DNA from: a virus
Lineage: Duplodnaviria; Caudoviricetes
IMG/VR virus record: IMGVR_UViG_3300050159_000048
DNA: 64,000 bases
Reading direction: 5' to 3' (one strand)
The notes beneath the pieces are model-generated. The model searched no databases, was not told the DNA's origin, and was given only the letters and a program-made list of their open reading frames with translations. A program made the position numbers and the translations under genes. Positions 1-64,000 of this stretch are shown one piece after another. Within the stretch, counting starts at the first letter, position 1; every line of letters starts with the position of its first letter.

Positions 1-25
1 CAAAGGTGGTGACCGCATCCACAAC

Positions 26-238
26 GTGCAGACGATGGTGAACGTGTTCACCATCGAAAAGCAGCACCGGTATTTGAGGGAAATCGACGATCACTTCCTG
101 CCAATGCTGAAGGCGGCTCGACGGCTATTCCCTCAGCAGGAAGCTGCGTACGAGAACATCAAACACGTGCTCACCACGCAAACGGAACTGATTGAACTGA
201 TTCATGTAGCTCAAGGGACATCACGACATGAAAGCTGA
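26..238 (+). CDS. hypothetical protein (may extend past window start)
   Basis: 70-aa ORF whose end overlaps the next ORF; no motif recognised. Confidence 0.5.
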   Translation: MQTMVNVFTIEKQHRYLREIDDHFLPMLKAARRLFPQQEAAYENIKHVLTTQTELIELIHVAQGTSRHES

Positions 239-482
239 TGCAAAGGAATTGTGGATTGATATGGTGCGCGAAAACTGGCCGGGCATCTCTAATGAAGATG
301 CAGATCTGGTTCTGTGGAACGCAACGTGCTTTCCGTTTGGACGGCCTGATCGGGTAGCTAAGGACCTGCGCGAAATGTATGCTCGCAGCAACGGGAACCC
401 CATGCTTGCAGTAGCCATGGCCGAGGCTGACATTGAGGCTGAGATGAAGAAGTATCGAGAGGACAAGAAAAATGCTAGTTGA
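228..482 (+). CDS. hypothetical protein
   Basis: 84-aa ORF preceded by agggac; overlaps both neighbours. Confidence 0.6.
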   Translation: MKADAKELWIDMVRENWPGISNEDADLVLWNATCFPFGRPDRVAKDLREMYARSNGNPMLAVAMAEADIEAEMKKYREDKKNAS

Positions 483-675
483 ACGCGTATCCATGGTGTC
501 CGGTATTCGACACACTCGAGAAATTGACGTCACTCAAGAACAACTTGATCGCTGTCGCGCTGGTGAGCTGATCCAGCGTGTGTGTGGACATTTGTCTGCG
601 GATGACCGGGAATTTCTTATCTCCGGTATTACACCGGAGGAATGGGAACAACTAGCCCCAGACGAGGACGAGTAG
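472..675 (+). CDS. small hypothetical phage protein
   Basis: 67-aa ORF coupled to previous gene, gagga SD upstream. Confidence 0.6.
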   Translation: MLVERVSMVSGIRHTREIDVTQEQLDRCRAGELIQRVCGHLSADDREFLISGITPEEWEQLAPDEDE

Positions 676-700
676 TGTGCTCATTTAGCAGCGACATCAA

Positions 701-706
701 TAAATA
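701..706 (+). promoter_or_regulatory. late promoter motif TAAATA
   Basis: TAAATA about 30 nt before ATG 735; same motif recurs before about 20 genes; resembles T4 late promoter TATAAATA. Confidence 0.6.
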
Positions 707-734
707 AACCAACCAATTTACGAAAAGGTATTGT

Positions 735-1217
735 ATGAAGCTGCTCCAAGAATTGCTGATCGAAAGCAAACACGACAAAAAAGTGAAGGGCGAAGGTCCT
801 AAGCCTCGCAACCAACAACTTCACCAAACACTCAGTGGTCGTAAAGGTGGCCGGATGAAGTCCGCCAAAGACTACGACCGACGCGCTGGGAAGCGTGATA
901 TGAAGCGTGCGATGAATGAGCAGAGCGGCGAATCATATGGTGATCTTGAAAACCGCTACGAAGCCGCTCGTATTCGAGACCTTGAACTACAGACTAAGAT
1001 TGGTTCTATCCTGATCAAGGCATACCAAAACGGCGGCGACAAGGAAACCATTGGCCAAATGGGAGACCGCGCTGCAAAGATGCTTGGGATGGACGGTAAT
1101 GACCCAACGTTCCGACAAGCTTGGATGTCTGTCATTGGAGACACCGACTTCGACGAACTCGAAGCTGATGCTGATTACACGGATCAGCAGATGCGACGTG
1201 GTGAAATGGGCATGTAA
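735..1217 (+). CDS. putative late/internal head protein
   Basis: N-terminus MKLLQELLIES, highly charged, TAAATA upstream. Confidence 0.5.
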   Translation: MKLLQELLIESKHDKKVKGEGPKPRNQQLHQTLSGRKGGRMKSAKDYDRRAGKRDMKRAMNEQSGESYGDLENRYEAARIRDLELQTKIGSILIKAYQNGGDKETIGQMGDRAAKMLGMDGNDPTFRQAWMSVIGDTDFDELEADADYTDQQMRRGEMGM

Positions 1218-1223
1218 TCGCCG

Positions 1224-1253
1224 TTGACGAATCATAGGGTAAGCGCATAGAAT
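1224..1253 (+). promoter_or_regulatory. sigma70-like promoter
   Basis: TTGACG-18 nt-TAGAAT upstream of AAGGAG SD and ATG 1278. Confidence 0.5.
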
Positions 1254-1277
1254 ACTCCTACACTTCAAGGAGAACTT

Positions 1278-1760
1278 ATGCGATTCTACTCTTTTACCAA
1301 CTGGATGCTCCGACCGATTCAACAAGGTATTCAACCCGGCCACGCTGCGGTGGATATGCTGGTCAAGTATCCCGATGACAACTCCTCTTCCCAAGCCGCT
1401 GTTGCCTGGGAATGGGCTCGAGATCACAAGACATTCATCTGCTTGAACGGTGGCAATGCTGCCAATCTGGCAGAGGTGTACACCACTTTGCAACGCGTTG
1501 GTGATGCGCTCGGTCTGCCGGTTGTTGCATTCCATGAGGACGAAGAGTCACTGTGTGGCGTGATGACTTCTTGTGGCATTGTGGTCACGGAAGACTGGTA
1601 TGCGCTGGCTGGCGAAGTTCGCGCCCGCAACTTCCGTCTCGATCGTCCTGAAAACGGTGAGCCAGTTCTGGTTTGTCTTGCAGACATGTCCATCACACCG
1701 ATTACCACAGAAGGTGCCGACCTGATTGACGTGCTCAATTCCTGCAGCTTGGCTCAGTAA
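1278..1760 (+). CDS. peptidyl-tRNA hydrolase 2 (PTH2)-like protein
   Basis: IQQGIQPGHA, W..DHKTFICLNGG, FHEDEESL..MTS follow the PTH2-fold pattern. Confidence 0.55.
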   Translation: MRFYSFTNWMLRPIQQGIQPGHAAVDMLVKYPDDNSSSQAAVAWEWARDHKTFICLNGGNAANLAEVYTTLQRVGDALGLPVVAFHEDEESLCGVMTSCGIVVTEDWYALAGEVRARNFRLDRPENGEPVLVCLADMSITPITTEGADLIDVLNSCSLAQ

Positions 1761-1762
1761 TC

Positions 1763-2041
1763 ATGTTTCCCAACTTAAATGATCTGGTCAACATGCTGAC
1801 CACACCGCCTGACCCCGAACACATTAAGCGTCGACAGCGTCTAGAAAATGCTATCATGTGGACAGTGGTAGTGGTGTTCGTATCCACCTTGGTCGGCATG
1901 GGTTGGGCCCTTGATACGCCAACCCTCGTTGGAGTATTGGCGCCATCAGCCTTCATTTGTCTCACGGGTGGTGTGGTAGTGGTGGCAGGCATGGCCGCAC
2001 TCTTGGTGGGTGTGGCTCTAGCCTACATATTGGGAGTCTAA
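1763..2041 (+). CDS. small membrane protein
   Basis: 92 aa with two to three hydrophobic segments. Confidence 0.6.
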   Translation: MFPNLNDLVNMLTTPPDPEHIKRRQRLENAIMWTVVVVFVSTLVGMGWALDTPTLVGVLAPSAFICLTGGVVVVAGMAALLVGVALAYILGV

Positions 2042-2046
2042 CGATT

Positions 2047-2388
2047 ATGGCAAGGGGCGAATTTAAGGACGCCAAGAAAGCGTGTGGACTAATTACTCCT
2101 CGACCCAGGCGGTGGGCTGAGCGGTATGGGTTGGATCTCAACCCATCCAACCCATACCGGGCACATCGACACGACTATGAAGTTAGTGACTGGGATGAAG
2201 CGTACGCAATTCTAGTGGATAACCAATGCCTACCAGACATGAACTGTGACTTCGACGACGAAGAATCCGAAGAGGTTGCACAGATTCAATACGATGAAGC
2301 GTATGCCCACTTTCAAAACCACGATTACGTTGAGTGTAACATCTACAACTCACTGTCAAGCGTGTTGGTGTACCTCTCCGAGGACTAA
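2047..2388 (+). CDS. hypothetical acidic protein
   Basis: ATG 2047 (MARGEF) within ORF 1957..2388, just after the previous stop. Confidence 0.55.
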   Translation: MARGEFKDAKKACGLITPRPRRWAERYGLDLNPSNPYRAHRHDYEVSDWDEAYAILVDNQCLPDMNCDFDDEESEEVAQIQYDEAYAHFQNHDYVECNIYNSLSSVLVYLSED

Positions 2389-2389
2389 C

Positions 2390-3019
2390 TCAAAGATACC
2401 GCTGCAATTCCGCGTTTACCTTTGGTGCGTAGCGCGGATTTCCTTTTTTGGGGTTCTCCTGTGACTTCAAGTGGTTACCCGGACCAACATTGTACGCATG
2501 CAGTGCAGCATCAATGCTACCAAATCGCTTATAATACTGTTTGAGCATTGACGCTCCGTGCTTAATCTGTCCATCGATTGTTGCGAGTTGCGCTGCTCCG
2601 ATGCCAGAAGCCTCTGGTCGAATCTGCGTGAGTCCTATGGCTGGATCAGACGCCAATTGAGACTTGGCTTTTGGGTTGAATCCACTCTCAACGCCAACAA
2701 CAGCTAAGATGTGTTCTGCGCGAGGGAACACTGGATCCTGATACTTGATGGCAGCTTTCACCGCCTGACGCACGATCTTGGGGCTAACTTTGTATTTCTG
2801 TGACGCAATAGAGATCATCTGTTGAGCCGTAAGACGAGGGTTTGCACCTTTGTGCTGCTGAACTTGCGCAATTGGTGATGGAGGCTGTACTGGGTCGTTG
2901 CTGGTGTTGGATGACGGCGATAATGCACCGACGACCATAGCAGCAGCCGCAATCGCTTGCTTAATAATACCCTCGTCGAGCTGTTCAGCTGTTGGATCTA
3001 AAACCTCATATAATTTCAT
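2390..3019 (-). CDS. lytic transglycosylase (SLT domain) with N-terminal hydrophobic segment
   Basis: LAVVGVESGFNPKA (catalytic Glu), GLTQI, ALHAYNVG; start MKLYEVL; TAAATA at 3050-3055. Confidence 0.85.
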   Translation of the reverse strand: MKLYEVLDPTAEQLDEGIIKQAIAAAAMVVGALSPSSNTSNDPVQPPSPIAQVQQHKGANPRLTAQQMISIASQKYKVSPKIVRQAVKAAIKYQDPVFPRAEHILAVVGVESGFNPKAKSQLASDPAIGLTQIRPEASGIGAAQLATIDGQIKHGASMLKQYYKRFGSIDAALHAYNVGPGNHLKSQENPKKGNPRYAPKVNAELQRYL

Positions 3020-3084
3020 CGTTGCAACCAATCGTAAATTCGTGTATCCTATTTATCTAAACCTATACCCTAGGACATAAGATT

Positions 3085-3705
3085 ATGCACAATTCCGATA
3101 ACACTGTCAACGTCGATCTGACGGATGAAGAGTGGCATTCAATCGTTGAAGTCTACATTCAGCGACGCTGGTATCCGGCAACCGCTGAACTGATGGAGGA
3201 ACGGCTAGATGCTGGGGACAGTATTGAAGACATCGTGTATGATCTCATCCGCAATGATGCGGCAAACTACGCAATTGAACAAGCCTTGAATTTGGAGAAG
3301 CAAATGTCACACATCCCCAACAAAAAAGCAATGATCTGGGTTACTTTCCAAAAGGAAGGCATCCACATGTACCCAGCTGCTGCAACTGATCCGGCCCTTG
3401 CAACGGGTGGTTGGGACGATGTCAGCTTCCTGGGTGTCCCTCACCGCCACATCTTCCACTTCCGTGTTGCGATTGCAGTGCGGCACGATGACCGTGATAT
3501 TGAGTTCATTCAGTTCAAGCGCTGGTTGGAGCGTCTGTACTCCGAAGGTACGCTGGAGTTGAACCACAAGTCGTGTGAGATGATTTCTGACGACCTGTAC
3601 CTCCAAATTAGCGCCAAATATCCGAACCGTAAGGTCGTGATTGAAGTGTCTGAGGACGGTGAAAACGGTTCCGTGACTGAATACCAACCTGAATTTGAGT
3701 ACTGA
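3085..3705 (+). CDS. queD: QueD-like (6-pyruvoyl-tetrahydropterin synthase family) protein with N-terminal extension
   Basis: EGIHMYP, HRHIFHFRV, DIEFIQFKRWL, SCEMI, VSEDGENG. Confidence 0.75.
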   Translation: MHNSDNTVNVDLTDEEWHSIVEVYIQRRWYPATAELMEERLDAGDSIEDIVYDLIRNDAANYAIEQALNLEKQMSHIPNKKAMIWVTFQKEGIHMYPAAATDPALATGGWDDVSFLGVPHRHIFHFRVAIAVRHDDRDIEFIQFKRWLERLYSEGTLELNHKSCEMISDDLYLQISAKYPNRKVVIEVSEDGENGSVTEYQPEFEY

Positions 3706-3706
3706 C

Positions 3707-4207
3707 ATGATCAATTACATCAAACACGACGTCACTGACACGCTGACTGGTGTAGTTGCACACGGCTGCAACTGCCAAGGCGTGATGGGAAGTGGAGTGG
3801 CGTGGGCCATCCGAAATAAATGGCCAGTGGCATACCAGCGCTATGCCGACTTCGTTTCTTCGTTCCGTCGAGGCGGTGGGATCACAGGCGATTTGCTCGG
3901 CACATGCCAAATGGTCAATGTTGCGGACGCAGGTACGAATCTGATCTTCGGAATCAATAGCCTGTTTATCGCTAACTTGTTCACCCAAGACTTCTATGGC
4001 AAAGACGGCAAGGCATATGCAAAGGCTGACGCGATTGCACAAGCTCTAGACGGTGCAGCTTCGTTTGCCAAAGGTGCTGATCTCCCACTCTACATTCCTC
4101 GAATTGGGTGCGGGCTGGGTGGACTTTCGTGGGAAAAAGACGTGCTTCCTATCGTAGAGCAAATCGACAACACATATGGCATTGTGATCAACGTATGCGA
4201 TCTCTGA
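3707..4207 (+). CDS. macrodomain ADP-ribose hydrolase
   Basis: HGCNCQGVMGSGVA, IANLFTQ, PRIGCGLGGLSW. Confidence 0.85.
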   Translation: MINYIKHDVTDTLTGVVAHGCNCQGVMGSGVAWAIRNKWPVAYQRYADFVSSFRRGGGITGDLLGTCQMVNVADAGTNLIFGINSLFIANLFTQDFYGKDGKAYAKADAIAQALDGAASFAKGADLPLYIPRIGCGLGGLSWEKDVLPIVEQIDNTYGIVINVCDL

Positions 4208-4812
4208 ACCTTGCAACCCCACTGCAGTTGTTCACTGAGCATGACCGTGCTCAGATTCTCGACCACCTGTTGCGGCTGTCTGTGACGGACCGGTATCTGC
4301 GATTCTGCTCACCCCTGAGCGATGATGCGATTCGTGCGTACGTTAATAGGCTGGATCTTACCGGCAAAGATCACGTATTTGCCATTCGTGATGACCAGCT
4401 AAAAATCGTCGCCCTCTTGCACGCTGCCCCAAGCTCTGAGGATAGTGTTGAGTTTGCACTATCCGTTGACGAAGACAAGCGTAAGGAAGGACTGGGCGAT
4501 AAGTTGTTTGAGCGTGGACTGCAGTGGTGTGAAACACACGGCGTGAAGCGCATTTACATGCAATGCCTAGCCACAAACAACGCTATTAAGGCGATGGCTC
4601 GCAAGCGCGACATGAAGATCACCACTGATTATGGGGAAAGCGTTGCCGAACTTGCTGGAGTAGAGGATCATAACGTTCTTTCCGCTTGGCTTGCTGCAGC
4701 TCGCAGCGACGCAATCGGCCTGTTTGACCTACGGTGTAAGTTCGTTCGGCACCAGTGGGAAGAATATGTTGATCATATTGCGGGAGTGTTGAAGGGTAAA
4801 ACGACCCGTTGA
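4195..4812 (+). CDS. GNAT acetyltransferase
   Basis: RYLRF, EFALSVDEDKRKEGLG (acetyl-CoA motif A), CLATNNA. Confidence 0.8.
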   Translation: MRSLNLATPLQLFTEHDRAQILDHLLRLSVTDRYLRFCSPLSDDAIRAYVNRLDLTGKDHVFAIRDDQLKIVALLHAAPSSEDSVEFALSVDEDKRKEGLGDKLFERGLQWCETHGVKRIYMQCLATNNAIKAMARKRDMKITTDYGESVAELAGVEDHNVLSAWLAAARSDAIGLFDLRCKFVRHQWEEYVDHIAGVLKGKTTR

Positions 4813-4859
4813 CATTTCAAATCTTACATGAGATAGTTGACGCAAGATTGATAAATACA

Positions 4860-5048
4860 GTCTCTGTCCTGCAAATGACAGAGTGGTGGTGCCCGATGAC
4901 TTTAGGAAACTAAGGCCAGCCCCAAAACTTGACGGCACGTAGATGCGTAAACGATCAGGATTCGCCGTCCTTGTCCTGATGTCGGATGAAGCCGTTGGTA
5001 GGCGTAGTAGCCCCAACTAACAAAAGGTGAACACGTAACCGACAACCA
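4860..5048 (+). ncRNA. candidate structured ncRNA upstream of tRNA-Ala
   Basis: no convincing ORF; follows TAAATA 4852-4857; inverted repeats ATCAGGA/TCCTGAT, GACGGC/GCCGTC, GTTGG/CCAAC. Confidence 0.3.
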
Positions 5049-5050
5049 AT

Positions 5051-5121
5051 GGGGGATTGATGTAATGGGAGCCTGGAAGCTTTGCAAGCTTTTCGTGAGA
5101 GTTCGATTCTCTCATCCTCCA
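5051..5121 (+). tRNA. tRNA-Ala (UGC)
   Basis: acceptor GGGGGAT/ATCCTCC with G3:U70 and A73; anticodon loop TTTGCAA; T-loop TTCGATT; CCA not encoded. Confidence 0.85.
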
Positions 5122-5129
5122 CAAAGTTT

Positions 5130-5515
5130 TACTGTGCGAAAGCACTGGGTTATCCGCGTGTTAGGTATCCTCAGTCAAGCGAGGCCGTACCACTCAAGCG
5201 GGGGTGCAATGGGTAAAGAACCAGCATCACCTAGACGGTGTTCCTTGACTTGACCGTTGGTAAAAGTTTAGACCATTAGCGTGGTTGCTGTTTAATCGCC
5301 AAAGTGGTGTACACATCATTACCGAAGTGTGTACAAATGACGGTTAAGCAGTCAGATTCGGTTCATTGTTCAGTGTTGAGTCTAGTACGTGCTCTTTAAT
5401 CAACACTTAAAGCGATCGCATAGAATGCAGGAATTGTTCACGTAAGACACCCCGTAGACCACTAGCGAAAGTCGTTTAGTCGATGATAACGGTGCAAGCC
5501 CGTAGAAACCCTACA
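5130..5515 (+). ncRNA. candidate large structured ncRNA (about 385 nt) between the tRNAs
   Basis: no plausible CDS; hairpins GTGC-GAAA-GCAC, GTACAC..GTGTAC, AGTGTTGA..TCAACACT, GTAG..CTAC. Confidence 0.4.
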
Positions 5516-5528
5516 TAAATAACACAAT

Positions 5529-5606
5529 CGGAGTGTAGCGCAGCCTGGTTAGCGCATCTGCTTTGGGAGCAGAGGGTCGTGAGTTCGAATCTCACCACTC
5601 CGACCA
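5529..5606 (+). tRNA. tRNA-Pro (UGG)
   Basis: full cloverleaf CGGAGTG/CACTCCG, anticodon loop TTTGGGA, TTCGAAT, encoded CCA; TAAATA at 5516-5521. Confidence 0.97.
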
Positions 5607-5678
5607 CTTATCATACCGTTGACGTATGATAATTTTCGAGCGATAATGAGGATATTGTCAATCAACCATCTCCTCACA

Positions 5679-6098
5679 ATGAAACATCTGCTCACATCTA
5701 TTTGCGCCTTAGCCCTGATCCTCACTGGGTGTAGCAAACAAGATGATCAGCCCTTCCACCCAACTAATCTAACTGAACTGCGCTTCCTAGAGCTTTGCAC
5801 TGGAGTATCCATTGTGTCGCGAGGCTCTCAAGACATCGCCTATGCCAATTGTCTTGGGCGCGTTCGTGGCTTCATTGATGGCCATGCAATGACGGTCGTT
5901 GCCAATCCTGATATCGAGCCGCTTTGGTGCGTTAACCAAATGCAGCCGGATATTGAGGTGTACAACGAAATCGTTGACTGGGTTGTCAAGAACCCTGTAA
6001 AATACAAATCCATTGCCGCTGCTGCGCCTCCCGCAACCGCATCAATGATGGTTGCAATTGCCGCAGCACACGAACGATTTCCGTGTAAGGATGAATGA
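5679..6098 (+). CDS. lipoprotein with Rap1a/Tai-like immunity domain
   Basis: lipobox MKHLLTSICALALILTG-C; L..C, CLGRVRGFID, WC, IVDWVVKNP and terminal FPC match the Rap1a pattern. Confidence 0.65.
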   Translation: MKHLLTSICALALILTGCSKQDDQPFHPTNLTELRFLELCTGVSIVSRGSQDIAYANCLGRVRGFIDGHAMTVVANPDIEPLWCVNQMQPDIEVYNEIVDWVVKNPVKYKSIAAAAPPATASMMVAIAAAHERFPCKDE

Positions 6099-6418
6099 TG
6101 ACACCGCCACGCCGCTTGATTGAAGATAAGACCGTTTACGTTGCCACCAGCCCGACGGACCGACTGATGATCACTGCCGCTTCGGAGATTGAGGCGAAGA
6201 TTGAGCTGCTGGATAAACTTGGCTACAAGATTGAGCAAGTTGAAGCATTCCTACTGCTGGACGCCGATTCTGGTGATATCATGGCAAAGCTGAGTGCCAC
6301 ATCACTGGAAACAGCGCTGGATGAAGTTCTATCTGCTGCAAAGTGGAGGATTTCAGAATCAATGGAGTTGCTCGGCGGCTCTCTCGGCGACGGCTTTGGT
6401 GATTTTGAAGACGAATAA
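6095..6418 (+). CDS. hypothetical protein
   Basis: 107-aa ORF with ATGA overlap. Confidence 0.6.
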   Translation: MMTPPRRLIEDKTVYVATSPTDRLMITAASEIEAKIELLDKLGYKIEQVEAFLLLDADSGDIMAKLSATSLETALDEVLSAAKWRISESMELLGGSLGDGFGDFEDE

Positions 6419-6428
6419 GGAGAAACAT

Positions 6429-7028
6429 ATGACCACATCGATTACGCTACGACAAGCGCATAAGCTCGTCGACAAGATTGTCGCCAAGATGCGCACTCTG
6501 ACGATTGAATCCACAAAGCAAGTGAGCGCGTGGGAGCAAGATGAAGTGAGCGCGGTGCTGGAGCGTTTGCGCGGAAAGTTTGAAGAGCAAATTGCTCGCC
6601 AAGTCGCGCTGACGAACGCCCGCCAGGAGCTGCGTGACGCGATCAGCATTGCAAACCGCGCCGCGGTCGACGGCCTAATTTCGCAGCGAAAGGCTTTGCT
6701 GGATCAGGTTGGTATCTACCGCGCGATCCTGGACAGCGCCAGTGAAAACTACATCTCTGATGGGAACGCGCTGGCGCAAAAGCTCTCCGCGATGCGTTCG
6801 GCTGCCCACGCCGGAGCCACGACTCCTTCGTGGGGTGGTTCTGGCGACACCGTCACTGTGTCACTGCTCACCAGCGAGCGACAGACTGTGCTCGAAAAGC
6901 TGGTCAATGACACCCAGCTAAAGATTGAGGCTGTAGAAGACGCACTGACTCAGGCGAATGCTGGCACCAGGGTATGGGTGCCAGCTTCTGCTGAAGCCAC
7001 ACTGCGCCAGGAAGGGCTGATCGCCTAA
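6429..7028 (+). CDS. coiled-coil hypothetical protein
   Basis: TAAGGAG SD before ATG 6429 (MTTSITLRQAHKL). Confidence 0.65.
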   Translation: MTTSITLRQAHKLVDKIVAKMRTLTIESTKQVSAWEQDEVSAVLERLRGKFEEQIARQVALTNARQELRDAISIANRAAVDGLISQRKALLDQVGIYRAILDSASENYISDGNALAQKLSAMRSAAHAGATTPSWGGSGDTVTVSLLTSERQTVLEKLVNDTQLKIEAVEDALTQANAGTRVWVPASAEATLRQEGLIA

Positions 7029-7279
7029 GAATTCGGGTGGAGATTGTTGATAGAATTTGGAAGGGTCTTCGGACCTGACGTCTCTGACGTCGCATCCTAA
7101 TTATATGCAACGGTCAATTGTGTGCAGCTTTGTAATCATAAAGCCCTTGTAACCATTGTTGGATACGAGCTGTACGATCAAGACCATTAATTGCTGGAAT
7201 GTTGGAATGCTGGAGTGTATTGCATCCTCTTTCTGTTGACTTTCTTCACCCCCTCAGCTTGACTCATAAGTAAAACAAT

Positions 7280-7846
7280 ATGTCACTATACGCAATTGCT
7301 GGCAGCCAAGGTACTGGAAAATCCACCCTACTAGCTGCTCTCAACGTCCTTCAAATCACCCGAAAAACCTCACGCTCCATTCTGTCTGAATGGGGCGTTT
7401 CCCTTTCCCAAGTCAATAACGACAGGACTCTCACCGTCAAGTTTCAGGACGAGATCCTGGCACGAAAAATTGTTGATGAGCGATGGGCTACCGAAACAGA
7501 TCAGATTGTGTTCACAGAACGCACATACGCGGACTTGTTCGTGTATGCTGTTGTAGCGCTCGGAAAGGATAACGAGTACAGCGAATGGCTGGATGAGTAC
7601 TACCTACGTTGTGTTGAAGCTCAACGAACATATTCAGGTGTGTTTTACCTGACGGGTGGCCATTTTCAGCCCGTATACGACGGCGTTCGGGCGGTGAATA
7701 AACACTATAGTCGAATGGTGGACTTGACAATGTACGAATATACGTGTAATATGTCACCAAGTGTAACCCCGATTCATGTCGCAGATCTGGACGAACGCGT
7801 TCATATTGTGATGGAAGCACTACATAATCGTCCACAATCAGAATAA
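7280..7846 (+). CDS. P-loop nucleotide kinase / AAA_28-like ATPase
   Basis: N-terminal GSQGTGKST Walker A; FTERTYAD resembles the NMP-kinase DR motif. Confidence 0.7.
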   Translation: MSLYAIAGSQGTGKSTLLAALNVLQITRKTSRSILSEWGVSLSQVNNDRTLTVKFQDEILARKIVDERWATETDQIVFTERTYADLFVYAVVALGKDNEYSEWLDEYYLRCVEAQRTYSGVFYLTGGHFQPVYDGVRAVNKHYSRMVDLTMYEYTCNMSPSVTPIHVADLDERVHIVMEALHNRPQSE

Positions 7847-7865
7847 CATACACACGGAGAAGTAA

Positions 7866-8933
7866 ATGACACAAGACAACAGCAAGTACCTGGGCGCGGT
7901 GAAAGGCCGCCGCTTTCGCTACAACGATTACACCCGCCACATGCCCCATCTAAAGTTTGAGTACGATGAGGATTACTACCCGGAAGACTCCGACCTGCCT
8001 GATCCACAAATTGATCCGTTCATTCCGGGTCTGCGCGTTCAGCTTGATAAGGTTGGCGTCAATGGCGTGCATCTACCGATCAAGTTCCTGCGTCGTGACG
8101 GCTCAGTTCAAGAGCTGCAAGCGGAAGCATCCCTGTACGGCTCGCTGGACAATCCGGACGCAAAGGGTCTGAACCTGTCGCGGTTCCCCATTGTCATGCA
8201 TGAAGAAATCGCCGGTCACTTGTCGATTGACGGCCTCAAGGGTGTGCTGAAGAAGCTGCAGTCAAAGCAAGGCAGCAACCATACGTATTGCAAGCTGCGC
8301 TTCAAGTATCCTTGGACACAAGAAGCTCTGCGTACTCGCCAAGAAATGAAGGTGGAAGAGTACGGTAGCGTTGAGCAACTGAAGGCACACAAGGACTTCT
8401 TCAAGGAAGTGGACGGTGTGTATCTCAGCCACAAGAAGGCACTCGGCCACATCTTCTATGATTGTGTATTGGAAGCGCAACAACACGGTGATGAGTACGC
8501 ATTCTTCCTCACCGTACACTACGTGTATTCGTCCACTTGCCCTTGCTCGTTTGAGCTGGCTCAGGATGCGACCCTGAAGCGTGGTCAAGCCGCTAACGGA
8601 CACAGTCAGCGCTCCATCGCAAAGATCACGGTTCAATTCAGCCCAGACAATGTGGTGTACATCGAAGACATCATCGAAATGGCACGCAAGCAGGTTCCTA
8701 CTGAGGTGGTGATCATTTGCAAGCGCCGCGATGAGCAGGCCTTCGCTGAATTGAATGGCTCCAATCTCTTGTTCACAGAAGACGCATCTCGTCTGATGTA
8801 TCAAGGGTTGGATGAAATGTACAACGCCGGCAAGATCAGCGACTTCAGTGTTGTCACCGAGCATGTGGAATCCTTGCATCCGTGGTCAGCCACAGCGGTG
8901 GTATCCAAGGGCATTGTGGGCGGCCTTCGGTAA
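7866..8933 (+). CDS. folE2: GTP cyclohydrolase I type IB (FolE2)
   Basis: LDKVGV, KGLNLSRF, STCPCS, HSQRS, LLFTEDASR, HVESLH. Confidence 0.9.
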   Translation: MTQDNSKYLGAVKGRRFRYNDYTRHMPHLKFEYDEDYYPEDSDLPDPQIDPFIPGLRVQLDKVGVNGVHLPIKFLRRDGSVQELQAEASLYGSLDNPDAKGLNLSRFPIVMHEEIAGHLSIDGLKGVLKKLQSKQGSNHTYCKLRFKYPWTQEALRTRQEMKVEEYGSVEQLKAHKDFFKEVDGVYLSHKKALGHIFYDCVLEAQQHGDEYAFFLTVHYVYSSTCPCSFELAQDATLKRGQAANGHSQRSIAKITVQFSPDNVVYIEDIIEMARKQVPTEVVIICKRRDEQAFAELNGSNLLFTEDASRLMYQGLDEMYNAGKISDFSVVTEHVESLHPWSATAVVSKGIVGGLR

Positions 8934-8954
8934 TCTGAATTCCTGAGTCCTAGG

Positions 8955-8982
8955 AAAAGAGCGGTCACTTGACCGCTCTTTT
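8955..8982. terminator. intrinsic terminator
   Basis: AAAAGAGCGGTC-ACTT-GACCGCTCTTTT. Confidence 0.85.
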
Positions 8983-9025
8983 CGTTTGGCAAACGATAAA
9001 TACAGCATTACACAGGAACTACCCA

Positions 9026-9628
9026 ATGAAATTGCTACGAGAACTCCTAACTGATGTCAAACGCCTTGATGATCCGTCGTCGGACATAGAAACAGATGAT
9101 TTGGATCAGTTGCTTGCTGATTACGAGCAGGGAGAGAGCGGTGTCCCGAATGAAGAGTCCCCAGAAGGTGATGATGAGCTAGACTTGGATCTAGGCGACG
9201 ACGTTCCGTCTGATGACGACAACATGGGGGTTGAATTTGATTCGTCCTCTCCGCCTAGCAGTGGAGAAGAGTCCCCAGAAGGTGATGATGAGCTAGACTT
9301 GGATCTAGGTGATGAAGGGCTGGGCGGTGATGAGGACATGGATCAGTTGGCGCAACAAGCTACAGAAGATCCTGATCGTGCTGGTGTGATTCGCACAGTG
9401 AAGAACTCACACTTGGTATACAAACGCCAAGCAGAAGATGGTACTTACGACGAACTGTGGGTATACAACGTCAAAGAGTTTGACCCCACTCTACAGGTCA
9501 AGAAGGCAATTCTAGCGGGGACAGACATTCCCCCTGGCAAGTTGCAGTCTGCTGATGGTAAGCAGACTTATACCTCATGGGCTTCAGGTAACGCAGAAAT
9601 GCTGTTGATCAAGGGGTTACCTAACTGA
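9026..9628 (+). CDS. acidic late protein (putative head protein)
   Basis: MKLLRELL start, TAAATA 8997-9002, D/E-rich N-terminal half. Confidence 0.6.
   Translation: MKLLRELLTDVKRLDDPSSDIETDDLDQLLADYEQGESGVPNEESPEGDDELDLDLGDDVPSDDDNMGVEFDSSSPPSSGEESPEGDDELDLDLGDEGLGGDEDMDQLAQQATEDPDRAGVIRTVKNSHLVYKRQAEDGTYDELWVYNVKEFDPTLQVKKAILAGTDIPPGKLQSADGKQTYTSWASGNAEMLLIKGLPN
9152..9309 (+). repeat. exact 44-bp direct repeat
   Basis: GAAGAGTCCCCAGAAGGTGATGATGAGCTAGACTTGGATCTAGG at 9152-9195 and 9266-9309. Confidence 0.95.
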
Positions 9629-9694
9629 TTGTTGTCTTTACGCTTCTGTTTGTAGATAATCCGGTAACGCATAAAATTACAACAGGAGCGTACC

Positions 9695-9964
9695 ATGGAA
9701 CAACAATCATCACCCACAGAACAATCCACAATCAATCAAGAAGCTCGGGATGAGCGCCGGTCCGTGTGGAAGGGTGCAATTGAGCAGGAATTGCAGAGCC
9801 TAATTACCCAAGCTGCAGGAATTCGGCAGCGTATCTCTACCGCAAAAACAGCCACCAAGCGTACGTACTACCAGAAGAAATTCAATAAGATTTCACCCCA
9901 GGTGATGCAGATGGTTGCTGCACTTGAGCGCCTCAACGCCGACAACGGAGACAAAGTTGCATGA
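9695..9964 (+). CDS. hypothetical helical protein
   Basis: AGGAG SD, 89 aa. Confidence 0.65.
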   Translation: MEQQSSPTEQSTINQEARDERRSVWKGAIEQELQSLITQAAGIRQRISTAKTATKRTYYQKKFNKISPQVMQMVAALERLNADNGDKVA

Positions 9965-10371
9965 TTACTCCAGCAGACCAACGTCCAAAGAAGTTTGAGG
10001 ATGTCGAGATTGTAACTGCTAAGATGGAGTTTATCAATCAGGTATACGAAGCGGCCGCAACCATTGCGTATACCGAATACGGGCAGATTAACCCTGCAGA
10101 CGTGGCTCAAGCAGCCCGCATGTTGGTATTAGCCCAAAAGATTCATGTGAATGAATCTGTTACTGTTAGTGATAAGGGATTCAAAGTTATCATCAACGCA
10201 TCAACCGTTGATGATAACACATCAATGAACGCGTTTCGTATGATTTTGAAAGCCCTGAATCAGCTGGATGGATCGCATGGAACGATGATGTTCGGCGATC
10301 CTGTGAGATTTACACTCGCTGAAGTTCCAGAGTTGAGCGCGATGGAGTTGCTATCATCTGCTCCCTTGTAA
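9961..10371 (+). CDS. hypothetical protein
   Basis: ATGA overlap with previous gene. Confidence 0.6.
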   Translation: MITPADQRPKKFEDVEIVTAKMEFINQVYEAAATIAYTEYGQINPADVAQAARMLVLAQKIHVNESVTVSDKGFKVIINASTVDDNTSMNAFRMILKALNQLDGSHGTMMFGDPVRFTLAEVPELSAMELLSSAPL

Positions 10372-11161
10372 CAACATCCATTAGGGTTTGCAGATAATAC
10401 AACACTTCCCAGATGTTAGGAACCAGGCGCTGCCTGTCGTATTCCATATATGGAGTGGAGAAGGCTTCAATCACCTTCTTCACTTCGGCTGCCTTGGAAT
10501 CATCATACCAATAGAACTTGACAATATCAAACTTGTCGCGTTCCCACCACTCCTTTAGTGCTCCAAGCCCCATTGGCTCAACGCCAATAAGCACGACGTT
10601 TTGAGGGGTGCCCTGTTCGTGTACCAAGTACATGACTTGCGTTCGAGCAATCTCTTTCTTTGCTTCTACGATAGCAGCTTGGCGGTTACCCAGCCAATAG
10701 CTCCAGCCCCGCCACTCTTTATACACCAAATCTGGTCGAGCGGGAAGATCGTCAGGCAGATTCCCTGGCATGCGAGCCCAAACCAGCCACTCGTTCATGG
10801 TCTGGAGCTTTAGTTTGTGCACGTACTGGATCGCCTCAATCATTGGGCGCCAAGAGATAGTTGACCGCTTGTTAAACTCGTTGTTTGTGCCTAAGAAGTC
10901 ATTCCAAGACACCCACTCCTTCGTGTATACACGGTACGGAAATTTGGGTATAGTTTTTGGCTTCTCACGCTCCCACCATTCCTGAAACTTACCGCGCGAC
11001 GGCAGCATTTGCTCCCGCATGAACGTACGAGCCTCATCCCACGGAAGGTAGTTCGTGTTGCGACGCCCTGATACCTTTGGTTTGGTCTTCTCTGCAATGC
11101 GAGCGTCGATTTCCTCGTCCGTCAACTCGTCTTCAGGCACGTACTTTGCTGTATCGTTCAT
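10310..11161 (-). CDS. protein with two Trp-rich repeat units (integrase-repeat type), putative DNA binding
   Basis: two copies of EA..........W......P..P...Y.EW..W..(F/W)LG. Confidence 0.5.
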   Translation of the reverse strand: MNDTAKYVPEDELTDEEIDARIAEKTKPKVSGRRNTNYLPWDEARTFMREQMLPSRGKFQEWWEREKPKTIPKFPYRVYTKEWVSWNDFLGTNNEFNKRSTISWRPMIEAIQYVHKLKLQTMNEWLVWARMPGNLPDDLPARPDLVYKEWRGWSYWLGNRQAAIVEAKKEIARTQVMYLVHEQGTPQNVVLIGVEPMGLGALKEWWERDKFDIVKFYWYDDSKAAEVKKVIEAFSTPYMEYDRQRLVPNIWEVLYYLQTLMDVVTREQMIATPSRSTLELQRV

Positions 11162-11747
11162 TCACTTTATCCCAGTTAACAACATTCCACCACTTGTCAA
11201 TGTATCCAGCACGGTCAGCAGGATACTGGAGGTAGTGCGCGTGCTCCCACAGATCACAAGCAAGGAGTAGCGTAACCCCGTCTTCTGTGAGTGGGCATCC
11301 ACCATTGGGTGTTGTTTTGATTTGCAGTTCGCCTTTATAAACTACGAGCCAACACCACCCCGAGCCAAATAACCCCGTGGCCTTTTCGACAAATTGTTTC
11401 ACAAATTTGTCATACGATCCGAACTTCTCATCGATCGCTTTCTTCAGCTCGTCTGACGGTTTCCCAACCGAATCCGAAGACGTCATACCATCCCAGTAAA
11501 AAGTATGATTAAATGCTTGAGTGACATTGTTGAAGAACTTGGAATCTACTCGCTTGATCAAATCTTTTGAGATGATATCTTCAAGATCCCACCGCGCATA
11601 CATGGTATCCTTAGCAAGCTCATTTGCCGTATCGTAATACTTGCGAGTATGCTTATCGTAATGATACTCAACAACTTCCTTGGATAGGTGCGGCTCCAGA
11701 GCGTTTTTAGCGTATGGAAGCGCTGGCATTTTGTAGGTCATTGGCAA
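11133..11747 (-). CDS. sodB: Fe/Mn superoxide dismutase, probably Fe-type
   Basis: LPYAKNALEP, HYDKH, TQAFNHTFYW, FGSGWCWL, DLWEHA (all four metal ligands present). Confidence 0.93.
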   Translation of the reverse strand: MPMTYKMPALPYAKNALEPHLSKEVVEYHYDKHTRKYYDTANELAKDTMYARWDLEDIISKDLIKRVDSKFFNNVTQAFNHTFYWDGMTSSDSVGKPSDELKKAIDEKFGSYDKFVKQFVEKATGLFGSGWCWLVVYKGELQIKTTPNGGCPLTEDGVTLLLACDLWEHAHYLQYPADRAGYIDKWWNVVNWDKVNERYSKVRA

Positions 11748-11845
11748 CTCCTTTGAGATTATTTACAGTCTCAAAAAACGGGGATGCCTAATACCAATCG
11801 TTAGGGTACGAGTGTAAATAGCTCTGCCTAACGGAGAACAATTAC

Positions 11846-12346
11846 ATGCCGGCTGCAAAGAAAACAACCACCAAGACACCCAAGACTCAAACCGCAGAGA
11901 AAAAGAATGCTCCGTTGGTGGTCGAGCCACATCCTAAAGAGTATGCAGGGTTTCCGTTTATCACACTAATACAATATCGCAAACAGCCAATGCTGGCGAT
12001 CGTGGATAATGTGGATGATGACACAATCAAGGCGTTCGTGCTTGATCTGTGCGGACCTGAACAGGTCAATGAAGAAACGATTATTTCAATCGCAGCAGAG
12101 TGGGAAGCTGAGTCAAAGGCCCAATATCCCCTGTCGATTGAGTTCTCACGTCGGGGATTGACGCCAATTACGTCCAAAATCTACCGAGCAATGAGCCTGG
12201 AATTTGTATCGCGGGTGATCGGTCCTGTACCTCGCTACCCCATGGATGCTGTTAAGAGCATCAAGCGCCGCCGTCGTAAGCCGATCAGCAACGCTTTGGT
12301 ACAATCAATGTCAGCGGCTCCGTTATTTGAGCAACTCACGAAGTAA
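11846..12346 (+). CDS. hypothetical late protein
   Basis: GGAG SD, TAAATA 11815-11820. Confidence 0.65.
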   Translation: MPAAKKTTTKTPKTQTAEKKNAPLVVEPHPKEYAGFPFITLIQYRKQPMLAIVDNVDDDTIKAFVLDLCGPEQVNEETIISIAAEWEAESKAQYPLSIEFSRRGLTPITSKIYRAMSLEFVSRVIGPVPRYPMDAVKSIKRRRRKPISNALVQSMSAAPLFEQLTK

Positions 12347-12757
12347 TGCGAACGATTCCATATTGAGATCGTTCCCCAATGCGGAGGGATCGTTCTCGAA
12401 TTCTTCGCCTCCAATATCAAAATCCATGTCATCGGGGGACGACATGGAATCACCTGGAGTCATAGCTGGTGATCCGTTTGATTGATCGCCCACTAGTTGT
12501 TGACCCACATCAGTCAGTTGACCTGACTGATCAATGATGTTTGAATCTTGAGCCAATGTCCGACCTGAGTCGGTCAACTCTGCGCGTTCAGCAGTACCGG
12601 TAACCGCTCCAAGTCGCATCAGCATATCCCGCGCATTAACAAGGTTTTGCGATCCACTAAGTCGCTGCGATGCAATGGTTGGATTGTCCGTACTAGCCAG
12701 GATGGCCAGAACGCGTTGTTGGTGGTTGGTAGGACGAAGAGTGTTTAGAATGCGCAT
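12323..12757 (-). CDS. hypothetical late protein
   Basis: GGAG SD before MRILNTL; exact TATAAATA at 12777-12784 (minus strand). Confidence 0.6.
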   Translation of the reverse strand: MRILNTLRPTNHQQRVLAILASTDNPTIASQRLSGSQNLVNARDMLMRLGAVTGTAERAELTDSGRTLAQDSNIIDQSGQLTDVGQQLVGDQSNGSPAMTPGDSMSSPDDMDFDIGGEEFENDPSALGNDLNMESFALLRELLK

Positions 12758-12779
12758 GTGAGCTCCGGTAATCACATAT

Positions 12780-13352
12780 TTATAACCGACCCTGCGCAAT
12801 GAGGTGTAACTGAAGGATAATGGTTAACGCATATGAAATAGCGTGGCCCCTCTTGAAAGCGTATGAACCTTCAATCTTTTCGTACAGTTTATCCCGGGTT
12901 TTGGCCTTATTTCGCATGTATTCCGCTAGCAATTTACGCTTACCCGGACGAATAATAGCCAATACGTCGGCAAGTTCTTGTACAGACGTTGGTTTCATCG
13001 TCTGGAGCAAATCTGCATGTTTACCAATGTGAAGCAGTCGTTCGACGACTGCTTGGTCTTGCAGCATGTCCCAGTCTGGCTCCTTCTTACAGAGCGTACG
13101 AAGTTCCGTCTTGTCTTTGACTACATCCAAACAAGATAGATGCAAGAAGTCAATCTTAAAGTAGCCCAAATCAGCTGCCTGGTCGTAAGGGATTGCAGCA
13201 ACGTTGGTGTATGGATCAACAGGGATGCTCTGAAAATAGTGTCCACAGTTGTGTTTGACAAGTTCGCCGTTGCGCACCATAGACGCAGGGATCGCCTGCT
13301 TCATGATGGTGCGTGGGTCGAAAGCGGTAGGGAAGTCGATGTCAATATCCAT
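12780..13352 (-). CDS. dnaE: DNA polymerase III alpha-like fragment (catalytic palm/fingers)
   Basis: MDIDIDF, HNCG, YFKIDFL, LAIIRPG, YAFKRGHAISYA. Confidence 0.85.
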   Translation of the reverse strand: MDIDIDFPTAFDPRTIMKQAIPASMVRNGELVKHNCGHYFQSIPVDPYTNVAAIPYDQAADLGYFKIDFLHLSCLDVVKDKTELRTLCKKEPDWDMLQDQAVVERLLHIGKHADLLQTMKPTSVQELADVLAIIRPGKRKLLAEYMRNKAKTRDKLYEKIEGSYAFKRGHAISYALTIILQLHLIAQGRL

Positions 13353-13395
13353 GTTGACATTGTACGGACTTTATATGTGGGTTGTCAAGTACCTG

Positions 13396-14691
13396 TTAAA
13401 AGGTTTCAGCCTTGATGCGGCGCCAGCCGTGTGTACCGTACACATACACATAATCACCGTCGGCAATCGTGTCGCCGATGTTACCAGGGGACGATGACGA
13501 CATTGGTACAGCTCGTGGCATCATAGGAGCAGAGAATACAAACTCCGTCCACCGGTAATCCGTCGCATACGAACCCTTACCATACTGACCTCGGAACGTG
13601 AATCCTCGACCAGCAAAGTACGACTCACCAGACCTCGTAGGTACGACCGCAACTGCGTCTGGTTCGCCCGGTAGTTCAAAGGAGAACTTCAGGGGAGAAA
13701 CAGAAGTCACTGTTGCAATCTGGCCAGCGCGACCCGACAAAGATCCACGCGGTTTGTTTGCGATCAATACAGTATCGGACGGCTCCAACATAACACCGAA
13801 CCGGTCACCAACAGTGACTGGTCGTTCTAGTACGGAGCGCCAGCCTGTTCCTGTGTGCTGAACTGCGTGGCCGTCCAACCCTTCCCATTCACCTTGTCCG
13901 TTGCTGGAGACAATGAAGGTAAAGTTGTAGGCGTCGTCACGCTCCATCTCAGGAGGTGTTGATAATTGGTCATCGAACAGGTTCGGGTCATAGATGGGTA
14001 GACGCCAAATCACACCGTTCACGAAACTGTCAACGTACTGCTTATTAACAGCGTGTTGAGCGTGAGTTGCTGGCTCTGACAGCTGCAGGCATTTGAAGGT
14101 TTCTGGGAATACAATTGCTTCGTCGGTACTATCCGCACCCAAGCCAATCCATTCTTCTCCGTCCCACACTCGCATCAACTTGATTGACGTGTCGTACCAC
14201 AGCTGTCCGACTAGTGGTGAAACGGGAGGTTGATCATGTGCGAAGTTCTCCAGCATGAATACTAGATTCTGCTGTACCGCTTCACCCCACGACATCCGTT
14301 TACCGTACGTTGATGACCCCTGCCCGAGAAGCAGAAGTGATGTTGCTGGCTTCGGAACAGAATAAGTTAGGGTTAATGGAGCATGGCCAACAACCTCAAT
14401 ATTGGTGCGTTCAATCTTTTCACGCACAGGAATGATCGTTTTGTCATGCTCAAGCATGCTTTGACCATTCACAGTGTACGCGCCAGCTGTAGTTGGATCA
14501 CCATCAACGTTAAACTCAAACCCGTCAACAAAACGAGCGGTAAAATCACCAGAAATGACGAAGTGGTGCACCCCATCAACTGTGTATAACTTTGTGGGCT
14601 GTGCTGTAGACAGATTGTTCGTGCCGTTTGATTCAAACGGCAGAATGTTAGCCACATCAACGCCAGAAGATAACTTAATAGAATAGCTCAT
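13396..14691 (-). CDS. virion structural / tail-associated protein
   Basis: WGEAVQQNLVFMLENFA..P..P..GQLWYD module shared with other fibre genes in the window. Confidence 0.65.
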   Translation of the reverse strand: MSYSIKLSSGVDVANILPFESNGTNNLSTAQPTKLYTVDGVHHFVISGDFTARFVDGFEFNVDGDPTTAGAYTVNGQSMLEHDKTIIPVREKIERTNIEVVGHAPLTLTYSVPKPATSLLLLGQGSSTYGKRMSWGEAVQQNLVFMLENFAHDQPPVSPLVGQLWYDTSIKLMRVWDGEEWIGLGADSTDEAIVFPETFKCLQLSEPATHAQHAVNKQYVDSFVNGVIWRLPIYDPNLFDDQLSTPPEMERDDAYNFTFIVSSNGQGEWEGLDGHAVQHTGTGWRSVLERPVTVGDRFGVMLEPSDTVLIANKPRGSLSGRAGQIATVTSVSPLKFSFELPGEPDAVAVVPTRSGESYFAGRGFTFRGQYGKGSYATDYRWTEFVFSAPMMPRAVPMSSSSPGNIGDTIADGDYVYVYGTHGWRRIKAETF

Positions 14692-16520
14692 ACGCCTGGA
14701 TGGATTAGCACCTCAATCAATGTTCCCACTGCTGGTGCGGTCGCGAACACGATCGAGTTAGATGTATCACCAACCGATCCAACTTCTTGGTATGCTAGAG
14801 CGCGTGGTGGTGTGCTGGTGGAAGTTTGTGATTGAAGAGTAGTGATACTGGTGAACAAGTTCGATCCAGAAGACGGTGCTGTGATCACAACAGCGGATGT
14901 CGGACCGTACACGTCGGATGTTAAGTACAACTCTAAGAACGTACGACGCTGCTCCATGGTAACGGAGATCGATAGCGAGGCTGCTGTGAGTGCCGCATCA
15001 ATCAACATAAACAGCTCACCGTATGTTGGTTGTGATGCAATTGATATGGTGACTGGTACAGCAGCCGCACCGTTCAGCGCTACGTCAAAACCGTACACGC
15101 CAGCTGACAACCCGGTTACTCGCGTATCAATTGCTAGCGGGTCAGTGTGGCTGAATTTAGCCGTTGCCACGCCACGCTCAGACATGTACTTCTTATTGCC
15201 GTCAACAAACACTTGCAACCGATTCGATCCAACGTCATAAGTCTCACCCAAGTTGAAAGTTGTTGTAGTACCGTCGCCATCAATTAGCAGACGGTGGACG
15301 CCGCGGTAAAGTTCTGATACACTCTGATCGAGAATCTGAACAGCGGTGTAAAGCGGAATAAGAGGGTAGCCTGGGGTGCTGTCGGCATTAGCTGCAATCA
15401 CACTACGCGCATACGGCACGGTCATGTTGTAAATGACGGAAGATGCTTCGTGGGTGTGAGTAAACGGAGCCATTTGACCCGAAACAACAACGTCAGCCAT
15501 ACCTGTGCGCGAAAGTGTCAGCAAGCCTGTAGCTGAGCTGTATGAACCAGCATCAACCACGCCGTCGCTTGTACCGCCACCACCAATGCCAGAAACAGCT
15601 GTTGAGATTGCTGTATCAACATAAATCTTGTTGGTTGCGTCTGTGTTGGCGGCAGGATCACCAACAGATTGCAGGCGACGATCGCCAAACGACAACGCGC
15701 CTGTACCAGCGCTAACAAAGATGCCTGCGGCAGTGTCTAGCGTCAGAATACCGGTAATGGTGTCACCGGTCTTGAGTACGCGGTCGTTAACCGTTGCAGT
15801 GACGGCGTTAACGTCGGTGGTCAATTGTGAGTCAGATGCTTGACGATCGGAGGTCTCAGTAACCAACGCAGCTTGTACAGCAGCCACTTGTTGGTCAACA
15901 TACGCCTTGTTTGGAACGTCAATGTTTTGCGTTGGGGCGTCAGCGACAGTAATTACTGTGCCAGAACTTGCTACAATTGAACCAGTCGCTAGAGTCACCG
16001 TACCGTTTACCGTACCACCAGACGTACGCAGGTATCGTGCATCACCTGTCTGCATGTTCAAGGCATCGGTTGCCAGTACAGCATCGCCAAGACCGGTGAT
16101 CCGGTTGCCTGTTAGGTTTAGAATACCCGCAAACGAGGTCATCATTGCCACCCAGCCAGTACCGCCCCATACGTACATGCCTTGTGTCGTTGGGTCGCTT
16201 GGGTAGTTTGGATCTACATAGTCAGCGTTCTTGTACCACATCTGACCCTGCATTGGTGACAAGGGGCGAGACTTGTATGCAAAGTTCTCTGTCAAGTACA
16301 CTAAGTTGTGTTGGATCAACTCACCGTAGTCGGTGATGCCTCGGCCGGCCAGTACCAGCGATGAGTTTGATGTGACAGCGGTTGCGCCTGATGCTGAATT
16401 TACGTACAGGGCAGGAGACCACGGCAGTTGGGTGCCGTCAATCTGGAAAGGCTGGACAATGAATGACCCATTCGCAGGGTCTGTGTGCTGAAATACGTAA
16501 CTCATCTGAGCGAACTCCAA
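14688..16520 (-). CDS. tail fibre-like protein
   Basis: YGELIQHNLVYLTENFA..P..GQMWY module, DAxNKxYVD repeats, T/S/G-rich; TAAATA 16533-16538. Confidence 0.7.
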   Translation of the reverse strand: MEFAQMSYVFQHTDPANGSFIVQPFQIDGTQLPWSPALYVNSASGATAVTSNSSLVLAGRGITDYGELIQHNLVYLTENFAYKSRPLSPMQGQMWYKNADYVDPNYPSDPTTQGMYVWGGTGWVAMMTSFAGILNLTGNRITGLGDAVLATDALNMQTGDARYLRTSGGTVNGTVTLATGSIVASSGTVITVADAPTQNIDVPNKAYVDQQVAAVQAALVTETSDRQASDSQLTTDVNAVTATVNDRVLKTGDTITGILTLDTAAGIFVSAGTGALSFGDRRLQSVGDPAANTDATNKIYVDTAISTAVSGIGGGGTSDGVVDAGSYSSATGLLTLSRTGMADVVVSGQMAPFTHTHEASSVIYNMTVPYARSVIAANADSTPGYPLIPLYTAVQILDQSVSELYRGVHRLLIDGDGTTTTFNLGETYDVGSNRLQVFVDGNKKYMSERGVATAKFSHTDPLAIDTRVTGLSAGVYGFDVALNGAAAVPVTISIASQPTYGELFMLIDAALTAASLSISVTMEQRRTFLELYLTSDVYGPTSAVVITAPSSGSNLFTSITTLQSQTSTSTPPRALAYQEVGSVGDTSNSIVFATAPAVGTLIEVLIHPGV

Positions 16521-16554
16521 AGATATGTTACGTATTTATGCCCCGGTTAGGCGC

Positions 16555-17838
16555 TCAACTCACCTTTTCAACGTCTCCACCAAATGCCAGCTTGAATGCG
16601 GCCAGCTGAATTGCTCGGTAGTGAGTCTTTTCAATCGCGCAATTAGTATACCACACGTCCTGTCCCAGGTCCAACGGGCATGAACTCTTGCACAACAGAC
16701 GAACCTCACACGATCCGCAATGATCGTCTCGGTTTAGGTTGACACTCTGAATGCGAATGCCTTTGATAAACATCAGGTTTCCGCCGTTATACGACTCGTC
16801 TACGTTTTGACAAGTGCGAACGTTCCCCATCATATCCATAGTGATAAGGCGACTGTCATCAACACCGCAATTCGACTTCAGTAGAGGTTTCTTTTGCGAT
16901 TGCAGTGACCGTGCGTACGGCAGCACTCCCATACCGGTATGAAACAGGTTGTTTGCAAGCAGTGCGCCCTCTCTTGTCTCACCGTACTGTCGGTATTGAT
17001 CCAGATGCGCATCCAAATACCGTGTCAGTATTTCGCGGTACTTCGGGATATCGTCACCTGTGATCACATGCATTGTTGAATTCTCTGTCATCTCCTTGTC
17101 ATATACACGACCGAGTTCGTAACTTAGCTGCTTACGTGGCAGCTGATTACGGTCAAGATAGTCAACAAAGAAGTCGTTAATGCGAAACAGATCGTAATTT
17201 GTGCGGCTAATCACAGGGTTAAAGCTGTACTGCACTTGTTGTGGGCACTCTTCTGCGATCTGCTGAAACACTTCCACCTTTTTGTGAAGAAACTCCTTGC
17301 CACGTAGGGTCTCATGGCCGGGACCGTCGTGAGAGATACCCATCGCAACATTGCCCTTGAGCTGCTTGAAGAAATCAATATGTTTGCGATGTAGTGGCGT
17401 CCCATTGGTGGGGATGTACCACGTAATTCCCTCGCGGTCAAACCTCTCCATTAGTGGAACAATGTCATTCCAATACAAAAGAGTCTCTCCGCCCCACAGC
17501 TCAAACCTCACAAGCTCAGACAAATCCAGATGCCGCTCAATGTTCTTGATCAGGATCGGAGTGACGCCGTTTGCGGCTCGTTCGTTTGGATTACCAATGT
17601 CTTTCTGCATGCAATAACCGCAGCTGTAATTACAGCCTTGACCCAGAGAGATTTTAATCGTTTCTGGTTTCTTGGTTACGTGCAGCGCTCCAAATCGGTC
17701 CTTGAGTTGATCCCACTCCGGCGGCTCAGTAAACGGAGCCGTTAACGGCGTACCATCAACACTATACAGCCCGTTTGTCTTGTTGTCGTAGAGGAATTCT
17801 GTACCAGACGTGGATACTTTGAATTTGGTTGGATTCAT
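16555..17838 (-). CDS. radical SAM / SPASM-domain protein
   Basis: CNYSCGYC, LWGGETLL, SPASM cysteines SNCG..TCQ..HCGSCEVRLLCKSSCP..C. Confidence 0.9.
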   Translation of the reverse strand: MNPTKFKVSTSGTEFLYDNKTNGLYSVDGTPLTAPFTEPPEWDQLKDRFGALHVTKKPETIKISLGQGCNYSCGYCMQKDIGNPNERAANGVTPILIKNIERHLDLSELVRFELWGGETLLYWNDIVPLMERFDREGITWYIPTNGTPLHRKHIDFFKQLKGNVAMGISHDGPGHETLRGKEFLHKKVEVFQQIAEECPQQVQYSFNPVISRTNYDLFRINDFFVDYLDRNQLPRKQLSYELGRVYDKEMTENSTMHVITGDDIPKYREILTRYLDAHLDQYRQYGETREGALLANNLFHTGMGVLPYARSLQSQKKPLLKSNCGVDDSRLITMDMMGNVRTCQNVDESYNGGNLMFIKGIRIQSVNLNRDDHCGSCEVRLLCKSSCPLDLGQDVWYTNCAIEKTHYRAIQLAAFKLAFGGDVEKVS

Positions 17839-18977
17839 GGTTCAGGCTTTGTTATAGTGTACAGAGGAATTACTTGACCTTGCTTCGCTTGATCGCATGT
17901 AGTATCAAACAAACCGTATGGGGTTTCAACCCACCCCTGTTGATTCAGCAGCCTGTATATGCGCGTCCACGGTTTTAGCACCAGATTGGGTACAAAATTG
18001 AAATGTGGGTTTATGGTTACGGATTCTGACACAAATTTGAAGTAGTCGTAATGCTTGTTCTGTGTGGTTATTTCACGCACATATTGTGCGTATAGATCGA
18101 TCTTAGCTTGGAGACCGCGTGAAATGAAATGGTCAACATCATCTAGACTGTCTTTCATGATATCGAACCATGGTGTGCTCTTGCCGGACGTTGCTTGACT
18201 GAGCGTAAGGAAAACAGACGTGTATTGTAGGTACGTTACCTCCGTCAGCACCTGTTTTGGTTCTGAATCCTGAGCAAAAAAGTTGGTTTCTTGATAATCA
18301 ACAGATGCTAAGGATAGTACCTGATTCAATCCCTTGGTGATATCGTCGTGCACACCAACGTGGATATCCTTGCTGTGGGCAAACTCAACTAGTTTTGTAA
18401 CCGGTTCGGATGTTTCGCCACCGATTGTGCGCACAATTACCTTCAGTTTGAGTATTGGTGACCGCGCATGTAGCAGTTCCAATTTGGCAATAATGTCATC
18501 AACGATAGCGCCATTCTTTTTGCTCAGAAACACATCACTAAATGAGATTTCGTACACACTCCTAAAACGCAAGTCGTTCATCATAATCGAGTACTGCTGA
18601 ACAAATGCGTTGTCAGACATTTGCGTAGACACCATGCGGTGAGCGTGACGTACGTAGAATTCAAACAGTGCTGGATGATGATTCTTGAGCAGGTACAAAT
18701 CATCAATCGTGCTTACAGTGTCAAAGAAGTCAAAAAACCGAAGAATCTGACGCTCAGTTGCCTCATCTACCCCCGTTGGAATATACGGAGCAAACTGGTC
18801 ACTGGGTATCCAAGCGTCGCGCAGATAACACATCTGGCACCCCGCTTTGCACATATATCGTGAAAATATTGAGAACACCACCTCTCTGGACATGTTTTCT
18901 AGCGCATCGCCAGCAACAAAGTACTCTTTGAAGTTGTTGCTGGTTAATATCGAAGGTGTTACGTGCCTGTCACTCAT
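17835..18977 (-). CDS. divergent radical SAM protein without SPASM
   Basis: CKAGCQMC (CxxxCxxC) near N-terminus; no C-terminal Cys cluster. Confidence 0.65.
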   Translation of the reverse strand: MSDRHVTPSILTSNNFKEYFVAGDALENMSREVVFSIFSRYMCKAGCQMCYLRDAWIPSDQFAPYIPTGVDEATERQILRFFDFFDTVSTIDDLYLLKNHHPALFEFYVRHAHRMVSTQMSDNAFVQQYSIMMNDLRFRSVYEISFSDVFLSKKNGAIVDDIIAKLELLHARSPILKLKVIVRTIGGETSEPVTKLVEFAHSKDIHVGVHDDITKGLNQVLSLASVDYQETNFFAQDSEPKQVLTEVTYLQYTSVFLTLSQATSGKSTPWFDIMKDSLDDVDHFISRGLQAKIDLYAQYVREITTQNKHYDYFKFVSESVTINPHFNFVPNLVLKPWTRIYRLLNQQGWVETPYGLFDTTCDQAKQGQVIPLYTITKPEP

Positions 18978-20050
18978 ATTCCTACCCAGTGCAGTAGATT
19001 AGGTTTTTGCTTTAACTTCTGCGCGTGTTGGATTGCTACCATCATCATCTGGTAGAACTGAACACATTTGTCCGACTTCGGCTCTGTATCAAACATTCCG
19101 TGGAGATACTTCAACCCACATTCAGCCCTCGACGGGCATGTCCGACACACCGGCTTCAACATCGCATCTTCTTCACTCTCAGTTTTGGAGCGAGAGATAC
19201 TCACGGGAGATCGCCAATGTCCAACGGTAGTTTCCAGACGCTTATACTCCAAGAAGTCAAACTCCGGATACAGATATCCATCTGGCGACAGCACGAGTTG
19301 TTTGTGGTCGTCAAAGTAGTGCTTATCAAACGATTGTCCATGACCATCCACAACAACATCCAACCCAACCACATATAGCATCTGGATGAATTTGATAAAT
19401 GCATCAAAGAACTGGGGTAAATCAATCCGATCGATCAGAACATCAAATTTGTCCTTGCCACGAATGTGTCGCAGAGGGATTAGATTCAATCGTTTAACGC
19501 CTCCCTTAAAGCAAACGTCAGTGATTGCCTTAAGGGCTTGTAGGCTGAATACTTTTGGATTATCCAACGGCATTACGTATTGGAACTGAATCCCCTGCAC
19601 GCCATTCGTGTGCATCATCTGTAGCGTCTCAAAAATCTCAAATTTGGATCGATTCAACTCTTGGAACAAAAAGTCGTAACTAATACTGACTTCCAGCCGA
19701 GGCCCCCATTTTTCAAAGAACCATGCATGCTGAAGCATCTGACTACCATTCGTCTGAATGTAGTACGAGAATGTCTTAGCGGGGATCAGCAGCTCCAACT
19801 CGTCCATCACTCGGTCCATGATTTTGACGTATGAGAACGGCTCCCCTCCATGAAACGTGATTAGTGCAGGCGGATTCTCAACGAACCCAGCCTCCTTGAA
19901 GAAGTTCACAATGTCGGGGATGTCGACGGAGGTCATATGCTGACCTCCGATCGAGTCCTTGATGTAGTCTCGATCACAATATGTGCAGTTGAAGTTGCAC
20001 ACATTACCGAGATAAATCGTTACGCTGTTACATCCGGCTAGGGCGCTCAT
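18974..20050 (-). CDS. radical SAM protein with truncated SPASM-like C-terminus
   Basis: CNFNCTYC, FHGGEP, QTNG, C-terminal CRTCPSRAEC..C; start MSAL gives an ATGA overlap. Confidence 0.88.
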   Translation of the reverse strand: MSALAGCNSVTIYLGNVCNFNCTYCDRDYIKDSIGGQHMTSVDIPDIVNFFKEAGFVENPPALITFHGGEPFSYVKIMDRVMDELELLIPAKTFSYYIQTNGSQMLQHAWFFEKWGPRLEVSISYDFLFQELNRSKFEIFETLQMMHTNGVQGIQFQYVMPLDNPKVFSLQALKAITDVCFKGGVKRLNLIPLRHIRGKDKFDVLIDRIDLPQFFDAFIKFIQMLYVVGLDVVVDGHGQSFDKHYFDDHKQLVLSPDGYLYPEFDFLEYKRLETTVGHWRSPVSISRSKTESEEDAMLKPVCRTCPSRAECGLKYLHGMFDTEPKSDKCVQFYQMMMVAIQHAQKLKQKPNLLHWVGI

Positions 20051-20784
20051 ACGATTAGTTGACTCACTTCGTTCCAAAACTGGATGCGGGCGGCGATAGC
20101 TTCGCGTGCAGCAGTTTCTGCTTCCGCCACCTTCACAGGATCATCTCCGCACAACATCTCTACCACGTGTTTCATTGCTGGGCCATGTGAGTCTGTGTCC
20201 ACTTCAACGTGACGTTCGAGGTAGTATTTGAATTTGGGGGCGGACACGCCGTTGATCTCTAGCTGATCGATGAGTTTTGTAAACATGCTAGGAATGACAA
20301 GCTCGCGCCCGTACGCCAAAGCTGCCGCTACTACGTGTGGTTTGGCTGAGGTAGCATGCGCAATCGTTGTGCGGCAAAATGTCCGCGACGGTGTGGGGAT
20401 ATTGCTGAGGGCCATCAACATTGGTGTACCAGCCTTTAGTTGCTGAATGAAGTTCAACACGTTTGTGGTATCAGCACCAATCTCTCGCATCGCATCAATG
20501 TATAGTTCAAAATGACTCAAAATACCAAATGGCGTTTGATCGGTTTCTTCCCCTGTAACAATTTCGTTAATTAGTCGCCCTATTTCAGGTTGCTGAGAGG
20601 GGAGCCACGGTAAACCCGAAGGGGCGACCGTGTGCTGCAAGGACTTAGTCAACAGCATGAAGTCCCACACAGCAAACACGTGGTGTTCCATCAACACCTT
20701 AACACCGTTGATTGACACGTCAACGGAGAAGATTGGATGGTTGTTCAGTTCGTATGTTAGCTGAGAAACGGAAGGTGTTGTCAT
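20047..20784 (-). CDS. DUF3050-family heme-oxygenase-like (putative diiron) protein
   Basis: MEHHVFAVWDFM, RLINEIVTGEETD, SHFELY, GRE.VIP, YYLERHVEVDTDSHGP. Confidence 0.8.
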   Translation of the reverse strand: MTTPSVSQLTYELNNHPIFSVDVSINGVKVLMEHHVFAVWDFMLLTKSLQHTVAPSGLPWLPSQQPEIGRLINEIVTGEETDQTPFGILSHFELYIDAMREIGADTTNVLNFIQQLKAGTPMLMALSNIPTPSRTFCRTTIAHATSAKPHVVAAALAYGRELVIPSMFTKLIDQLEINGVSAPKFKYYLERHVEVDTDSHGPAMKHVVEMLCGDDPVKVAEAETAAREAIAARIQFWNEVSQLIV

Positions 20785-22496
20785 AGTTTCACGATTTTGT
20801 GTGGTTTGTTGCCGTCTGCTTTGTTCAAAACTAGCATGTGGATCAGCGTAAGATAAAACACTCGTTTGTTGATGTCGTCAATCGTTTGATTGCTGCTTGC
20901 TTGACTTGGGTGGCCAGCGCGAGCCTGCCAGCGCTCGTAGAACGTCTTGACGTCCAAGGGATCGTCGGAGCCAACGTACGGCACAAAACTTTCTGCTTCA
21001 GGCAAACTTGTCTCATTCGACTCAACCATCGTCCAAAACACACCAAGTGTTTCCTGATAGTCGGGAAGATCATTCACCATAGCACTGACACGCTCAGAAG
21101 TGATGTGCTGGCCGGTGATGTGCTTATACATCAAGTGGACAATTGCCTTTGCGAACGCCTTTTGCTCTCCCATTTCGTTAACAGCTGTCCTCAGCTCGTT
21201 GTACTTCTGGATGAACACCTTATGGACAATATCGTCCTGCAAAGCAAGGAACAGACGGACGATGTTCTGACACATATCATCAGGACGAAACAGTTGTCCA
21301 GTGCCTGTATCGGTGTTACCAGCTGGGCATTGGTAGCAGAATCCGCGCAAGTCGCAGGTCTTGCATTGTTCTTCCTTGATAAACATCTCTTCGTATGCGG
21401 TCTGGAAGTTGTGATAGCGATCAACGTACACCAAATTATGCAGAATGTTGCCAAGCATTGTGTGCGGAACGGCTGTTTTCTGGTTGGTAAAGAAGTAGCA
21501 GCCAGAATAGTCGCCAGTTGCATCAACTGCGATCATATCAGAGCCAACCATGCAGTTATTGCCTTCTTTCTGGCCAACACCTTCACTGAATTGGATTTCA
21601 AATCCGGGTAGTGTCTGGAGCAGATGGACAATTGTCTTGTGCAAATTATCCCATTCGGAGGTACTCCACTGGATAAATCCGCCCTTAGAGCTCATCGTCA
21701 ACGGGTGAATAACCATAGTACGCAGGCCTTTCGCGTACAACGTCGTTGCCAGTTCTTCCAAGTACCGGGCATTTTCCACCGCAATAGTGCAGCGAACGCT
21801 GACCATATGATTGTTTTTGTGGAACTCTGGGATCAAGCCAACCATTTCAACAATGCGGTTGATTTTCTCCTGTCCAATTTCGCGGTGATCAACGTCTGCG
21901 CGCAGAGTATCCAGACTGATCGACATACACGTAAACTTATGGGAGAAGTACTCTGCAATGAATTCTGGAGTTAGCAGCAGACCATTGGTAATCATACCAA
22001 TATTCTGCCTATTCGTGTTTTGACGCAGGTCTTCTGCATACTGGCGGAGAAATTGCAGAATTAACTTCTTGTGGATCAGTGGTTCGCCGCCAAAAAATTG
22101 AAACAGTTTCCCGTCATGCTTATTCGCATTTAGTTGGAAGTCATACACTTGTTTCAGCGTCTCGGGCGTGAACCGGCCGTAGTCGTGGCTATGTTGTTCA
22201 TAGCAGTATGAACACGACAGGTTACAAGCGTTTGTAAGGATCAGGTTGACGTGCCGCAGGTCCTTAAATAGATGCGGCACGTGTTCGAGCTTTGCGACTC
22301 GCTCGGCTGGGCCCGGAGCAACCAAGTACTCTGTTAGTTCCTTCTCATGGCCGTCTGGCGTGACAATCGTCTTAATGTTGGTAGCGATTGTACCGTCGGT
22401 ATTGAGGTAGACAGACGGCTTATGAGCATCAAAGCGCTTGTATTGAGCGTCTGTGTATGTCTTTTTGGGATAGAACTTGATTACGCCTGTTTTCAT
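20781..22496 (-). CDS. radical SAM / SPASM protein with N- and C-terminal extensions
   Basis: CNLSCSYC, FFGGEPL, ITNG, SPASM NCMVG..GCYF..CKTCDLRGFCYQCPAG..C. Confidence 0.92.
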   Translation of the reverse strand: MKTGVIKFYPKKTYTDAQYKRFDAHKPSVYLNTDGTIATNIKTIVTPDGHEKELTEYLVAPGPAERVAKLEHVPHLFKDLRHVNLILTNACNLSCSYCYEQHSHDYGRFTPETLKQVYDFQLNANKHDGKLFQFFGGEPLIHKKLILQFLRQYAEDLRQNTNRQNIGMITNGLLLTPEFIAEYFSHKFTCMSISLDTLRADVDHREIGQEKINRIVEMVGLIPEFHKNNHMVSVRCTIAVENARYLEELATTLYAKGLRTMVIHPLTMSSKGGFIQWSTSEWDNLHKTIVHLLQTLPGFEIQFSEGVGQKEGNNCMVGSDMIAVDATGDYSGCYFFTNQKTAVPHTMLGNILHNLVYVDRYHNFQTAYEEMFIKEEQCKTCDLRGFCYQCPAGNTDTGTGQLFRPDDMCQNIVRLFLALQDDIVHKVFIQKYNELRTAVNEMGEQKAFAKAIVHLMYKHITGQHITSERVSAMVNDLPDYQETLGVFWTMVESNETSLPEAESFVPYVGSDDPLDVKTFYERWQARAGHPSQASSNQTIDDINKRVFYLTLIHMLVLNKADGNKPHKIVKL

Positions 22497-23416
22497 AATG
22501 GTACTATGATGTATGTGAATGATGGGTGTTCGTTATAAACTGGTGATCCGATGAAGCCACCAACGTCGTGTGTAATCGTCAATACGCCTATTGTGCCCTT
22601 GCATGGGGTTTGAACTACAAACTTCCCACCCTGTTGCACTACATCAACATTGGAAACCACTTCCCAAGTATCGGTCTGGATATGTGGGTCCAAGTCCGAA
22701 GCTTTAATTGGAGAATATCGCGGATTTAGTAGGTTGATCTCGAAGCTTGACCCAGATACCGCTATGATTCCAGACTGCACTGCCGTCACATTAGCTGAAA
22801 ACCAGGGATCATACAACGCGTGCTTAAAGGTCTCATTGCCTGCGACACGCACCCAAGTGCATTGGCGTTCAATATCAACAAAATCAAAGCCGTCTGTAAC
22901 TCGCACCAAGTCACTGTTGAGGAACATAACGTAGACGGGTAAATGCCCCACTCGAACAAAGGTGGCCAGCGGAACGAGCCTCACACGAGGACCATTATCA
23001 GTTGAGTGAACCGCACCGTTGCGCACGTTCACGATTTGACCATCTTGTTGGCGAGCATATAGGCCCATCGACGGCAGGATCGCAGATTCGTGGATTTGCG
23101 GCAGATTCGTGACTGTTCCTACAAACACGCTCTCATACACACCCGAATCTAAAGCATCCATTGCGGCATGTGCGTAGATTGGAGCCATCATGGATGGCAA
23201 CATCTCTTGGGAGTCTGGATTGATCAAAAAGTGAGCAAAGCTAAAAGCATCTGTGGCATTCATTCGTTGGTCACGAATCATGCGTAAGCCTGGCTTGAAG
23301 TGTGAGAAAAACTCCAATACAAGACTATCCGGCAACGTATCCACGTTCGATAGTTCTTGCATGGTAGCAAACCCTGAGGGACGTTGTCCCTCATCCATCA
23401 CTAACATATAACGCAT
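22493..23416 (-). CDS. uncharacterised protein in the radical SAM operon
   Basis: 307-aa ORF with ATGA overlap to the next rSAM gene; no motif recognised. Confidence 0.65.
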   Translation of the reverse strand: MRYMLVMDEGQRPSGFATMQELSNVDTLPDSLVLEFFSHFKPGLRMIRDQRMNATDAFSFAHFLINPDSQEMLPSMMAPIYAHAAMDALDSGVYESVFVGTVTNLPQIHESAILPSMGLYARQQDGQIVNVRNGAVHSTDNGPRVRLVPLATFVRVGHLPVYVMFLNSDLVRVTDGFDFVDIERQCTWVRVAGNETFKHALYDPWFSANVTAVQSGIIAVSGSSFEINLLNPRYSPIKASDLDPHIQTDTWEVVSNVDVVQQGGKFVVQTPCKGTIGVLTITHDVGGFIGSPVYNEHPSFTYIIVPL

Positions 23417-23422
23417 ATGAAA

Positions 23423-23629
23423 TTACAGAATGCCGCGAGAGCAGTTGCAATTACAATTGCAGTTGCAAGCTGTACTGTAGTCGTCGTAGAAGATGTGGGT
23501 GTGGGATACGAGTTCGTTCAGGATCGTCAGCATGTCCTGGAACACTTGTGCTTGCACAGGATTGTCGGCTGATTGTGCAGCTGGCAGCGTTTGTACAGCG
23601 GTCTTGGTGGAAAGGTTGTCGGTTGTCAT
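23423..23629 (-). CDS. Cys-rich peptide ending in CNCNCNCNC; putative substrate of the rSAM cluster
   Basis: GGAG SD, 68 aa, ends SHTHIFYDDYSTACNCNCNCNCSRGIL; first gene of the coupled cluster. Confidence 0.75.
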   Translation of the reverse strand: MTTDNLSTKTAVQTLPAAQSADNPVQAQVFQDMLTILNELVSHTHIFYDDYSTACNCNCNCNCSRGIL

Positions 23630-23647
23630 ATGTTGGCTCCAATCTTG

Positions 23648-23676
23648 AGTTTACGATGGGTTAAGCATAAAGTCAA
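23648..23676 (-). promoter_or_regulatory. sigma70-like promoter of peptide/rSAM cluster
   Basis: TTGACT-17 nt-TAAACT, 19 nt before ATG 23629. Confidence 0.55.
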
Positions 23677-23679
23677 GCG

Positions 23680-24564
23680 TTACGGTGCTTCGTAGTGCGA
23701 CAACCAGAGAGGTAACACATACGTTGCAGTTGCAACTACGGCTCCTGTCCCAGCGCTTCGAATTTGCACAGCAATCGTTACACTAGAAAAGATGTCAGAT
23801 AGGCCGCCTGGGGGCCATGTGGCTGCTATTCCCACCACTCGAGTCGTCCCCAGGTTGTACCACGTAGACGGTGACATGTTGCCAGCAATCCAGTTAAAGG
23901 TCCCAGATTGCGCAGAAACTGTATACATTACATCATATGCACCCGAGGTGGCTGAATCAACTGGATTCATGTTAATCCATTGTCCACTACTAACAGCTTC
24001 TGATATTCCCGTAGTAGATCCGTAGTATCCGTATGTGTAGTACCACACTAAATTACCATCACTCTGGAATTGTAGATACGTATAACCATCAGCATCGTTG
24101 GCTGTACCGTAGTTAAACGTACGGCTGGATAATGCCACAGAGATGTCGGTAGCGCCTTTGGTGTCATCAACGGTGTGGTTGTGCGACAGCATACCGTTCA
24201 CAAAACCACGAATGTAGTTGATGTCACCGTGATCGATCGGTTCGTCCGCATTAAATGCAATATTGGTAGCTGCATTCCACGCTGGGGACGGGCCGCTGGA
24301 AGTCTTCGTCACATCTTGACCTGTAGTACCGTAAGTAGTTACGTTACCAAATGTGTCAATACCCTGCCTATCCGCTACCGTGTGGTTGTGGCTAGCCATT
24401 GGGTTAATGATGTTTGGAATGAACGAATGCATATCACTAGCCAAAATTGGCTTGTTTGTTTGCATCGATGCCTTGAGGTTGGTAATAGTAGTTTGGATCC
24501 CGGATATTGTGTATCCGGGAGACAGGTTACTTACACCAGATGATGTTACGTTACGCTGTGCCAT
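23680..24564 (-). CDS. tail fibre-associated protein with two SHNH modules
   Basis: two P[IV]..N...SHNHTV.D repeats, then an aromatic beta-rich C-terminal domain; follows a fibre gene. Confidence 0.6.
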   Translation of the reverse strand: MAQRNVTSSGVSNLSPGYTISGIQTTITNLKASMQTNKPILASDMHSFIPNIINPMASHNHTVADRQGIDTFGNVTTYGTTGQDVTKTSSGPSPAWNAATNIAFNADEPIDHGDINYIRGFVNGMLSHNHTVDDTKGATDISVALSSRTFNYGTANDADGYTYLQFQSDGNLVWYYTYGYYGSTTGISEAVSSGQWINMNPVDSATSGAYDVMYTVSAQSGTFNWIAGNMSPSTWYNLGTTRVVGIAATWPPGGLSDIFSSVTIAVQIRSAGTGAVVATATYVLPLWLSHYEAP

Positions 24565-24575
24565 AGGTTAACGCC

Positions 24576-26027
24576 TTATGAATACACAGCTGGGAACACT
24601 TGCCTCCAGCCGCCACCAGGTGGGTACGCGTTTGCAGGGCCACCAGTACCGGACGTAGCTGCCATGTAGATGCGGCCGTAAGCAATAGCAATGTCGCCAG
24701 CTTTGTATGTACCAGAACCGGAATAGATTACTGCAGTACCAGTACTACCAGCCACAGCTGCTGCAATTGCGCTGTTCATCTGACCGAGGTTAACAGCGTC
24801 ATTTGCAGTCGAGCCCGCCGTCACGTTACGAATTTGTGCACCAACCTGAAGCTGACCAGCAATTGTCAGATTACCGTTGGTGTCAATATACAGTGGACGG
24901 TTCGGTGTGTTAGACGTACGACCAGGGCCGCCTGAACCAATAAACATGCGGTTGCTGGAGTCGATACCCATCACCCAACCAATTTGGCCAGCGCGTGTCA
25001 TACCGTAGTAGCCGTAGTTATTGGTGTCAGCAGGCATGGTGACAGAATCAAAACCGTACGGATCATCAGCCACACCAGACGGATATGCGGAGATACCGCC
25101 GCGGGCGTGGAGTACGGAATTCGACAGAATTGTACCGGTTGTAGTGATCGTGCTCTGCACTGTCAGAGCACCTGTTAGCGTACCACCTGACAAAGGTAGG
25201 TAAGATCCGCTACCAGCACCAGATACTGCCGTGTCCACATATGTTTTGGTAGCCGCATCAGCACCTGCGACAGGAGCGCCGAGGTTTGAGATGCGGTTGG
25301 TATTCATGTCGATGATACCAGATGCCTGCGACGAACTAGCGCCTGTTGGGCCGAGAATCTCTTGCCATGCAGAACCAGTGTACACAGACAAGTTGCCTGT
25401 GGATTCGTTGTACCACAGCATACCCACCTGAGGTGCGCCCGGAGCCGTGCCAGTGGACACGAAAGTTGTCACTGGAGATGACCAACCCTCTGGCGACGCT
25501 TGATCAAAAACATGCACAACCATTCGGGGGATTACTGAAGCAGTTGGAGCAGCCGTTCCTGTGAAGTACGAACGCTTAATGAACGCTTCCGGCTCATACT
25601 TACCGAGACTGTAGTAACCCCACAGAGAAGTGCCGTCATACCAGTATTGACCAGTGACTGGAGAGGTCGGTTGTGTTGTAGCTACAACACCGCTACCGTT
25701 CAACAGCTTCCATTTGTTTGCAGCTGTTTCGGTAAGGTCATAGTAGTACCAGCCCTGCGAAGTGCCGGCGGTAGTGTTGTGGAAGTATAGCTTGCGTTCA
25801 CACCACATCTGTCCGCTGATTGCCACTGTTGGTGGGGAGGCAGATGCGAAGTTTTCTGTCAACCGGACGAAGTTCTCATTGACAGCTTCACCCCACTCAA
25901 CCGCACCGCGACCGAACAAACGTAGTGATGTTCCCTGAATGGAACTGTTAGGGCCGCTTTGACTTCCTGGTGGAATATCAAATGAGGTTGCTAGCGGATC
26001 TGAGTAATTGATTGTATAGACAGCCAT
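24576..26027 (-). CDS. tail fibre-like protein
   Basis: WGEAVNENFVRLTENFA module, P..GQYWYD, DAATKTYVD, YLPLSGGTLTG; exact TATAAATA at 26061-26068. Confidence 0.75.
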   Translation of the reverse strand: MAVYTINYSDPLATSFDIPPGSQSGPNSSIQGTSLRLFGRGAVEWGEAVNENFVRLTENFASASPPTVAISGQMWCERKLYFHNTTAGTSQGWYYYDLTETAANKWKLLNGSGVVATTQPTSPVTGQYWYDGTSLWGYYSLGKYEPEAFIKRSYFTGTAAPTASVIPRMVVHVFDQASPEGWSSPVTTFVSTGTAPGAPQVGMLWYNESTGNLSVYTGSAWQEILGPTGASSSQASGIIDMNTNRISNLGAPVAGADAATKTYVDTAVSGAGSGSYLPLSGGTLTGALTVQSTITTTGTILSNSVLHARGGISAYPSGVADDPYGFDSVTMPADTNNYGYYGMTRAGQIGWVMGIDSSNRMFIGSGGPGRTSNTPNRPLYIDTNGNLTIAGQLQVGAQIRNVTAGSTANDAVNLGQMNSAIAAAVAGSTGTAVIYSGSGTYKAGDIAIAYGRIYMAATSGTGGPANAYPPGGGWRQVFPAVYS

Positions 26028-26088
26028 GTTGGTTGCATCCTATAAAGGTACGAGATTACGTATTTATAGGTGCAACCACTCGGTCTTG

Positions 26089-26811
26089 TTAGATTCCCAT
26101 CTCTGCGACCAGGGTCTTGATGATCGCAACTGCATCTGCGTGATCATCACGCTTATCCGCCCAGTAACTAGGACGAATTAGGTTTTCCATAATGATCTTT
26201 TGCTCAGGAGTTGTGCGTATGGTGAACAGTACACGAAACGTCCTGCTAAACATTAGCAGCCACGGTGACAGCTTACGAACACGAATCAAATGGATTGCAT
26301 CCTGTACTGGCATCCGATCAAACACTTCATCGATTGGAATCTCATGCTTCTCCGAGTAAGACATCAGCGTAGTAATGGACAACTTTGCCTGGTCCAGCGG
26401 AGACATCTTACGGTCAAGCCATTCGATGTAGATCGAATACACCTCGTCGTTCCGCCACATTGTCGGCGAAAATCCCTTCATCACCATTACCTTGATGAAT
26501 CGCTCAGGGACAGGTAGATCAACCGATTTGGAAAACTTGACAAACTCAATAAACGTCCGGAAGTACTTCGATGTTAGGAACGTCGCTGCTGGAGGAGGCA
26601 TGCGGTTCTGGGCCCGCATCCACAACTGGTAATAATGCCATGCAGTTTGACCCGACGGAGATTTCAACTCCGCCTCTCGCTTCATTTGCTTGCACTCGTG
26701 TTCCAGAAACCGTTTCTCAATCACGAACGTCTTCTTGCAATGTTTGCATGTGAAGCGTGCTTGAATTGATGTGGACGGACGGGAGGTCATTGTTGTAGGT
26801 GTGATTACCAC
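26089..26811 (-). CDS. zinc-finger-containing hypothetical protein
   Basis: CKHCKKTF...FLEHEC. Confidence 0.6.
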   Translation of the reverse strand: MVITPTTMTSRPSTSIQARFTCKHCKKTFVIEKRFLEHECKQMKREAELKSPSGQTAWHYYQLWMRAQNRMPPPAATFLTSKYFRTFIEFVKFSKSVDLPVPERFIKVMVMKGFSPTMWRNDEVYSIYIEWLDRKMSPLDQAKLSITTLMSYSEKHEIPIDEVFDRMPVQDAIHLIRVRKLSPWLLMFSRTFRVLFTIRTTPEQKIIMENLIRPSYWADKRDDHADAVAIIKTLVAEMGI

Positions 26812-26815
26812 GGGT

Positions 26816-27763
26816 TTAATCTGCTTTGTTTAGCCAAGAACTGTCGTGTGATACCTTAGTATCGTAGACGGAAAATTCAGTGATGACTTTACCGATATCC
26901 CACCTAGCCGTCAAGATCGTGACAATAGTGTCTAACCGAGCTTCAAATTGCTCCCGAGACCCGGTGTATTCGCGGTAGGTCAGCATTTGAGTAATGAAAC
27001 CACGCTCATCACGCTTGAATGCATTGCGTGACATATGCAAGGTTCTTTGTAGCCCCGTCAACTCCATCCAGTCACGGAGTAGCTGCAACTTACTCTCTTC
27101 CAACTCTACGGGAATGTGTGATTCAAAATAACAGTTGAGTGGCATTGGTTGATCAGCGATTGGTGCTGCCGGATGCCACGGCACAGTTTCAATCTTAACG
27201 CGTTCCACCTTGAACCCTTCAGTAACCAAACCATTCTCAATGTGCTTTGCGGCATAGTAGGCGGATGAATTTGTCCCGAAATGCTTGGATGAAGTCATCA
27301 CATCAGACAGTAGCTTTTGTCCGCTACTCAAGTTGAGAACAATAGGCTTCACCTTCAACTCGGCACAAATCTCCCGAAAATGAGTCAACCAACTCTGTTG
27401 TAGACCCGGAGGTGCCTTAACCGTCACGTGGATTTCATACGGCAACGGGTATTTGATGTCTTGCTCTTTGCGTTGCAGCATCGCCCACTTTTCTGCCTTG
27501 AGCGCGATCATGTCCTCAATTTCTTCATCTGAGAAATCAAGACTGTATGCAACAGATAACGCACACAAAGTTGTATCAACAGCTTCCTCAAGGATTCGCT
27601 CTCGCTCTACGAACCTATGATTCGTGGCAAATGCACCGTCAAATGGCAGGACTACCTTTGCCAATTCGCCAACCTCTTCAGCTGTCTTCAGAGCCTTCTG
27701 TGAAAGCGTCTTACTGTCTTGCTTGGATAGTTGGCGAATTGTGTCGATCAAGTGTTGGTTCAT
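26816..27763 (-). CDS. MazG-like NTP pyrophosphohydrolase fused to a second domain
   Basis: KTAEEVGELAK and EEAVD in the first 100 aa; about 210-aa C-terminal domain with YEIHVTV and FESHIP. Confidence 0.7.
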   Translation of the reverse strand: MNQHLIDTIRQLSKQDSKTLSQKALKTAEEVGELAKVVLPFDGAFATNHRFVERERILEEAVDTTLCALSVAYSLDFSDEEIEDMIALKAEKWAMLQRKEQDIKYPLPYEIHVTVKAPPGLQQSWLTHFREICAELKVKPIVLNLSSGQKLLSDVMTSSKHFGTNSSAYYAAKHIENGLVTEGFKVERVKIETVPWHPAAPIADQPMPLNCYFESHIPVELEESKLQLLRDWMELTGLQRTLHMSRNAFKRDERGFITQMLTYREYTGSREQFEARLDTIVTILTARWDIGKVITEFSVYDTKVSHDSSWLNKAD

Positions 27764-28293
27764 TAGAACTCCAATGCGTCTGTTGCGTCTGTCTTCTTGC
27801 CGCGCTTTGGCTTAGCTGTGGGATCGTCGGAGGCCTTGAGCTCACGACGAATTTTGGCGATCTCTTCTTGCTGCCAACCCATCAGTTCAGCCATTTCGAT
27901 AATCTGCGTCCGCGTGAGAATGTTCATTGCATCAGCTGCGTGTGATGAGCTGTATCCGAAGTACTCTGCCACGCACCGAACGGCATTTGGCCGGCCGGTT
28001 TCACGCTTGTTTGGCGCTTTATTCCACAAGTATCGCTGCTTCTTGCCGGCACTTGCAACTGTGGTTAACTTCCACAGCAACTCGGGATGTTTGTATAGCG
28101 AAAAAGTATACGGATTCACAAACTCATTGAGAAAGTAAATCTGACCAGCATTCGATGCGCCAGACATCCAGCGCGTAACAATCAGCGGCTGAAAAGCCTT
28201 TTGCTCGTCAGCCGCTAGTTCGTTGTAAAACTTGGAATCTTTTACGTTTGCAGCGTTGAGCACACGAAAGATGTCTAGTTTAGGTTCAGCCAT
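27763..28293 (-). CDS. clamp loader small subunit (gp62-like)
   Basis: FQPLIVTRWMS, NEFVN, HPELLWKL; near the clamp loader ATPase. Confidence 0.6.
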   Translation of the reverse strand: MAEPKLDIFRVLNAANVKDSKFYNELAADEQKAFQPLIVTRWMSGASNAGQIYFLNEFVNPYTFSLYKHPELLWKLTTVASAGKKQRYLWNKAPNKRETGRPNAVRCVAEYFGYSSSHAADAMNILTRTQIIEMAELMGWQQEEIAKIRRELKASDDPTAKPKRGKKTDATDALEF

Positions 28294-28621
28294 TTTGCAG
28301 TAGTTTGAATTGACGTTCGCAGAACTTACACGTCACAAGCTCACCCTTCTGAGCAAGATGAGTGTACGGGTGAACGCACGTATGTACCATCTCTCGACGG
28401 AGGGCTGAGATGTCGTCGATGATTGGCTGCTTTTCAGCCATCAATGCGACGATCTGTTCCTCAATCGGTCGCAGCCTTGCGATTAGCGACACCATGTTGT
28501 CCAGCTTCCGCTCCCACGAAACCTTCTCACTTCGTGTAGCTTTGTCAGCAATCGCCTCAAGCTGGCGGCGTGCTGACGCTTGTTCCTGGGTTTCCCCATC
28601 AGGCTTTTTGCGTCGTGTCAT
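28286..28621 (-). CDS. hypothetical protein
   Basis: coiled coil followed by CVHP..CKFC. Confidence 0.6.
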   Translation of the reverse strand: MTRRKKPDGETQEQASARRQLEAIADKATRSEKVSWERKLDNMVSLIARLRPIEEQIVALMAEKQPIIDDISALRREMVHTCVHPYTHLAQKGELVTCKFCERQFKLLQNG

Positions 28622-28968
28622 TATTGGTTTCCTTCCACCGACTGCATAATACGCAGCAGGTTAATTAGGTAGTGATAGGTGGCATAATCAGCAGCTTCTG
28701 CTTCAGCTTCTTGGCTGGCTTGGTACTCTTGCTCCTCATCACGAAGGTTAGCGAGCTCCTCGTTCACTCGAGTGATGAGTAATTCTTCTACCTCATTCAC
28801 TGCCTGTTCGTATCGCAGGCTTGTCACTTCTCGTTCTAAGTCGCTGAGACGGTGTTCGAGAGCGCGGATTCGGTCAGATTGAGATTTGGTGTCCGGTGAG
28901 AACCCCGCTCCGGATGCAGCAGTGGGGTTCAGAGTGTTGTTGTAGGTGTATTGACCAAACGATGCCAT
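28621..28968 (-). CDS. hypothetical coiled-coil protein
   Basis: AAGGAG SD before MASFGQ. Confidence 0.6.
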   Translation of the reverse strand: MASFGQYTYNNTLNPTAASGAGFSPDTKSQSDRIRALEHRLSDLEREVTSLRYEQAVNEVEELLITRVNEELANLRDEEQEYQASQEAEAEAADYATYHYLINLLRIMQSVEGNQ

Positions 28969-28978
28969 ATTGTTCTCC

Positions 28979-29920
28979 TTATACTTGGCCGAGACGAATG
29001 AATAGTGCTGCAGCATTGATCTCAGGATCAGCTACAAACGTGTGTTTGTATAGGTGTTCGGCGATCAAAGTAATCGCCTCTTCCCACTTATCTTTCTTGT
29101 TGAACTTGGGTGACGATGCGATGTTCTCGTACAGGTACTTGAACAAAGCTTCCCACTCTTCAGTAGTAACGTTGGCGCAAGCCAACTTCCGAGCACCTTC
29201 CCAATCATCTGATGCAATCAGGTTGATTAGCTCCATCCGCCATTCACCAGACCCTGCTGCTTTTGCTTCAGTTAACGTGCCGTCAACCGCGTGTTGTTGC
29301 AGTAGGTTGATGATTTTACGGATATCTGGATATCCAGCGGTAATGTACGCATCGAGTGCCTCCATCTTGAAATGGATATGTTCGTCGCGCAGCATATAGA
29401 TCATTTGTTCCGTAACATCCAACCGGTCAGCAGCTCGAAAGGTGTATTCTTGACAACGAGATCGAATGGGAGGGATCAGCTTGTTGATGTGGTTCGTCGT
29501 CATGATGAACCGTACACTGTCGCTTACTTCCTCCATGAACGCTTTCAACGCGTCCTGGGCTTCTGGTGTAAGCCGCTCAGCTTCTTCCAAGTGCACGATC
29601 TTGAACCGGCCGAGAGCCATTGACGTAGCGAAGTTGTAAATCTTCTCGCGGAAAGTATCAATCCCGCGTTCGTGAGAGGCATTGATAGTGCAAATGTCGG
29701 CTGGATCGAGGTCCATTGCCGAAATTAGAATCTGTGCAAGTGTCGTCTTGCCGGTGCCTTGTACACCCGCTAAGATTAGTTGGGGGATGGACTTATCACG
29801 CACCATTCGCGTGAATGCTTGTCGGTGCGTTTCGTTTTGAAAGACGTATTGCTCGAGGGTGCGAGGACGGTATTTTTCAACCCACAAAACGTGCTTATCT
29901 AGTGACATATGATTCTCCAT
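28979..29920 (-). CDS. clamp loader ATPase subunit (gp44/RFC-like)
   Basis: WVEKYRP, GVQGTGKTT, INAS.ERGID, EEAERLT..AQDAL, SRC. Confidence 0.93.
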   Translation of the reverse strand: MENHMSLDKHVLWVEKYRPRTLEQYVFQNETHRQAFTRMVRDKSIPQLILAGVQGTGKTTLAQILISAMDLDPADICTINASHERGIDTFREKIYNFATSMALGRFKIVHLEEAERLTPEAQDALKAFMEEVSDSVRFIMTTNHINKLIPPIRSRCQEYTFRAADRLDVTEQMIYMLRDEHIHFKMEALDAYITAGYPDIRKIINLLQQHAVDGTLTEAKAAGSGEWRMELINLIASDDWEGARKLACANVTTEEWEALFKYLYENIASSPKFNKKDKWEEAITLIAEHLYKHTFVADPEINAAALFIRLGQV

Positions 29921-29931
29921 GTTGTTCCGCT

Positions 29932-29960
29932 ATTATACGGAAGGGTACATGGAGAATCAA
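29932..29960 (-). promoter_or_regulatory. sigma70-like promoter
   Basis: TTGATT-17 nt-TATAAT upstream of the clamp loader. Confidence 0.65.
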
Positions 29961-29967
29961 CCGCGTC

Positions 29968-31224
29968 TTAAAGGTAAATGTCTACCCCGTGTTTGCGCAG
30001 CACCTCATAGATCGCGCTCTGTTCCCAACGTTCGTCGCGCGACAATTGATCACCGCCAGCTTCTTTTTGCTTGAGATACTTGTAGTGATCCATCAGCTCG
30101 CGCAGCTTGGCACTTCCTGCCGAGTCGTTTGTCACAGTTAAGTTAGTGAATGAGCGAGGCCGACGGGCTGGACCAACAGGAGTTGGAACAGGGGTTGGAT
30201 CAACAGCGTCGGAGACTGGCACAGATTCGGGTTCTGGTTCAACTTCAGTGATGTGAACGGGATCTTCAAACACAGGTTGAGGTGTTGTTTCTGGCTCTTC
30301 AACCGGTGCTAGGGTCAGTTCCGGTTCTGTCACAGACTCCGGCGCGAGTTCTGGCTCCGGAACAACGTCATCCTCGTATGAAACATGATCCGTCACCAAA
30401 CCACGCTCCATTTCCAATCCCTGCTTGACAGGCTTTGCTGGCTCCGGCTGTAGAGCCGGAGCTTGTTGTTGGGATTTACGCTCTTCTTCGCGCAGGCGTA
30501 GAACATTATTGACTGCCAGTGTCAGTGCGACAGCCATTGGATCGAAAGTGATAATGATCAAGAAGATTAGGTACTTCGTAGCATCATCAGATTCAAGACC
30601 AACCGCCTTCGCAATGTACGTAATTGGACCAATATGGGCTTCTGTTTGGATAATATCCTGCTTCAAAGCCAGTAATTGCTTGTCCAATTCAGCAACTCGC
30701 TGCGTGGCAGCCTCTTGTTCGGCCTTATACTGACGACCCAAACTTTCGCGGGCTCGAGTAGTTTCGCGTAGGGTCTTGGCAGCGTTCTTGTCAATTTCAC
30801 CCTTGGTGTTGTTGACGGAGGTTACAGCAGGGCCGCCTGCAAGAATGTCGTCAATTTGACGTTTACGCTCCATAGCTCGCGTCTTTTCATCAGTGAGCAG
30901 TGTAATTTGCTCATTCTTTTGCTTCAGCGGCAGGACGTCTTGCTGGTAACCAGCCGACATATAACCAAAGATACCAATTGATGTGGTAATCATCAATCCA
31001 CCAACACCCGCGAGCAAATACCAACGAAGTAGGCGGTTCGTAGTGTCCCAGTAACGGTATAGGTATGAGGCAGCCACCAATTTGCCGGCCTCAAGCGAGC
31101 CGCCCATGACAACTACCGACCAAAACACACCACTAAAGGTGTGGGCAAGACCGTAAACACTGAAAAAAGCTGCAGAGAATGCGATCGCTGACGTCGCAGC
31201 GATCAGTAGTGCCACAAAAAGCAT
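29968..31224 (-). CDS. membrane-anchored coiled-coil protein
   Basis: three N-terminal TM segments, coiled coil, TM IIITFDPMAV, P/E-rich tail. Confidence 0.7.
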   Translation of the reverse strand: MLFVALLIAATSAIAFSAAFFSVYGLAHTFSGVFWSVVVMGGSLEAGKLVAASYLYRYWDTTNRLLRWYLLAGVGGLMITTSIGIFGYMSAGYQQDVLPLKQKNEQITLLTDEKTRAMERKRQIDDILAGGPAVTSVNNTKGEIDKNAAKTLRETTRARESLGRQYKAEQEAATQRVAELDKQLLALKQDIIQTEAHIGPITYIAKAVGLESDDATKYLIFLIIITFDPMAVALTLAVNNVLRLREEERKSQQQAPALQPEPAKPVKQGLEMERGLVTDHVSYEDDVVPEPELAPESVTEPELTLAPVEEPETTPQPVFEDPVHITEVEPEPESVPVSDAVDPTPVPTPVGPARRPRSFTNLTVTNDSAGSAKLRELMDHYKYLKQKEAGGDQLSRDERWEQSAIYEVLRKHGVDIYL

Positions 31225-31225
31225 G

Positions 31226-31798
31226 TTATTCCTTCGGGACGTAGGCTAGAATGTTTTCTTCTTTGATGAAGGCCAAGTCAAACCCACCATGTTGGAACTT
31301 GTCAGAAAAGTTCGGCATCGCGTGGTAAATCGTTGACTTTTCCAGTTCCGTCATACACTTGGGGCCAAGGTGAGTCACAAGTCCGGTTTGGGTGTCTTCT
31401 TGGCCGCCTACGACCACAATACCAAATGATGACTTTGCTGCTGCAGCCTTGCGTTCTACGAAAATGACCCAGTCGGCAAGAGGATTGCAGCGGGAATCGT
31501 TGCTGTCGCGAACAGCAACGACCTCTTTCTCATCAGTCTTCCAGTACTTTTGGCCGTCCATGGAGAAATAGCTGGTCCACCGTAGATTGGGCAGCAGCGC
31601 CTGCATGCCTGGCTTCACTGTTTCACAACCAGGACCAACCGCAACCACGTTAACCCAACGTGGTTGCTTGGCACTATCATCCACTGACGCTTGCAAATAG
31701 ATGCCTGAATCGGTGCGGTCTTTTTCAAACTGACCTTGCGAATTTACGCGGTCAACAAACTGAAATATGATGTTATTCTTTATTGGTTTGATGTTCAT
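31226..31798 (-). CDS. co-chaperonin with two tandem GroES-like domains
   Basis: IKPIKNNI..TDSGIYL..VVAVGPG..EKEVVAV, then NPLADWV..SSFGIVV..GLVTHLGP..IKEENILA. Confidence 0.75.
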   Translation of the reverse strand: MNIKPIKNNIIFQFVDRVNSQGQFEKDRTDSGIYLQASVDDSAKQPRWVNVVAVGPGCETVKPGMQALLPNLRWTSYFSMDGQKYWKTDEKEVVAVRDSNDSRCNPLADWVIFVERKAAAAKSSFGIVVVGGQEDTQTGLVTHLGPKCMTELEKSTIYHAMPNFSDKFQHGGFDLAFIKEENILAYVPKE

Positions 31799-31800
31799 CG

Positions 31801-32040
31801 TTAGTCTTTCGAATCTTCTAACTCTTCGGGGGTTGCATTGGATACTGTGTCCGGAACGGGCACAATCTCAGTAGTTTCTGTAGCCATGCGCTTCAGACGA
31901 CGTTTGAACTTACGATCAACGAAGTCCTCACGTGCTTGAACGGTGGTTGGTTTTGGTGCTGACGCAATTTGTTGTTTGATAGTGATCAAATCAAAATCAA
32001 CCATTTCTCCGCGCGCGCTTCGTGCAATCTTTTTCGCCAT
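31801..32040 (-). CDS. hypothetical protein
   Basis: GAGGA SD before MAKKIARS. Confidence 0.6.
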   Translation of the reverse strand: MAKKIARSARGEMVDFDLITIKQQIASAPKPTTVQAREDFVDRKFKRRLKRMATETTEIVPVPDTVSNATPEELEDSKD

Positions 32041-32050
32041 AACATCCTCT

Positions 32051-32602
32051 TTATTCGTGTAGGAAGTCGCCAATATCTAGGTCATACTCATAACTGTCCA
32101 CGTCATGGACACCAATAATGTATAACACGTAGGACGACACGCTACTACCACGACCAACACCCCATATGATGTCGTTAGCGGTTAGCGTATTTATGATCCA
32201 AATTATTGCCCGCAAAACGTCAAACAAGCCAAGCTTCTTGTACTGACGCAACTCTTCAACCAATCGCCGCTCTCGTTGATCGATGTCATCTTCGTCCAAA
32301 CCCTCCATTAAGATGGAGTGGGCACGAGAAATATAATCAACCACATCGAGGCGTTGATATTGCTGGGGAATCGTCCAGTTGGTTGACAACTCATTGCAAT
32401 GTTCTTTGGTGTGAATCTCTTCAGCACGTGATACGTTACGGTTATACTCACTGATCTGTGGAGTAATTTCAGTAACGTATCGCACATCATACTTGCGCAA
32501 TGCCAGCAGTAGTTTGTTCGGGTCAAATACTGAATCACCATCGAACCATATGGTTCGATCCTTGAGTACTGTTTTAGGCGTATAGTGAGTTGTATTGACC
32601 AT
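32051..32602 (-). CDS. dnaE: DNA polymerase III alpha-like fragment (region preceding catalytic DxD)
   Basis: RLVEEL..KLGLF, GVGRGSSVSSYVLYIIGVHDVD..DLDIGDFL. Confidence 0.8.
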   Translation of the reverse strand: MVNTTHYTPKTVLKDRTIWFDGDSVFDPNKLLLALRKYDVRYVTEITPQISEYNRNVSRAEEIHTKEHCNELSTNWTIPQQYQRLDVVDYISRAHSILMEGLDEDDIDQRERRLVEELRQYKKLGLFDVLRAIIWIINTLTANDIIWGVGRGSSVSSYVLYIIGVHDVDSYEYDLDIGDFLHE

Positions 32603-32993
32603 TTGACGTATCGATATCCGGAGCCCTCACAGCTCCGCCTTGACCCATTGACAGTGGCATGCCTCCAGTAGGAGCCATGGACGGAGCTGGTCGCGCTGCA
32701 GTTAGACCGCTAGGGCCGACGGGCATTGCCGGCATCACCGGTATTTGTGGTTGATACGTGGGTGGAATGTATTGCTGGCTAGGCGCTGCAACAGTTTGGT
32801 GAGCAGCCTGAGGTGCTGCCACCTCTTCTAGTGATTCAATCATCGACCGAATCTTGGCCCATTGACGAGCACTAGGCACCCAACTGTCCGTGTCTGATGC
32901 AAACTCAACCGCTTCGATGAATGTTTTTAAGTCGCGTACGGTAGTCTTTTTCTCTGTCATGATTGCCTCAATTTCCAATAAGATCACCAACAA
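32574..32993 (-). CDS. hypothetical protein
   Basis: Pro/Met-rich C-terminus; overlaps neighbours. Confidence 0.55.
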   Translation of the reverse strand: MLVILLEIEAIMTEKKTTVRDLKTFIEAVEFASDTDSWVPSARQWAKIRSMIESLEEVAAPQAAHQTVAAPSQQYIPPTYQPQIPVMPAMPVGPSGLTAARPAPSMAPTGGMPLSMGQGGAVRAPDIDTSNGQYNSLYA

Positions 32994-33459
32994 TGATGTC
33001 TTTTAGGTACTTATTGTACGTATCGCTCGGGCTAACACACACCCATTCCTCTGGTCCCACGGGGTGGCACAGCATTTGGTGCTTGTTCAAAGAAGGGCCA
33101 ACATTGCGATACTCTACGTGGTAATTCGTAACTGTAATGATTTCGGGCGTTGGGTATGATTTGGATGGTCCATACGAGAACGCTGTGAACTGACGACCAG
33201 CGGCCTCTGCAAGTTGGACAACATCCAACTGCGCGGTGTCGCGATCATATACGAGAATGTTCCAGTTCGCTGGAAGTGTGAACTGGAAGCCTCGGATCAT
33301 CAGAGTCATTGACGGGCATACCACCTCCTCCAACATCATTAGAGGAGCAAGCATGAAGTCGAGTGCGTTTAGGTCGAGAACCCAGAGGTGCTCCGATACC
33401 GTCGGACCGTGGATGTTATCCAGGATGATTGGCTGAGAGTCACCGTCGAAAATTAGCAT
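32968..33459 (-). CDS. hypothetical protein
   Basis: 163-aa ORF with AAGGA SD. Confidence 0.6.
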   Translation of the reverse strand: MLIFDGDSQPIILDNIHGPTVSEHLWVLDLNALDFMLAPLMMLEEVVCPSMTLMIRGFQFTLPANWNILVYDRDTAQLDVVQLAEAAGRQFTAFSYGPSKSYPTPEIITVTNYHVEYRNVGPSLNKHQMLCHPVGPEEWVCVSPSDTYNKYLKDIIVGDLIGN

Positions 33460-33485
33460 GTTGTTATCCTTATAGGTGCTACACT

Positions 33486-35021
33486 TTACTCTTGATCGTC
33501 TTGGAAGTCAAGAATCTCAAGATTATGGTAACTAAGTTTACGTTTCTTGTACTTGTACCGAGCTTCGTCGTAGTAGTTGAGCCGTTGGCGTAGATGCTTT
33601 TTTCCGTGCTTCAAATCAGAACAGATGTCCGTCATGTGCAGGTTTTTCTTGTCGTGAGCCGTACGCAGCCCACGACCAATTGCCTGAATTACACGGATGA
33701 ATGACTTACCAATGTCAACTGTTACTAGGTTGAAGATTCGACGAATGTTCAGACCCACGGCTGCAATGTGCACTGTGGCGATCACGATGAGGTCATCGTG
33801 ATCCTTAAACATATCGTAGATCAACTGACGTTCTTTGGCTTTCTTAACGTCTTGGCCGTTAACGAAGATCGCGCCCGGGATTAAACTCGCCAACTCACGA
33901 CCGTACGAAATTGAGTCCACGAAACACAGGGTATTCCCCTTCTTTGCGTCGCGTTTTGCAATCAAGTAGTCAGCAATCCACTCAGTCCGTTCGGTCTTCC
34001 GCTGCATATACGACTTTTCAGAAGCAAAGTCAGGGAAATAGCCGTCTTTGAATTGAGTATATGTCGGTGGCTTACTGCCAATCATGTCTTCGTCACAGAA
34101 TTGCTTGTATTCCTTTGTCAAGTCCTCATCCAGCTGGACAACGTCAATGTGAAGCTGAGCCAGAATGCCGCGCGCCATCAGTTCTTCGGCAGTGACAGTG
34201 CCTCGAACAGGGCCAAGGGCTGTCTTGATTGTTAGGACGTCAGACGGACTCTTGGGCAGCGTTCCCGTCACACCAAACCTGAACGGAATCTTGGCAGCAT
34301 GGTCGGTTAGAATCTTCTGCAGCACATTGCCCTTAGCTCCGTGACACTCGTCAACCAGTACCATCCCGAACAATTCAATCAACTTCGGGTTGTTCTTCAG
34401 TGCTTGCCAGGTGGATACGACGTGTTGATGGTCGTAATCTTTGGATGTACCACTGTATTCGCCTGTATCCAGACCGCAATTGACGTAGTCCTTCTTTGTG
34501 TTGGTGATCAGATCCTGGTTCGGAACAATCGTTAACGTCTTAACACCAATTTTGCCATACGCATTGCACAGAGCTGCACACAACAGTGTCTTACCAGCAC
34601 CGGTTGATGCAATGATGAGTCCGTTGCCGTGTTCGATCAGCAGATTAACGTTGTCGTACTGGTAGTCGCGCAGAATGATTGGAGTGCCGTCGTCAGGGTG
34701 CAATACCGCAGCGAACTCGTTTGCATCGATTGTGGCAGCGTGGCGCAGTGGCAGACGTAGGTCTTCCAGCTCAATCTTATAGCCAAACTTTATGATCTTA
34801 GGGACGATCTCTTCCAACAGGTACACATACGTACGACCAGTCTTCTGATAGTACCGAATCTTTCCGTCCCACTGACCGAGTTTGAATTTCGGGTTAAAGA
34901 AATAGTTCTCCGCTGGGACAGCGTATTTGTTGTAGAAGAATTCGTGATGATCTCCGTGTAATCCAACGATTACAGCCGTAACCTCATCGAGGATACGGAC
35001 TTTGCATGTAGCTTGGGTCAT
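33486..35021 (-). CDS. uvsW: UvsW-like SF2 DNA helicase
   Basis: LRDYQ, STGAGKT, VDECH, GVTGT, GLNI, QAIGRGLR. Confidence 0.92.
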   Translation of the reverse strand: MTQATCKVRILDEVTAVIVGLHGDHHEFFYNKYAVPAENYFFNPKFKLGQWDGKIRYYQKTGRTYVYLLEEIVPKIIKFGYKIELEDLRLPLRHAATIDANEFAAVLHPDDGTPIILRDYQYDNVNLLIEHGNGLIIASTGAGKTLLCAALCNAYGKIGVKTLTIVPNQDLITNTKKDYVNCGLDTGEYSGTSKDYDHQHVVSTWQALKNNPKLIELFGMVLVDECHGAKGNVLQKILTDHAAKIPFRFGVTGTLPKSPSDVLTIKTALGPVRGTVTAEELMARGILAQLHIDVVQLDEDLTKEYKQFCDEDMIGSKPPTYTQFKDGYFPDFASEKSYMQRKTERTEWIADYLIAKRDAKKGNTLCFVDSISYGRELASLIPGAIFVNGQDVKKAKERQLIYDMFKDHDDLIVIATVHIAAVGLNIRRIFNLVTVDIGKSFIRVIQAIGRGLRTAHDKKNLHMTDICSDLKHGKKHLRQRLNYYDEARYKYKKRKLSYHNLEILDFQDDQE

Positions 35022-35476
35022 AGTTCTGAGTCATGCACGCTGTCGCATCGTGCGTTTGTGATGTCACGTAGTGCAAAACCGCGCTTTGTGAACGCGTCAC
35101 ACGCCGCGCTATACTTCTCGTATAGTTCTTCACACTCCAAATACAGCTCGTACACCGTCAGGTAGTCGGTTTCTGCATCAACGTAGTTGTTCAGCTGACG
35201 TTCACCAAGGTCACGAGAGTAGTTCTCTTTGTACCTACGAATCAGTGTCCCACGAACCTTAGCAACTTGACTGTCCATGTATTTCAGCAGGACCTTCAGT
35301 TCAGCTTTGCGCGACTCGTAGTAGTACGAGTTTGATGCTTGTTCGCGGAGCGCAACTTCCAACATCTTGCCTTTGACTGCAAGATCCTGTGTGATATTGG
35401 CGAATGCTTGCTCGTAATCAGCGATGATTTGTGGTAGATTGGCGAATGACTTCCCCAAATCTTGAATTCTGCTCAT
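35018..35476 (-). CDS. uvsY: UvsY-like recombination mediator
   Basis: helical 152 aa, YVDAE, RGFALRDI; between UvsX and UvsW. Confidence 0.7.
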   Translation of the reverse strand: MSRIQDLGKSFANLPQIIADYEQAFANITQDLAVKGKMLEVALREQASNSYYYESRKAELKVLLKYMDSQVAKVRGTLIRRYKENYSRDLGERQLNNYVDAETDYLTVYELYLECEELYEKYSAACDAFTKRGFALRDITNARCDSVHDSEL

Positions 35477-35973
35477 TGCATTTTATCCCTTGTTTGCTGC
35501 TGGAAAAACAGCATCTGTTGTATTTGTTCTTTAGACAAGGATGCGGATTCTTGGGTAGCTGGTTGTGTTACCGGCGACGGTTCTGTAGTTTCAACAAACG
35601 CCTTGGTCAGAAACTGCTTAATGTCGTCCTTGCTATCAAACGCTCGAGCCAGCGGAAGGCTCAAGTGCAGCATTTGCTCAACATATACAGGAACAGTGTC
35701 ACCACGAGTCTCTGACATTTGCTTCAGAATCGGTGACTTGTTTGTTTGTGGGTTGTATCCAATGGTGAATACCACCAACAACACCTGTTCAACTATCCTG
35801 ACCTCTTCCCACTGAATGTCGTCTTGGGTAGATTCTAGCAGCTCAATCAGCGCTGGGAGAGTTGTCTCCCCCAGCATCGTCATTATTTGCTCGTTGAAGC
35901 TACGGTGTGCTTGTTCACGCTGGTCAAACAAGTTAACCAGCTGTTCGATACGGGACAACTTTGAATCAGCCAT
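35473..35973 (-). CDS. hypothetical protein
   Basis: 166-aa coupled ORF. Confidence 0.6.
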   Translation of the reverse strand: MADSKLSRIEQLVNLFDQREQAHRSFNEQIMTMLGETTLPALIELLESTQDDIQWEEVRIVEQVLLVVFTIGYNPQTNKSPILKQMSETRGDTVPVYVEQMLHLSLPLARAFDSKDDIKQFLTKAFVETTEPSPVTQPATQESASLSKEQIQQMLFFQQQTRDKMQ

Positions 35974-37024
35974 TCCACACCGAGTCTTGAACGCGCATCA
36001 CCAGTTCAGCTGCATAATGAATGTCCGGCTTCTTCGGAAGCTTTGTAGCGACATACAGTTCTTCACGAACGCGTTTGTCCATTCGCTCTGCATACTCCAC
36101 GATGTCCTCATACGACCAAGAGCCGTTGCGGATGGCCAACAACTCAGCCGCGTCGGGACGGCGAACGTGTAGGATTCCTGTTTCCAAAGCCTCCGCACCC
36201 ATTCGCAGCAGGCGGACCAGATGCATTGCGTGCTTCGTGTCGTAGCCGTATTTTTCTTCCAGCTCGCTACGCTTTTCGTTGCGATTCTTCTTCCACGTCC
36301 AGTAGTTCGACCACATATCTTTGTCGGCATCGTATACGGAGCGGTTGAACTTAACAATGAACTTAGGTGTGCCAAGTTCATGGCTATCACCTTCGTAATC
36401 GGAGTTCAAGCTACCCGTCTCGAGGTTATACGGTGAGTACCCAGGCGCGGAGAAGACGCCAAACGTATCGCCACTAAACGGAACCAGTCGATGATTCTCG
36501 TACAGATCACGCAGCCGCACCTTGAATGTCTTAGCGCCAGTGAAGTTGTGCACCAAAGACATGTAATCAACCTGTTGTGGTCGTGCTTCTGGTTGTGGGT
36601 TATTGATCCACTTGTTATGTCCTTTGATTCGCTTCAGTTGTGATAGCGCATAACCAGACGTAGTAAAAGCGATCTTGCTGGATAGCAGCTTTGGGGCCGC
36701 TGCGCGAAGCAGCTCATATGCGGGCGTAGAAAATACAACGTCCCGCTCATCCACCCACAGAGTTTCGATCACATTCGGGTTGCAGTCGAGAGCGAGCTTC
36801 ATGAACTGAGCTAGTTCATAAATGACTGTATCTTCCTCAGCTTGATCTTCTTTTTGGTTGATCGTGTAGAACGGAGTGCGCACGTTGATTGGGTCAGCAC
36901 AGAAAATCCCACGGAAATCCGTATCGGATGTTGGTAGGTTTGTCCCGTAAGCGATTGACCCAGCGTAGTGTTTGACTAGCAGGTTGTCGCGGATTAATTC
37001 GTCGGCTGTCTTGATTTTGGCCAT
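35966..37024 (-). CDS. nucleotidyltransferase (Pol beta superfamily)
   Basis: GSIAYGTNLPTSDTDFRGIF, NPNVIETLW, GYDTKHAMHLVRLL. Confidence 0.85.
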   Translation of the reverse strand: MAKIKTADELIRDNLLVKHYAGSIAYGTNLPTSDTDFRGIFCADPINVRTPFYTINQKEDQAEEDTVIYELAQFMKLALDCNPNVIETLWVDERDVVFSTPAYELLRAAAPKLLSSKIAFTTSGYALSQLKRIKGHNKWINNPQPEARPQQVDYMSLVHNFTGAKTFKVRLRDLYENHRLVPFSGDTFGVFSAPGYSPYNLETGSLNSDYEGDSHELGTPKFIVKFNRSVYDADKDMWSNYWTWKKNRNEKRSELEEKYGYDTKHAMHLVRLLRMGAEALETGILHVRRPDAAELLAIRNGSWSYEDIVEYAERMDKRVREELYVATKLPKKPDIHYAAELVMRVQDSVWNG

Positions 37025-37041
37025 GATAATTTCCCAAAAGA

Positions 37042-37075
37042 AAATGGTGCACAATATCCCTATTGTGCACCATTT
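37042..37075. terminator. hairpin after uvsX (probable terminator)
   Basis: AAATGGTGCACAATA-TCCC-TATTGTGCACCATTT, 15-bp stem. Confidence 0.7.
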
Positions 37076-37095
37076 ACCGATTAATGTCAACCGGG

Positions 37096-38220
37096 TTATT
37101 CAGCAGCCTGCTCTTGCATACCGGCGTGCTTTTGCATGCGTTTCGACTTAGCGGACTCACCCGCATTTGTGTCAACTTCAGCATCTGCTTCCAGGAACGC
37201 GCTCGTTTCTGCTTCCAGCAGGGCTAGCACTTCATCAGCGTGGTTCAGGAAAATGTCGTCTGCACGCATCTTGTCTTCACTACCCTTGATTGTATACCAA
37301 CTACCATGCTGGATCACAACGCCAACAGCCTTGGCTACTTCCAGAAGACCAGAGTAAGGATCCATGCCGGATTCGTACGGCACTTCAATCTCAACCTTCT
37401 GGAACGGCTTGGTAAAGCGGGTCTTATACCCCTCACAGATCATTCGTACGCCAGCAACATCGCCCGCCTTAGCACCCTTTGAGTCGTCCTTCAGCTTGCG
37501 CTTTTGGATGAGGATGATTTGTGAGCAAGCGTACTTGACAGCGTCGGAAACAATCCATACGCCTTCACCGTTCAGCACGTCTTGGTTCTTGTACACTTGC
37601 GATGTAACAACCATCGCAACGTTCAAGTTCTTGATTGCTTGAACAAACGTGCGCAGCATTGCCTTCAACTGCTTGTTCTTCTGACCTTGGTCACCCTTGG
37701 TAACGCCCTTGTCGTAATGATCGAGTTCAGTCTCTGTCATCAACATGTCAAGAGAGTCGATCAGGATGAACACTTGAGGCGCATCTTCAGCTTCACCAAC
37801 TTGTTCCTTGTACTTCTTTAAGAAAGAAGACACCACTTTGGTTACTTCAGGAATCGTTGTGACGCTAACGTACTTGTAGCCTTCTTCGGTGTTGACACCA
37901 ATCTTGCCCATGAATTCGTCATCCAGAGCGTTCTCTGTGTCAATAACAAGGCAATATGCGCCAGCTTCTTGAGCTGCACGCGTGAGGTTAGCGGAGATGA
38001 AGCTCTTACCAGCGCCAGACGGGCCTGCCAAGTCTGTCACTCGCCCCTGGGGGATACCATTGAAGTAACTGCCGGAAATGATGCGGTTTAGCACGTAGTT
38101 TCCGGTAGAATACCAGTATCGAGGGGGTAGTGACGAAGTACCGACACCGTCCATTTTTTCCAAGTCCTTATTGAACTCGTCAACAAAGGCAAAGATGTTA
38201 TCGTTATTCTTTTTTGCCAT
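37096..38220 (-). CDS. uvsX: RecA/UvsX recombinase
   Basis: GPSGAGKS, IDTENALD, IDSLDML, KTRFTKPF. Confidence 0.92.
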   Translation of the reverse strand: MAKKNNDNIFAFVDEFNKDLEKMDGVGTSSLPPRYWYSTGNYVLNRIISGSYFNGIPQGRVTDLAGPSGAGKSFISANLTRAAQEAGAYCLVIDTENALDDEFMGKIGVNTEEGYKYVSVTTIPEVTKVVSSFLKKYKEQVGEAEDAPQVFILIDSLDMLMTETELDHYDKGVTKGDQGQKNKQLKAMLRTFVQAIKNLNVAMVVTSQVYKNQDVLNGEGVWIVSDAVKYACSQIILIQKRKLKDDSKGAKAGDVAGVRMICEGYKTRFTKPFQKVEIEVPYESGMDPYSGLLEVAKAVGVVIQHGSWYTIKGSEDKMRADDIFLNHADEVLALLEAETSAFLEADAEVDTNAGESAKSKRMQKHAGMQEQAAE

Positions 38221-38233
38221 ATGATTTCTCCAA

Positions 38234-38265
38234 GAAAAGAAGGGAGGTTGCCCTCCCTTCTTTTC
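38234..38265. terminator. intrinsic terminator
   Basis: GAAAAGAAGGGAGG-TTGC-CCTCCCTTCTTTTC. Confidence 0.85.
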
Positions 38266-38273
38266 GTTTTTGC

Positions 38274-39239
38274 TTAACCAGCCTTACGACGAGCGCGGAT
38301 TGCCGCGAGCATGTCGTCTACGTCGCTTGAGCCTTCGTCCGATTCAGCAACCGGCTTTGCAGCAGGCTTCGGGGCAGCGGCCTTAGGGGCCTCATTCCAC
38401 GGTGCGTCATCGTCATCGGCCTTAGCCTTCGGAGCAGGCTTAGAGCGCGGTGCGGGAGCTTCGTCGTCATCAGACGAGCGTTGTCCGCCGCGGCCAGATT
38501 CCTGGTAGTCTTCGCCGTTCAGGTCGGCGTTCAGCATCCCTTGAACCTTTTCCAGCCCAGGGTTCTTCGGCAGGAGAGTTGCCAGGTCGATCATGCCACC
38601 GTTTTCGTCGGTAACCACGACCAGTTCATCTTCCGTCAGAGAGCGTTGACGCGACTGGAACTTGGTTCCCATCGTGTACGTAGAGTATTCACCCTGTTGC
38701 GTCTTCTTGATGATGAAGTCGTAGCCGCCTTCGAACGAGTACGGCACATCGTCCAGAGGATCATCTTCCGAAGCAAATGCTTCCTTGATGATGTTGTACA
38801 GCTGGTAGCCGAGCGCAATGTAGCGCACCTTACCAGCATGGTTTTCGCCAGTTTCCTTGTCGGCGTCGAGCGGATCTTCAACCACCAGGGCTTGAGCAAT
38901 GTATTGCTTCTTGCGCCAGTACTTCTTGCCGTTCACCTCGTCCTTGACCTTGTAGTAGTCTTGGGAAATCTTGCACACAGGGCAATCTTCACCGTACATG
39001 GACAGGCAAGGAACGGTCCGCTTTTGACCGTTGATGTTGAGGTTGTGGAACACCTTTTCTACCAGGAAACCGCGAGGGTTACCGGAGTTGGCGTCAGGCA
39101 GGAAACGAATGATGGCACGTTGACCAGCTTTCATGTTCCAGAAGGGGTAGTAGTTGCTTGTAAAGGATTCGCGGGTAGTGGATTCCTTTTCCGAACCGCC
39201 GAATTGGGCACGGAGGGCTGCGAGCTTAGCGTTTGACAT
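38274..39239 (-). CDS. single-stranded DNA-binding protein (gp32-like)
   Basis: AIIRFLP, CLSMYGEDCPVC, YDFIIKK, acidic tail. Confidence 0.88.
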   Translation of the reverse strand: MSNAKLAALRAQFGGSEKESTTRESFTSNYYPFWNMKAGQRAIIRFLPDANSGNPRGFLVEKVFHNLNINGQKRTVPCLSMYGEDCPVCKISQDYYKVKDEVNGKKYWRKKQYIAQALVVEDPLDADKETGENHAGKVRYIALGYQLYNIIKEAFASEDDPLDDVPYSFEGGYDFIIKKTQQGEYSTYTMGTKFQSRQRSLTEDELVVVTDENGGMIDLATLLPKNPGLEKVQGMLNADLNGEDYQESGRGGQRSSDDDEAPAPRSKPAPKAKADDDDAPWNEAPKAAAPKPAAKPVAESDEGSSDVDDMLAAIRARRKAG

Positions 39240-39418
39240 AATGAACTCCTTGTTCTCTTCTAATAGTTATTTGGAATTTCTCGTCTGTGAACCTAATGTC
39301 GTTAGTTCACTTAACAATCTTCATTCACTTCTGAGAAAAAATCAACAAGAGGACGGAACTGTTCCGCTTGAGGGTGCCTCTCACCCTATCTTACCGATTT
39401 AGTATTTATGCTAATACG

Positions 39419-39886
39419 TCACATCGGTACGAAATTTGTTTTGTGATCTTTGTTGTCCGTATTCCACGAACTCTTCATCAGGTATTGGTCACCTGTACCC
39501 TTGATGGCTTCCTCAGCATGTTCGCTGTTGAATTCACTAAGAGATGTACCGTACTGTTGGAGGAACTGGTCAACAGGCATTGGCTTACCGTCTACAGCCA
39601 CTTGCTTGATGCGAACAGATTCGACCTCAATACCCTGAGAATCACCACCCGACCCACCATGTCGGCCACGGGGGATATAATCGCTGTAATAGGTCGTAAC
39701 CGCAACAACACCACTGATTTGTACTGTACGTTCGGTTCCGTCTTCTTCATATACGTACGTTGTGAATGTTGTGTTGTACTCGTCGGCAGAGGGATCTGGT
39801 TCCTGACCGTCATAGTACGGCGAGCGAGGGTCAGATTCGTCACCGGAACGGTAGTCGCTTGGATCTAGAATTTCGTTTAGGCGCAT
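39419..39886 (-). CDS. hypothetical late protein
   Basis: MRLNEILD start, GGAAG SD, TAAATA 39911-39916. Confidence 0.6.
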   Translation of the reverse strand: MRLNEILDPSDYRSGDESDPRSPYYDGQEPDPSADEYNTTFTTYVYEEDGTERTVQISGVVAVTTYYSDYIPRGRHGGSGGDSQGIEVESVRIKQVAVDGKPMPVDQFLQQYGTSLSEFNSEHAEEAIKGTGDQYLMKSSWNTDNKDHKTNFVPM

Positions 39887-39909
39887 GGTAGTATCTTCCT
39901 ATGGTGCGG

Positions 39910-40551
39910 TTATTTATGATTGTGTGTGGGAATGATCCCGTTTGATGGGGCGTACATGTTGGTTAAAGCCATTCCCATGTCGCGGTGATGTGCAGCATAT
40001 CGGTTACGAAACTGGTGAGTCATCATTGCGTGATGTTGGTGCCAAAAGTATCCAGGATAGTTCACATGGATAGCCCCATGTGTTAGTGCAGTGGTGGCTC
40101 GTAAAAACCAATCAATTCCAAACCCAAAGCGGTCTGATAATTGCTTAGCTTCGTGGCAAACCATTGAGCTCCTAAACACCGCAAGGTGATGAATTGTCCG
40201 TGGATGTATGGCAACTTCTAACCACGTTCGACGGTTTGTGTTACCATAAGTCTGTTCTCCTGTCGGAGAGACGATCACTTCATTTGTGAACGCTAAGCCT
40301 ACGGTTGGGTTTTCTTGCAAAGCCTCAACGCACAAGCGAAGTGAGTGCGGATCAATCGTATCGTCATCATCAACAACAGCTACGTATTCGTCAATGAATA
40401 GAGACTCGTACCTGTCACGTTCAAAGGTGTTATAGCATGGGATAATCACATGCTTACCCCCACTCGGTAACGCATTAGCTATCGAAGTTTTGCACCGGGA
40501 CAGACCATCTGCGTTTGTAAATTGAGTAAGGGTTGCTACTGTCAGTGACAT
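39910..40551 (-). CDS. glycosyltransferase, GT2-like
   Basis: YVAVVDDDD (DxD), VGLAFT, FGIDW, YFWHQH. Confidence 0.75.
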   Translation of the reverse strand: MSLTVATLTQFTNADGLSRCKTSIANALPSGGKHVIIPCYNTFERDRYESLFIDEYVAVVDDDDTIDPHSLRLCVEALQENPTVGLAFTNEVIVSPTGEQTYGNTNRRTWLEVAIHPRTIHHLAVFRSSMVCHEAKQLSDRFGFGIDWFLRATTALTHGAIHVNYPGYFWHQHHAMMTHQFRNRYAAHHRDMGMALTNMYAPSNGIIPTHNHK

Positions 40552-41289
40552 TTAGCCCAACAATCGAATATCAGCCAACTTGGTGACCCTAAGCACGACT
40601 TGCGACACGCCCGTTATTCCTCCGGTTTCGTATCCTGATGTGTCTAGGCTAAGGGTCATTGTGGTAGTACCAGAGCCAAAGTCTGTAGATCCGATGTTTA
40701 CCAAATAGTGATCGGACCAACTAACTGCTGATGAAAAAATACCCATTCCTATTGTGGTTGTTGCTGTTGGCCGGAAGTGACGACGTTGGTGTGCTAACAC
40801 ACCAACTGTTGATGGGTGGCTAGATGCTGCGCCTACTACGTAGTTGTATGAATCATTGAATGTAATGCTACTACCATATGTTGTGTCAACGCCTAATGGC
40901 CAATCTGGGGTTGGGTTAGTAACATACATCGACGCAATTACTTGAATCTCATATAGACCTTGCACTATTGGTAACAGGGCTGCTCCGTACGGATCCAATG
41001 TGAGATATGTTGGCATTGAGAGAGGCATCGTTCCGCCAGTGCCGTGATCGGTCCATGTTGTTTGCGACCCACCAAATGAAAACACGCCTTCCAGCTGAAT
41101 GATCTGTGACGTAGGACTTCCTCCTCCGCCGCCAGCCGCTGGTGCTGCTGGCACCCACCGACCGGCCATCGACTCATATGTTAACACATCGCCACCCGTT
41201 GGAGAGATGGCATCCACGTCTGTTAGATTGTCGAGGGATAGCTCAACCTGCGAGCTTGTAATTTTCTTTTGTGTCATATTAAGAATCAA
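40552..41289 (-). CDS. tail-associated protein
   Basis: LDNLTDV..GDVLTY..WVP fibre motif and Gly linker. Confidence 0.55.
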   Translation of the reverse strand: MILNMTQKKITSSQVELSLDNLTDVDAISPTGGDVLTYESMAGRWVPAAPAAGGGGGSPTSQIIQLEGVFSFGGSQTTWTDHGTGGTMPLSMPTYLTLDPYGAALLPIVQGLYEIQVIASMYVTNPTPDWPLGVDTTYGSSITFNDSYNYVVGAASSHPSTVGVLAHQRRHFRPTATTTIGMGIFSSAVSWSDHYLVNIGSTDFGSGTTTMTLSLDTSGYETGGITGVSQVVLRVTKLADIRLLG

Positions 41290-41297
41290 TCAAAAAG

Positions 41298-42854
41298 TTA
41301 TACCACGAATGTGATTACGTCGCCGCCGTCCAGAGGTTCATTAAATTGAACTTCATGGGCTCCAGTTACAACATAACTACCTCCCAACATACCACCAACG
41401 CTAAATGTACCGTTTGTGATGTTTCCCTGTGAAGATGGGAGGATAGCTGATAGTTGTGCAATCAATTGACTATTGTCAACTGATGTAATAACAGTGTTGG
41501 TAGGTAGAGAAATGTGAGTGATGCGCGCGCCTGGAACCAACGCACCGTTAGTACTAGCAAAATGAAGCACGTTTGACCCAGCGGTAATACTAGCAGTGAG
41601 GGTGGTGGTAGTGTTTGTTGCAGCAGGGCCGTATTTTTGGAGAACTCCGTTCCGATACACTTGTAGAGGACTAATTAGTCCTGACGGAGCTACGGTGTTA
41701 AGTACTGTAGGTACCGCGGTTTGATTAGGCGCAACGTACACATCGTCTCGTTGCGTAGTGAGTCTGGGGTCGGATGTCTCCACCACTACAGGCTGACTTG
41801 GAGTAGCGGAAGTGGTAGATAACCGAACGATGCCAAGCGTGCTGGTAGTGGCTGGGCCTACGTTTGTCCCACCCCCACCTGCGGTGATGTTTACCGTGGC
41901 TAGGGATGGTCGCAGTACAATCGTGTTGCGGTCAACAACGTATCCAACCACGATAGCGTTTGCGGGTACTGATGTTGTGAGCTCTCCGTCAACACCAACG
42001 TATATAGCCTCATTCACGTTTAGCCAATTCCAGTTAGTGTTGGTGATGACGCCGTCCAACACCACGTTCACCACCGTACCTGTAACAGCATCCACTTCAA
42101 CCATACCATATGCACCTGTGTTTATCATAGATGCGTTTATGGCCATTTCAACCTTGTTAAAATCGACGAACTGTACGACACGATAGGCAGGAATATTGCT
42201 TTCCGCAACAGCTTCAACCACTACCGATCCGAGTTTTACGTGAGTAGATGAGGCAATACTAGCAGTAACTACGTCCTCGGTGGTAAAAAAGTATCCATTA
42301 TTACGTTTGATGGGGTCACCGTTCTCATCGTACATCAGAGCGCCAGCAGCGATTGGGGTACTCTGCAGTGACCCAATCTGTGTTCCTGTAAAGCTTGGAG
42401 AATTATAACTAACACTGATGAAGGTAGCTCCAGCCGAGTACCGAGCTGCTAACACACGAAGTTTCTCAATCCAACGAACGGCTGTTGCGTTCCACTCCTT
42501 CATCTGATTTAGTGTGGTATCGAACCACATTTGACCGTTTGTGGGATTGCTTGGAGCAACAGCAGCCTCAATTGGTTCGAGAAGAGTGTGACCGAAGGTA
42601 CGTTGGCCAGTTAGACGATTGATTTCAATGTATAACCAATAGGTAGTGCCGGCAACAAACGGGCCCGTCCAGGCGTTTGTAATCGGACTGCGTTCTGAAA
42701 TTAGGTAGTTGGCTTGTTTGTCCGCGATGGTGGCCACTAATACAGCTGGCTGTGCGATTACTAGATTGACAGCCGAGCCATTGGCTTGCAAGAAATTGGG
42801 AGGTGCAGTTACAAGTCCCTGGCGAAACGGAATACGCATGATGATTGACTCCAA
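41298..42854 (-). CDS. virion structural / tail protein
   Basis: P..GQMWFD, ATTSTLGIVRL, VYRNGVLQ; TAAATA 42867-42872. Confidence 0.65.
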   Translation of the reverse strand: MESIIMRIPFRQGLVTAPPNFLQANGSAVNLVIAQPAVLVATIADKQANYLISERSPITNAWTGPFVAGTTYWLYIEINRLTGQRTFGHTLLEPIEAAVAPSNPTNGQMWFDTTLNQMKEWNATAVRWIEKLRVLAARYSAGATFISVSYNSPSFTGTQIGSLQSTPIAAGALMYDENGDPIKRNNGYFFTTEDVVTASIASSTHVKLGSVVVEAVAESNIPAYRVVQFVDFNKVEMAINASMINTGAYGMVEVDAVTGTVVNVVLDGVITNTNWNWLNVNEAIYVGVDGELTTSVPANAIVVGYVVDRNTIVLRPSLATVNITAGGGGTNVGPATTSTLGIVRLSTTSATPSQPVVVETSDPRLTTQRDDVYVAPNQTAVPTVLNTVAPSGLISPLQVYRNGVLQKYGPAATNTTTTLTASITAGSNVLHFASTNGALVPGARITHISLPTNTVITSVDNSQLIAQLSAILPSSQGNITNGTFSVGGMLGGSYVVTGAHEVQFNEPLDGGDVITFVV

Positions 42855-42941
42855 AGAGAGATTTAGTATTTATCAATATGGGATTGGTTTTGGGGTACAA
42901 ATCACGTAAATACTTAGGCGTTTCCCACTATAGGAGCTACT

Positions 42942-43448
42942 ATGGAACAAGTTTTATCCAATCTCACATATGATGAATTGCGGTCGATTGCGCAAGACGG
43001 TGATGTTGTTTTTCTTCATCGTACAAATCACTGGTTTAGTCGTTTGATTTCTGCGGTGACTGGTTCGCCATTCACGCATGTCAATTTAGCGTTCTGGGCT
43101 AACATTGGTCCCGAAAGGCGATTAATGTGCGTGGAAGCATCCCACAAATCCAAACGACGTATTGTCAGCATGAGTTACTATCACAACCGCACGTTTACGC
43201 TCGTTCGCGCTATTAAACCATGGGAGTCAATCATGACTGATGCCTTATCGCGTGTTGGACGCGAAGAGTACAGCGATTGGACGTTGCTCTACGTTGGTTT
43301 GCGCGAGGGGCTGGAGAATGCAGTTGGTTGGAAGCTCCCAGCTGTGGACTTCAAGTACGAGATTTGCTCGGAGTTTGTAGCACGAACCGAGGGCTTAGAC
43401 GATTGTGTCATTAGTCCTCGTCGCCTATTCGACAAACTCACCAAGTGA
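42942..43448 (+). CDS. permuted papain-like NlpC/P60 amidase
   Basis: DGDVVFL, SPFTHV, GREEYS, ICSEFVA; TAAATA 42907-42912. Confidence 0.8.
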   Translation: MEQVLSNLTYDELRSIAQDGDVVFLHRTNHWFSRLISAVTGSPFTHVNLAFWANIGPERRLMCVEASHKSKRRIVSMSYYHNRTFTLVRAIKPWESIMTDALSRVGREEYSDWTLLYVGLREGLENAVGWKLPAVDFKYEICSEFVARTEGLDDCVISPRRLFDKLTK

Positions 43449-43469
43449 TTTGGCACACCAAAAACATAA

Positions 43470-43497
43470 AAAAATGGCCTCCTAGGAGGCCATTTTT
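43470..43497. terminator. bidirectional terminator
   Basis: perfect palindrome AAAAATGGCCTCCTAGGAGGCCATTTTT between convergent genes. Confidence 0.9.
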
Positions 43498-43508
43498 GTT
43501 CGGGTAAG

Positions 43509-45026
43509 TTAATCCCAGTATCCGCTGAAGCTGATTGATCCGTCTATAGCACCCGCAGTAACTGCGGCGGTAGCGTACATTACACGGAATCCACACACCA
43601 AGTGTTCGCCAGGATGCACGACAATAGGCGTAGATAGGCGGATAGAAGAGTCGCCGGTGCGAGTACCAACAGTACCCGCAGCCGCTGTTGCTGCGAAGTT
43701 ATCTGTTGCTGTTAGCATCAGGATACGTGGAGCTTTTGTTGCAACAGCGGTTGTACCGTTCGCCGTTGTGGTCGCTAGGGATACTGCTGATCCACCAACT
43801 GCAACGAAGTAGGTTCCAATAAATCCACCGCCTGTTAGTGCTGTTGATACCACCGTCGGGCTAATCATGATATCAGTGATCACTAAGTTACGAGCATCGT
43901 TTGCGGCGCCGACCGCGACGGGGACGTTGGGATTTGTGTAGTCTGACAGAATCACGTTGACGTGAGCACCAGTCACGCCTGTTAATGTGCATCGATATAC
44001 GCCACCCAATCCCGTGAATGTGGTAGCTGTGTTGGATCCAACACCGGCTGTCGGTGCCGTACCAGATGCAGGAACCAGAGCGGTCGAACCGTCGGTCGCT
44101 GTCAGACCTGTTTGTTGGTATAGGCTATGGCGACCTGCCAACACCTGGCGAAATTGTTGTGGAATGTCAACACCAGGGCCTAGCCGCAGAACGGAAACAT
44201 CAGCGATGTCCAACGAGGGTGCGAGCGCTGGGGCAGATGCAGAGTTAAACGCGCGCATGAATAGGGGGTAGCCGTTGGCTTTGAACAATCCCGAACCAGC
44301 TGACGCCATTGAAATCGTGTTTGCATATACGTTATCAATCCAGAATTCAACGTGGTCGTTGGTAATGATTACTTCATAGGCGTGCGTTACGCTGTCAGCG
44401 AGTGGGACGCCCCCGTTCAAGTTCACTGTGATTGCTGTTGAAGCACCACCAACGGAGTATTCCAACACCCCAATAAACGCGCCACCCGTGGTCCACCGAA
44501 AGCCCGTAAATTCAATCGGATTGTTACCTTGCCCGGCAACAGGTACAGACATACCGAAACCAAGATCAAACTGCTTGTTTGTTACAGCTCCGTTGTTTGT
44601 TTTAACGGTAAATCTACCAGCGATAGCTGCCCCGTCTTCAATATTAAACGTGCGGCATGAGTGCATCTGAACACCAGTGGTAACAGTGGTGATCGAACCA
44701 CTGTTGAGACGCAAGAAGCCACCGTTAACAGCCATTGCCATCGTCGTTGCTTCTGCTAGCCACTGGCTAGACATTGGAGTTGTTGCAACCGCGTTATTGA
44801 AGTCAGTTCGGTACACAATTTGACGCTGTCCAGTGTACAAATCACCATCAACCGTAATACGAGCCTTGCGAGCGGTTGATGGGACTGACGTGGTCCACAC
44901 GTCAGTCAATTGTGTGAAGCCCGCTTGGGTCGGGGTGGTCGGAAGGTTGACCTTTACGTTGTTGTTGGAGTCCACTTCAGCTTTATTGCCGCTTACGCCA
45001 CCAACGATATCTACATCCATTGCCAT
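43509..45026 (-). CDS. virion structural protein, beta-rich (lectin-like region)
   Basis: T/G/A-rich; HAYEVII..VEFWID resembles a concanavalin-type fold. Confidence 0.55.
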   Translation of the reverse strand: MAMDVDIVGGVSGNKAEVDSNNNVKVNLPTTPTQAGFTQLTDVWTTSVPSTARKARITVDGDLYTGQRQIVYRTDFNNAVATTPMSSQWLAEATTMAMAVNGGFLRLNSGSITTVTTGVQMHSCRTFNIEDGAAIAGRFTVKTNNGAVTNKQFDLGFGMSVPVAGQGNNPIEFTGFRWTTGGAFIGVLEYSVGGASTAITVNLNGGVPLADSVTHAYEVIITNDHVEFWIDNVYANTISMASAGSGLFKANGYPLFMRAFNSASAPALAPSLDIADVSVLRLGPGVDIPQQFRQVLAGRHSLYQQTGLTATDGSTALVPASGTAPTAGVGSNTATTFTGLGGVYRCTLTGVTGAHVNVILSDYTNPNVPVAVGAANDARNLVITDIMISPTVVSTALTGGGFIGTYFVAVGGSAVSLATTTANGTTAVATKAPRILMLTATDNFAATAAAGTVGTRTGDSSIRLSTPIVVHPGEHLVCGFRVMYATAAVTAGAIDGSISFSGYWD

Positions 45027-45037
45027 ATATTAACTCC

Positions 45038-45604
45038 TTAGCTCCATTGCCATGTAACTTGGAATTGCCCAGTGAGCTGTTCTCGAGCATATCCGTATAT
45101 TGTAAAACCTGTACCTGCTACGATCGTATCACAGACTAGTGACGCAAACAGACCGAAGTATCTATGATCAGAGACGCTGTGAGTTGACGTTGATGCGTTA
45201 GGACCAATGACTGCGAATGGTGTTGACGCAGAGGTAATGTTTGCTTGACCGGTCACAACCACACTAGCTTCTTGTGTGCCGAGACCTGTTCCAAAGTCTA
45301 GAATTGCCGTCCCTGAGGCCAATCCTTCGGGGATCCAAACACTTCCGGTATTTGTGTACATTGCGTACTGTCGGTCTGTAGCATACGCATATGACCCCGT
45401 TACTACCGAAGATGGTGCAGGTAACGTAGCAAATGTGCCAATGTGGGCGGGGCTGGTGGCAATCCAAACCGTTCCGTTTGACAAAACGGAATATGCCTGT
45501 CCTGTGCTCTGTACCAGCATCCACGCCGTCTCACCCGTCATATACTTAGCAGGCGGAAGGGTTAGTGGATCGGTGTAATAAATTCGGGTGAGAGAATTGC
45601 TCAT
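45038..45604 (-). CDS. tail-associated protein
   Basis: ATGA overlap with the upstream fibre gene; A/T/S-rich. Confidence 0.55.
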
Positions 45605-48297
45605 GCTACTTGCCTTATAGCACAACGGCCAAGTTTGATGTTAACTACGCCCGCATCAGTGGTGTACAGCATTACCACCAACACTGCGGATGTTAGTGTG
45701 GCGCCTGCTGGTATTGTCACCGTGGGACATATGAGGTTTTCTTGGAAGGGTGTAGTTACAGCACCAAGAGGGTAATCGGTTGCGTCGGTTAGAGCTGACG
45801 CCCGTGTCGTATACGACACGGATGACAGGGTATACCCAACGTTAAAATACACCGATATGGAAGAGATTGTCGACATAGATCCAGAGATGCTCATGTCAAC
45901 TGCCGCCTGGTATGAATGACCGCCACTCATGTTGACGATAAATCCAGCGCCCGAACCTTCAAATCCAATTATGTGTTGGTGATAACTATCACCAACACCC
46001 GTTGTGCGGGTGGCAACGATTACTTGATCATGCCCATACCCGTCGGCTCGAGCAACTAGACTACAAGCAGACGTGGTCCCACCTCCAGTGTTGTTTTCAA
46101 TGCCGTATGACATGTTTGATTCAAACACGCCAGTAGCGTGTGTATCATACACGCTAGCAGCTACGCCCGTCGCAGACCAACCACCATTGTACAAATTCGT
46201 TGATAAGGACGAGGCAGCATACCGATCATTAATCGATGATGCTAGGGGTGATGCGGGGATGATGGGTACGGCTCCCGAGTCTCGTAAAAGTCGTGCGAGC
46301 CAATAGCCGGCAACATAAGACATTTTCTGTGCTGGGTGTTCACCGTCTGTCTGGAACAGATCAGCATCACCAATACCCGTCATTGGGTTGACTGTTAGAG
46401 CCCACTTGTCTAGTATCAGTAGTTTGGGGTATTGGATGGATAACGTCTTGACGCGTTGCATTACTTCGAACGCGAGTGATGCAATAGTTGCTGTTGTGAA
46501 AGTTGCTGCTGCGAATCCTTCAAACACAACCCACGCACCCGTCTGTAGTGTTGTTGTAAGCATTGACAGGAGCGAACTGATTGGAGATCCTGCTCCACCA
46601 GCTGGAGTTGTAATTGAGCCGTTCTCAACGTCATTCCAGATGCCAAAGTCGCCGATGATGATATCAGGGTTCAGGGCGAGCATCCTGCTCAAATTAGTGT
46701 ACAGATTTGAAGTGGTAATACCAGAAGTAGCCCACGACGCCGATAGAGACAATGCTCCATTTAGTAGGTTATTTGCGTATCGGAATGATGACCCCGGCAT
46801 GTATCGATCAAACACTTGCATTTCCCAGGCGGTAACTGACGATCCTGCTGATTGTAAAATCGGCGTGGTTGGGTCAGGGGTGATTGTGAGCGTATTACCA
46901 GACACGGCGGTAATCGTTCCCAACACGCGCTGAAGATCGAAAGCCGTTGTACCAGCTGGTGAGCTTAGGAACACTCGTTGGCCAGGGATGCAATAATGTG
47001 GATTTGTTGAATTGAAGGTAATTACCGTTCCATTTGACGTCACCCCAGCAGATGCGGCTGCTGTGTTTACGCCAAATTGTCGTACGTAGTATGAAGTGCC
47101 GAATAGAACCGTGTTGTATCCAACATTTCCTGATGAGCCACCCGAAGGGGTTGCCCACGTGCCGTCTCCACGCCAGAACGTAGAGGATGACGCCCCCGTT
47201 CCGCTGTTCAGATTTGTTACGGGTAAATTGCCAGTGACGTGTGTTGTTAGCCCGATCTTACCCCAAGCCGGGGCAGCACCTACACCACCCGAAATTAAGG
47301 CATTGCCTGTGGCTACGTCTGCTAAACTGCTTAGTGCATTAGTGGCAGAGGCGTATAAGATGTCACCAATCGCATACGATCCTAACCCCGTACCTCCATT
47401 CGTTGCACCGAGAATTCCGGTGACTTCCGAGGTCAAACTTACTGCGGTTCCAGCCGACCACGTATCAGCTGCAGTCCGGCGGACAATACCCGTGGTCGTC
47501 AATCCTTCGACAGCCGCAAGGTCGTTGGTGAGGGAAAATGTTAGCGTCCCACTCGTTGTAATTGGCGATCCTGATACGGAAAACCCGCTTGTTGGGCCTG
47601 TTGCAGCTACCGACGTAACCGTGCCTGATCCTCCAGACGCAGCGATTGTAATGGAATCTGTCGCGTGAGTGATGGTGATACCAGAGCCCTGAACAAGCTG
47701 GCGATAGCGTAAGCGATCGCCAGCTGTGTCAACCGCAATAACACCATTGGCAGCCAATGACCCACCAACAGAGAAAATACTTAAAATAGACCAGACTGTG
47801 GTTGTTGCTGCTACTAGCGTGTAACTACCCCCGCCTTGTGCAGCGGGGATTGTGACTGGTGTGTTAGCTCCAAGATTGCTGATCTGCTGTCCTGTGGCAG
47901 GGTAGATCAGCACGTCAGTTCCGGACGCATTTCCAACAACAATCGTTCGGCCAACTGTCTGGGCCGTAATTGCTGGCAGTACGACACCCGACCCCGCGGT
48001 AGCTGACGAAATAGCTACAGTGCGAGCTGTAACTGCAGTTGCGTTGGCTTGGGAGGTGCCAGCAGCTGTGACTAACTGAAATGAGCCATTTTCGCCCGAA
48101 GATTCGATCGTCTTAAAGGACGATCCCAACCCCACTTCCAAGGCGTTGATATCAGTATTAAAGCGTAGTACGCCGTCAGCAACGGTAGGTCGCTGAGCAG
48201 ATGTGCCAACCGGAATCCTGACACCCGTAATGCCACCAAGTGTGACGTATGGCTGGTCGTCAGGATTGATCGAGTCGGTGCTGTGGTCAAATTCCAT
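45601..48297 (-). CDS. tail fibre/spike with SGNH-hydrolase-like domain
   Basis: N-terminal GTSAQRP, fibre repeats; LFGTSY, DFGIWND and DGEHP match SGNH blocks I, III and V. Confidence 0.65.
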
Positions 48298-48316
48298 TCA
48301 CAATCACCTTAAAGGA

Positions 48317-50707
48317 TTAGTTTGTAACTTCAGCTGTTTGTACCACTGCAACCCAGCGAATTGTTTTTGCAGCTTCACCTGTTACCTGAACACGTAGAGC
48401 ACCGTTAGTTGTATCAGCGGAGACGGTTACGTCCCACGCTGCATTGGTTTCACCTAAGATCGATTTGGTGACCGCACCAACAAGCGCAGCGGACGCAGCA
48501 GTTGTATCTTTCCTGATAACACCATCCACACGATACCCTGCACCACCACCCGTCGCATCAGTACGACGACCAGAGATCAAGATTGAGAATGTCCAAACGC
48601 TGTTGTTTGGCATAACCAGGCGAGTTGCTGATCCATCCAAGAACAGTTCAGTCACGGTTGCGGTAGATGTGATATTGCGCATCACATATGTGGATGCTTG
48701 CGCGTCACCAGCAGTTGCGAATGTTCCGTTAGCGTAAGCGCGCTGACCGTACAAGGTAGCAGAAGTACCTGGACCAAATGCTATTGCATGTTGCGCACCA
48801 GCACTGGAGCTAGAACCGATTGCAACTGAGTTGGTGCCAGTTGCAATCGGCGTAGTTGGGGAGGACACGTTTTCGCGCCACAATTGCAGAGCACCACCAA
48901 TGTCAGCGGCGACCAGAGCACGGAACGTTGGCGTTCCGGTTGAACCGTTAGGAGCTGCGAAGACGGTGTTTGTGGTTTGGTTAGCCAGTGTGATTGCAGC
49001 ACTTACCGCACCTGTGGCCGCCGAAGCACCAGTAATCGACATGATCGATGGTACTGTCTGTGTGAACGATGTAACACCACTGTTAGAAATCGTAATCGAG
49101 CCAGCAGCGTTTGCAACACCGATGCCTGTGCCTGCTGTTAGGGTAGCTAGTGTTGGAGCAGCACCGGTTGAACCAATCAGAATCTGACCGTTGGTGGGAG
49201 CAGCAGTAGCCGTCAACAACCCAGCCGTACCGGAGTACACCATGGAGTTTGCTGTCAAGCCCGACACAGTCAGGTTAGTAGTAACCGTCAGGGAGCCTGG
49301 GGCGGTAATTGCTGAAGGCAGTGACAAAGTCACTGAACCAGTAGATGCTGATGCTGTGATCTGGTTAGCGGTACCAGCAAGAGCGGTAACACCACTGTTA
49401 GAAATCGTGATTGAACCGGCGGCGTTTGCGACACCAATACCCGTGCCTGCTGTTAGAGTAGCTAGTGTGTAGCCTGTAGCGTTACCGATCAACAGTTGAC
49501 CATTGGCGGGCGCAGAAGTTAGACCAGTACCACCCAAAGAAACAGCGATTGGAGCGGTGATCGAGAATGTTGTGCCGGACAGCGTCAAACCTGTGCCTGC
49601 GGTGTACGTGCCAGCACCACCAAACTGCACGAATGTGATGTTAGTAGAACCGAGCGTACCACCTTGGTCGGACGTAGAGACCCAACCAGTGTCTTTGTTA
49701 GTTGTACCTTCTTCAACAAAGACAAAGGCGCCAGGAATTTCCGACCACGCATCAAAGTCAGTTGCACGTGTTGGTGTACCAGCCGTTACAATGTAGATGC
49801 CGTTTTCAGAAGCTGTAGCTTGGTTCTTGATTAGGATACGATCGCCGGTAACCAGGGTCACACCGTCAACGGTAGCGCCGTTAACAAACGAAGAAGCAAG
49901 AGTACCAGAGGTAGTAGTGGTTACACGAACAGACTGCTTAGGATCCAAACCTTGCAGCAACGAGTCCACGTAGGCTTTGGAGACAGCCGAACCAGACGTG
50001 GTTGGAGTTGCTGGTAGGCCCAGAACTTCACCGCCTCCGGAGAACGTCAAGTTTGCACCAGACGACATGGAGTCGCCGGACACGTTTACGTATGTTGCGT
50101 CAACGAGAGTGGTAATATCGGATGCCACAACTGCGGTGTTGTTGATAACACGACCCTTCGAATCCAACTGAACCTTAACAAATGAGGTGCCGGTTGAGCC
50201 CTGCGTAACCGTGGCCAAGTCGATAGTTGGGTTGCCGGAAGCGCCGTCGCCATTCGATACGGTGATGTTGCTTGCTGTCCCAGTAATTGTACGAGCTACG
50301 AAAGTATCTGCAGCGGACTGAGAGATCATACCAACCGTTGCCAACGAGGCTAGGGTTTGCAGACCTGCGTCCAGAGACAGCGTAATTGTGCCGGAGCTGG
50401 TGATTGGTGAGCCCGATACGGACAGACCCGTACCACCTGAAACTGCAACCGACGTTACAGTACCGCCACCGGTTGCAAGACTTGACCAAACCGTGCCGGT
50501 GTTGTATTCTAGAACACTACTTTCGGTGTTGTAGCGGAGCATACCTGCAGAGTTTGCTGGGCGTTGAGCGGTCGTACCAAGAGGTAGATAAATGGCGCCA
50601 GTACCAGTGATCTGCAGCGACTGCGTCGTGCCCCCGAGCGGAGGAGCAACGGTTGTGTCGATTGTCAAGAGGCTATCAATTAAGCCAGTGTCGTGGTTAA
50701 AGTTCAT
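48317..50707 (-). CDS. long tail fibre protein
   Basis: GTTAQRP, AVSKAYVD, GDRILIKNQ..ENGIY, GTGLT repeats. Confidence 0.8.
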   Translation of the reverse strand: MNFNHDTGLIDSLLTIDTTVAPPLGGTTQSLQITGTGAIYLPLGTTAQRPANSAGMLRYNTESSVLEYNTGTVWSSLATGGGTVTSVAVSGGTGLSVSGSPITSSGTITLSLDAGLQTLASLATVGMISQSAADTFVARTITGTASNITVSNGDGASGNPTIDLATVTQGSTGTSFVKVQLDSKGRVINNTAVVASDITTLVDATYVNVSGDSMSSGANLTFSGGGEVLGLPATPTTSGSAVSKAYVDSLLQGLDPKQSVRVTTTTSGTLASSFVNGATVDGVTLVTGDRILIKNQATASENGIYIVTAGTPTRATDFDAWSEIPGAFVFVEEGTTNKDTGWVSTSDQGGTLGSTNITFVQFGGAGTYTAGTGLTLSGTTFSITAPIAVSLGGTGLTSAPANGQLLIGNATGYTLATLTAGTGIGVANAAGSITISNSGVTALAGTANQITASASTGSVTLSLPSAITAPGSLTVTTNLTVSGLTANSMVYSGTAGLLTATAAPTNGQILIGSTGAAPTLATLTAGTGIGVANAAGSITISNSGVTSFTQTVPSIMSITGASAATGAVSAAITLANQTTNTVFAAPNGSTGTPTFRALVAADIGGALQLWRENVSSPTTPIATGTNSVAIGSSSSAGAQHAIAFGPGTSATLYGQRAYANGTFATAGDAQASTYVMRNITSTATVTELFLDGSATRLVMPNNSVWTFSILISGRRTDATGGGAGYRVDGVIRKDTTAASAALVGAVTKSILGETNAAWDVTVSADTTNGALRVQVTGEAAKTIRWVAVVQTAEVTN

Positions 50708-50709
50708 GA

Positions 50710-51525
50710 TTAGTTTGTAACCTCAAGTGTTTCAAAAAGTATGGCCCATCGAATTGTTTTTCCGGTTTGTCCAGTGACGAACGCATTGATACTACCATTC
50801 GTGGTGTCGGTGGTGATATTTATGTCCCAGGGGATGTTACTCTCTGCCAAAACTGTTTTTGTTGGAGCGCCCTGGAATGTGATTGTGTTTGCTCCAGCCT
50901 TGCGATACACAACCCCTTGAATCTTGTATCCGGCGTGACCGTCACCCACATCCGTCCGGTGTGCAGTGACAGTAGCTGTGAATGTCCATGTGCTATCATC
51001 CGGTAATACCAGACGCTCAACACCATTTGTACCATCCAGAAATGCTTCAGTCTGAATTCCGTTGACGGTGATTGCACGTAGCATGTACCGACCTGCTTGG
51101 CAGTCACCACTCGTTGTAAAGCGACCGCTTGCCCAAACATTGGCACCACGGTGCCGAGCGACTGATTGCTCCCCCATTGCGATTGAGCTAGGAGCAGTGG
51201 TCGTTGTTTGTGCACCAACACCAAGCGCGATCGAATCAATGCCTTGTGTTGCTGGAGTGGTGGGGTTTGCGCTTGGGGCTTCTGAATATAGGACTAGATT
51301 GGTTCCACCGCCACCACCGCTGCCGGTTCCTGCTTGTGACCACTTTGAAACACCTACACCAACGTCAATTTTGGTGTACATGTTACCGTTATTGGTGTCT
51401 AGGTAGACGGAGCCACGCTGAGCGTTGTTCGTATCGGTTGAGGAGCCGGGAGCCCCCGCTCCTTGAAGGATACGGATGCTGTCATCAATCTCCAGTCCTC
51501 GTACAATTCGGAAAAATTCGCTCAT
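50710..51525 (-). CDS. tail fibre-related protein, paralogous to C-terminus of 48317..50707
   Basis: GDCQAG..FLDG..LVLP..WTF..RTD..AGY..G vs GDAQAS..FLDG..LVMP..WTF..RTD..AGY..G. Confidence 0.7.
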   Translation of the reverse strand: MSEFFRIVRGLEIDDSIRILQGAGAPGSSTDTNNAQRGSVYLDTNNGNMYTKIDVGVGVSKWSQAGTGSGGGGGTNLVLYSEAPSANPTTPATQGIDSIALGVGAQTTTTAPSSIAMGEQSVARHRGANVWASGRFTTSGDCQAGRYMLRAITVNGIQTEAFLDGTNGVERLVLPDDSTWTFTATVTAHRTDVGDGHAGYKIQGVVYRKAGANTITFQGAPTKTVLAESNIPWDINITTDTTNGSINAFVTGQTGKTIRWAILFETLEVTN

Positions 51526-51557
51526 CGCTTGCCTTTTGCGCAGTTACAATAGTCTAT

Positions 51558-52646
51558 TTATGAGGTAGTGGGAACCCGTAGTAGGCTAATATGCACTGTG
51601 TTTGCATCATTGTTCTTAACCTCTAGAGTCAGGCGGCCTGCAACTACCGTAGTGGTGAAGGCTAGATTCAGTTTGTCGGCGATCGTGCCGTATACGGAGT
51701 GGTCAGCGACGCCCTGCAATGTGTTATACCCCACTTCACATGCCATTGTGCGATTATCTTGGACGTCAATGGCCCCAAGTAGCCATTTACCACCAGACAC
51801 ATATCTGCCGTTAACAGTATCGACAGTCCTTGTTACACCAGCACCGATGTATACTATTTGCGGATGCCAAATCTTCATATCGGATTGGGACGGCGCACAG
51901 TTGTTTGCTGACGTTGAATGTACTGGGACTCGGGTGACGTCAACTGCAATATCCTCGGAACTTTGGTTTGTTAGTAGGATTTCCAATCCTTGATTGGCAA
52001 CCTCAATGAGCACGATATCATGATTCAGCGAACGTGATCCAACAACTGCGTATTCAACCCCTCTCGGGGTTGAACTCAGCTGAACCAACACTTGCGATGA
52101 TACGCTGGTGGTATCTGATGTTAATGTAATTGCCAGCTTGACAGCCATCATACCTAGGTCTGTGTCCGGAATGAAATCGATTAAGCCCTGTTGTAGAGCT
52201 CGGATCACTACGGTGTTTTGGGAGATTGGGAGATAAGATGTTGCTGCTTGAGGCTGATCATCAACCGGGACAATCTTGCGCGTAGCGTATACCACCAGCC
52301 CAACTAGTTCGCTGTTGGTGATTGACAACACGAGATTGCTACCAACGAGTGTTACAGTCGGGGTAATTGCGAACACACTACCTTCAAATCCGTATGTAAC
52401 AAATGTGGGGTTTGTGCCAGCACGGTGGGTAGCATGTACCTCAAACGTGCGCATGCGGCTACGGTCAGCATTTGTCACAGTTACGATCCACTTTGCTGTT
52501 CGTGCGATGGCTACCGCGATTGAATCTATAGAGGCACTGCTGCTGGCCGCCATAGTTTTTTGAACGGACACAACAGGATAAAAGTCACACACGGTAGAGG
52601 AGCCTGTTGCACACCGTGAATTTGATTTAGCTACGATTACACTCAT
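51558..52646 (-). CDS. virion protein with three internal repeats
   Basis: three units of about 110 aa (AKWIVTV / VKLAITL / GKWLLGA, each followed by a YG/YA/YG motif); TAAATA 52667-52672. Confidence 0.55.
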   Translation of the reverse strand: MSVIVAKSNSRCATGSSTVCDFYPVVSVQKTMAASSSASIDSIAVAIARTAKWIVTVTNADRSRMRTFEVHATHRAGTNPTFVTYGFEGSVFAITPTVTLVGSNLVLSITNSELVGLVVYATRKIVPVDDQPQAATSYLPISQNTVVIRALQQGLIDFIPDTDLGMMAVKLAITLTSDTTSVSSQVLVQLSSTPRGVEYAVVGSRSLNHDIVLIEVANQGLEILLTNQSSEDIAVDVTRVPVHSTSANNCAPSQSDMKIWHPQIVYIGAGVTRTVDTVNGRYVSGGKWLLGAIDVQDNRTMACEVGYNTLQGVADHSVYGTIADKLNLAFTTTVVAGRLTLEVKNNDANTVHISLLRVPTTS

Positions 52647-52724
52647 AAATCCAACCAGTTAGACCGTATTTATGAGACGCTTGTGGGGCAATCGGCGGTC
52701 ATAAATATCACTAAAGGAAGTCAC

Positions 52725-53309
52725 ATGGCCCGCAAATTACTAACCGTTCACTTTACGTCTGCTGGCGTTCCCCAAATCGGACTAACGCCAACGATTGATA
52801 TCTTTGAGCTAAACCCAACCAATCCCGCAAGCAACACTCATGTGGTTGTTGGTGAACCTGCGGTTGAGATTGGATTGGGGTGGTATCGGTATGACTTTAC
52901 CACGTATAGTCCAGCAAAGAGTTACGTATTCACGTTTGATGGTGGGAACACATTGGCTGACTGTGATCGATACCAAATTGGCGGTAATGAAAGTTACGTT
53001 GAAGAGATTGCGTCTTCAGTGTGGGATCAAACTTTGACCGATCACCAAACAACCGGATCTTCAGGATTGGCTTTGTCACAGGTTCAAGCAGACGTTGCTG
53101 AGGTTCGTTTGAATGATGCTGCGATGACCACCCTGTTAGAGACTATGTTGAAATACCAACGTAACCGCACCAAAATTGATGTCAACAATGCTCAGCTGAT
53201 CATCTACGATGACGACTGTGTTACACCTCTTACAACGTTCAACCTACGAGACTTCAGTGGAATGCCTAGCGTCCAAGAGGTTTGCGAACGTGTTCCGACG
53301 ACTTGCTAA
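52725..53309 (+). CDS. virion structural protein
   Basis: AAGGA SD, TAAATA 52702-52707, EIGLGWYRYDF. Confidence 0.6.
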   Translation: MARKLLTVHFTSAGVPQIGLTPTIDIFELNPTNPASNTHVVVGEPAVEIGLGWYRYDFTTYSPAKSYVFTFDGGNTLADCDRYQIGGNESYVEEIASSVWDQTLTDHQTTGSSGLALSQVQADVAEVRLNDAAMTTLLETMLKYQRNRTKIDVNNAQLIIYDDDCVTPLTTFNLRDFSGMPSVQEVCERVPTTC

Positions 53310-53722
53310 TGGCCCTCTTCAAACACACCTATAGCGGATTGATTACCAATGGACTAGGCATGCCTGCGTGTTGTGGCATGCTTACAGTGGGGTTCCATCT
53401 ATTTCGATGCAAGATTGAGGTGTTGGAACCACCGGTAGTTCCAGGGGGAGGTGGTGGTGGTGGAGGTATGGTTGTTACACAACCAGGCATTTATGTGCCA
53501 TGGAAGCCGAAACCGAAGGCGCCTAAGCTGGTACAAATCACCGTCAAAATGTCAAATGATAAGGTGTGGCGCAAGGCCTATAAGGTGTCTGATCGACAAG
53601 CTGACAAGTTTGTGCGTGTGATCAACTTCGTCAATGCCACCACCGCCCGCATTGCTGTTGGCGTTGACCAGATCAAGCATGCATCAAAACGGGTGGTAGC
53701 AATCTTCTCCCGCGATAAATAA
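53309..53722 (+). CDS. hypothetical protein
   Basis: TAATG overlap, poly-Gly linker. Confidence 0.6.
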   Translation: MALFKHTYSGLITNGLGMPACCGMLTVGFHLFRCKIEVLEPPVVPGGGGGGGGMVVTQPGIYVPWKPKPKAPKLVQITVKMSNDKVWRKAYKVSDRQADKFVRVINFVNATTARIAVGVDQIKHASKRVVAIFSRDK

Positions 53723-53741
53723 TAGTCCAAAGGACAAACCC

Positions 53742-54479
53742 ATGAGCGACGCATCCACTATTAAAATCAATCCAGCCAAGAAGAGTGACCTTGAATTCGA
53801 TGTTATGATTCAGGGCGTGGATGACACTGCTCCTCCAACCGTTCGCTTTGTCATTACCAGCGAAGCGCAGCAGTGTGACTATTCCTTCAAATGCTCACGC
53901 ATTGACGGGGAAGAGTACAAGTGGGTAGCTAAGCTCCCAGCTCTCACACAAGTGCAAGAAAGCAACGTGCCTTTCCGCGTTGAAGTGATCGTTGACGGGT
54001 ATTATTTTGAACCAGCAGCTGGAACTGTAATGTTGGTTACTGATCCTTCCGTCAAGTTCCAACCATCCGTATCTAAACCAAAGGTAACGACGTCGTTTAC
54101 GGTGAAGCAAGACGATGATAAGCCTGCCGAACCGAAGAAACCAGCCAAGGTTAAGGAAGCTGTTGAGGAAGCTGTAACGCTTCCTGAAATCGTTGACCCG
54201 GTCATTGAAACCCCAGCGCCAGTTGAAGAGATTGTTATGGAACAACCAATTGAGATTGTGCCACCTGCCGTAGAGGAAGCATTCAACCCATCTACAATTG
54301 CGCAGAACATCGTCCGATCCACAATCGGTAAGTCTATTGAGCGACCAGCGACACGCGGTCAACTCTTCAAGCGCAGCCAAGATGGCAAGGCTGTTGTTGC
54401 TGGCATTGAATCACCAGCGGATAAAGCGGCAAAACGCGCCAAAGAGGCGCGTGTCAAGGAAATCTTGGGATCTAATTAA
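53742..54479 (+). CDS. hypothetical late protein
   Basis: AAGGA SD, TAAATA 53716-53721. Confidence 0.65.
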   Translation: MSDASTIKINPAKKSDLEFDVMIQGVDDTAPPTVRFVITSEAQQCDYSFKCSRIDGEEYKWVAKLPALTQVQESNVPFRVEVIVDGYYFEPAAGTVMLVTDPSVKFQPSVSKPKVTTSFTVKQDDDKPAEPKKPAKVKEAVEEAVTLPEIVDPVIETPAPVEEIVMEQPIEIVPPAVEEAFNPSTIAQNIVRSTIGKSIERPATRGQLFKRSQDGKAVVAGIESPADKAAKRAKEARVKEILGSN

Positions 54480-55036
54480 CTGGGCAGAATTAGCCCAGTT
54501 GCTTGCACTTGTTGAACCACTTTGAGTAGGTGCTTGCACAAACCCGGCACTTGGTTGGGGTTAACTGGCGGGCGATTGGTCTTTTTCACGTACGGGGGCG
54601 GCGGCTTTCCAACCAAAGACTTGTCTTGCGCATTGTAGTTTGCGAACCGGTAGTGGAAGTCCATGCAGTTGCACCGAACTTTTGCGTTGTGCATCGCAAG
54701 ATTGATTGGAGCAGCGTGGAACTCTGTTCCATCCGCAGCTTGCAACGTAATGACGCCGGAACCACTCTGAGAGCTAAATGGAACCTTGGTCAACTGAATT
54801 GCTTGCTTATATGGATTACCGTTGCTGACTGTGTTTGACCGAATGTGCAACATCTTCATGCCGAGATACGGGATGTACTCGATGGCCTGAACCGTTACCT
54901 CGCCTGTGGCGTGTTGCCGTTTTTTGGTCGTGGGGAATTCACGCTCAATGTTATCTTCCAGATCGGACACAGTTGAAACTTCGTTCAGCTGATTCACGAT
55001 CCGTTCGCCCCGAATTGTCCACAATTGTTCAGTCAT
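54476..55036 (-). CDS. SWIM zinc-finger-like protein
   Basis: VRCNCMDF...CKHLL; TAAATA 55058-55063. Confidence 0.65.
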   Translation of the reverse strand: MTEQLWTIRGERIVNQLNEVSTVSDLEDNIEREFPTTKKRQHATGEVTVQAIEYIPYLGMKMLHIRSNTVSNGNPYKQAIQLTKVPFSSQSGSGVITLQAADGTEFHAAPINLAMHNAKVRCNCMDFHYRFANYNAQDKSLVGKPPPPYVKKTNRPPVNPNQVPGLCKHLLKVVQQVQATGLILPS

Positions 55037-55070
55037 AGGTAGGTGTCTCCACCTACCTATTTACTGAATC

Positions 55071-56216
55071 TCACGAAGTGAGATTGTGATCGCTCGTCAA
55101 GACGTTGTCGAACTCACCAACCAAGGGCTGCTGAAGCGACATGTACTGCTGACGAACAGCGGATTCAGGCACGCTCTTATCACCACGAGTCTGCTGGCGA
55201 GCCAACACCGTGTCCAACGACACCGGCATCAGCACAGCAACAGTGTGGAAACCATGCTTCTTGGCGACTCGCAAATACCAACCACGACGCTTGGCCGACA
55301 GGTTCGTGTTGTCAACATACAGGTGGCGGCCAGCAGCCCACGCCTCCTTAGCCATCTGGTGAAAACGAGCATTCGCTCGCAACTCAAACGACTTGTCCTT
55401 CACAGAGCCCTCATACGCCTTAGCGTAGTCGTCAGCATCGTAGAACTCATGGCGCAGCAGATCCAGGGAAAACACATCGATCTGCTCACCGTCGTTGGCA
55501 GCGTTCGCCTGCGCCTGCCGCAGGAACGTGCTCTTGCCAGCGCCAGACGGAGCGATCGGCATCCACAGGGAGGGAACGTGTTCGGTACGGTCGCACGCAA
55601 CAACCGCGTTCTTCGCTCGGGCACGCATCTGCTCAACCCACTCATCAGAGTTGCGACGCTTGGTGTTGCTGTCGTCACTGATACGGCCGTACTGATCCGA
55701 CAGCAGAGCACGGAACCAAACCTGGGGCATGTTCTCCCCCATCGAATTGACGGTAGCAGCCAAGAAGTCCAGCTTCGTTTCGTCGGTGATAGACCAGGGC
55801 ATGTGGTGTTCGATCATCCAGCTGACGGCGCGGATGTCCTTAGCCGACAGCAGCTTGTTCGACGTGGCGTAGTCTTCGAACATGCGAGCAGAGATCAGTT
55901 CGTGACCACCGTACCTCCGGTATTCCCCACGCTCCTGACTCCACACAGTCTTTTCAGCCGCAGGCTTACCGACGTCGTGGAAAGCACACACAAGCGCACC
56001 AAGGTAGTCGTACCAACCCCACGGCTCAGCAAAAAATTCGCATTCAGCATCAGTACGGTCGAGATATTCTTGCACAACCATTTGGGTGTGAACCAACACA
56101 TTCGCTTCGCGGTGCCAGGGGCTGCCTTCCACGGTGCGTTCCATGCGCTGGAACATGGGGGTGGTTTGCAGATCAGCAAACAGCTTCACGAATTGGGTGC
56201 GGTAGGTGTCAGTCAT
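55071..56216 (-). CDS. HD-domain phosphohydrolase fused to polynucleotide kinase (AAA_33)
   Basis: WHREANVLVHT, FHDVGK, GHE, HHM; APSGAGKST, VDNTN, RQQTR. Confidence 0.85.
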   Translation of the reverse strand: MTDTYRTQFVKLFADLQTTPMFQRMERTVEGSPWHREANVLVHTQMVVQEYLDRTDAECEFFAEPWGWYDYLGALVCAFHDVGKPAAEKTVWSQERGEYRRYGGHELISARMFEDYATSNKLLSAKDIRAVSWMIEHHMPWSITDETKLDFLAATVNSMGENMPQVWFRALLSDQYGRISDDSNTKRRNSDEWVEQMRARAKNAVVACDRTEHVPSLWMPIAPSGAGKSTFLRQAQANAANDGEQIDVFSLDLLRHEFYDADDYAKAYEGSVKDKSFELRANARFHQMAKEAWAAGRHLYVDNTNLSAKRRGWYLRVAKKHGFHTVAVLMPVSLDTVLARQQTRGDKSVPESAVRQQYMSLQQPLVGEFDNVLTSDHNLTS

Positions 56217-56239
56217 TACGTTCTCCGAAAGTTTCGGTG

Positions 56240-56268
56240 ACTATAACGACTTTCCCCTTAACAGTCAA
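56240..56268 (-). promoter_or_regulatory. sigma70-like promoter
   Basis: TTGACT-17 nt-TATAGT, then GGAG SD. Confidence 0.7.
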
Positions 56269-57863
56269 CCCAATACCATATCCGCCATTCCGTCATCATC
56301 GTCATCACTGCGGCGATCCGATGTTAACCAGTTGCTTGACGATCCAGAGTCGCTGAGATAAGCGTGTGAGTACAGCTTATCATATGCGTCCTGGTCAAAC
56401 GTTGAGATTTCGCTCAGTAGTCGAACAACCAGCACAGTAGCCATCACCAAGTCGTCGGTTGCCCCGATCTTTGCAGCATATGATCCACGAGCACGGATGA
56501 AGTTCTGCAGCTCGCGCACAGTAACGAGCGATTTCACGTGCATGCTATTGCGTTCAATCATTTCCTTCAAGGCAAGGCAGCCTTGAATCTTGGTCTTACC
56601 CGACGTTGTCATTCCACGACGTTTTTGGCCGGTTTCTGACACAAATTCCGCTGTAATCGGAGGATCTTCATCAGCTTCATAGAGGGCAATAATAGCTTCA
56701 CCGACACCGTTGTTCTCTACGGAGAAATATACGGTTGATCCTGCCCGCTCAAAGATACGCAGCATCTTTTTAAGCATGTGATACCCTGCAACGGACGACA
56801 TCGTGTTTGTACGAAACTCAGCGACTTGATCCATTGACGGGAATTCATACGCCACAATTGCTGTGTAATCTTCTCCGGATCCTGTTGCAGCGTCCATGCC
56901 AATGAGATAGGTGTTGTGCTGCATCGGCTCCTTGTAGAACACAATCTCGCCAGCAATACCAATTGGTTTGATTTTTTCGGTGACAGCCGCAAGGTTCTTT
57001 AGTGTGACAGAGTCGATCAGCAGGGGATCGCTAGAAATAAATTCACACTCATATTCCTGTTTCCACCGCGTTTCGCCAATCTTGGCTGTTTCTTCGTCTT
57101 TGAATTTCTTGTCACGGCCGGGTGGTTCATCCCACTTGACCTCGATTGGTGCGAAGCCGTTAATACCAACCGTCTTATCGTCAGGCGACGGAATATTTGC
57201 ACCTCGCCACAACTGAGCGAAGCGGTTGATGTCGCCGTTAGGCGTTGAACAGATAATACACGAACCACCGGTTGCTAGGGTAGGTGATACAGATGTCCAA
57301 AATTCTTCAGCAATACTGTCACGCACGAATGCAAATTCGTCAAGGAACAGTAGTGAAATAGATAGACCGCGACCGGTATTTTCAGACGTTGCTTGGGATA
57401 TGATACGGCTACCGTTGTCGAAACCACAGCTGTGCTTGTTCCATCCGTCAGCTGACAGTCCTGGCTTCAACCAATGCGGAACGCGTTCGTAGATAAACCG
57501 AACACGGTGAATCATTTCCATAGCGTTGTCGTTCTTGTTAGATGCAATTACGACAGTCTTTTCAAAGTGGAACATTGCAAACCATAAAAGAAAAGCACCT
57601 GCGATCCAAGATTTACCAATCTGGCGAGGTGCTAGTGCGATGGACAATCGGTTGTTTGCAAATGTGCTAATAATTCGGCGCTGATACGGACGCAGCGCGA
57701 ATCGAATAGAACCTTCAACAGCGTGTTGAATTTGACAATAGGTGTCGATGAAGTATTCAGCGTCTGCAGCGCAACGCTGCAGCTCAAGAATCTGATCGGT
57801 GGTGTATTCGTGCTGTTCGTTAGCACGCTTTAGATAAGGGTTTTTTGGGGCTGCCATGCCCAC
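56265..57863 (-). CDS. terL: terminase large subunit (gp17-like)
   Basis: PRQIGKS, GRGLSISLLFLDEFAF, STPNG, QEYECEF, GMDAATG, DDLVMA. Confidence 0.95.
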   Translation of the reverse strand: MGMAAPKNPYLKRANEQHEYTTDQILELQRCAADAEYFIDTYCQIQHAVEGSIRFALRPYQRRIISTFANNRLSIALAPRQIGKSWIAGAFLLWFAMFHFEKTVVIASNKNDNAMEMIHRVRFIYERVPHWLKPGLSADGWNKHSCGFDNGSRIISQATSENTGRGLSISLLFLDEFAFVRDSIAEEFWTSVSPTLATGGSCIICSTPNGDINRFAQLWRGANIPSPDDKTVGINGFAPIEVKWDEPPGRDKKFKDEETAKIGETRWKQEYECEFISSDPLLIDSVTLKNLAAVTEKIKPIGIAGEIVFYKEPMQHNTYLIGMDAATGSGEDYTAIVAYEFPSMDQVAEFRTNTMSSVAGYHMLKKMLRIFERAGSTVYFSVENNGVGEAIIALYEADEDPPITAEFVSETGQKRRGMTTSGKTKIQGCLALKEMIERNSMHVKSLVTVRELQNFIRARGSYAAKIGATDDLVMATVLVVRLLSEISTFDQDAYDKLYSHAYLSDSGSSSNWLTSDRRSDDDDDGMADMVLG

Positions 57864-57892
57864 TATATATCAAACAAAAATGCGGAGTTACC

Positions 57893-58336
57893 TTACTTTT
57901 TGTTGAATAATGCGCGGAGGATCTCGTTTCTGTCCGCAATAATCACGTCAGCTTTACCGGATCCTTGAGGCATTCCAGTAGCATCAGGAGCACGGGATGA
58001 CAGTTTGTCTTTATGCATTTTCAATTGCGCCTTCTCACGGGCAGCGCTCAGTGCTACGTTTAGCATTGTAGCTGTTACCTCACCGATCCGAGCTTTGTGG
58101 CGGCCTTCGACTCGAGCCATTTCATCACTGATCGCGGATACCTGCGACATTGCAACGTCGTAAATCTCTTGATATTGTGTGTCAACTTCGGTATCTTTGT
58201 CGTCGTAAGTTAGAGGCGTTACAACCATGGACGGCACAGCTTCAACAAACTCAGTTATTGTTGTGCCTGGCTCAATATCGAATACCTGTTCGAGCGGATG
58301 CTCGATCAGTTTCTCTTTTGTAACGGTGTTTGTCAT
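57893..58336 (-). CDS. putative terminase small subunit
   Basis: helical 147 aa directly upstream of terL; IIADRNEIL tail; call rests on position. Confidence 0.45.
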   Translation of the reverse strand: MTNTVTKEKLIEHPLEQVFDIEPGTTITEFVEAVPSMVVTPLTYDDKDTEVDTQYQEIYDVAMSQVSAISDEMARVEGRHKARIGEVTATMLNVALSAAREKAQLKMHKDKLSSRAPDATGMPQGSGKADVIIADRNEILRALFNKK

Positions 58337-58767
58337 TTGAAAATCGACTTCTCTGTAATGATTCTGAATCCCCAGCCTTTTTGATCACATAGCTGACGAG
58401 CTGCTGCCCACTTGGCTTGGTTGACAGCAAATGTTAACTGCTCATACGCTCGGTACTTTGAGTTACCTCGAGGCGACGATGTTTGCGATCTAGGCTTCAC
58501 TTCGATCAATTCTTCCTTGATCTCTCCGTCGCTGGTCACATACTGCACCCAATAATCCGGATAGTATTTGTGCAACCGCCCATCGGTTGGCTTTAGGTAC
58601 GGGATTGAGAATGGCTCACTTGACCATTTTAATACGCGTTGATTGTTGTCAAAGAATGAATGTGTCTCATATTCATAAGAAGACATATAACGGATCTTCG
58701 ACAAATCACCAACGTATTTATCAGGGTTTTTGGGTACGTAGTACCCCTGCATGAACGCTTTAGCCAT
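58333..58767 (-). CDS. head completion nuclease (T4 gp4-like)
   Basis: YYVPKNPDKYVGD, WSSEP, YYPDY, IEVKP, NQAKW. Confidence 0.9.
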   Translation of the reverse strand: MAKAFMQGYYVPKNPDKYVGDLSKIRYMSSYEYETHSFFDNNQRVLKWSSEPFSIPYLKPTDGRLHKYYPDYWVQYVTSDGEIKEELIEVKPRSQTSSPRGNSKYRAYEQLTFAVNQAKWAAARQLCDQKGWGFRIITEKSIFK

Positions 58768-58770
58768 GGT

Positions 58771-60201
58771 TTATCCAAGAATGTCAAATCCACTCATTGG
58801 ATTACTGAATTTGGATGATAGATCGCTTGCTGCGGTTACAGCCGAACTGTACAGCGTTTGAGCTTGAGCTGTTGCCGTATTCATCAGGTTCTGTGCAGAC
58901 GTGCTCAAGCTTGACAGCGGGTTGCTAACAACCGATGCGAGTGTAGATGACTTGTTTGGTGCTCCGACATACCGTAGCGGATAGTACGCACCACGTTGAA
59001 GATCGGCAAACGAAGCCGTTGACATATCAACATCAGGCTCGAGGTACAAACTGTCATATCCAAATGTCAGGGACAGTTCGTTCCCTTCGCTTCCTGCTGA
59101 CATATCAACATCATCGAGGGCGAGCGTAGTGATACGTGGGTTGGAGAAGTGCCATACATTCATCCGGTTGCCGTTGTCGAAGATGTGGTACATGCGGATC
59201 TCAGAGAAGATACTTTTTACATCTTTGTTTAGAGGACCGGTAGATGCAGAGTACACGTTTGCGGGAATGTGCTGCAAAATTTGATCTGCTGCGAGCACAC
59301 TAGTGTCACTGTACGACATGCTATCCTGCTCTAGGATGCTTGGTGTTGTCCCGCCGTTGCTTGGGTTCATGCCAGATGACGGAATCATGGCACGCAAGTA
59401 GGAGTGATAGAACGTGGTGGCGTAGTTCATATTGTCGTCGTGGAACGACATGGTCATGTCTTCGTACTCTGTTTTAGTAAGAATTTTGGTACGATGGCCG
59501 TAATAGTTTGCGTCTTCGTATATGAACTTAGGATTTGGCCGCGTAGACTTCTTTACAGCAAAGGCCATGTTCAATGGCCCGGTGGCCGTATTCAGCTCAG
59601 CGTACGCTCCGTTTACCACGAATTCAATTACAAACAAGAATTTGTATTTTGGTGCTCGAGCAATCAGGTCAACGGCGTATGGGGAATACTGGCAGTGTTC
59701 TCCTAGCGATGATTGCACGTCGTCCCCACCAGGCGTAAAGATGCTGCGGCCGAGACGTTCCAAGTTCTGGAAGTCTTGTAGTACATTGGGGATGTCACGA
59801 GCTTTGAATTTGCCACGTTTAACGGAGTCAAACACTACCTTTGCCTGTCCGTATGCCTGGTTTGCAATTTCGGGATGGAAGCCGCGTAGGGTGTCGACTA
59901 CGGAGGGGGCAATGCCCGTTGTTTCAAGCACCCAGTTTGCACCGTTGTCAATGGATGATCCAATCGAAGACGGGAGTGCTCCGTTCCCCACACGAATGGT
60001 GTTTGAGATGCTGGCAAGAGTGCGTAGTCCTGCACCGACTTTGCCGGCGCCCACACTATTCAATACGGCTAGGTCACCGACTTTGCCTATAGCATTGAAA
60101 AAGTCGCGGCGAGCACTCGTCGCACTGCCAATGCTTGCGCCACTACGGTCAGCATAAGATGGCTCACATTGTTTAACGGTAAAAGTACGTGGATCACCCA
60201 T
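58771..60201 (-). CDS. baseplate hub / tail tube initiator-like protein
   Basis: C-terminal tube-type fold (AVKKSTRP, MSFHDD, LSLTFGYD); TAAATA 60222-60227. Confidence 0.55.
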   Translation of the reverse strand: MGDPRTFTVKQCEPSYADRSGASIGSATSARRDFFNAIGKVGDLAVLNSVGAGKVGAGLRTLASISNTIRVGNGALPSSIGSSIDNGANWVLETTGIAPSVVDTLRGFHPEIANQAYGQAKVVFDSVKRGKFKARDIPNVLQDFQNLERLGRSIFTPGGDDVQSSLGEHCQYSPYAVDLIARAPKYKFLFVIEFVVNGAYAELNTATGPLNMAFAVKKSTRPNPKFIYEDANYYGHRTKILTKTEYEDMTMSFHDDNMNYATTFYHSYLRAMIPSSGMNPSNGGTTPSILEQDSMSYSDTSVLAADQILQHIPANVYSASTGPLNKDVKSIFSEIRMYHIFDNGNRMNVWHFSNPRITTLALDDVDMSAGSEGNELSLTFGYDSLYLEPDVDMSTASFADLQRGAYYPLRYVGAPNKSSTLASVVSNPLSSLSTSAQNLMNTATAQAQTLYSSAVTAASDLSSKFSNPMSGFDILG

Positions 60202-60224
60202 GAAAATCTCCAGATTTGGAGTAT

Positions 60225-60602
60225 TTATGGGTGCGTAAACTTCCTCTGCCTCCAGTGATCAGCTCGAATTTCAACTGTCAGCAGCTCTTCGTGCAACCAG
60301 TTAGCGGACTGAATCCAGCACCCTTCGAGAGTACCTGAGTAATCCGTATCCAGGCCCAGAAGCTCAAGACTGCATTTTGCTGAGAGTCCAGACCTGAGCT
60401 GTGCGTCCAGTTGTTCGTTGATCAGTGACGCCAAGTGCTGATTATCAGCAGTTAGAGGGATATTGATAGTCACTGGAGCCCACACCAACCCAACGGTATG
60501 CTGACTGTTTATGGGATTGGTTATTGTTGCCGATTCAACGACGCCATCACCAACGGCCATTTTGTGGGCCGCTGTTGTTATTGTTATTGCTGCATTAGTC
60601 AT
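60225..60602 (-). CDS. short tail-tube paralog
   Basis: LEGCWIQSANW..LTVEIRADHWRQ matches tube MEGCWLKEVDW..LTIRFDHARQ. Confidence 0.55.
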   Translation of the reverse strand: MTNAAITITTAAHKMAVGDGVVESATITNPINSQHTVGLVWAPVTINIPLTADNQHLASLINEQLDAQLRSGLSAKCSLELLGLDTDYSGTLEGCWIQSANWLHEELLTVEIRADHWRQRKFTHP

Positions 60603-60638
60603 CCGGTTAGCGTAACCCCGCTCATTCAACAAGTCAAC

Positions 60639-60666
60639 AAAAAAGGGTGCCGAAGCACCCTTTTTT
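60639..60666 (-). terminator. intrinsic terminator after tail tube
   Basis: GGGTGC-TTCG-GCACCC-TTTTTT on the minus strand. Confidence 0.9.
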
Positions 60667-60681
60667 CAATCACCGTAATGA

Positions 60682-61272
60682 TTAAATCTTACCTGCGCCG
60701 CCTGTGGCAATGCCCAGACCTTGATCGTAACCTCCAAGACTCTGACGAGCGTGGTCGAAACGAATCGTTAGGTTGATGTTCACAGCATCAGATGTGGAAG
60801 CGTAGTCCAGATCCGTCCAGTCAACTTCCTTCAGCCAGCAACCTTCCATCGTCCACTTTTCAACAACCTGATCACGGCCGTCGAGCATGTCGATGTAGGT
60901 AACGAACTTGTACAGCGAACCTTCGCCAGCTGCGCCCAACCATTGGCCTTCTGCACCAATCAACCACTGCTGCTTTTGCAGTTGAGCTTGAATGACGCGC
61001 GATGCTGCTGACGTAATGTCATCTTGAATCGTTAGGGACATTGGATCCCACGTATGCTTACCAGCAACCCATGCGGTTGAGTTGTAGCGATGCAATTCAA
61101 TTTCGCTCTTAGACAGCTTCGGGCGGGTAACAGTGATGGCTTGCATTGACACAGGGATGCTGTTTTCGCCGCCTCCCATGCCTGCAAATGTTACACGCCA
61201 GCGGTTCTTGTGCTTAGGATGCGCAATACCAGAGCCGACGCCAGGGATACCAAAATCATTAATTGTACTCAC
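60682..61272 (-). CDS. tail tube protein (gp19-like)
   Basis: follows sheath; AGKHTWDPMSLTIQDD, LTIRFD. Confidence 0.88.
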   Translation of the reverse strand: MSTINDFGIPGVGSGIAHPKHKNRWRVTFAGMGGGENSIPVSMQAITVTRPKLSKSEIELHRYNSTAWVAGKHTWDPMSLTIQDDITSAASRVIQAQLQKQQWLIGAEGQWLGAAGEGSLYKFVTYIDMLDGRDQVVEKWTMEGCWLKEVDWTDLDYASTSDAVNINLTIRFDHARQSLGGYDQGLGIATGGAGKI

Positions 61273-61297
61273 GGTTGTTCTCCTTTTGTCTCTCTAT

Positions 61298-63274
61298 TTA
61301 GATTTCCGTGCCTGTTGCAACAACGCGGATTGGGATGTAGATGAATTCAGCTGCGCGTACTGGCTTCAGTGCAATGTCGATGTACATCTCGTTGCGGTCG
61401 ATGCGGTCAGCAGTGTTGTTTGATTCATCACAAATCGTCGCAAAGTCGTAGAGGCCGCGCTTGGTGATCAGGTCACCAAGGAATCCGTCTACGGCAGCCT
61501 TCAGGTTGTCGCGAGTCAGTTGATCGTTTGGTTCAAACACAAACGGCATGGTGTTCTTGCGCAGTTGACGACGAACGTAGCCAAGCAGACGTTCAACGTT
61601 GATGCGGTCACGAGCCGAAGCAGCAGGCGCCGAGGTCTTTTGACCCCACACAATGATGCCACGACCTGGGAAGAACACGATCGGGTTAATGTTTGTGAAG
61701 TATTTGTACATGTTGTCACGCTGACCTTGGTTCAGAGCAACTGGTACAAATGTTGTAGCAGCACCCAATGTACCGGTGACGTAGCCAACGTCTGACAGAC
61801 CAGATACCAAGCCACGGCGAGTACCTGCTGGCGCAAACCACAGTTCCGACACATCGTCGCTGTATGTCAATGTGCGCAGAGCAATGCCCGAAGCTGCAAC
61901 GAATACGTTGGTGCCGTCGAGGTTGGACGCAAAGCCGTGTGGGTAGTAGTAAGCGATGCCAACGCCAGTACGACGTGCGGTAGTAGCTGCCCACGTGACC
62001 ACATCTTCAGGCGACAGGTTCATTGGTGTATCAGCAATCACAAATGCTTCGTCTTGGATGTCCGTGCGCAGGGCCAGCATTTCGTCAGCAACTTCGTGGT
62101 AGCCTGGGCACAGGATCAAGTTGTACTCATACGATTCAGAACGGATGTCAGTATTGCTGTTGACTGCTGCTTGAAGAGCATTGACAATTGCAACACGACG
62201 CGCCGCATCGTTAGCACCAAGACTTGTTTGGTCACGGAAGGTAATCGTGTACTTAAACTGGTCTCCCGATCCAAGTAGCAGGTTTGCTGCTTCTTGGGCA
62301 GTAAACTCCGTAGCTACAACACTACCTTGTCCACCGTTCACGAATGCTGCAGTGTCACCCTTAAAGCCTTTGAAAGCGCCAACAGCTGGTTGAGTGTAGC
62401 CGTTAGGATACATTGGTTGAGGGACAGCTGTCACATCGTCAGTGAAGCTAGCTTGTGAGTTGCGGAACGAGAACTTCTGCCAAACAGCCGTAGTAGCGGT
62501 TGCTGCCAGTGATTCAACTGTGGCTTTAGCAACGGTTGACTTGTATCCTGTGATAGTTGCAACAGTTAGTTGGAAGCCCGTACCGCCAGTCAGAGCTGCA
62601 GCGGTCAGGATGTTGCCAACTTGATAGCCGGTGCCACGCATCGTAGGTGTGATCGAAGCGCTTGTAACAGTTCCGCCTGCGCCAACAACAATCGTTGCCG
62701 TTGCGCCAGTACCTGTACCACCAGACAACACGACGTTGGTGTATGTGCCAGGTGTGTAACCCGTACCAGCCGTAACCGTGACAGTGTTGACGAGACCAAC
62801 GCTACTGACGACGAAGCCGTTAGATAGGTTGTATTCGTTCAAATACGAGTTGATTAGGTTTTCCAGAACGTAGCTGGATTCCTGCATCTTCGTATCCCAC
62901 ATCGTGCGGATACTTGCTAGGTCATCGTCTAGGTTCACGTTGGCGCGGACTACGTATGCGTAGCTACCAACACCAAGGAACTGGTTCAATGCGAATAGAC
63001 CGTATTCGTTACGAGCATCGCCGTGGAACTGACTGCCTGTGGAGTCTTTACGGAACTTCGGAACGCCGTACAGTTCTGTGCTTTGCTTCAACGACGTGAC
63101 CGTACGAATGACGTTGCTTTCAAATGTGCCGGCAGCGTCGGTGACGCCGTCTGCACGCTTCTTCTCATCTGCTGTAGCGATGAAGATTAGAGGTACTGTG
63201 GCCGCAGCCGCAGGGATGAAAAACGATTCATCTGTAACGGTTACGCTTACGCCAGCACTTACGAGGTTTGCCAT
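61298..63274 (-). CDS. tail sheath protein (gp18-like)
   Basis: VSAGVSV, WFAPAGTRRG, INVERLL, ICDESNN, AEFIYI. Confidence 0.95.
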   Translation of the reverse strand: MANLVSAGVSVTVTDESFFIPAAAATVPLIFIATADEKKRADGVTDAAGTFESNVIRTVTSLKQSTELYGVPKFRKDSTGSQFHGDARNEYGLFALNQFLGVGSYAYVVRANVNLDDDLASIRTMWDTKMQESSYVLENLINSYLNEYNLSNGFVVSSVGLVNTVTVTAGTGYTPGTYTNVVLSGGTGTGATATIVVGAGGTVTSASITPTMRGTGYQVGNILTAAALTGGTGFQLTVATITGYKSTVAKATVESLAATATTAVWQKFSFRNSQASFTDDVTAVPQPMYPNGYTQPAVGAFKGFKGDTAAFVNGGQGSVVATEFTAQEAANLLLGSGDQFKYTITFRDQTSLGANDAARRVAIVNALQAAVNSNTDIRSESYEYNLILCPGYHEVADEMLALRTDIQDEAFVIADTPMNLSPEDVVTWAATTARRTGVGIAYYYPHGFASNLDGTNVFVAASGIALRTLTYSDDVSELWFAPAGTRRGLVSGLSDVGYVTGTLGAATTFVPVALNQGQRDNMYKYFTNINPIVFFPGRGIIVWGQKTSAPAASARDRINVERLLGYVRRQLRKNTMPFVFEPNDQLTRDNLKAAVDGFLGDLITKRGLYDFATICDESNNTADRIDRNEMYIDIALKPVRAAEFIYIPIRVVATGTEI

Positions 63275-63338
63275 GTGTGACTCCTAGGGAAATCAAATTA
63301 TGGCATTATTTATCGTGGTGTCCCTCAATTTTCCAAAT

Positions 63339-64000
63339 TTACATGGGCGGAAGGTCGCCGATGTCTGCGATCTTTTCGTACGGGATACCTTGAGCATCAA
63401 GTTCATCCAACATTTCGTAGTTTGTTGATGCACTGGTACCAACAGCACCAATACGTAGAAACACCTTCTCAACGAAGTTACGACGGACATCAGCAGGAGT
63501 GTCAATCCAAATTGGAATTTCAAAATTCAACGTACTCTGGATGATTCGACGGTCTTGTCCCACAGGATACGGAGTATCATTGTTGATGCCTTTTAGCAGT
63601 ACATGAGTTAGCCGAGTCATATCAAACACACCGTCAGATGTTTGAATTACCAGCTGTGGATCGAAGATTGGTAAGATTTGTTCCAGGATTTGAAAGTGTT
63701 GCTCAGAATTGCTTGAGTAGATTGACAGGTCAACATCAATCGTGTACGGCATTGGTTTGCGCTGATACACTACCCTGATGTCATCTGGTGCCAATCCACC
63801 AACTGGAACGTATGCTTGCCGGCGTTCTACCCCAATGCCAACCATTCGTGCTGGATCCATATTGATCCCACGTAGGTACGCACTCATGACAGGGAGCCGT
63901 AACGGCTTGTTTGCTGTATTGTCAGTCATGATTGCTGCAACTACACGGTCCTGGGCTCCGTAGTGAATTGGTACTTCAATCAACCGCTCATCCACAGTAC
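63339..64000 (-). CDS. tail terminator / sheath stabiliser (gp15-like), 5' truncated
   Basis: VPIHYG, RLPVMS, PMPYTI..L, QILEQILPIFDP; frame stays open to the window edge. Confidence 0.8.
   Translation of the reverse strand, partial: TVDERLIEVPIHYGAQDRVVAAIMTDNTANKPLRLPVMSAYLRGINMDPARMVGIGVERRQAYVPVGGLAPDDIRVVYQRKPMPYTIDVDLSIYSSNSEQHFQILEQILPIFDPQLVIQTSDGVFDMTRLTHVLLKGINNDTPYPVGQDRRIIQSTLNFEIPIWIDTPADVRRNFVEKVFLRIGAVGTSASTNYEMLDELDAQGIPYEKIADIGDLPPM

Follow-up and report, generated by a model that had tools for sequence, protein, structure and literature searches.

Since the 1970s, tRNA clusters of phages have been recognised as carriers of extra small stable RNAs, such as species 1 and 2 of phage T4, whose role was, to our knowledge, never explained. 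These two species, rnaC and rnaD, are non-tRNA sequences of 119-139 nt that lie on the tRNA strand, abut a tRNA gene (in the order tRNA-Arg, rnaD, rnaC) and are released by the tRNA-processing enzymes; segB, a GIY-YIG homing-endonuclease gene, is located inside the same cluster. Larger non-coding RNAs borne by phages near tRNA genes are represented by GOLLD (RF01998) and ROOL (RF03087), which are multidomain molecules of 400-800 nt. A further term of comparison is provided by the tRNA-like RNAs, i.e. tmRNA, YrlA/Y RNA and viral tRNA-like structures.

This study describes a spacer of modular composition between a tRNA-Ala and a tRNA-Pro gene, the 3' part of which is a conserved, autonomously folding and pseudoknotted RNA of about 145 nt, here called element C. 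The window, i.e. the whole stretch of DNA that was analysed (64,000 nt), comes from IMG/VR virus record IMGVR_UViG_3300050159_000048, which is 174.5 kb long and estimated to be ~50% complete; contigs identical to the window over positions 4700-5700 were present in several other samples. The region around the spacer displayed the following features:

4809-4837, plus strand: sigma-70-like promoter TTGACA-17-(TG)GATAGT (consensus scan, 10/12 matches, extended -10)
4862-4883, plus strand: hairpin A, with a stem of 7 bp, close to the transcript's 5' end (covariation)
4919-5043, plus strand: element B, a structured module upstream of tRNA-Ala (identity and compensatory pairs)
5051-5122, plus strand: tRNA-Ala(UGC) (ARAGORN; Rfam RF00005, 53 bits, two non-standard D-stem pairs)
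5123-5363, plus strand: element D, the lineage-specific 5' part of the spacer, with a GAAA hairpin at 5134-5145 and a long imperfect hairpin at about 5287-5352
5366-5510, plus strand: element C, the kissing-loop RNA (model R1, 157.5 bits; covariation; kissing-helix test)
5529-5606, plus strand: tRNA-Pro(UGG) (ARAGORN; Rfam RF00005, 68 bits)
5608-5636, plus strand: terminator-like A/U-rich hairpin of 9 bp followed by TTTT (by eye)
5619-5647, plus strand: promoter-like site of the next gene (consensus scan), overlapping the terminator-like hairpin

Element C resembles rnaC and rnaD in size and in being a non-tRNA sequence that lies on the tRNA strand and abuts tRNA genes. The likeness did not extend to sequence: covariance model R1 of element C found nothing in the T4 tRNA region at E<=1 and scored at best 1.5 bits over rnaC/rnaD with filters off, the only weak local matches of its P5 part in T4 being tRNA T-arms. 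Moreover, rnaC has a canonical T-arm, whereas element C has a UGCAAGC loop and a kissing helix between P1 and P3. A 27-nt likeness between rnaD and the invariant block of element C (about 17/27 positions by eye) was within chance. GOLLD and ROOL share with element C their phage-borne, non-coding nature and their proximity to tRNA genes, yet its conserved unit is far shorter and matched neither model. Likewise, its P5 hairpin shares the T-loop pattern of the tRNA-like RNAs (4-5-bp stem and 7-nt loop), but the element has no acceptor stem, cloverleaf or CCA, and it was not matched by ARAGORN or by the Rfam tRNA, tmRNA and YrlA models. A short GAAAGUC motif may resemble CR-I of RNase P; RNase P models gave nothing over element C at E<=10 in the window or at E<=5 in five other copies, and the same was true of STnc100/PasD (RF02076) at the same thresholds.

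The spacer had previously been described, in a sequence-only reading of the window, as a candidate structured RNA of about 385 nt, possibly of a new class, lying between the two tRNA genes without any credible coding sequence. The latter point was confirmed, since the 406 nt between tRNA-Ala and tRNA-Pro contained only ORFs of 30-62 aa, the two longest of which start inside tRNA-Ala. The GAAA tetraloop noticed in that reading is likewise present, as GUGC-GAAA-GCAC at 5134-5145. The covariance-model search proposed there was carried out with Rfam 15 on the whole window at the gathering threshold and on positions 4700-5750 at E<=10; only the two tRNAs were credibly matched and no known family appeared in the spacer, so that the suggested link with GOLLD and ROOL was not borne out. 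Three matches from the 4700-5750 search were discarded as sub-threshold noise: tmRNA_permuted (RF04321), which rests on the T-arm of tRNA-Ala and has 15.9 bits where the gathering score is 47; ToxI, with E = 9.3; and a plastid UTR over tRNA-Pro. ARAGORN reported only the two tRNAs and no tmRNA. The tRNA-Ala gene has a divergent D-arm with two non-standard pairs and scored 53 bits; relatives display the canonical D-arm GCUCAG...GGGAGAGC, and the tRNA-Ala of locus L089 reached 60 bits.

Copies of element C were collected by pattern scans of viral, metagenome and genome collections followed by searches with R1. This provided 12 copies in 10 contigs, scoring 62-166 bits: the window copy (157.5 bits over the full model length), one each in L086, L089, L091, L092, L093, L095, L096, L097 and L098, and two in L102. 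In addition, L087 carries an element C identical in sequence to that of L086. All copies were recovered through exact patterns in the 3' block or through synteny, and the invariance of this block is therefore partly an effect of ascertainment. About a dozen large phages have the family in their tRNA gene clusters. The 77 other viral loci with tRNAs, which share the 3' end of the tRNA-Ala, showed neither an R1 match nor similarity to the spacer. In a blastn search in distant mode of 50,697 cultured-phage records with the whole region, the L091 element C, element D and the leader, only tRNA-Pro and one 26-nt chance match were found. A strict pattern run on 185,579 prokaryote species, each represented by one genome, yielded no true copy. 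Pattern hits in L094 and L100 (Anaerolineales) and L099 (Polyangiaceae) had no R1 score worth noting and were attributed to chance, as was the one in L103 (13.6 bits), which by eye seems to lie within an open reading frame. The region of the best tRNA-Pro match, in Agrobacterium phage Atu_ph07, has no element C. Rfam searches at E<=5 on five other loci also gave nothing over the element, and the family is absent from Rfam 15. We hold with high confidence that element C represents a conserved structured RNA family.

The fold of element C in the window comprises the following parts:

5372-5379/5400-5407, plus strand: P1, a hairpin of 8 bp closing a loop of about 20 nt
5416-5419 and 5421-5423 with 5462-5468, plus strand: P2, a long-range helix enclosing P3 (UCNC-A-UAG with CUA-GNGA)
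5427-5438/5446-5455, plus strand: P3 hairpin
5386-5391 (UACGUG) with 5439-5444 (CACGUA), plus strand: kissing helix between the P1 and P3 loops
5469-5485, plus strand: nearly invariant 17-nt unpaired block AAGUCGUUNAGUCGAUG, 3' of P2
5489-5492/5500-5503, plus strand: P5 hairpin of 4-5 bp, with loop UGCAAGC at 5493-5499

The covariation analysis with homologues that had been called for in the sequence-only reading was performed on element C. Compensatory changes on both sides were found in 25 of 30 pairs of alignment A5, where 93.8% of pair cells formed standard pairs against 63.8% after shuffling (none of 500 shuffles reached the observed value) and 35-43% when partners were slid by 1-3 columns; these pair counts are inflated, as the model structure guided the fitting of the alignment. 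Across copies, one pair of P2 takes the forms G-C, C-G, U-A and A-U, and another C-G and U-A. The kissing helix provided a test that does not depend on alignment. The loop of P1 can pair with that of P3 over 6-8 nt in seven unrelated sequence versions, including UGUUGG/CCAACA, GAUUAC/GUAAUC and UCGCGCAA with UUGCGUGA. Cognate loops had a mean energy of -10.3 kcal/mol versus -5.2 kcal/mol for non-cognate ones, and none of the 1854 derangements of the seven versions reached the cognate total (0/265 in a test with 10 copies). G.U pairs in the helices fit the plus strand only. Loop indels of 1-4 nt were found among copies, and element C is therefore unlikely to be protein-coding. The earlier proposal of a functional RNA of a new class was thus upheld for the ~145 nt at 5366-5510, on the tRNA strand and with covariation, and had to be abandoned for the 385-nt extent.

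Further covarying columns were searched for among the 12 sequences, as was a column that might pair with the variable N of GUUNAGUCG, and nothing exceeded noise. A possible second pseudoknot, between GCUCY in the P1 loop and RGAGC 3' of P2, can form in most copies, not all. The P5 loop UGCAAGC fits the T-loop pattern U-G-N-R-A and resembles a T-loop. The conserved blocks were no more complementary to the 16S, 23S and 5S rRNA of E. coli than shuffled blocks were; the best case, at the 5' end of 23S rRNA (-16.3 kcal/mol), was equalled by 31% of shuffles.

The genomic contexts of element C were diverse and had same-strand tRNA genes as their only constant. The element always lies on the tRNA strand; 10 of the 12 copies are at most 250 nt from a same-strand tRNA gene and seven abut one. 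It fits flush between tRNA-Ile(UAU) and tRNA-Asn in L093 and between tRNA-Leu(UAA) and tRNA-Asp in L102, directly follows tRNA-Leu(UAA) on its 3' side in L092 and L096, and directly precedes tRNA-Ala on its 5' side in L098. Outside the phage group of the window, no protein gene was found to recur beside it. L102, a 142-kb viral contig, carries two diverged copies (7247-7389 and 10980-11121, minus strand) with different kissing sequences, and in both of them P2 is UUGC/GCAA instead of UCGC/GCGA. In L095, ARAGORN predicted a 95-nt tRNA with a four-base anticodon (cgca) at 1110-1204 on the minus strand, directly upstream of element C (Rfam tRNA, 37 bits); it may be quadruplet-decoding or otherwise aberrant.

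The spacer is composite and element C is an RNA of a new family; we consider it likely that this RNA is co-transcribed with the tRNAs, released from their transcript and active in trans. The region would form an operon consisting of promoter, hairpin A, module B, tRNA-Ala, module D, module C, tRNA-Pro and terminator-like hairpin, to be transcribed by the host polymerase from the sigma-70-like promoter, with element C in the same transcript as the tRNAs. The spacer would be freed when RNase P cuts at tRNA-Pro and the 3' end of tRNA-Ala is matured; in the phage of the window, element C would either be left fused to D or be cut from it later. As a small RNA that persists after release, it would be active in trans, where the invariant single strand and the T-loop-like hairpin would bind a factor of tRNA or translation metabolism that the hosts of unrelated phages have in common. 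The near identity of the core in unrelated large phages points to a conserved binding partner. Release by tRNA processing followed by action in trans is, taken separately, the function that we are inclined to favour; any one particular partner deserves much less confidence. Element C adds a well-defined pseudoknotted family to the RNAs of phage tRNA clusters, and its 145 nt make up a defined construct in which the kissing helix can be tested and a single strand is invariant.

The constant association with tRNA transcription units would also agree with a role in cis, either as an aid to tRNA processing or folding that determines in which order or how efficiently the tRNAs mature, or as an attenuator or sensor controlling read-through into downstream tRNAs or genes. 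An ORF begins 15-60 nt downstream in about half of the copies (L086, L089, L095, L096 and L097), and in L097 a U-rich run follows P5. Yet neither the upstream tRNA nor the downstream neighbour is constant, the latter being tRNA-Pro, tRNA-Asn, tRNA-Asp, tRNA-Ala or an unrelated ORF, no alternative pairing of the expression-platform type was seen, and P5, with 4-5 bp, is too short for a good terminator. The invariant single-stranded core and the pseudoknotted fold are more typical of a binding RNA, and action in cis appears unlikely to us.

As to how a trans-acting element C might work, it could be a partial tRNA mimic that displays a T-loop or elbow surface and serves as decoy or adaptor for a conserved host tRNA factor; we put this forward as a doubtful proposal on which little weight should be placed. 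The UGCAA of the P5 loop is identical to the anticodon of the adjacent tRNA-Ala, UGC, together with the two bases that follow it. If the proposal were true, the decoy could be aimed at a defence nuclease that cleaves tRNAs, at an enzyme of tRNA processing or modification, or at a translation factor, and the tRNA array would carry its own RNA-based module for counter-defence or takeover.

The division of the spacer emerged from its relatives, which were reached from proteins homologous to the GNAT encoded upstream (53-66% identity) and from their contigs; searches for related loci with each of the two flanking proteins as single query gave none. The gene order macro-domain protein, GNAT, tRNA-Ala is kept in L086 (a 196-kb contig), L087 and L089. 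The only part of the spacer that matched these three loci corresponds to window positions 5366-5502 (74-80% identity), and the linker between tRNA-Ala and element C, 244 nt in the window, is there reduced to 70-88 nt that are unrelated or barely alignable. A further relative, L091, was found with the conserved 22-nt motif of element C. It is a locus of G001, a complete 350-kb jumbo phage genome with terminal repeats and about 51 tRNAs, in which tRNA-Ala (6070-6142), element C (6144-6290) and tRNA-Pro (6292-6366) form an uninterrupted series with the same neighbouring genes as in the window. In view of the relatives without D and of this compact cassette, the ancestral unit is tRNA-Ala, the ~145-nt element C and tRNA-Pro. 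The tRNA genes of G001 cluster near both genome ends and the cassette stands alone in mid-genome (184171-184466); it therefore appears to be a separate conserved unit.

The remaining 5' part of the spacer, element D, had no detectable homologue in the loci examined or among the phage records, and none in the closest relatives, whose linker is 70-88 nt long or absent; a single near-identical variant was available for comparison. Its fold is moderately better than that of shuffled sequence (z = -2.6 for the 5' 241 nt), and neither ARAGORN nor Rfam matched anything tRNA-like in it. Comparison with the relatives thus leads us to infer that D is a recent addition in the lineage of the window, without detectable conservation. 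In this phage, the entire spacer would probably come free as a single molecule during tRNA processing, but only its 3' third is under detectable selection. Long "empty" spacers between tRNA genes would be better viewed as chains of modules than as single large RNAs.

Some hints of expression came from RNA-library contigs of runs X1, X2, X3 and X5, which inform on the parts they cover. Short contigs located entirely within the spacer were present in two freshwater metatranscriptome libraries from different studies. A 184-nt contig identical to the window at 5270-5453 bridges the junction between D and C, and a 220-nt contig covers 5142-5361 with 6 substitutions; five of these affect predicted pairs, and three of the five replace G.U by a Watson-Crick pair. 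As these contigs are assembled, have a depth of about 3 and may derive from DNA, the junction-spanning one gives a weak hint of co-transcription of D and C, and the support lent to D by the other is weak as well.

That the spacer would leave tRNA processing as a single molecule, that D folds somewhat better than expected and that one RNA-library contig bridges D and C are the points in favour of the large RNA proposed in the sequence-only reading, i.e. one ornate molecule of ~385-406 nt resembling GOLLD or ROOL and closed by GGGTT/AACCC. Both words of this closing pair are present (5147-5151 and 5507-5511), where they would join element D to the tail of element C, but they do not pair with each other in the minimum-free-energy fold; GGGTT is located in the 5' 240 nt missing from the relatives and has no counterpart there. 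The fold of the whole spacer is not unusual (z = -1.4 on the plus strand and +0.2 on the minus strand against shuffled sequence). In relatives, only the 3' ~145 nt are retained, next to unrelated linkers or none, and element C is self-contained in five unrelated contexts. With no GOLLD, ROOL or other Rfam family matched and with the compact cassette of L091, which largely refutes it, we judge the single large RNA improbable, and a composite spacer with an autonomous element C remains the preferred reading.

A compact pseudoknotted fold, a nearly invariant unpaired core and ends flush against tRNAs could also befit a catalytic RNA, such as a small self-cleaving ribozyme, which would excise itself from tRNA arrays. 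No Rfam ribozyme was matched at E<=5-10, however, no cleavage-site signature was identified, and ~145 nt exceed the size of most small self-cleaving ribozymes. Self-cleavage is not needed either, because RNase P and tRNA 3' processing already set both ends, and catalysis by element C seems highly improbable. Finally, the chance that the spacer is non-functional filler, made of decayed tRNA genes or homing-endonuclease remnants, is practically negligible: it may hold for D, which has no homologue, and insertions do occur in the cassette (see L086 below), but it is excluded for element C by conservation across unrelated phages and covariation, and D contains no tRNA-like match.

In L086, three ORFs are found between element C and tRNA-Pro (7092-9096). 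One of them shows a weak likeness to the GIY-YIG endonuclease SegE, at 23.3 bits where the cut-off is 25, and a duplicate of the first ~51 nt of tRNA-Pro is located at 8534-8584, upstream of the intact gene (9018-9096). This arrangement looks like a homing-endonuclease insertion, comparable to that of segB in the T4 tRNA cluster. The SegE-like ORF and the tRNA-Pro duplicate therefore indicate that insertions happen in this cassette.

Upstream of tRNA-Ala, the putative promoter at 4809-4837 may serve the whole tRNA/RNA unit, as its position in related sequences suggests: an equivalent promoter-like site was noticed by eye in L091 (TTGATC-17-TATAGT), and TATACT aligns at the same position in L086 and L089. 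Hairpin A displayed stems CTCTGTC/GACAGAG in the window, TCCAGTC/GACTGGA in L089 and CTCTGTT/AACAGAG in L086 and L087, amounting to 4 compensatory pairs (alignment A1). It is followed by a conserved UGGUGG(A/U)GCC. In L091, an unrelated hairpin occupies the position of hairpin A, right after the sigma-70-like promoter.

Element B was 87% identical to L089 positions 1106-1227, despite only 54% identity of the neighbouring GNAT protein. One of its hairpins displayed three consecutive compensatory pairs (AUCAGGA/UCCUGAU in the window versus AUAGAGA/UCUCUAU in L089). The element was absent from L086, L087 and L091, and no match was found in phage records or viral contigs, including a viral scan with a B motif. 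Owing to this conservation and to the compensatory pairs, B is regarded as a second structured module, present in two phages only. A pseudoknot is suggested by its loop GCCGUC, for which a complementary GACGGC is present further upstream.

Downstream of tRNA-Pro, the hairpin at 5608-5636 is a candidate terminator by its sequence; it was not called by the consensus scan because its stem has too few G-C pairs. Contigs L080, L083 and L084 begin inside tRNA-Pro. L080 and L083 encode an identical downstream protein, of which L084 carries a 42%-identity relative. Because these assemblies break there, the sequence 5' of tRNA-Pro may vary among co-occurring strains, as the contig ends suggest. The downstream lipoprotein (window 5679-6098) gave a weak match to Rap1a immunity proteins (E = 0.0045, below cut-off), and a 42%-identity homologue of it has a precomputed PF18602 hit. 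The lipoprotein gene follows tRNA-Pro also in L084, L086 and L091.

Follow-up and report, generated by a model that had tools for sequence, protein, structure and literature searches.

Why should a short cysteine-rich peptide, encoded beside radical SAM (rSAM) genes, carry the same HxH module as a larger protein encoded next to it in the fibre gene block of a tailed phage? The question arises from a gene cluster in the window, the whole 64,000-nucleotide stretch of viral DNA analysed here, which belongs to a single 174.6-kb contig genome. Peptide clusters with radical SAM genes are usually taken to be factories of released natural products. Our preferred answer for this cluster, to which we give a probability of roughly 55%, is that the module is an assembly element common to two paralogous partners, through which the Cys peptide and the neighbouring 294-aa protein would act as one unit, and not only a leader for the rSAM enzymes.

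All features given below with window coordinates lie on the minus strand. Fibre A (483 aa; 24576..26027), a fibre-like protein with one weak YadA_stalk match and PHROG matches to virion structural, tail and tail-fibre families, is encoded directly upstream of the 294-aa module protein (23680..24564), in which residues 1-137 make up a conserved two-module core and residues 138-294 a variable beta-sandwich domain. The 68-aa Cys peptide (23423..23629) comes next, followed by a 307-aa cassette protein (22493..23416) and by an enzyme block (16555..22496) comprising a 571-aa rSAM/SPASM enzyme (20781-22496), a DUF3050 heme-oxygenase-like protein (20047-20784), a 367-aa rSAM enzyme (18974-20077), a divergent 380-aa protein taken from the ORF list (17835-18977) and a 427-aa rSAM enzyme (16555-17838), the rSAM and DUF3050 assignments coming from Pfam, NCBIfam and PHROG. 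After the cassette stand fibre B (610 aa; 14688..16520) and a further fibre-like gene from the ORF list (13396-14691). The fibre-A gene type is also found 5' of the module protein in six other loci (L004, L005, L006, L010, L012 and L027). Fibre A ends in a conserved W[RK]Q[IV]xPA[VT]Y, always just before the module-protein gene (window, L005, L006, L010, L012 and L027), and this end may be a candidate docking site. The fibre genes flanking the cassette, namely fibres A and B in the window and their counterparts in L005, L006, L010, L012 and L027, have an N-terminal domain in common.

Neither Pfam nor NCBIfam had a match to the peptide or to the 294-aa and 307-aa proteins. The peptide had a weak PHROG match (phrog_31780), and the sole PHROG match of the 294-aa protein was phrog_11610, of unknown function, on its C-terminal domain. 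In the phage collection, tblastn with the peptide matched only RP12 and RP31, whereas tblastn with the 294-aa protein and megablast with the region gave no match there; a word-index search with the 307-aa protein found only itself.

The module comprises about 32 aa, an amphipathic helix followed by an invariant HxHxxxD, and is present once in the peptide (residues 18-49; 23483..23578; H43-x-H45-xxx-D49) and twice in the 294-aa protein, as module 1 (residues 33-66; 24367..24468; H59-x-H61-xxx-D65; module HMM domain i-E 1.9e-4) and module 2 (residues 104-135; 24160..24255; H128-x-H130-xxx-D134; i-E 9.2e-8). The first-pass annotation had claimed a 30-aa SHxH module common to the peptide and, in two copies, to the 294-aa protein, and this is confirmed: residues 22-50 of the peptide align with residues 37-65 and 107-134 of the larger protein, where they had been placed, and the family profiles are clear. 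The shuffled controls agree only in part, as the pairwise alignment of peptide and 294-aa protein is marginal (local score 52; shuffles 27 +/- 4.4; 3 of 2000 as high) but the internal repeat of the 294-aa protein is not (score 67; shuffles 31 +/- 5; 0 of 2000 as high). We nevertheless judge the homology of the module to be real, because it is settled by profiles at the family level. Profiles built from the module copies, a search that had likewise been proposed, gave reciprocal family matches without false positives among 3129 ORFs (the 174.6-kb genome plus the loci). An HMM from the 49 peptide clusters only matched the neighbouring module proteins in eight loci (E 1e-7 to 0.016) and nothing else at E<=10 among these ORFs, failing to reach the window's own 294-aa protein and its L006 counterpart. 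A single-module HMM from module proteins only matched every Cys peptide (E 3e-8 to 6.5e-4; 3e-6 for the window peptide) and nothing besides the peptides in the same set. Profile-profile comparison by hhalign aligned the peptide module to module 2 of the 294-aa protein (probability 88.8%, E 2.5e-6). Across 129 module proteins, H59, H61, H128 and H130 never vary and D65 and D134 hardly do; in the 49 peptides, H43, H45 and D49 are invariant. Judged by their sequences, the peptide and the module protein are paralogues.

The 49 homologous peptide clusters vary in their N-terminal 25 residues, and both the module and the Cys-Asn tail (residues 53-68; 23426..23473), the presumed rSAM substrate, are nearly invariant. 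In the tail, C57, N58 and C59 are invariant and C55, N56, N60, C61 and C63 nearly so. The first-pass annotation had offered, as one of two readings, a shared recognition leader that would make the larger protein a second substrate. In its strict form, this reading gives the module no function beyond recognition by the maturases and casts the 294-aa protein as a decoy or a further substrate; it draws on the position of the peptide gene, directly upstream of rSAM/SPASM maturase-like genes, and on the precedent of NHLP and Nif11, RiPP classes in which leaders derived from protein domains are known. Against it, the peptide has an invariant 'core' and a variable N-terminus, the reverse of the usual RiPP pattern. 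The combination of conserved leader, variable core and cleavage motif was not found in the 49 peptides, and no GG or GA cleavage site is conserved in their clusters. The homologous Cys-peptide gene in RP12 (65 aa; L001 8932-9129, corresponding to about 82888-83085 of AP017924.1) carries no annotation in the GenBank record, where it falls in the gap between ORF074 and ORF075.

The pairing of the two genes is widely conserved. A tail-bearing peptide adjoins a module protein in about 30 loci of the viral and metagenome collections, including Ralstonia phage RP12, and does so in every locus long enough to judge; in a few of them the 300-aa gene (the family of the 307-aa protein) alone stands between the two. 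Genes of the 300-aa family and rSAM genes come next wherever the locus sequence extends far enough. The Ralstonia jumbo phage RP12 has the same cluster, with two modules in ORF074 (125 aa), and its rSAM genes are merely listed in the RP12 genome paper; our literature search found no description of this cluster or of the module family. In L011 (8600-9661), and also in L022, the peptide and 300-aa genes are separated by an inserted GIY-YIG homing-endonuclease gene of opposite orientation. A distant cassette in L025 (1078-2627) has other upstream fibres, a Peptidase_S74 fibre and a collagen-like 231-aa protein; the fibre types differ, and the cassette therefore appears to travel between fibre contexts.

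Nearly all loci have two modules in the module protein and one peptide. L004 departs from this count, combining a one-module protein of 98 aa with two tandem Cys peptides (66 and 57 aa) before the rSAM gene (5779-7177); a 238-aa gene occupies the position of the 300-aa gene there, and the 300-aa family profile gave no match to it. Another one-module protein is P0193, and L012, a 2.2-kb contig, encodes a one-module protein with no peptide after it. A count of three modules per unit would fit the 2+1, 1+2 and fused arrangements (the last described below), and it is not universal, given L012.

Two variant loci bear most directly on what the module does. L027, a contig of 36 kb, shows synteny with the window: the clamp loaders are 47% identical, the fibre A proteins 41% and the SODs 44%, and fibre B matches an L027 gene of 591 aa over its full length at 36%. 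A two-module protein (P0200) follows fibre A there, the gene of a 52-aa peptide overlaps its stop by 4 nt, and fibre B comes directly after the peptide. This peptide is clearly recognised by the peptide HMM (E 1e-11) and ends in ...DDYS, at the residue before the start of the Cys-Asn tail in all other peptides. No rSAM, 300-aa or DUF3050 gene was found in the 16.8 kb examined of this contig, 7.8 kb of it downstream, so that the strict co-occurrence with maturases expected of a RiPP leader is not seen over this distance. In L010, both modules recur in the protein P0174 (66% identity to P0200) and are followed by a whole embedded tail-less peptide (56% identity, E 2e-18) and then by a different C-terminal domain; the fusion puts all three modules in one chain, and a fibre-B-type gene follows directly. 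Between L027 and L010, synonymous sites are saturated in the peptide part while motif and frame are kept, and modules 1-2 have a dN/dS of about 0.3. Both variants, tail-less and fused, count as one lineage (two contigs from different runs of one study). A scan of viral contigs with the 52-aa peptide for more tail-less systems gave two low-complexity false matches without the module, a metagenome scan with P0200 gave no match, and the 11 loci found with the pattern H[TV]H[SVI]FxD[DN]Y were all tail-bearing.

Since L027 keeps the module pair without rSAM genes in the stretch examined, a role of the module would need no rSAM enzymes, and it is best read, from these loci, as a role with the partner protein that is independent of them. 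The persistence of the pair in a syntenic phage whose locus lacks rSAM genes, and even as a tail-less peptide fused into the module protein in L010, disfavours the shared recognition leader, together with a second-substrate role for the larger protein, whose core is predicted to be compact (pLDDT 87), unlike a disordered substrate, and has neither a conserved Cys nor a conserved Cys-rich stretch. We consider it very improbable that the module is a leader and nothing else.

Clustered at 50% identity, the module-protein family comprises 258 clusters, most of them of about 130 aa with two modules; it is uncharacterised and has neither a Pfam entry nor a solved fold. The AF2 model of the core (residues 1-140; alignment of 129 sequences) reached pLDDT 87.3 and pTM 0.75 and consists of helices 20-33, 42-57 and 112-126 with a small hairpin; both module helices (42-57 in module 1 and 112-126 in module 2) are predicted to lie in one compact domain. 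The module protein had no PDB sequence match at E<=1 and no Pfam match. For the core, Foldseek returned nothing at E<=0.001 in the PDB, VIA-align gave only generic helical bundles (Z<=5.2), and the fold search among viral models matched the RP12 orthologue only. Whole domains are inserted in the linker between the modules (beta-propeller, Gly_rich_2 and others), and beta-sandwich and Hint domains are appended in further members. A two-module core that accepts whole-domain insertions is likely a scaffold for host-range variation. A Hint (intein-like) autoprocessing domain ends several module proteins (L009 5570-6979; P0066, P0094 and P0154), which suggests self-cleavage or transfer of the C-terminus in those proteins.

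The module protein could also stay out of the virion, serving the peptide as an intracellular chaperone or scaffold or taking part in tail-fibre assembly. Its gene stands directly after a fibre gene, a position typical of fibre assembly proteins, and it is not among the proteins identified in RP31 virions. On the other side, the large variable domains (beta-propeller, Gly-rich, beta-sandwich and Hint) look like display or binding domains and not like parts of a chaperone, and there is no Caudo_TAP or other Pfam match. Taking both sides together, we regard this explanation as improbable. The RP31 virion proteome, which comprises 32 proteins from gel bands, contains none of the orthologues ORF68-76; the peptide has few tryptic sites, and we treat the result as a weak negative.

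In the assembly reading that we prefer, the core of about 130 aa would fold into a helical bundle with its two modules side by side, and the peptide would contribute the third module in trans. This would complete a unit of pseudo-threefold symmetry and bring the three HxH(xxxD) motifs together, probably as a six-His metal site like those on the threefold axes of phage fibres. The Cys-Asn tail would thereby be held on a protein with variable display domains that is encoded in the fibre gene block, and the tail would belong, with the 307-aa protein and the rSAM enzymes, to an optional add-on cassette.

A complex of the core, peptide residues 18-68 and Fe was predicted with ipSAE values of 0.63, 0.42 and 0.47 (median 0.47) against 0.00 for the best control, a result for which the tool's verdict is 'weak support' and which was obtained with custom alignments and a ligand, outside the tool's calibration. 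In that calibration 58 of 80 solved complexes came up to the ipSAE mark, as did 2 of 110 mismatched pairs, and the passes at 0.60 or under comprised 7 of the 80 solved complexes and both mismatches. The predicted interface involves core residues 61, 63, 129-130 and 132 and peptide residues 40-49, with all three HxH motifs close together. The second reading of the first-pass annotation, a metal-bound assembly motif that docks the modified peptide onto the fibre, fits the comparative data and gains weak support from this prediction insofar as the peptide would dock onto the larger protein; the arrangement predicted is 2+1, however, and not a homotrimer.

Alternatively, each protein might trimerise alone, as T4 gp37 does, the similarity of the modules reflecting common descent only. 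In the passage of PMC11705849 that cites the T4 gp37 structure, known fibre HxH sites come from three identical chains, and one-module proteins do exist (P0193 and the L004 protein). But AF2 packs both modules in one chain with high confidence, the gene fusion puts three modules in one chain, and the complex prediction scored 0.47 where the controls scored 0.00, all of which makes separate homotrimers exceedingly improbable.

By jackhmmer, the 307-aa family comprises 22 locus ORFs, some from duplicate contigs, and is absent from L027; genes of this family, the tail and the rSAM genes occur either all together or not at all. From this distribution, the Cys tail appears to form a single optional cassette with the 300-aa protein and the enzymes. 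The AF2 model of the 307-aa protein (pLDDT 83, pTM 0.82) is beta-rich with a C-terminal Ig-like domain, residues 196-307 scoring Z 5-7 to many Ig-like domains and Z 6.0 to a phage GP4 fibre-tail adaptor, a Z range that the tool rates as common; no enzyme fold was recognised in a fold search of the model. In L016, two tandem paralogues of the 300-aa cassette protein are encoded (9120-10046 and 10079-10915). The 571-aa enzyme scored best in NCBIfam against PapB (110.5 bits; cut-off 340) and second against QhpD (80.9 bits; cut-off 453). Assignments as a PapB-type ranthipeptide or a QhpD-type thioether maturase were rejected, both scores falling below the curated cut-offs, and by its profile matches the enzyme is placed as a member of the rSAM/SPASM superfamily only. 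In the available locus DNA, DUF3050 (HamA_HO-like in Pfam) is found in only some cassettes (window, L001, L004, L009, L011, L021 and L039), and it looks like an accessory rather than a core step.

How the enzymes would recognise the peptide invites a further reading of dual use, in which the module, besides linking peptide and module protein, acts as a leader-like recognition element for the rSAM enzymes or the 307-aa protein, the assembled pair possibly being the substrate. The module is the only conserved peptide region upstream of the tail, the strict co-presence or co-absence of the 307-aa protein, tail and rSAM genes agrees with such a coupling, and no PqqD-like Pfam match was found at E<=0.1 in any cluster protein, so that another recognition mode may be needed. 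Dual use adds to the assembly reading rather than replacing it, and we hold it to be rather unlikely.

The first-pass annotation had linked the rSAM cluster to the virion under either of its readings, and this link is suggested by gene context. A more specific proposal, which we put forward only tentatively and hold to be a good deal short of even odds, is that peptide and module protein form a two-chain pseudo-threefold His-x-His unit at the fibre, in which the Cys-Asn tail of the small subunit is cross-linked by four radical SAM enzymes, giving a RiPP-like structural or receptor-contacting part of the virion and not a released product. The conserved N-terminal part of the precursor copies the repeated module of its neighbour and keeps its partner in a phage locus without rSAM enzymes; these two facts point to the modified peptide as a subunit of a complex encoded among the fibre genes. 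To our knowledge, no rSAM-modified phage structural component has been known before, and the peptide, if it is in the virion, would be the first.

Several known systems resemble this one in part. The short precursors of the NHLP and Nif11 RiPP classes resemble the peptide in that their N-terminal part shares homology with a domain from a larger protein. Those leaders serve enzyme recognition and are then cleaved off, whereas here the homologous part persists without a maturase; the peptides also have an invariant core and lack a conserved cleavage motif. T2/S16 gp38-type tip adhesins and tail-fibre assembly proteins are likewise encoded directly downstream of a fibre gene, and they too join a small conserved part for attachment to domains that vary strongly, Gly-rich ones among them (compare PF21722 in the module protein P0128). 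No homology to either group was detected, and in our case the attachment part would be a two-module bundle that apparently needs a separately encoded peptide. An assignment of the 294-aa protein as a tail-fibre assembly protein (Caudo_TAP) was rejected, phrog_11610 being its only family match.

Metal-binding HxH sites are familiar in phage fibres and spikes, with seven Fe ions in the T4 gp37 needle and further sites in gp12 and in the P2 gpV spike. The first-pass annotation had drawn a parallel to gp37, in which HxH motifs of three chains bind iron, as stated where PMC11705849 cites the gp37 structure. The HxH motif itself upholds the parallel: His-x-His is strictly conserved in proteins of a fibre gene block, and by analogy three motifs would be expected to meet with six His ligands. 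It does not extend to sequence or fold, since Pfam, PDB sequence, Foldseek and VIA-align searches revealed no similarity of the module proteins to T4 gp37 or gp12. The motif here follows an alpha-helix in a helical bundle and has a conserved Asp four residues later, and the motifs are predicted to come from two different chains (2+1), unlike the gp37 homotrimer. The likeness would thus be one of motif and logic, not of homology.

On the side of the modified peptide, a known counterpart is QhpC, the small Cys-rich subunit of quinohemoprotein amine dehydrogenase that is cross-linked by the rSAM enzyme QhpD. As with QhpC, a small Cys-rich polypeptide is probably cross-linked by an rSAM/SPASM enzyme and would then be kept as a subunit of a complex, not released. 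The peptide tail alternates Cys and Asn, whereas QhpC pairs Cys with Asp or Glu, the 571-aa enzyme scores far below the QhpD family cut-off (81 against 453 bits), and the setting is a phage fibre locus. Going by gene content and homology, what appears to be new here is that the precursor of a RiPP-like rSAM cluster, situated in a phage fibre locus, has a putative assembly domain in common with its partner protein.
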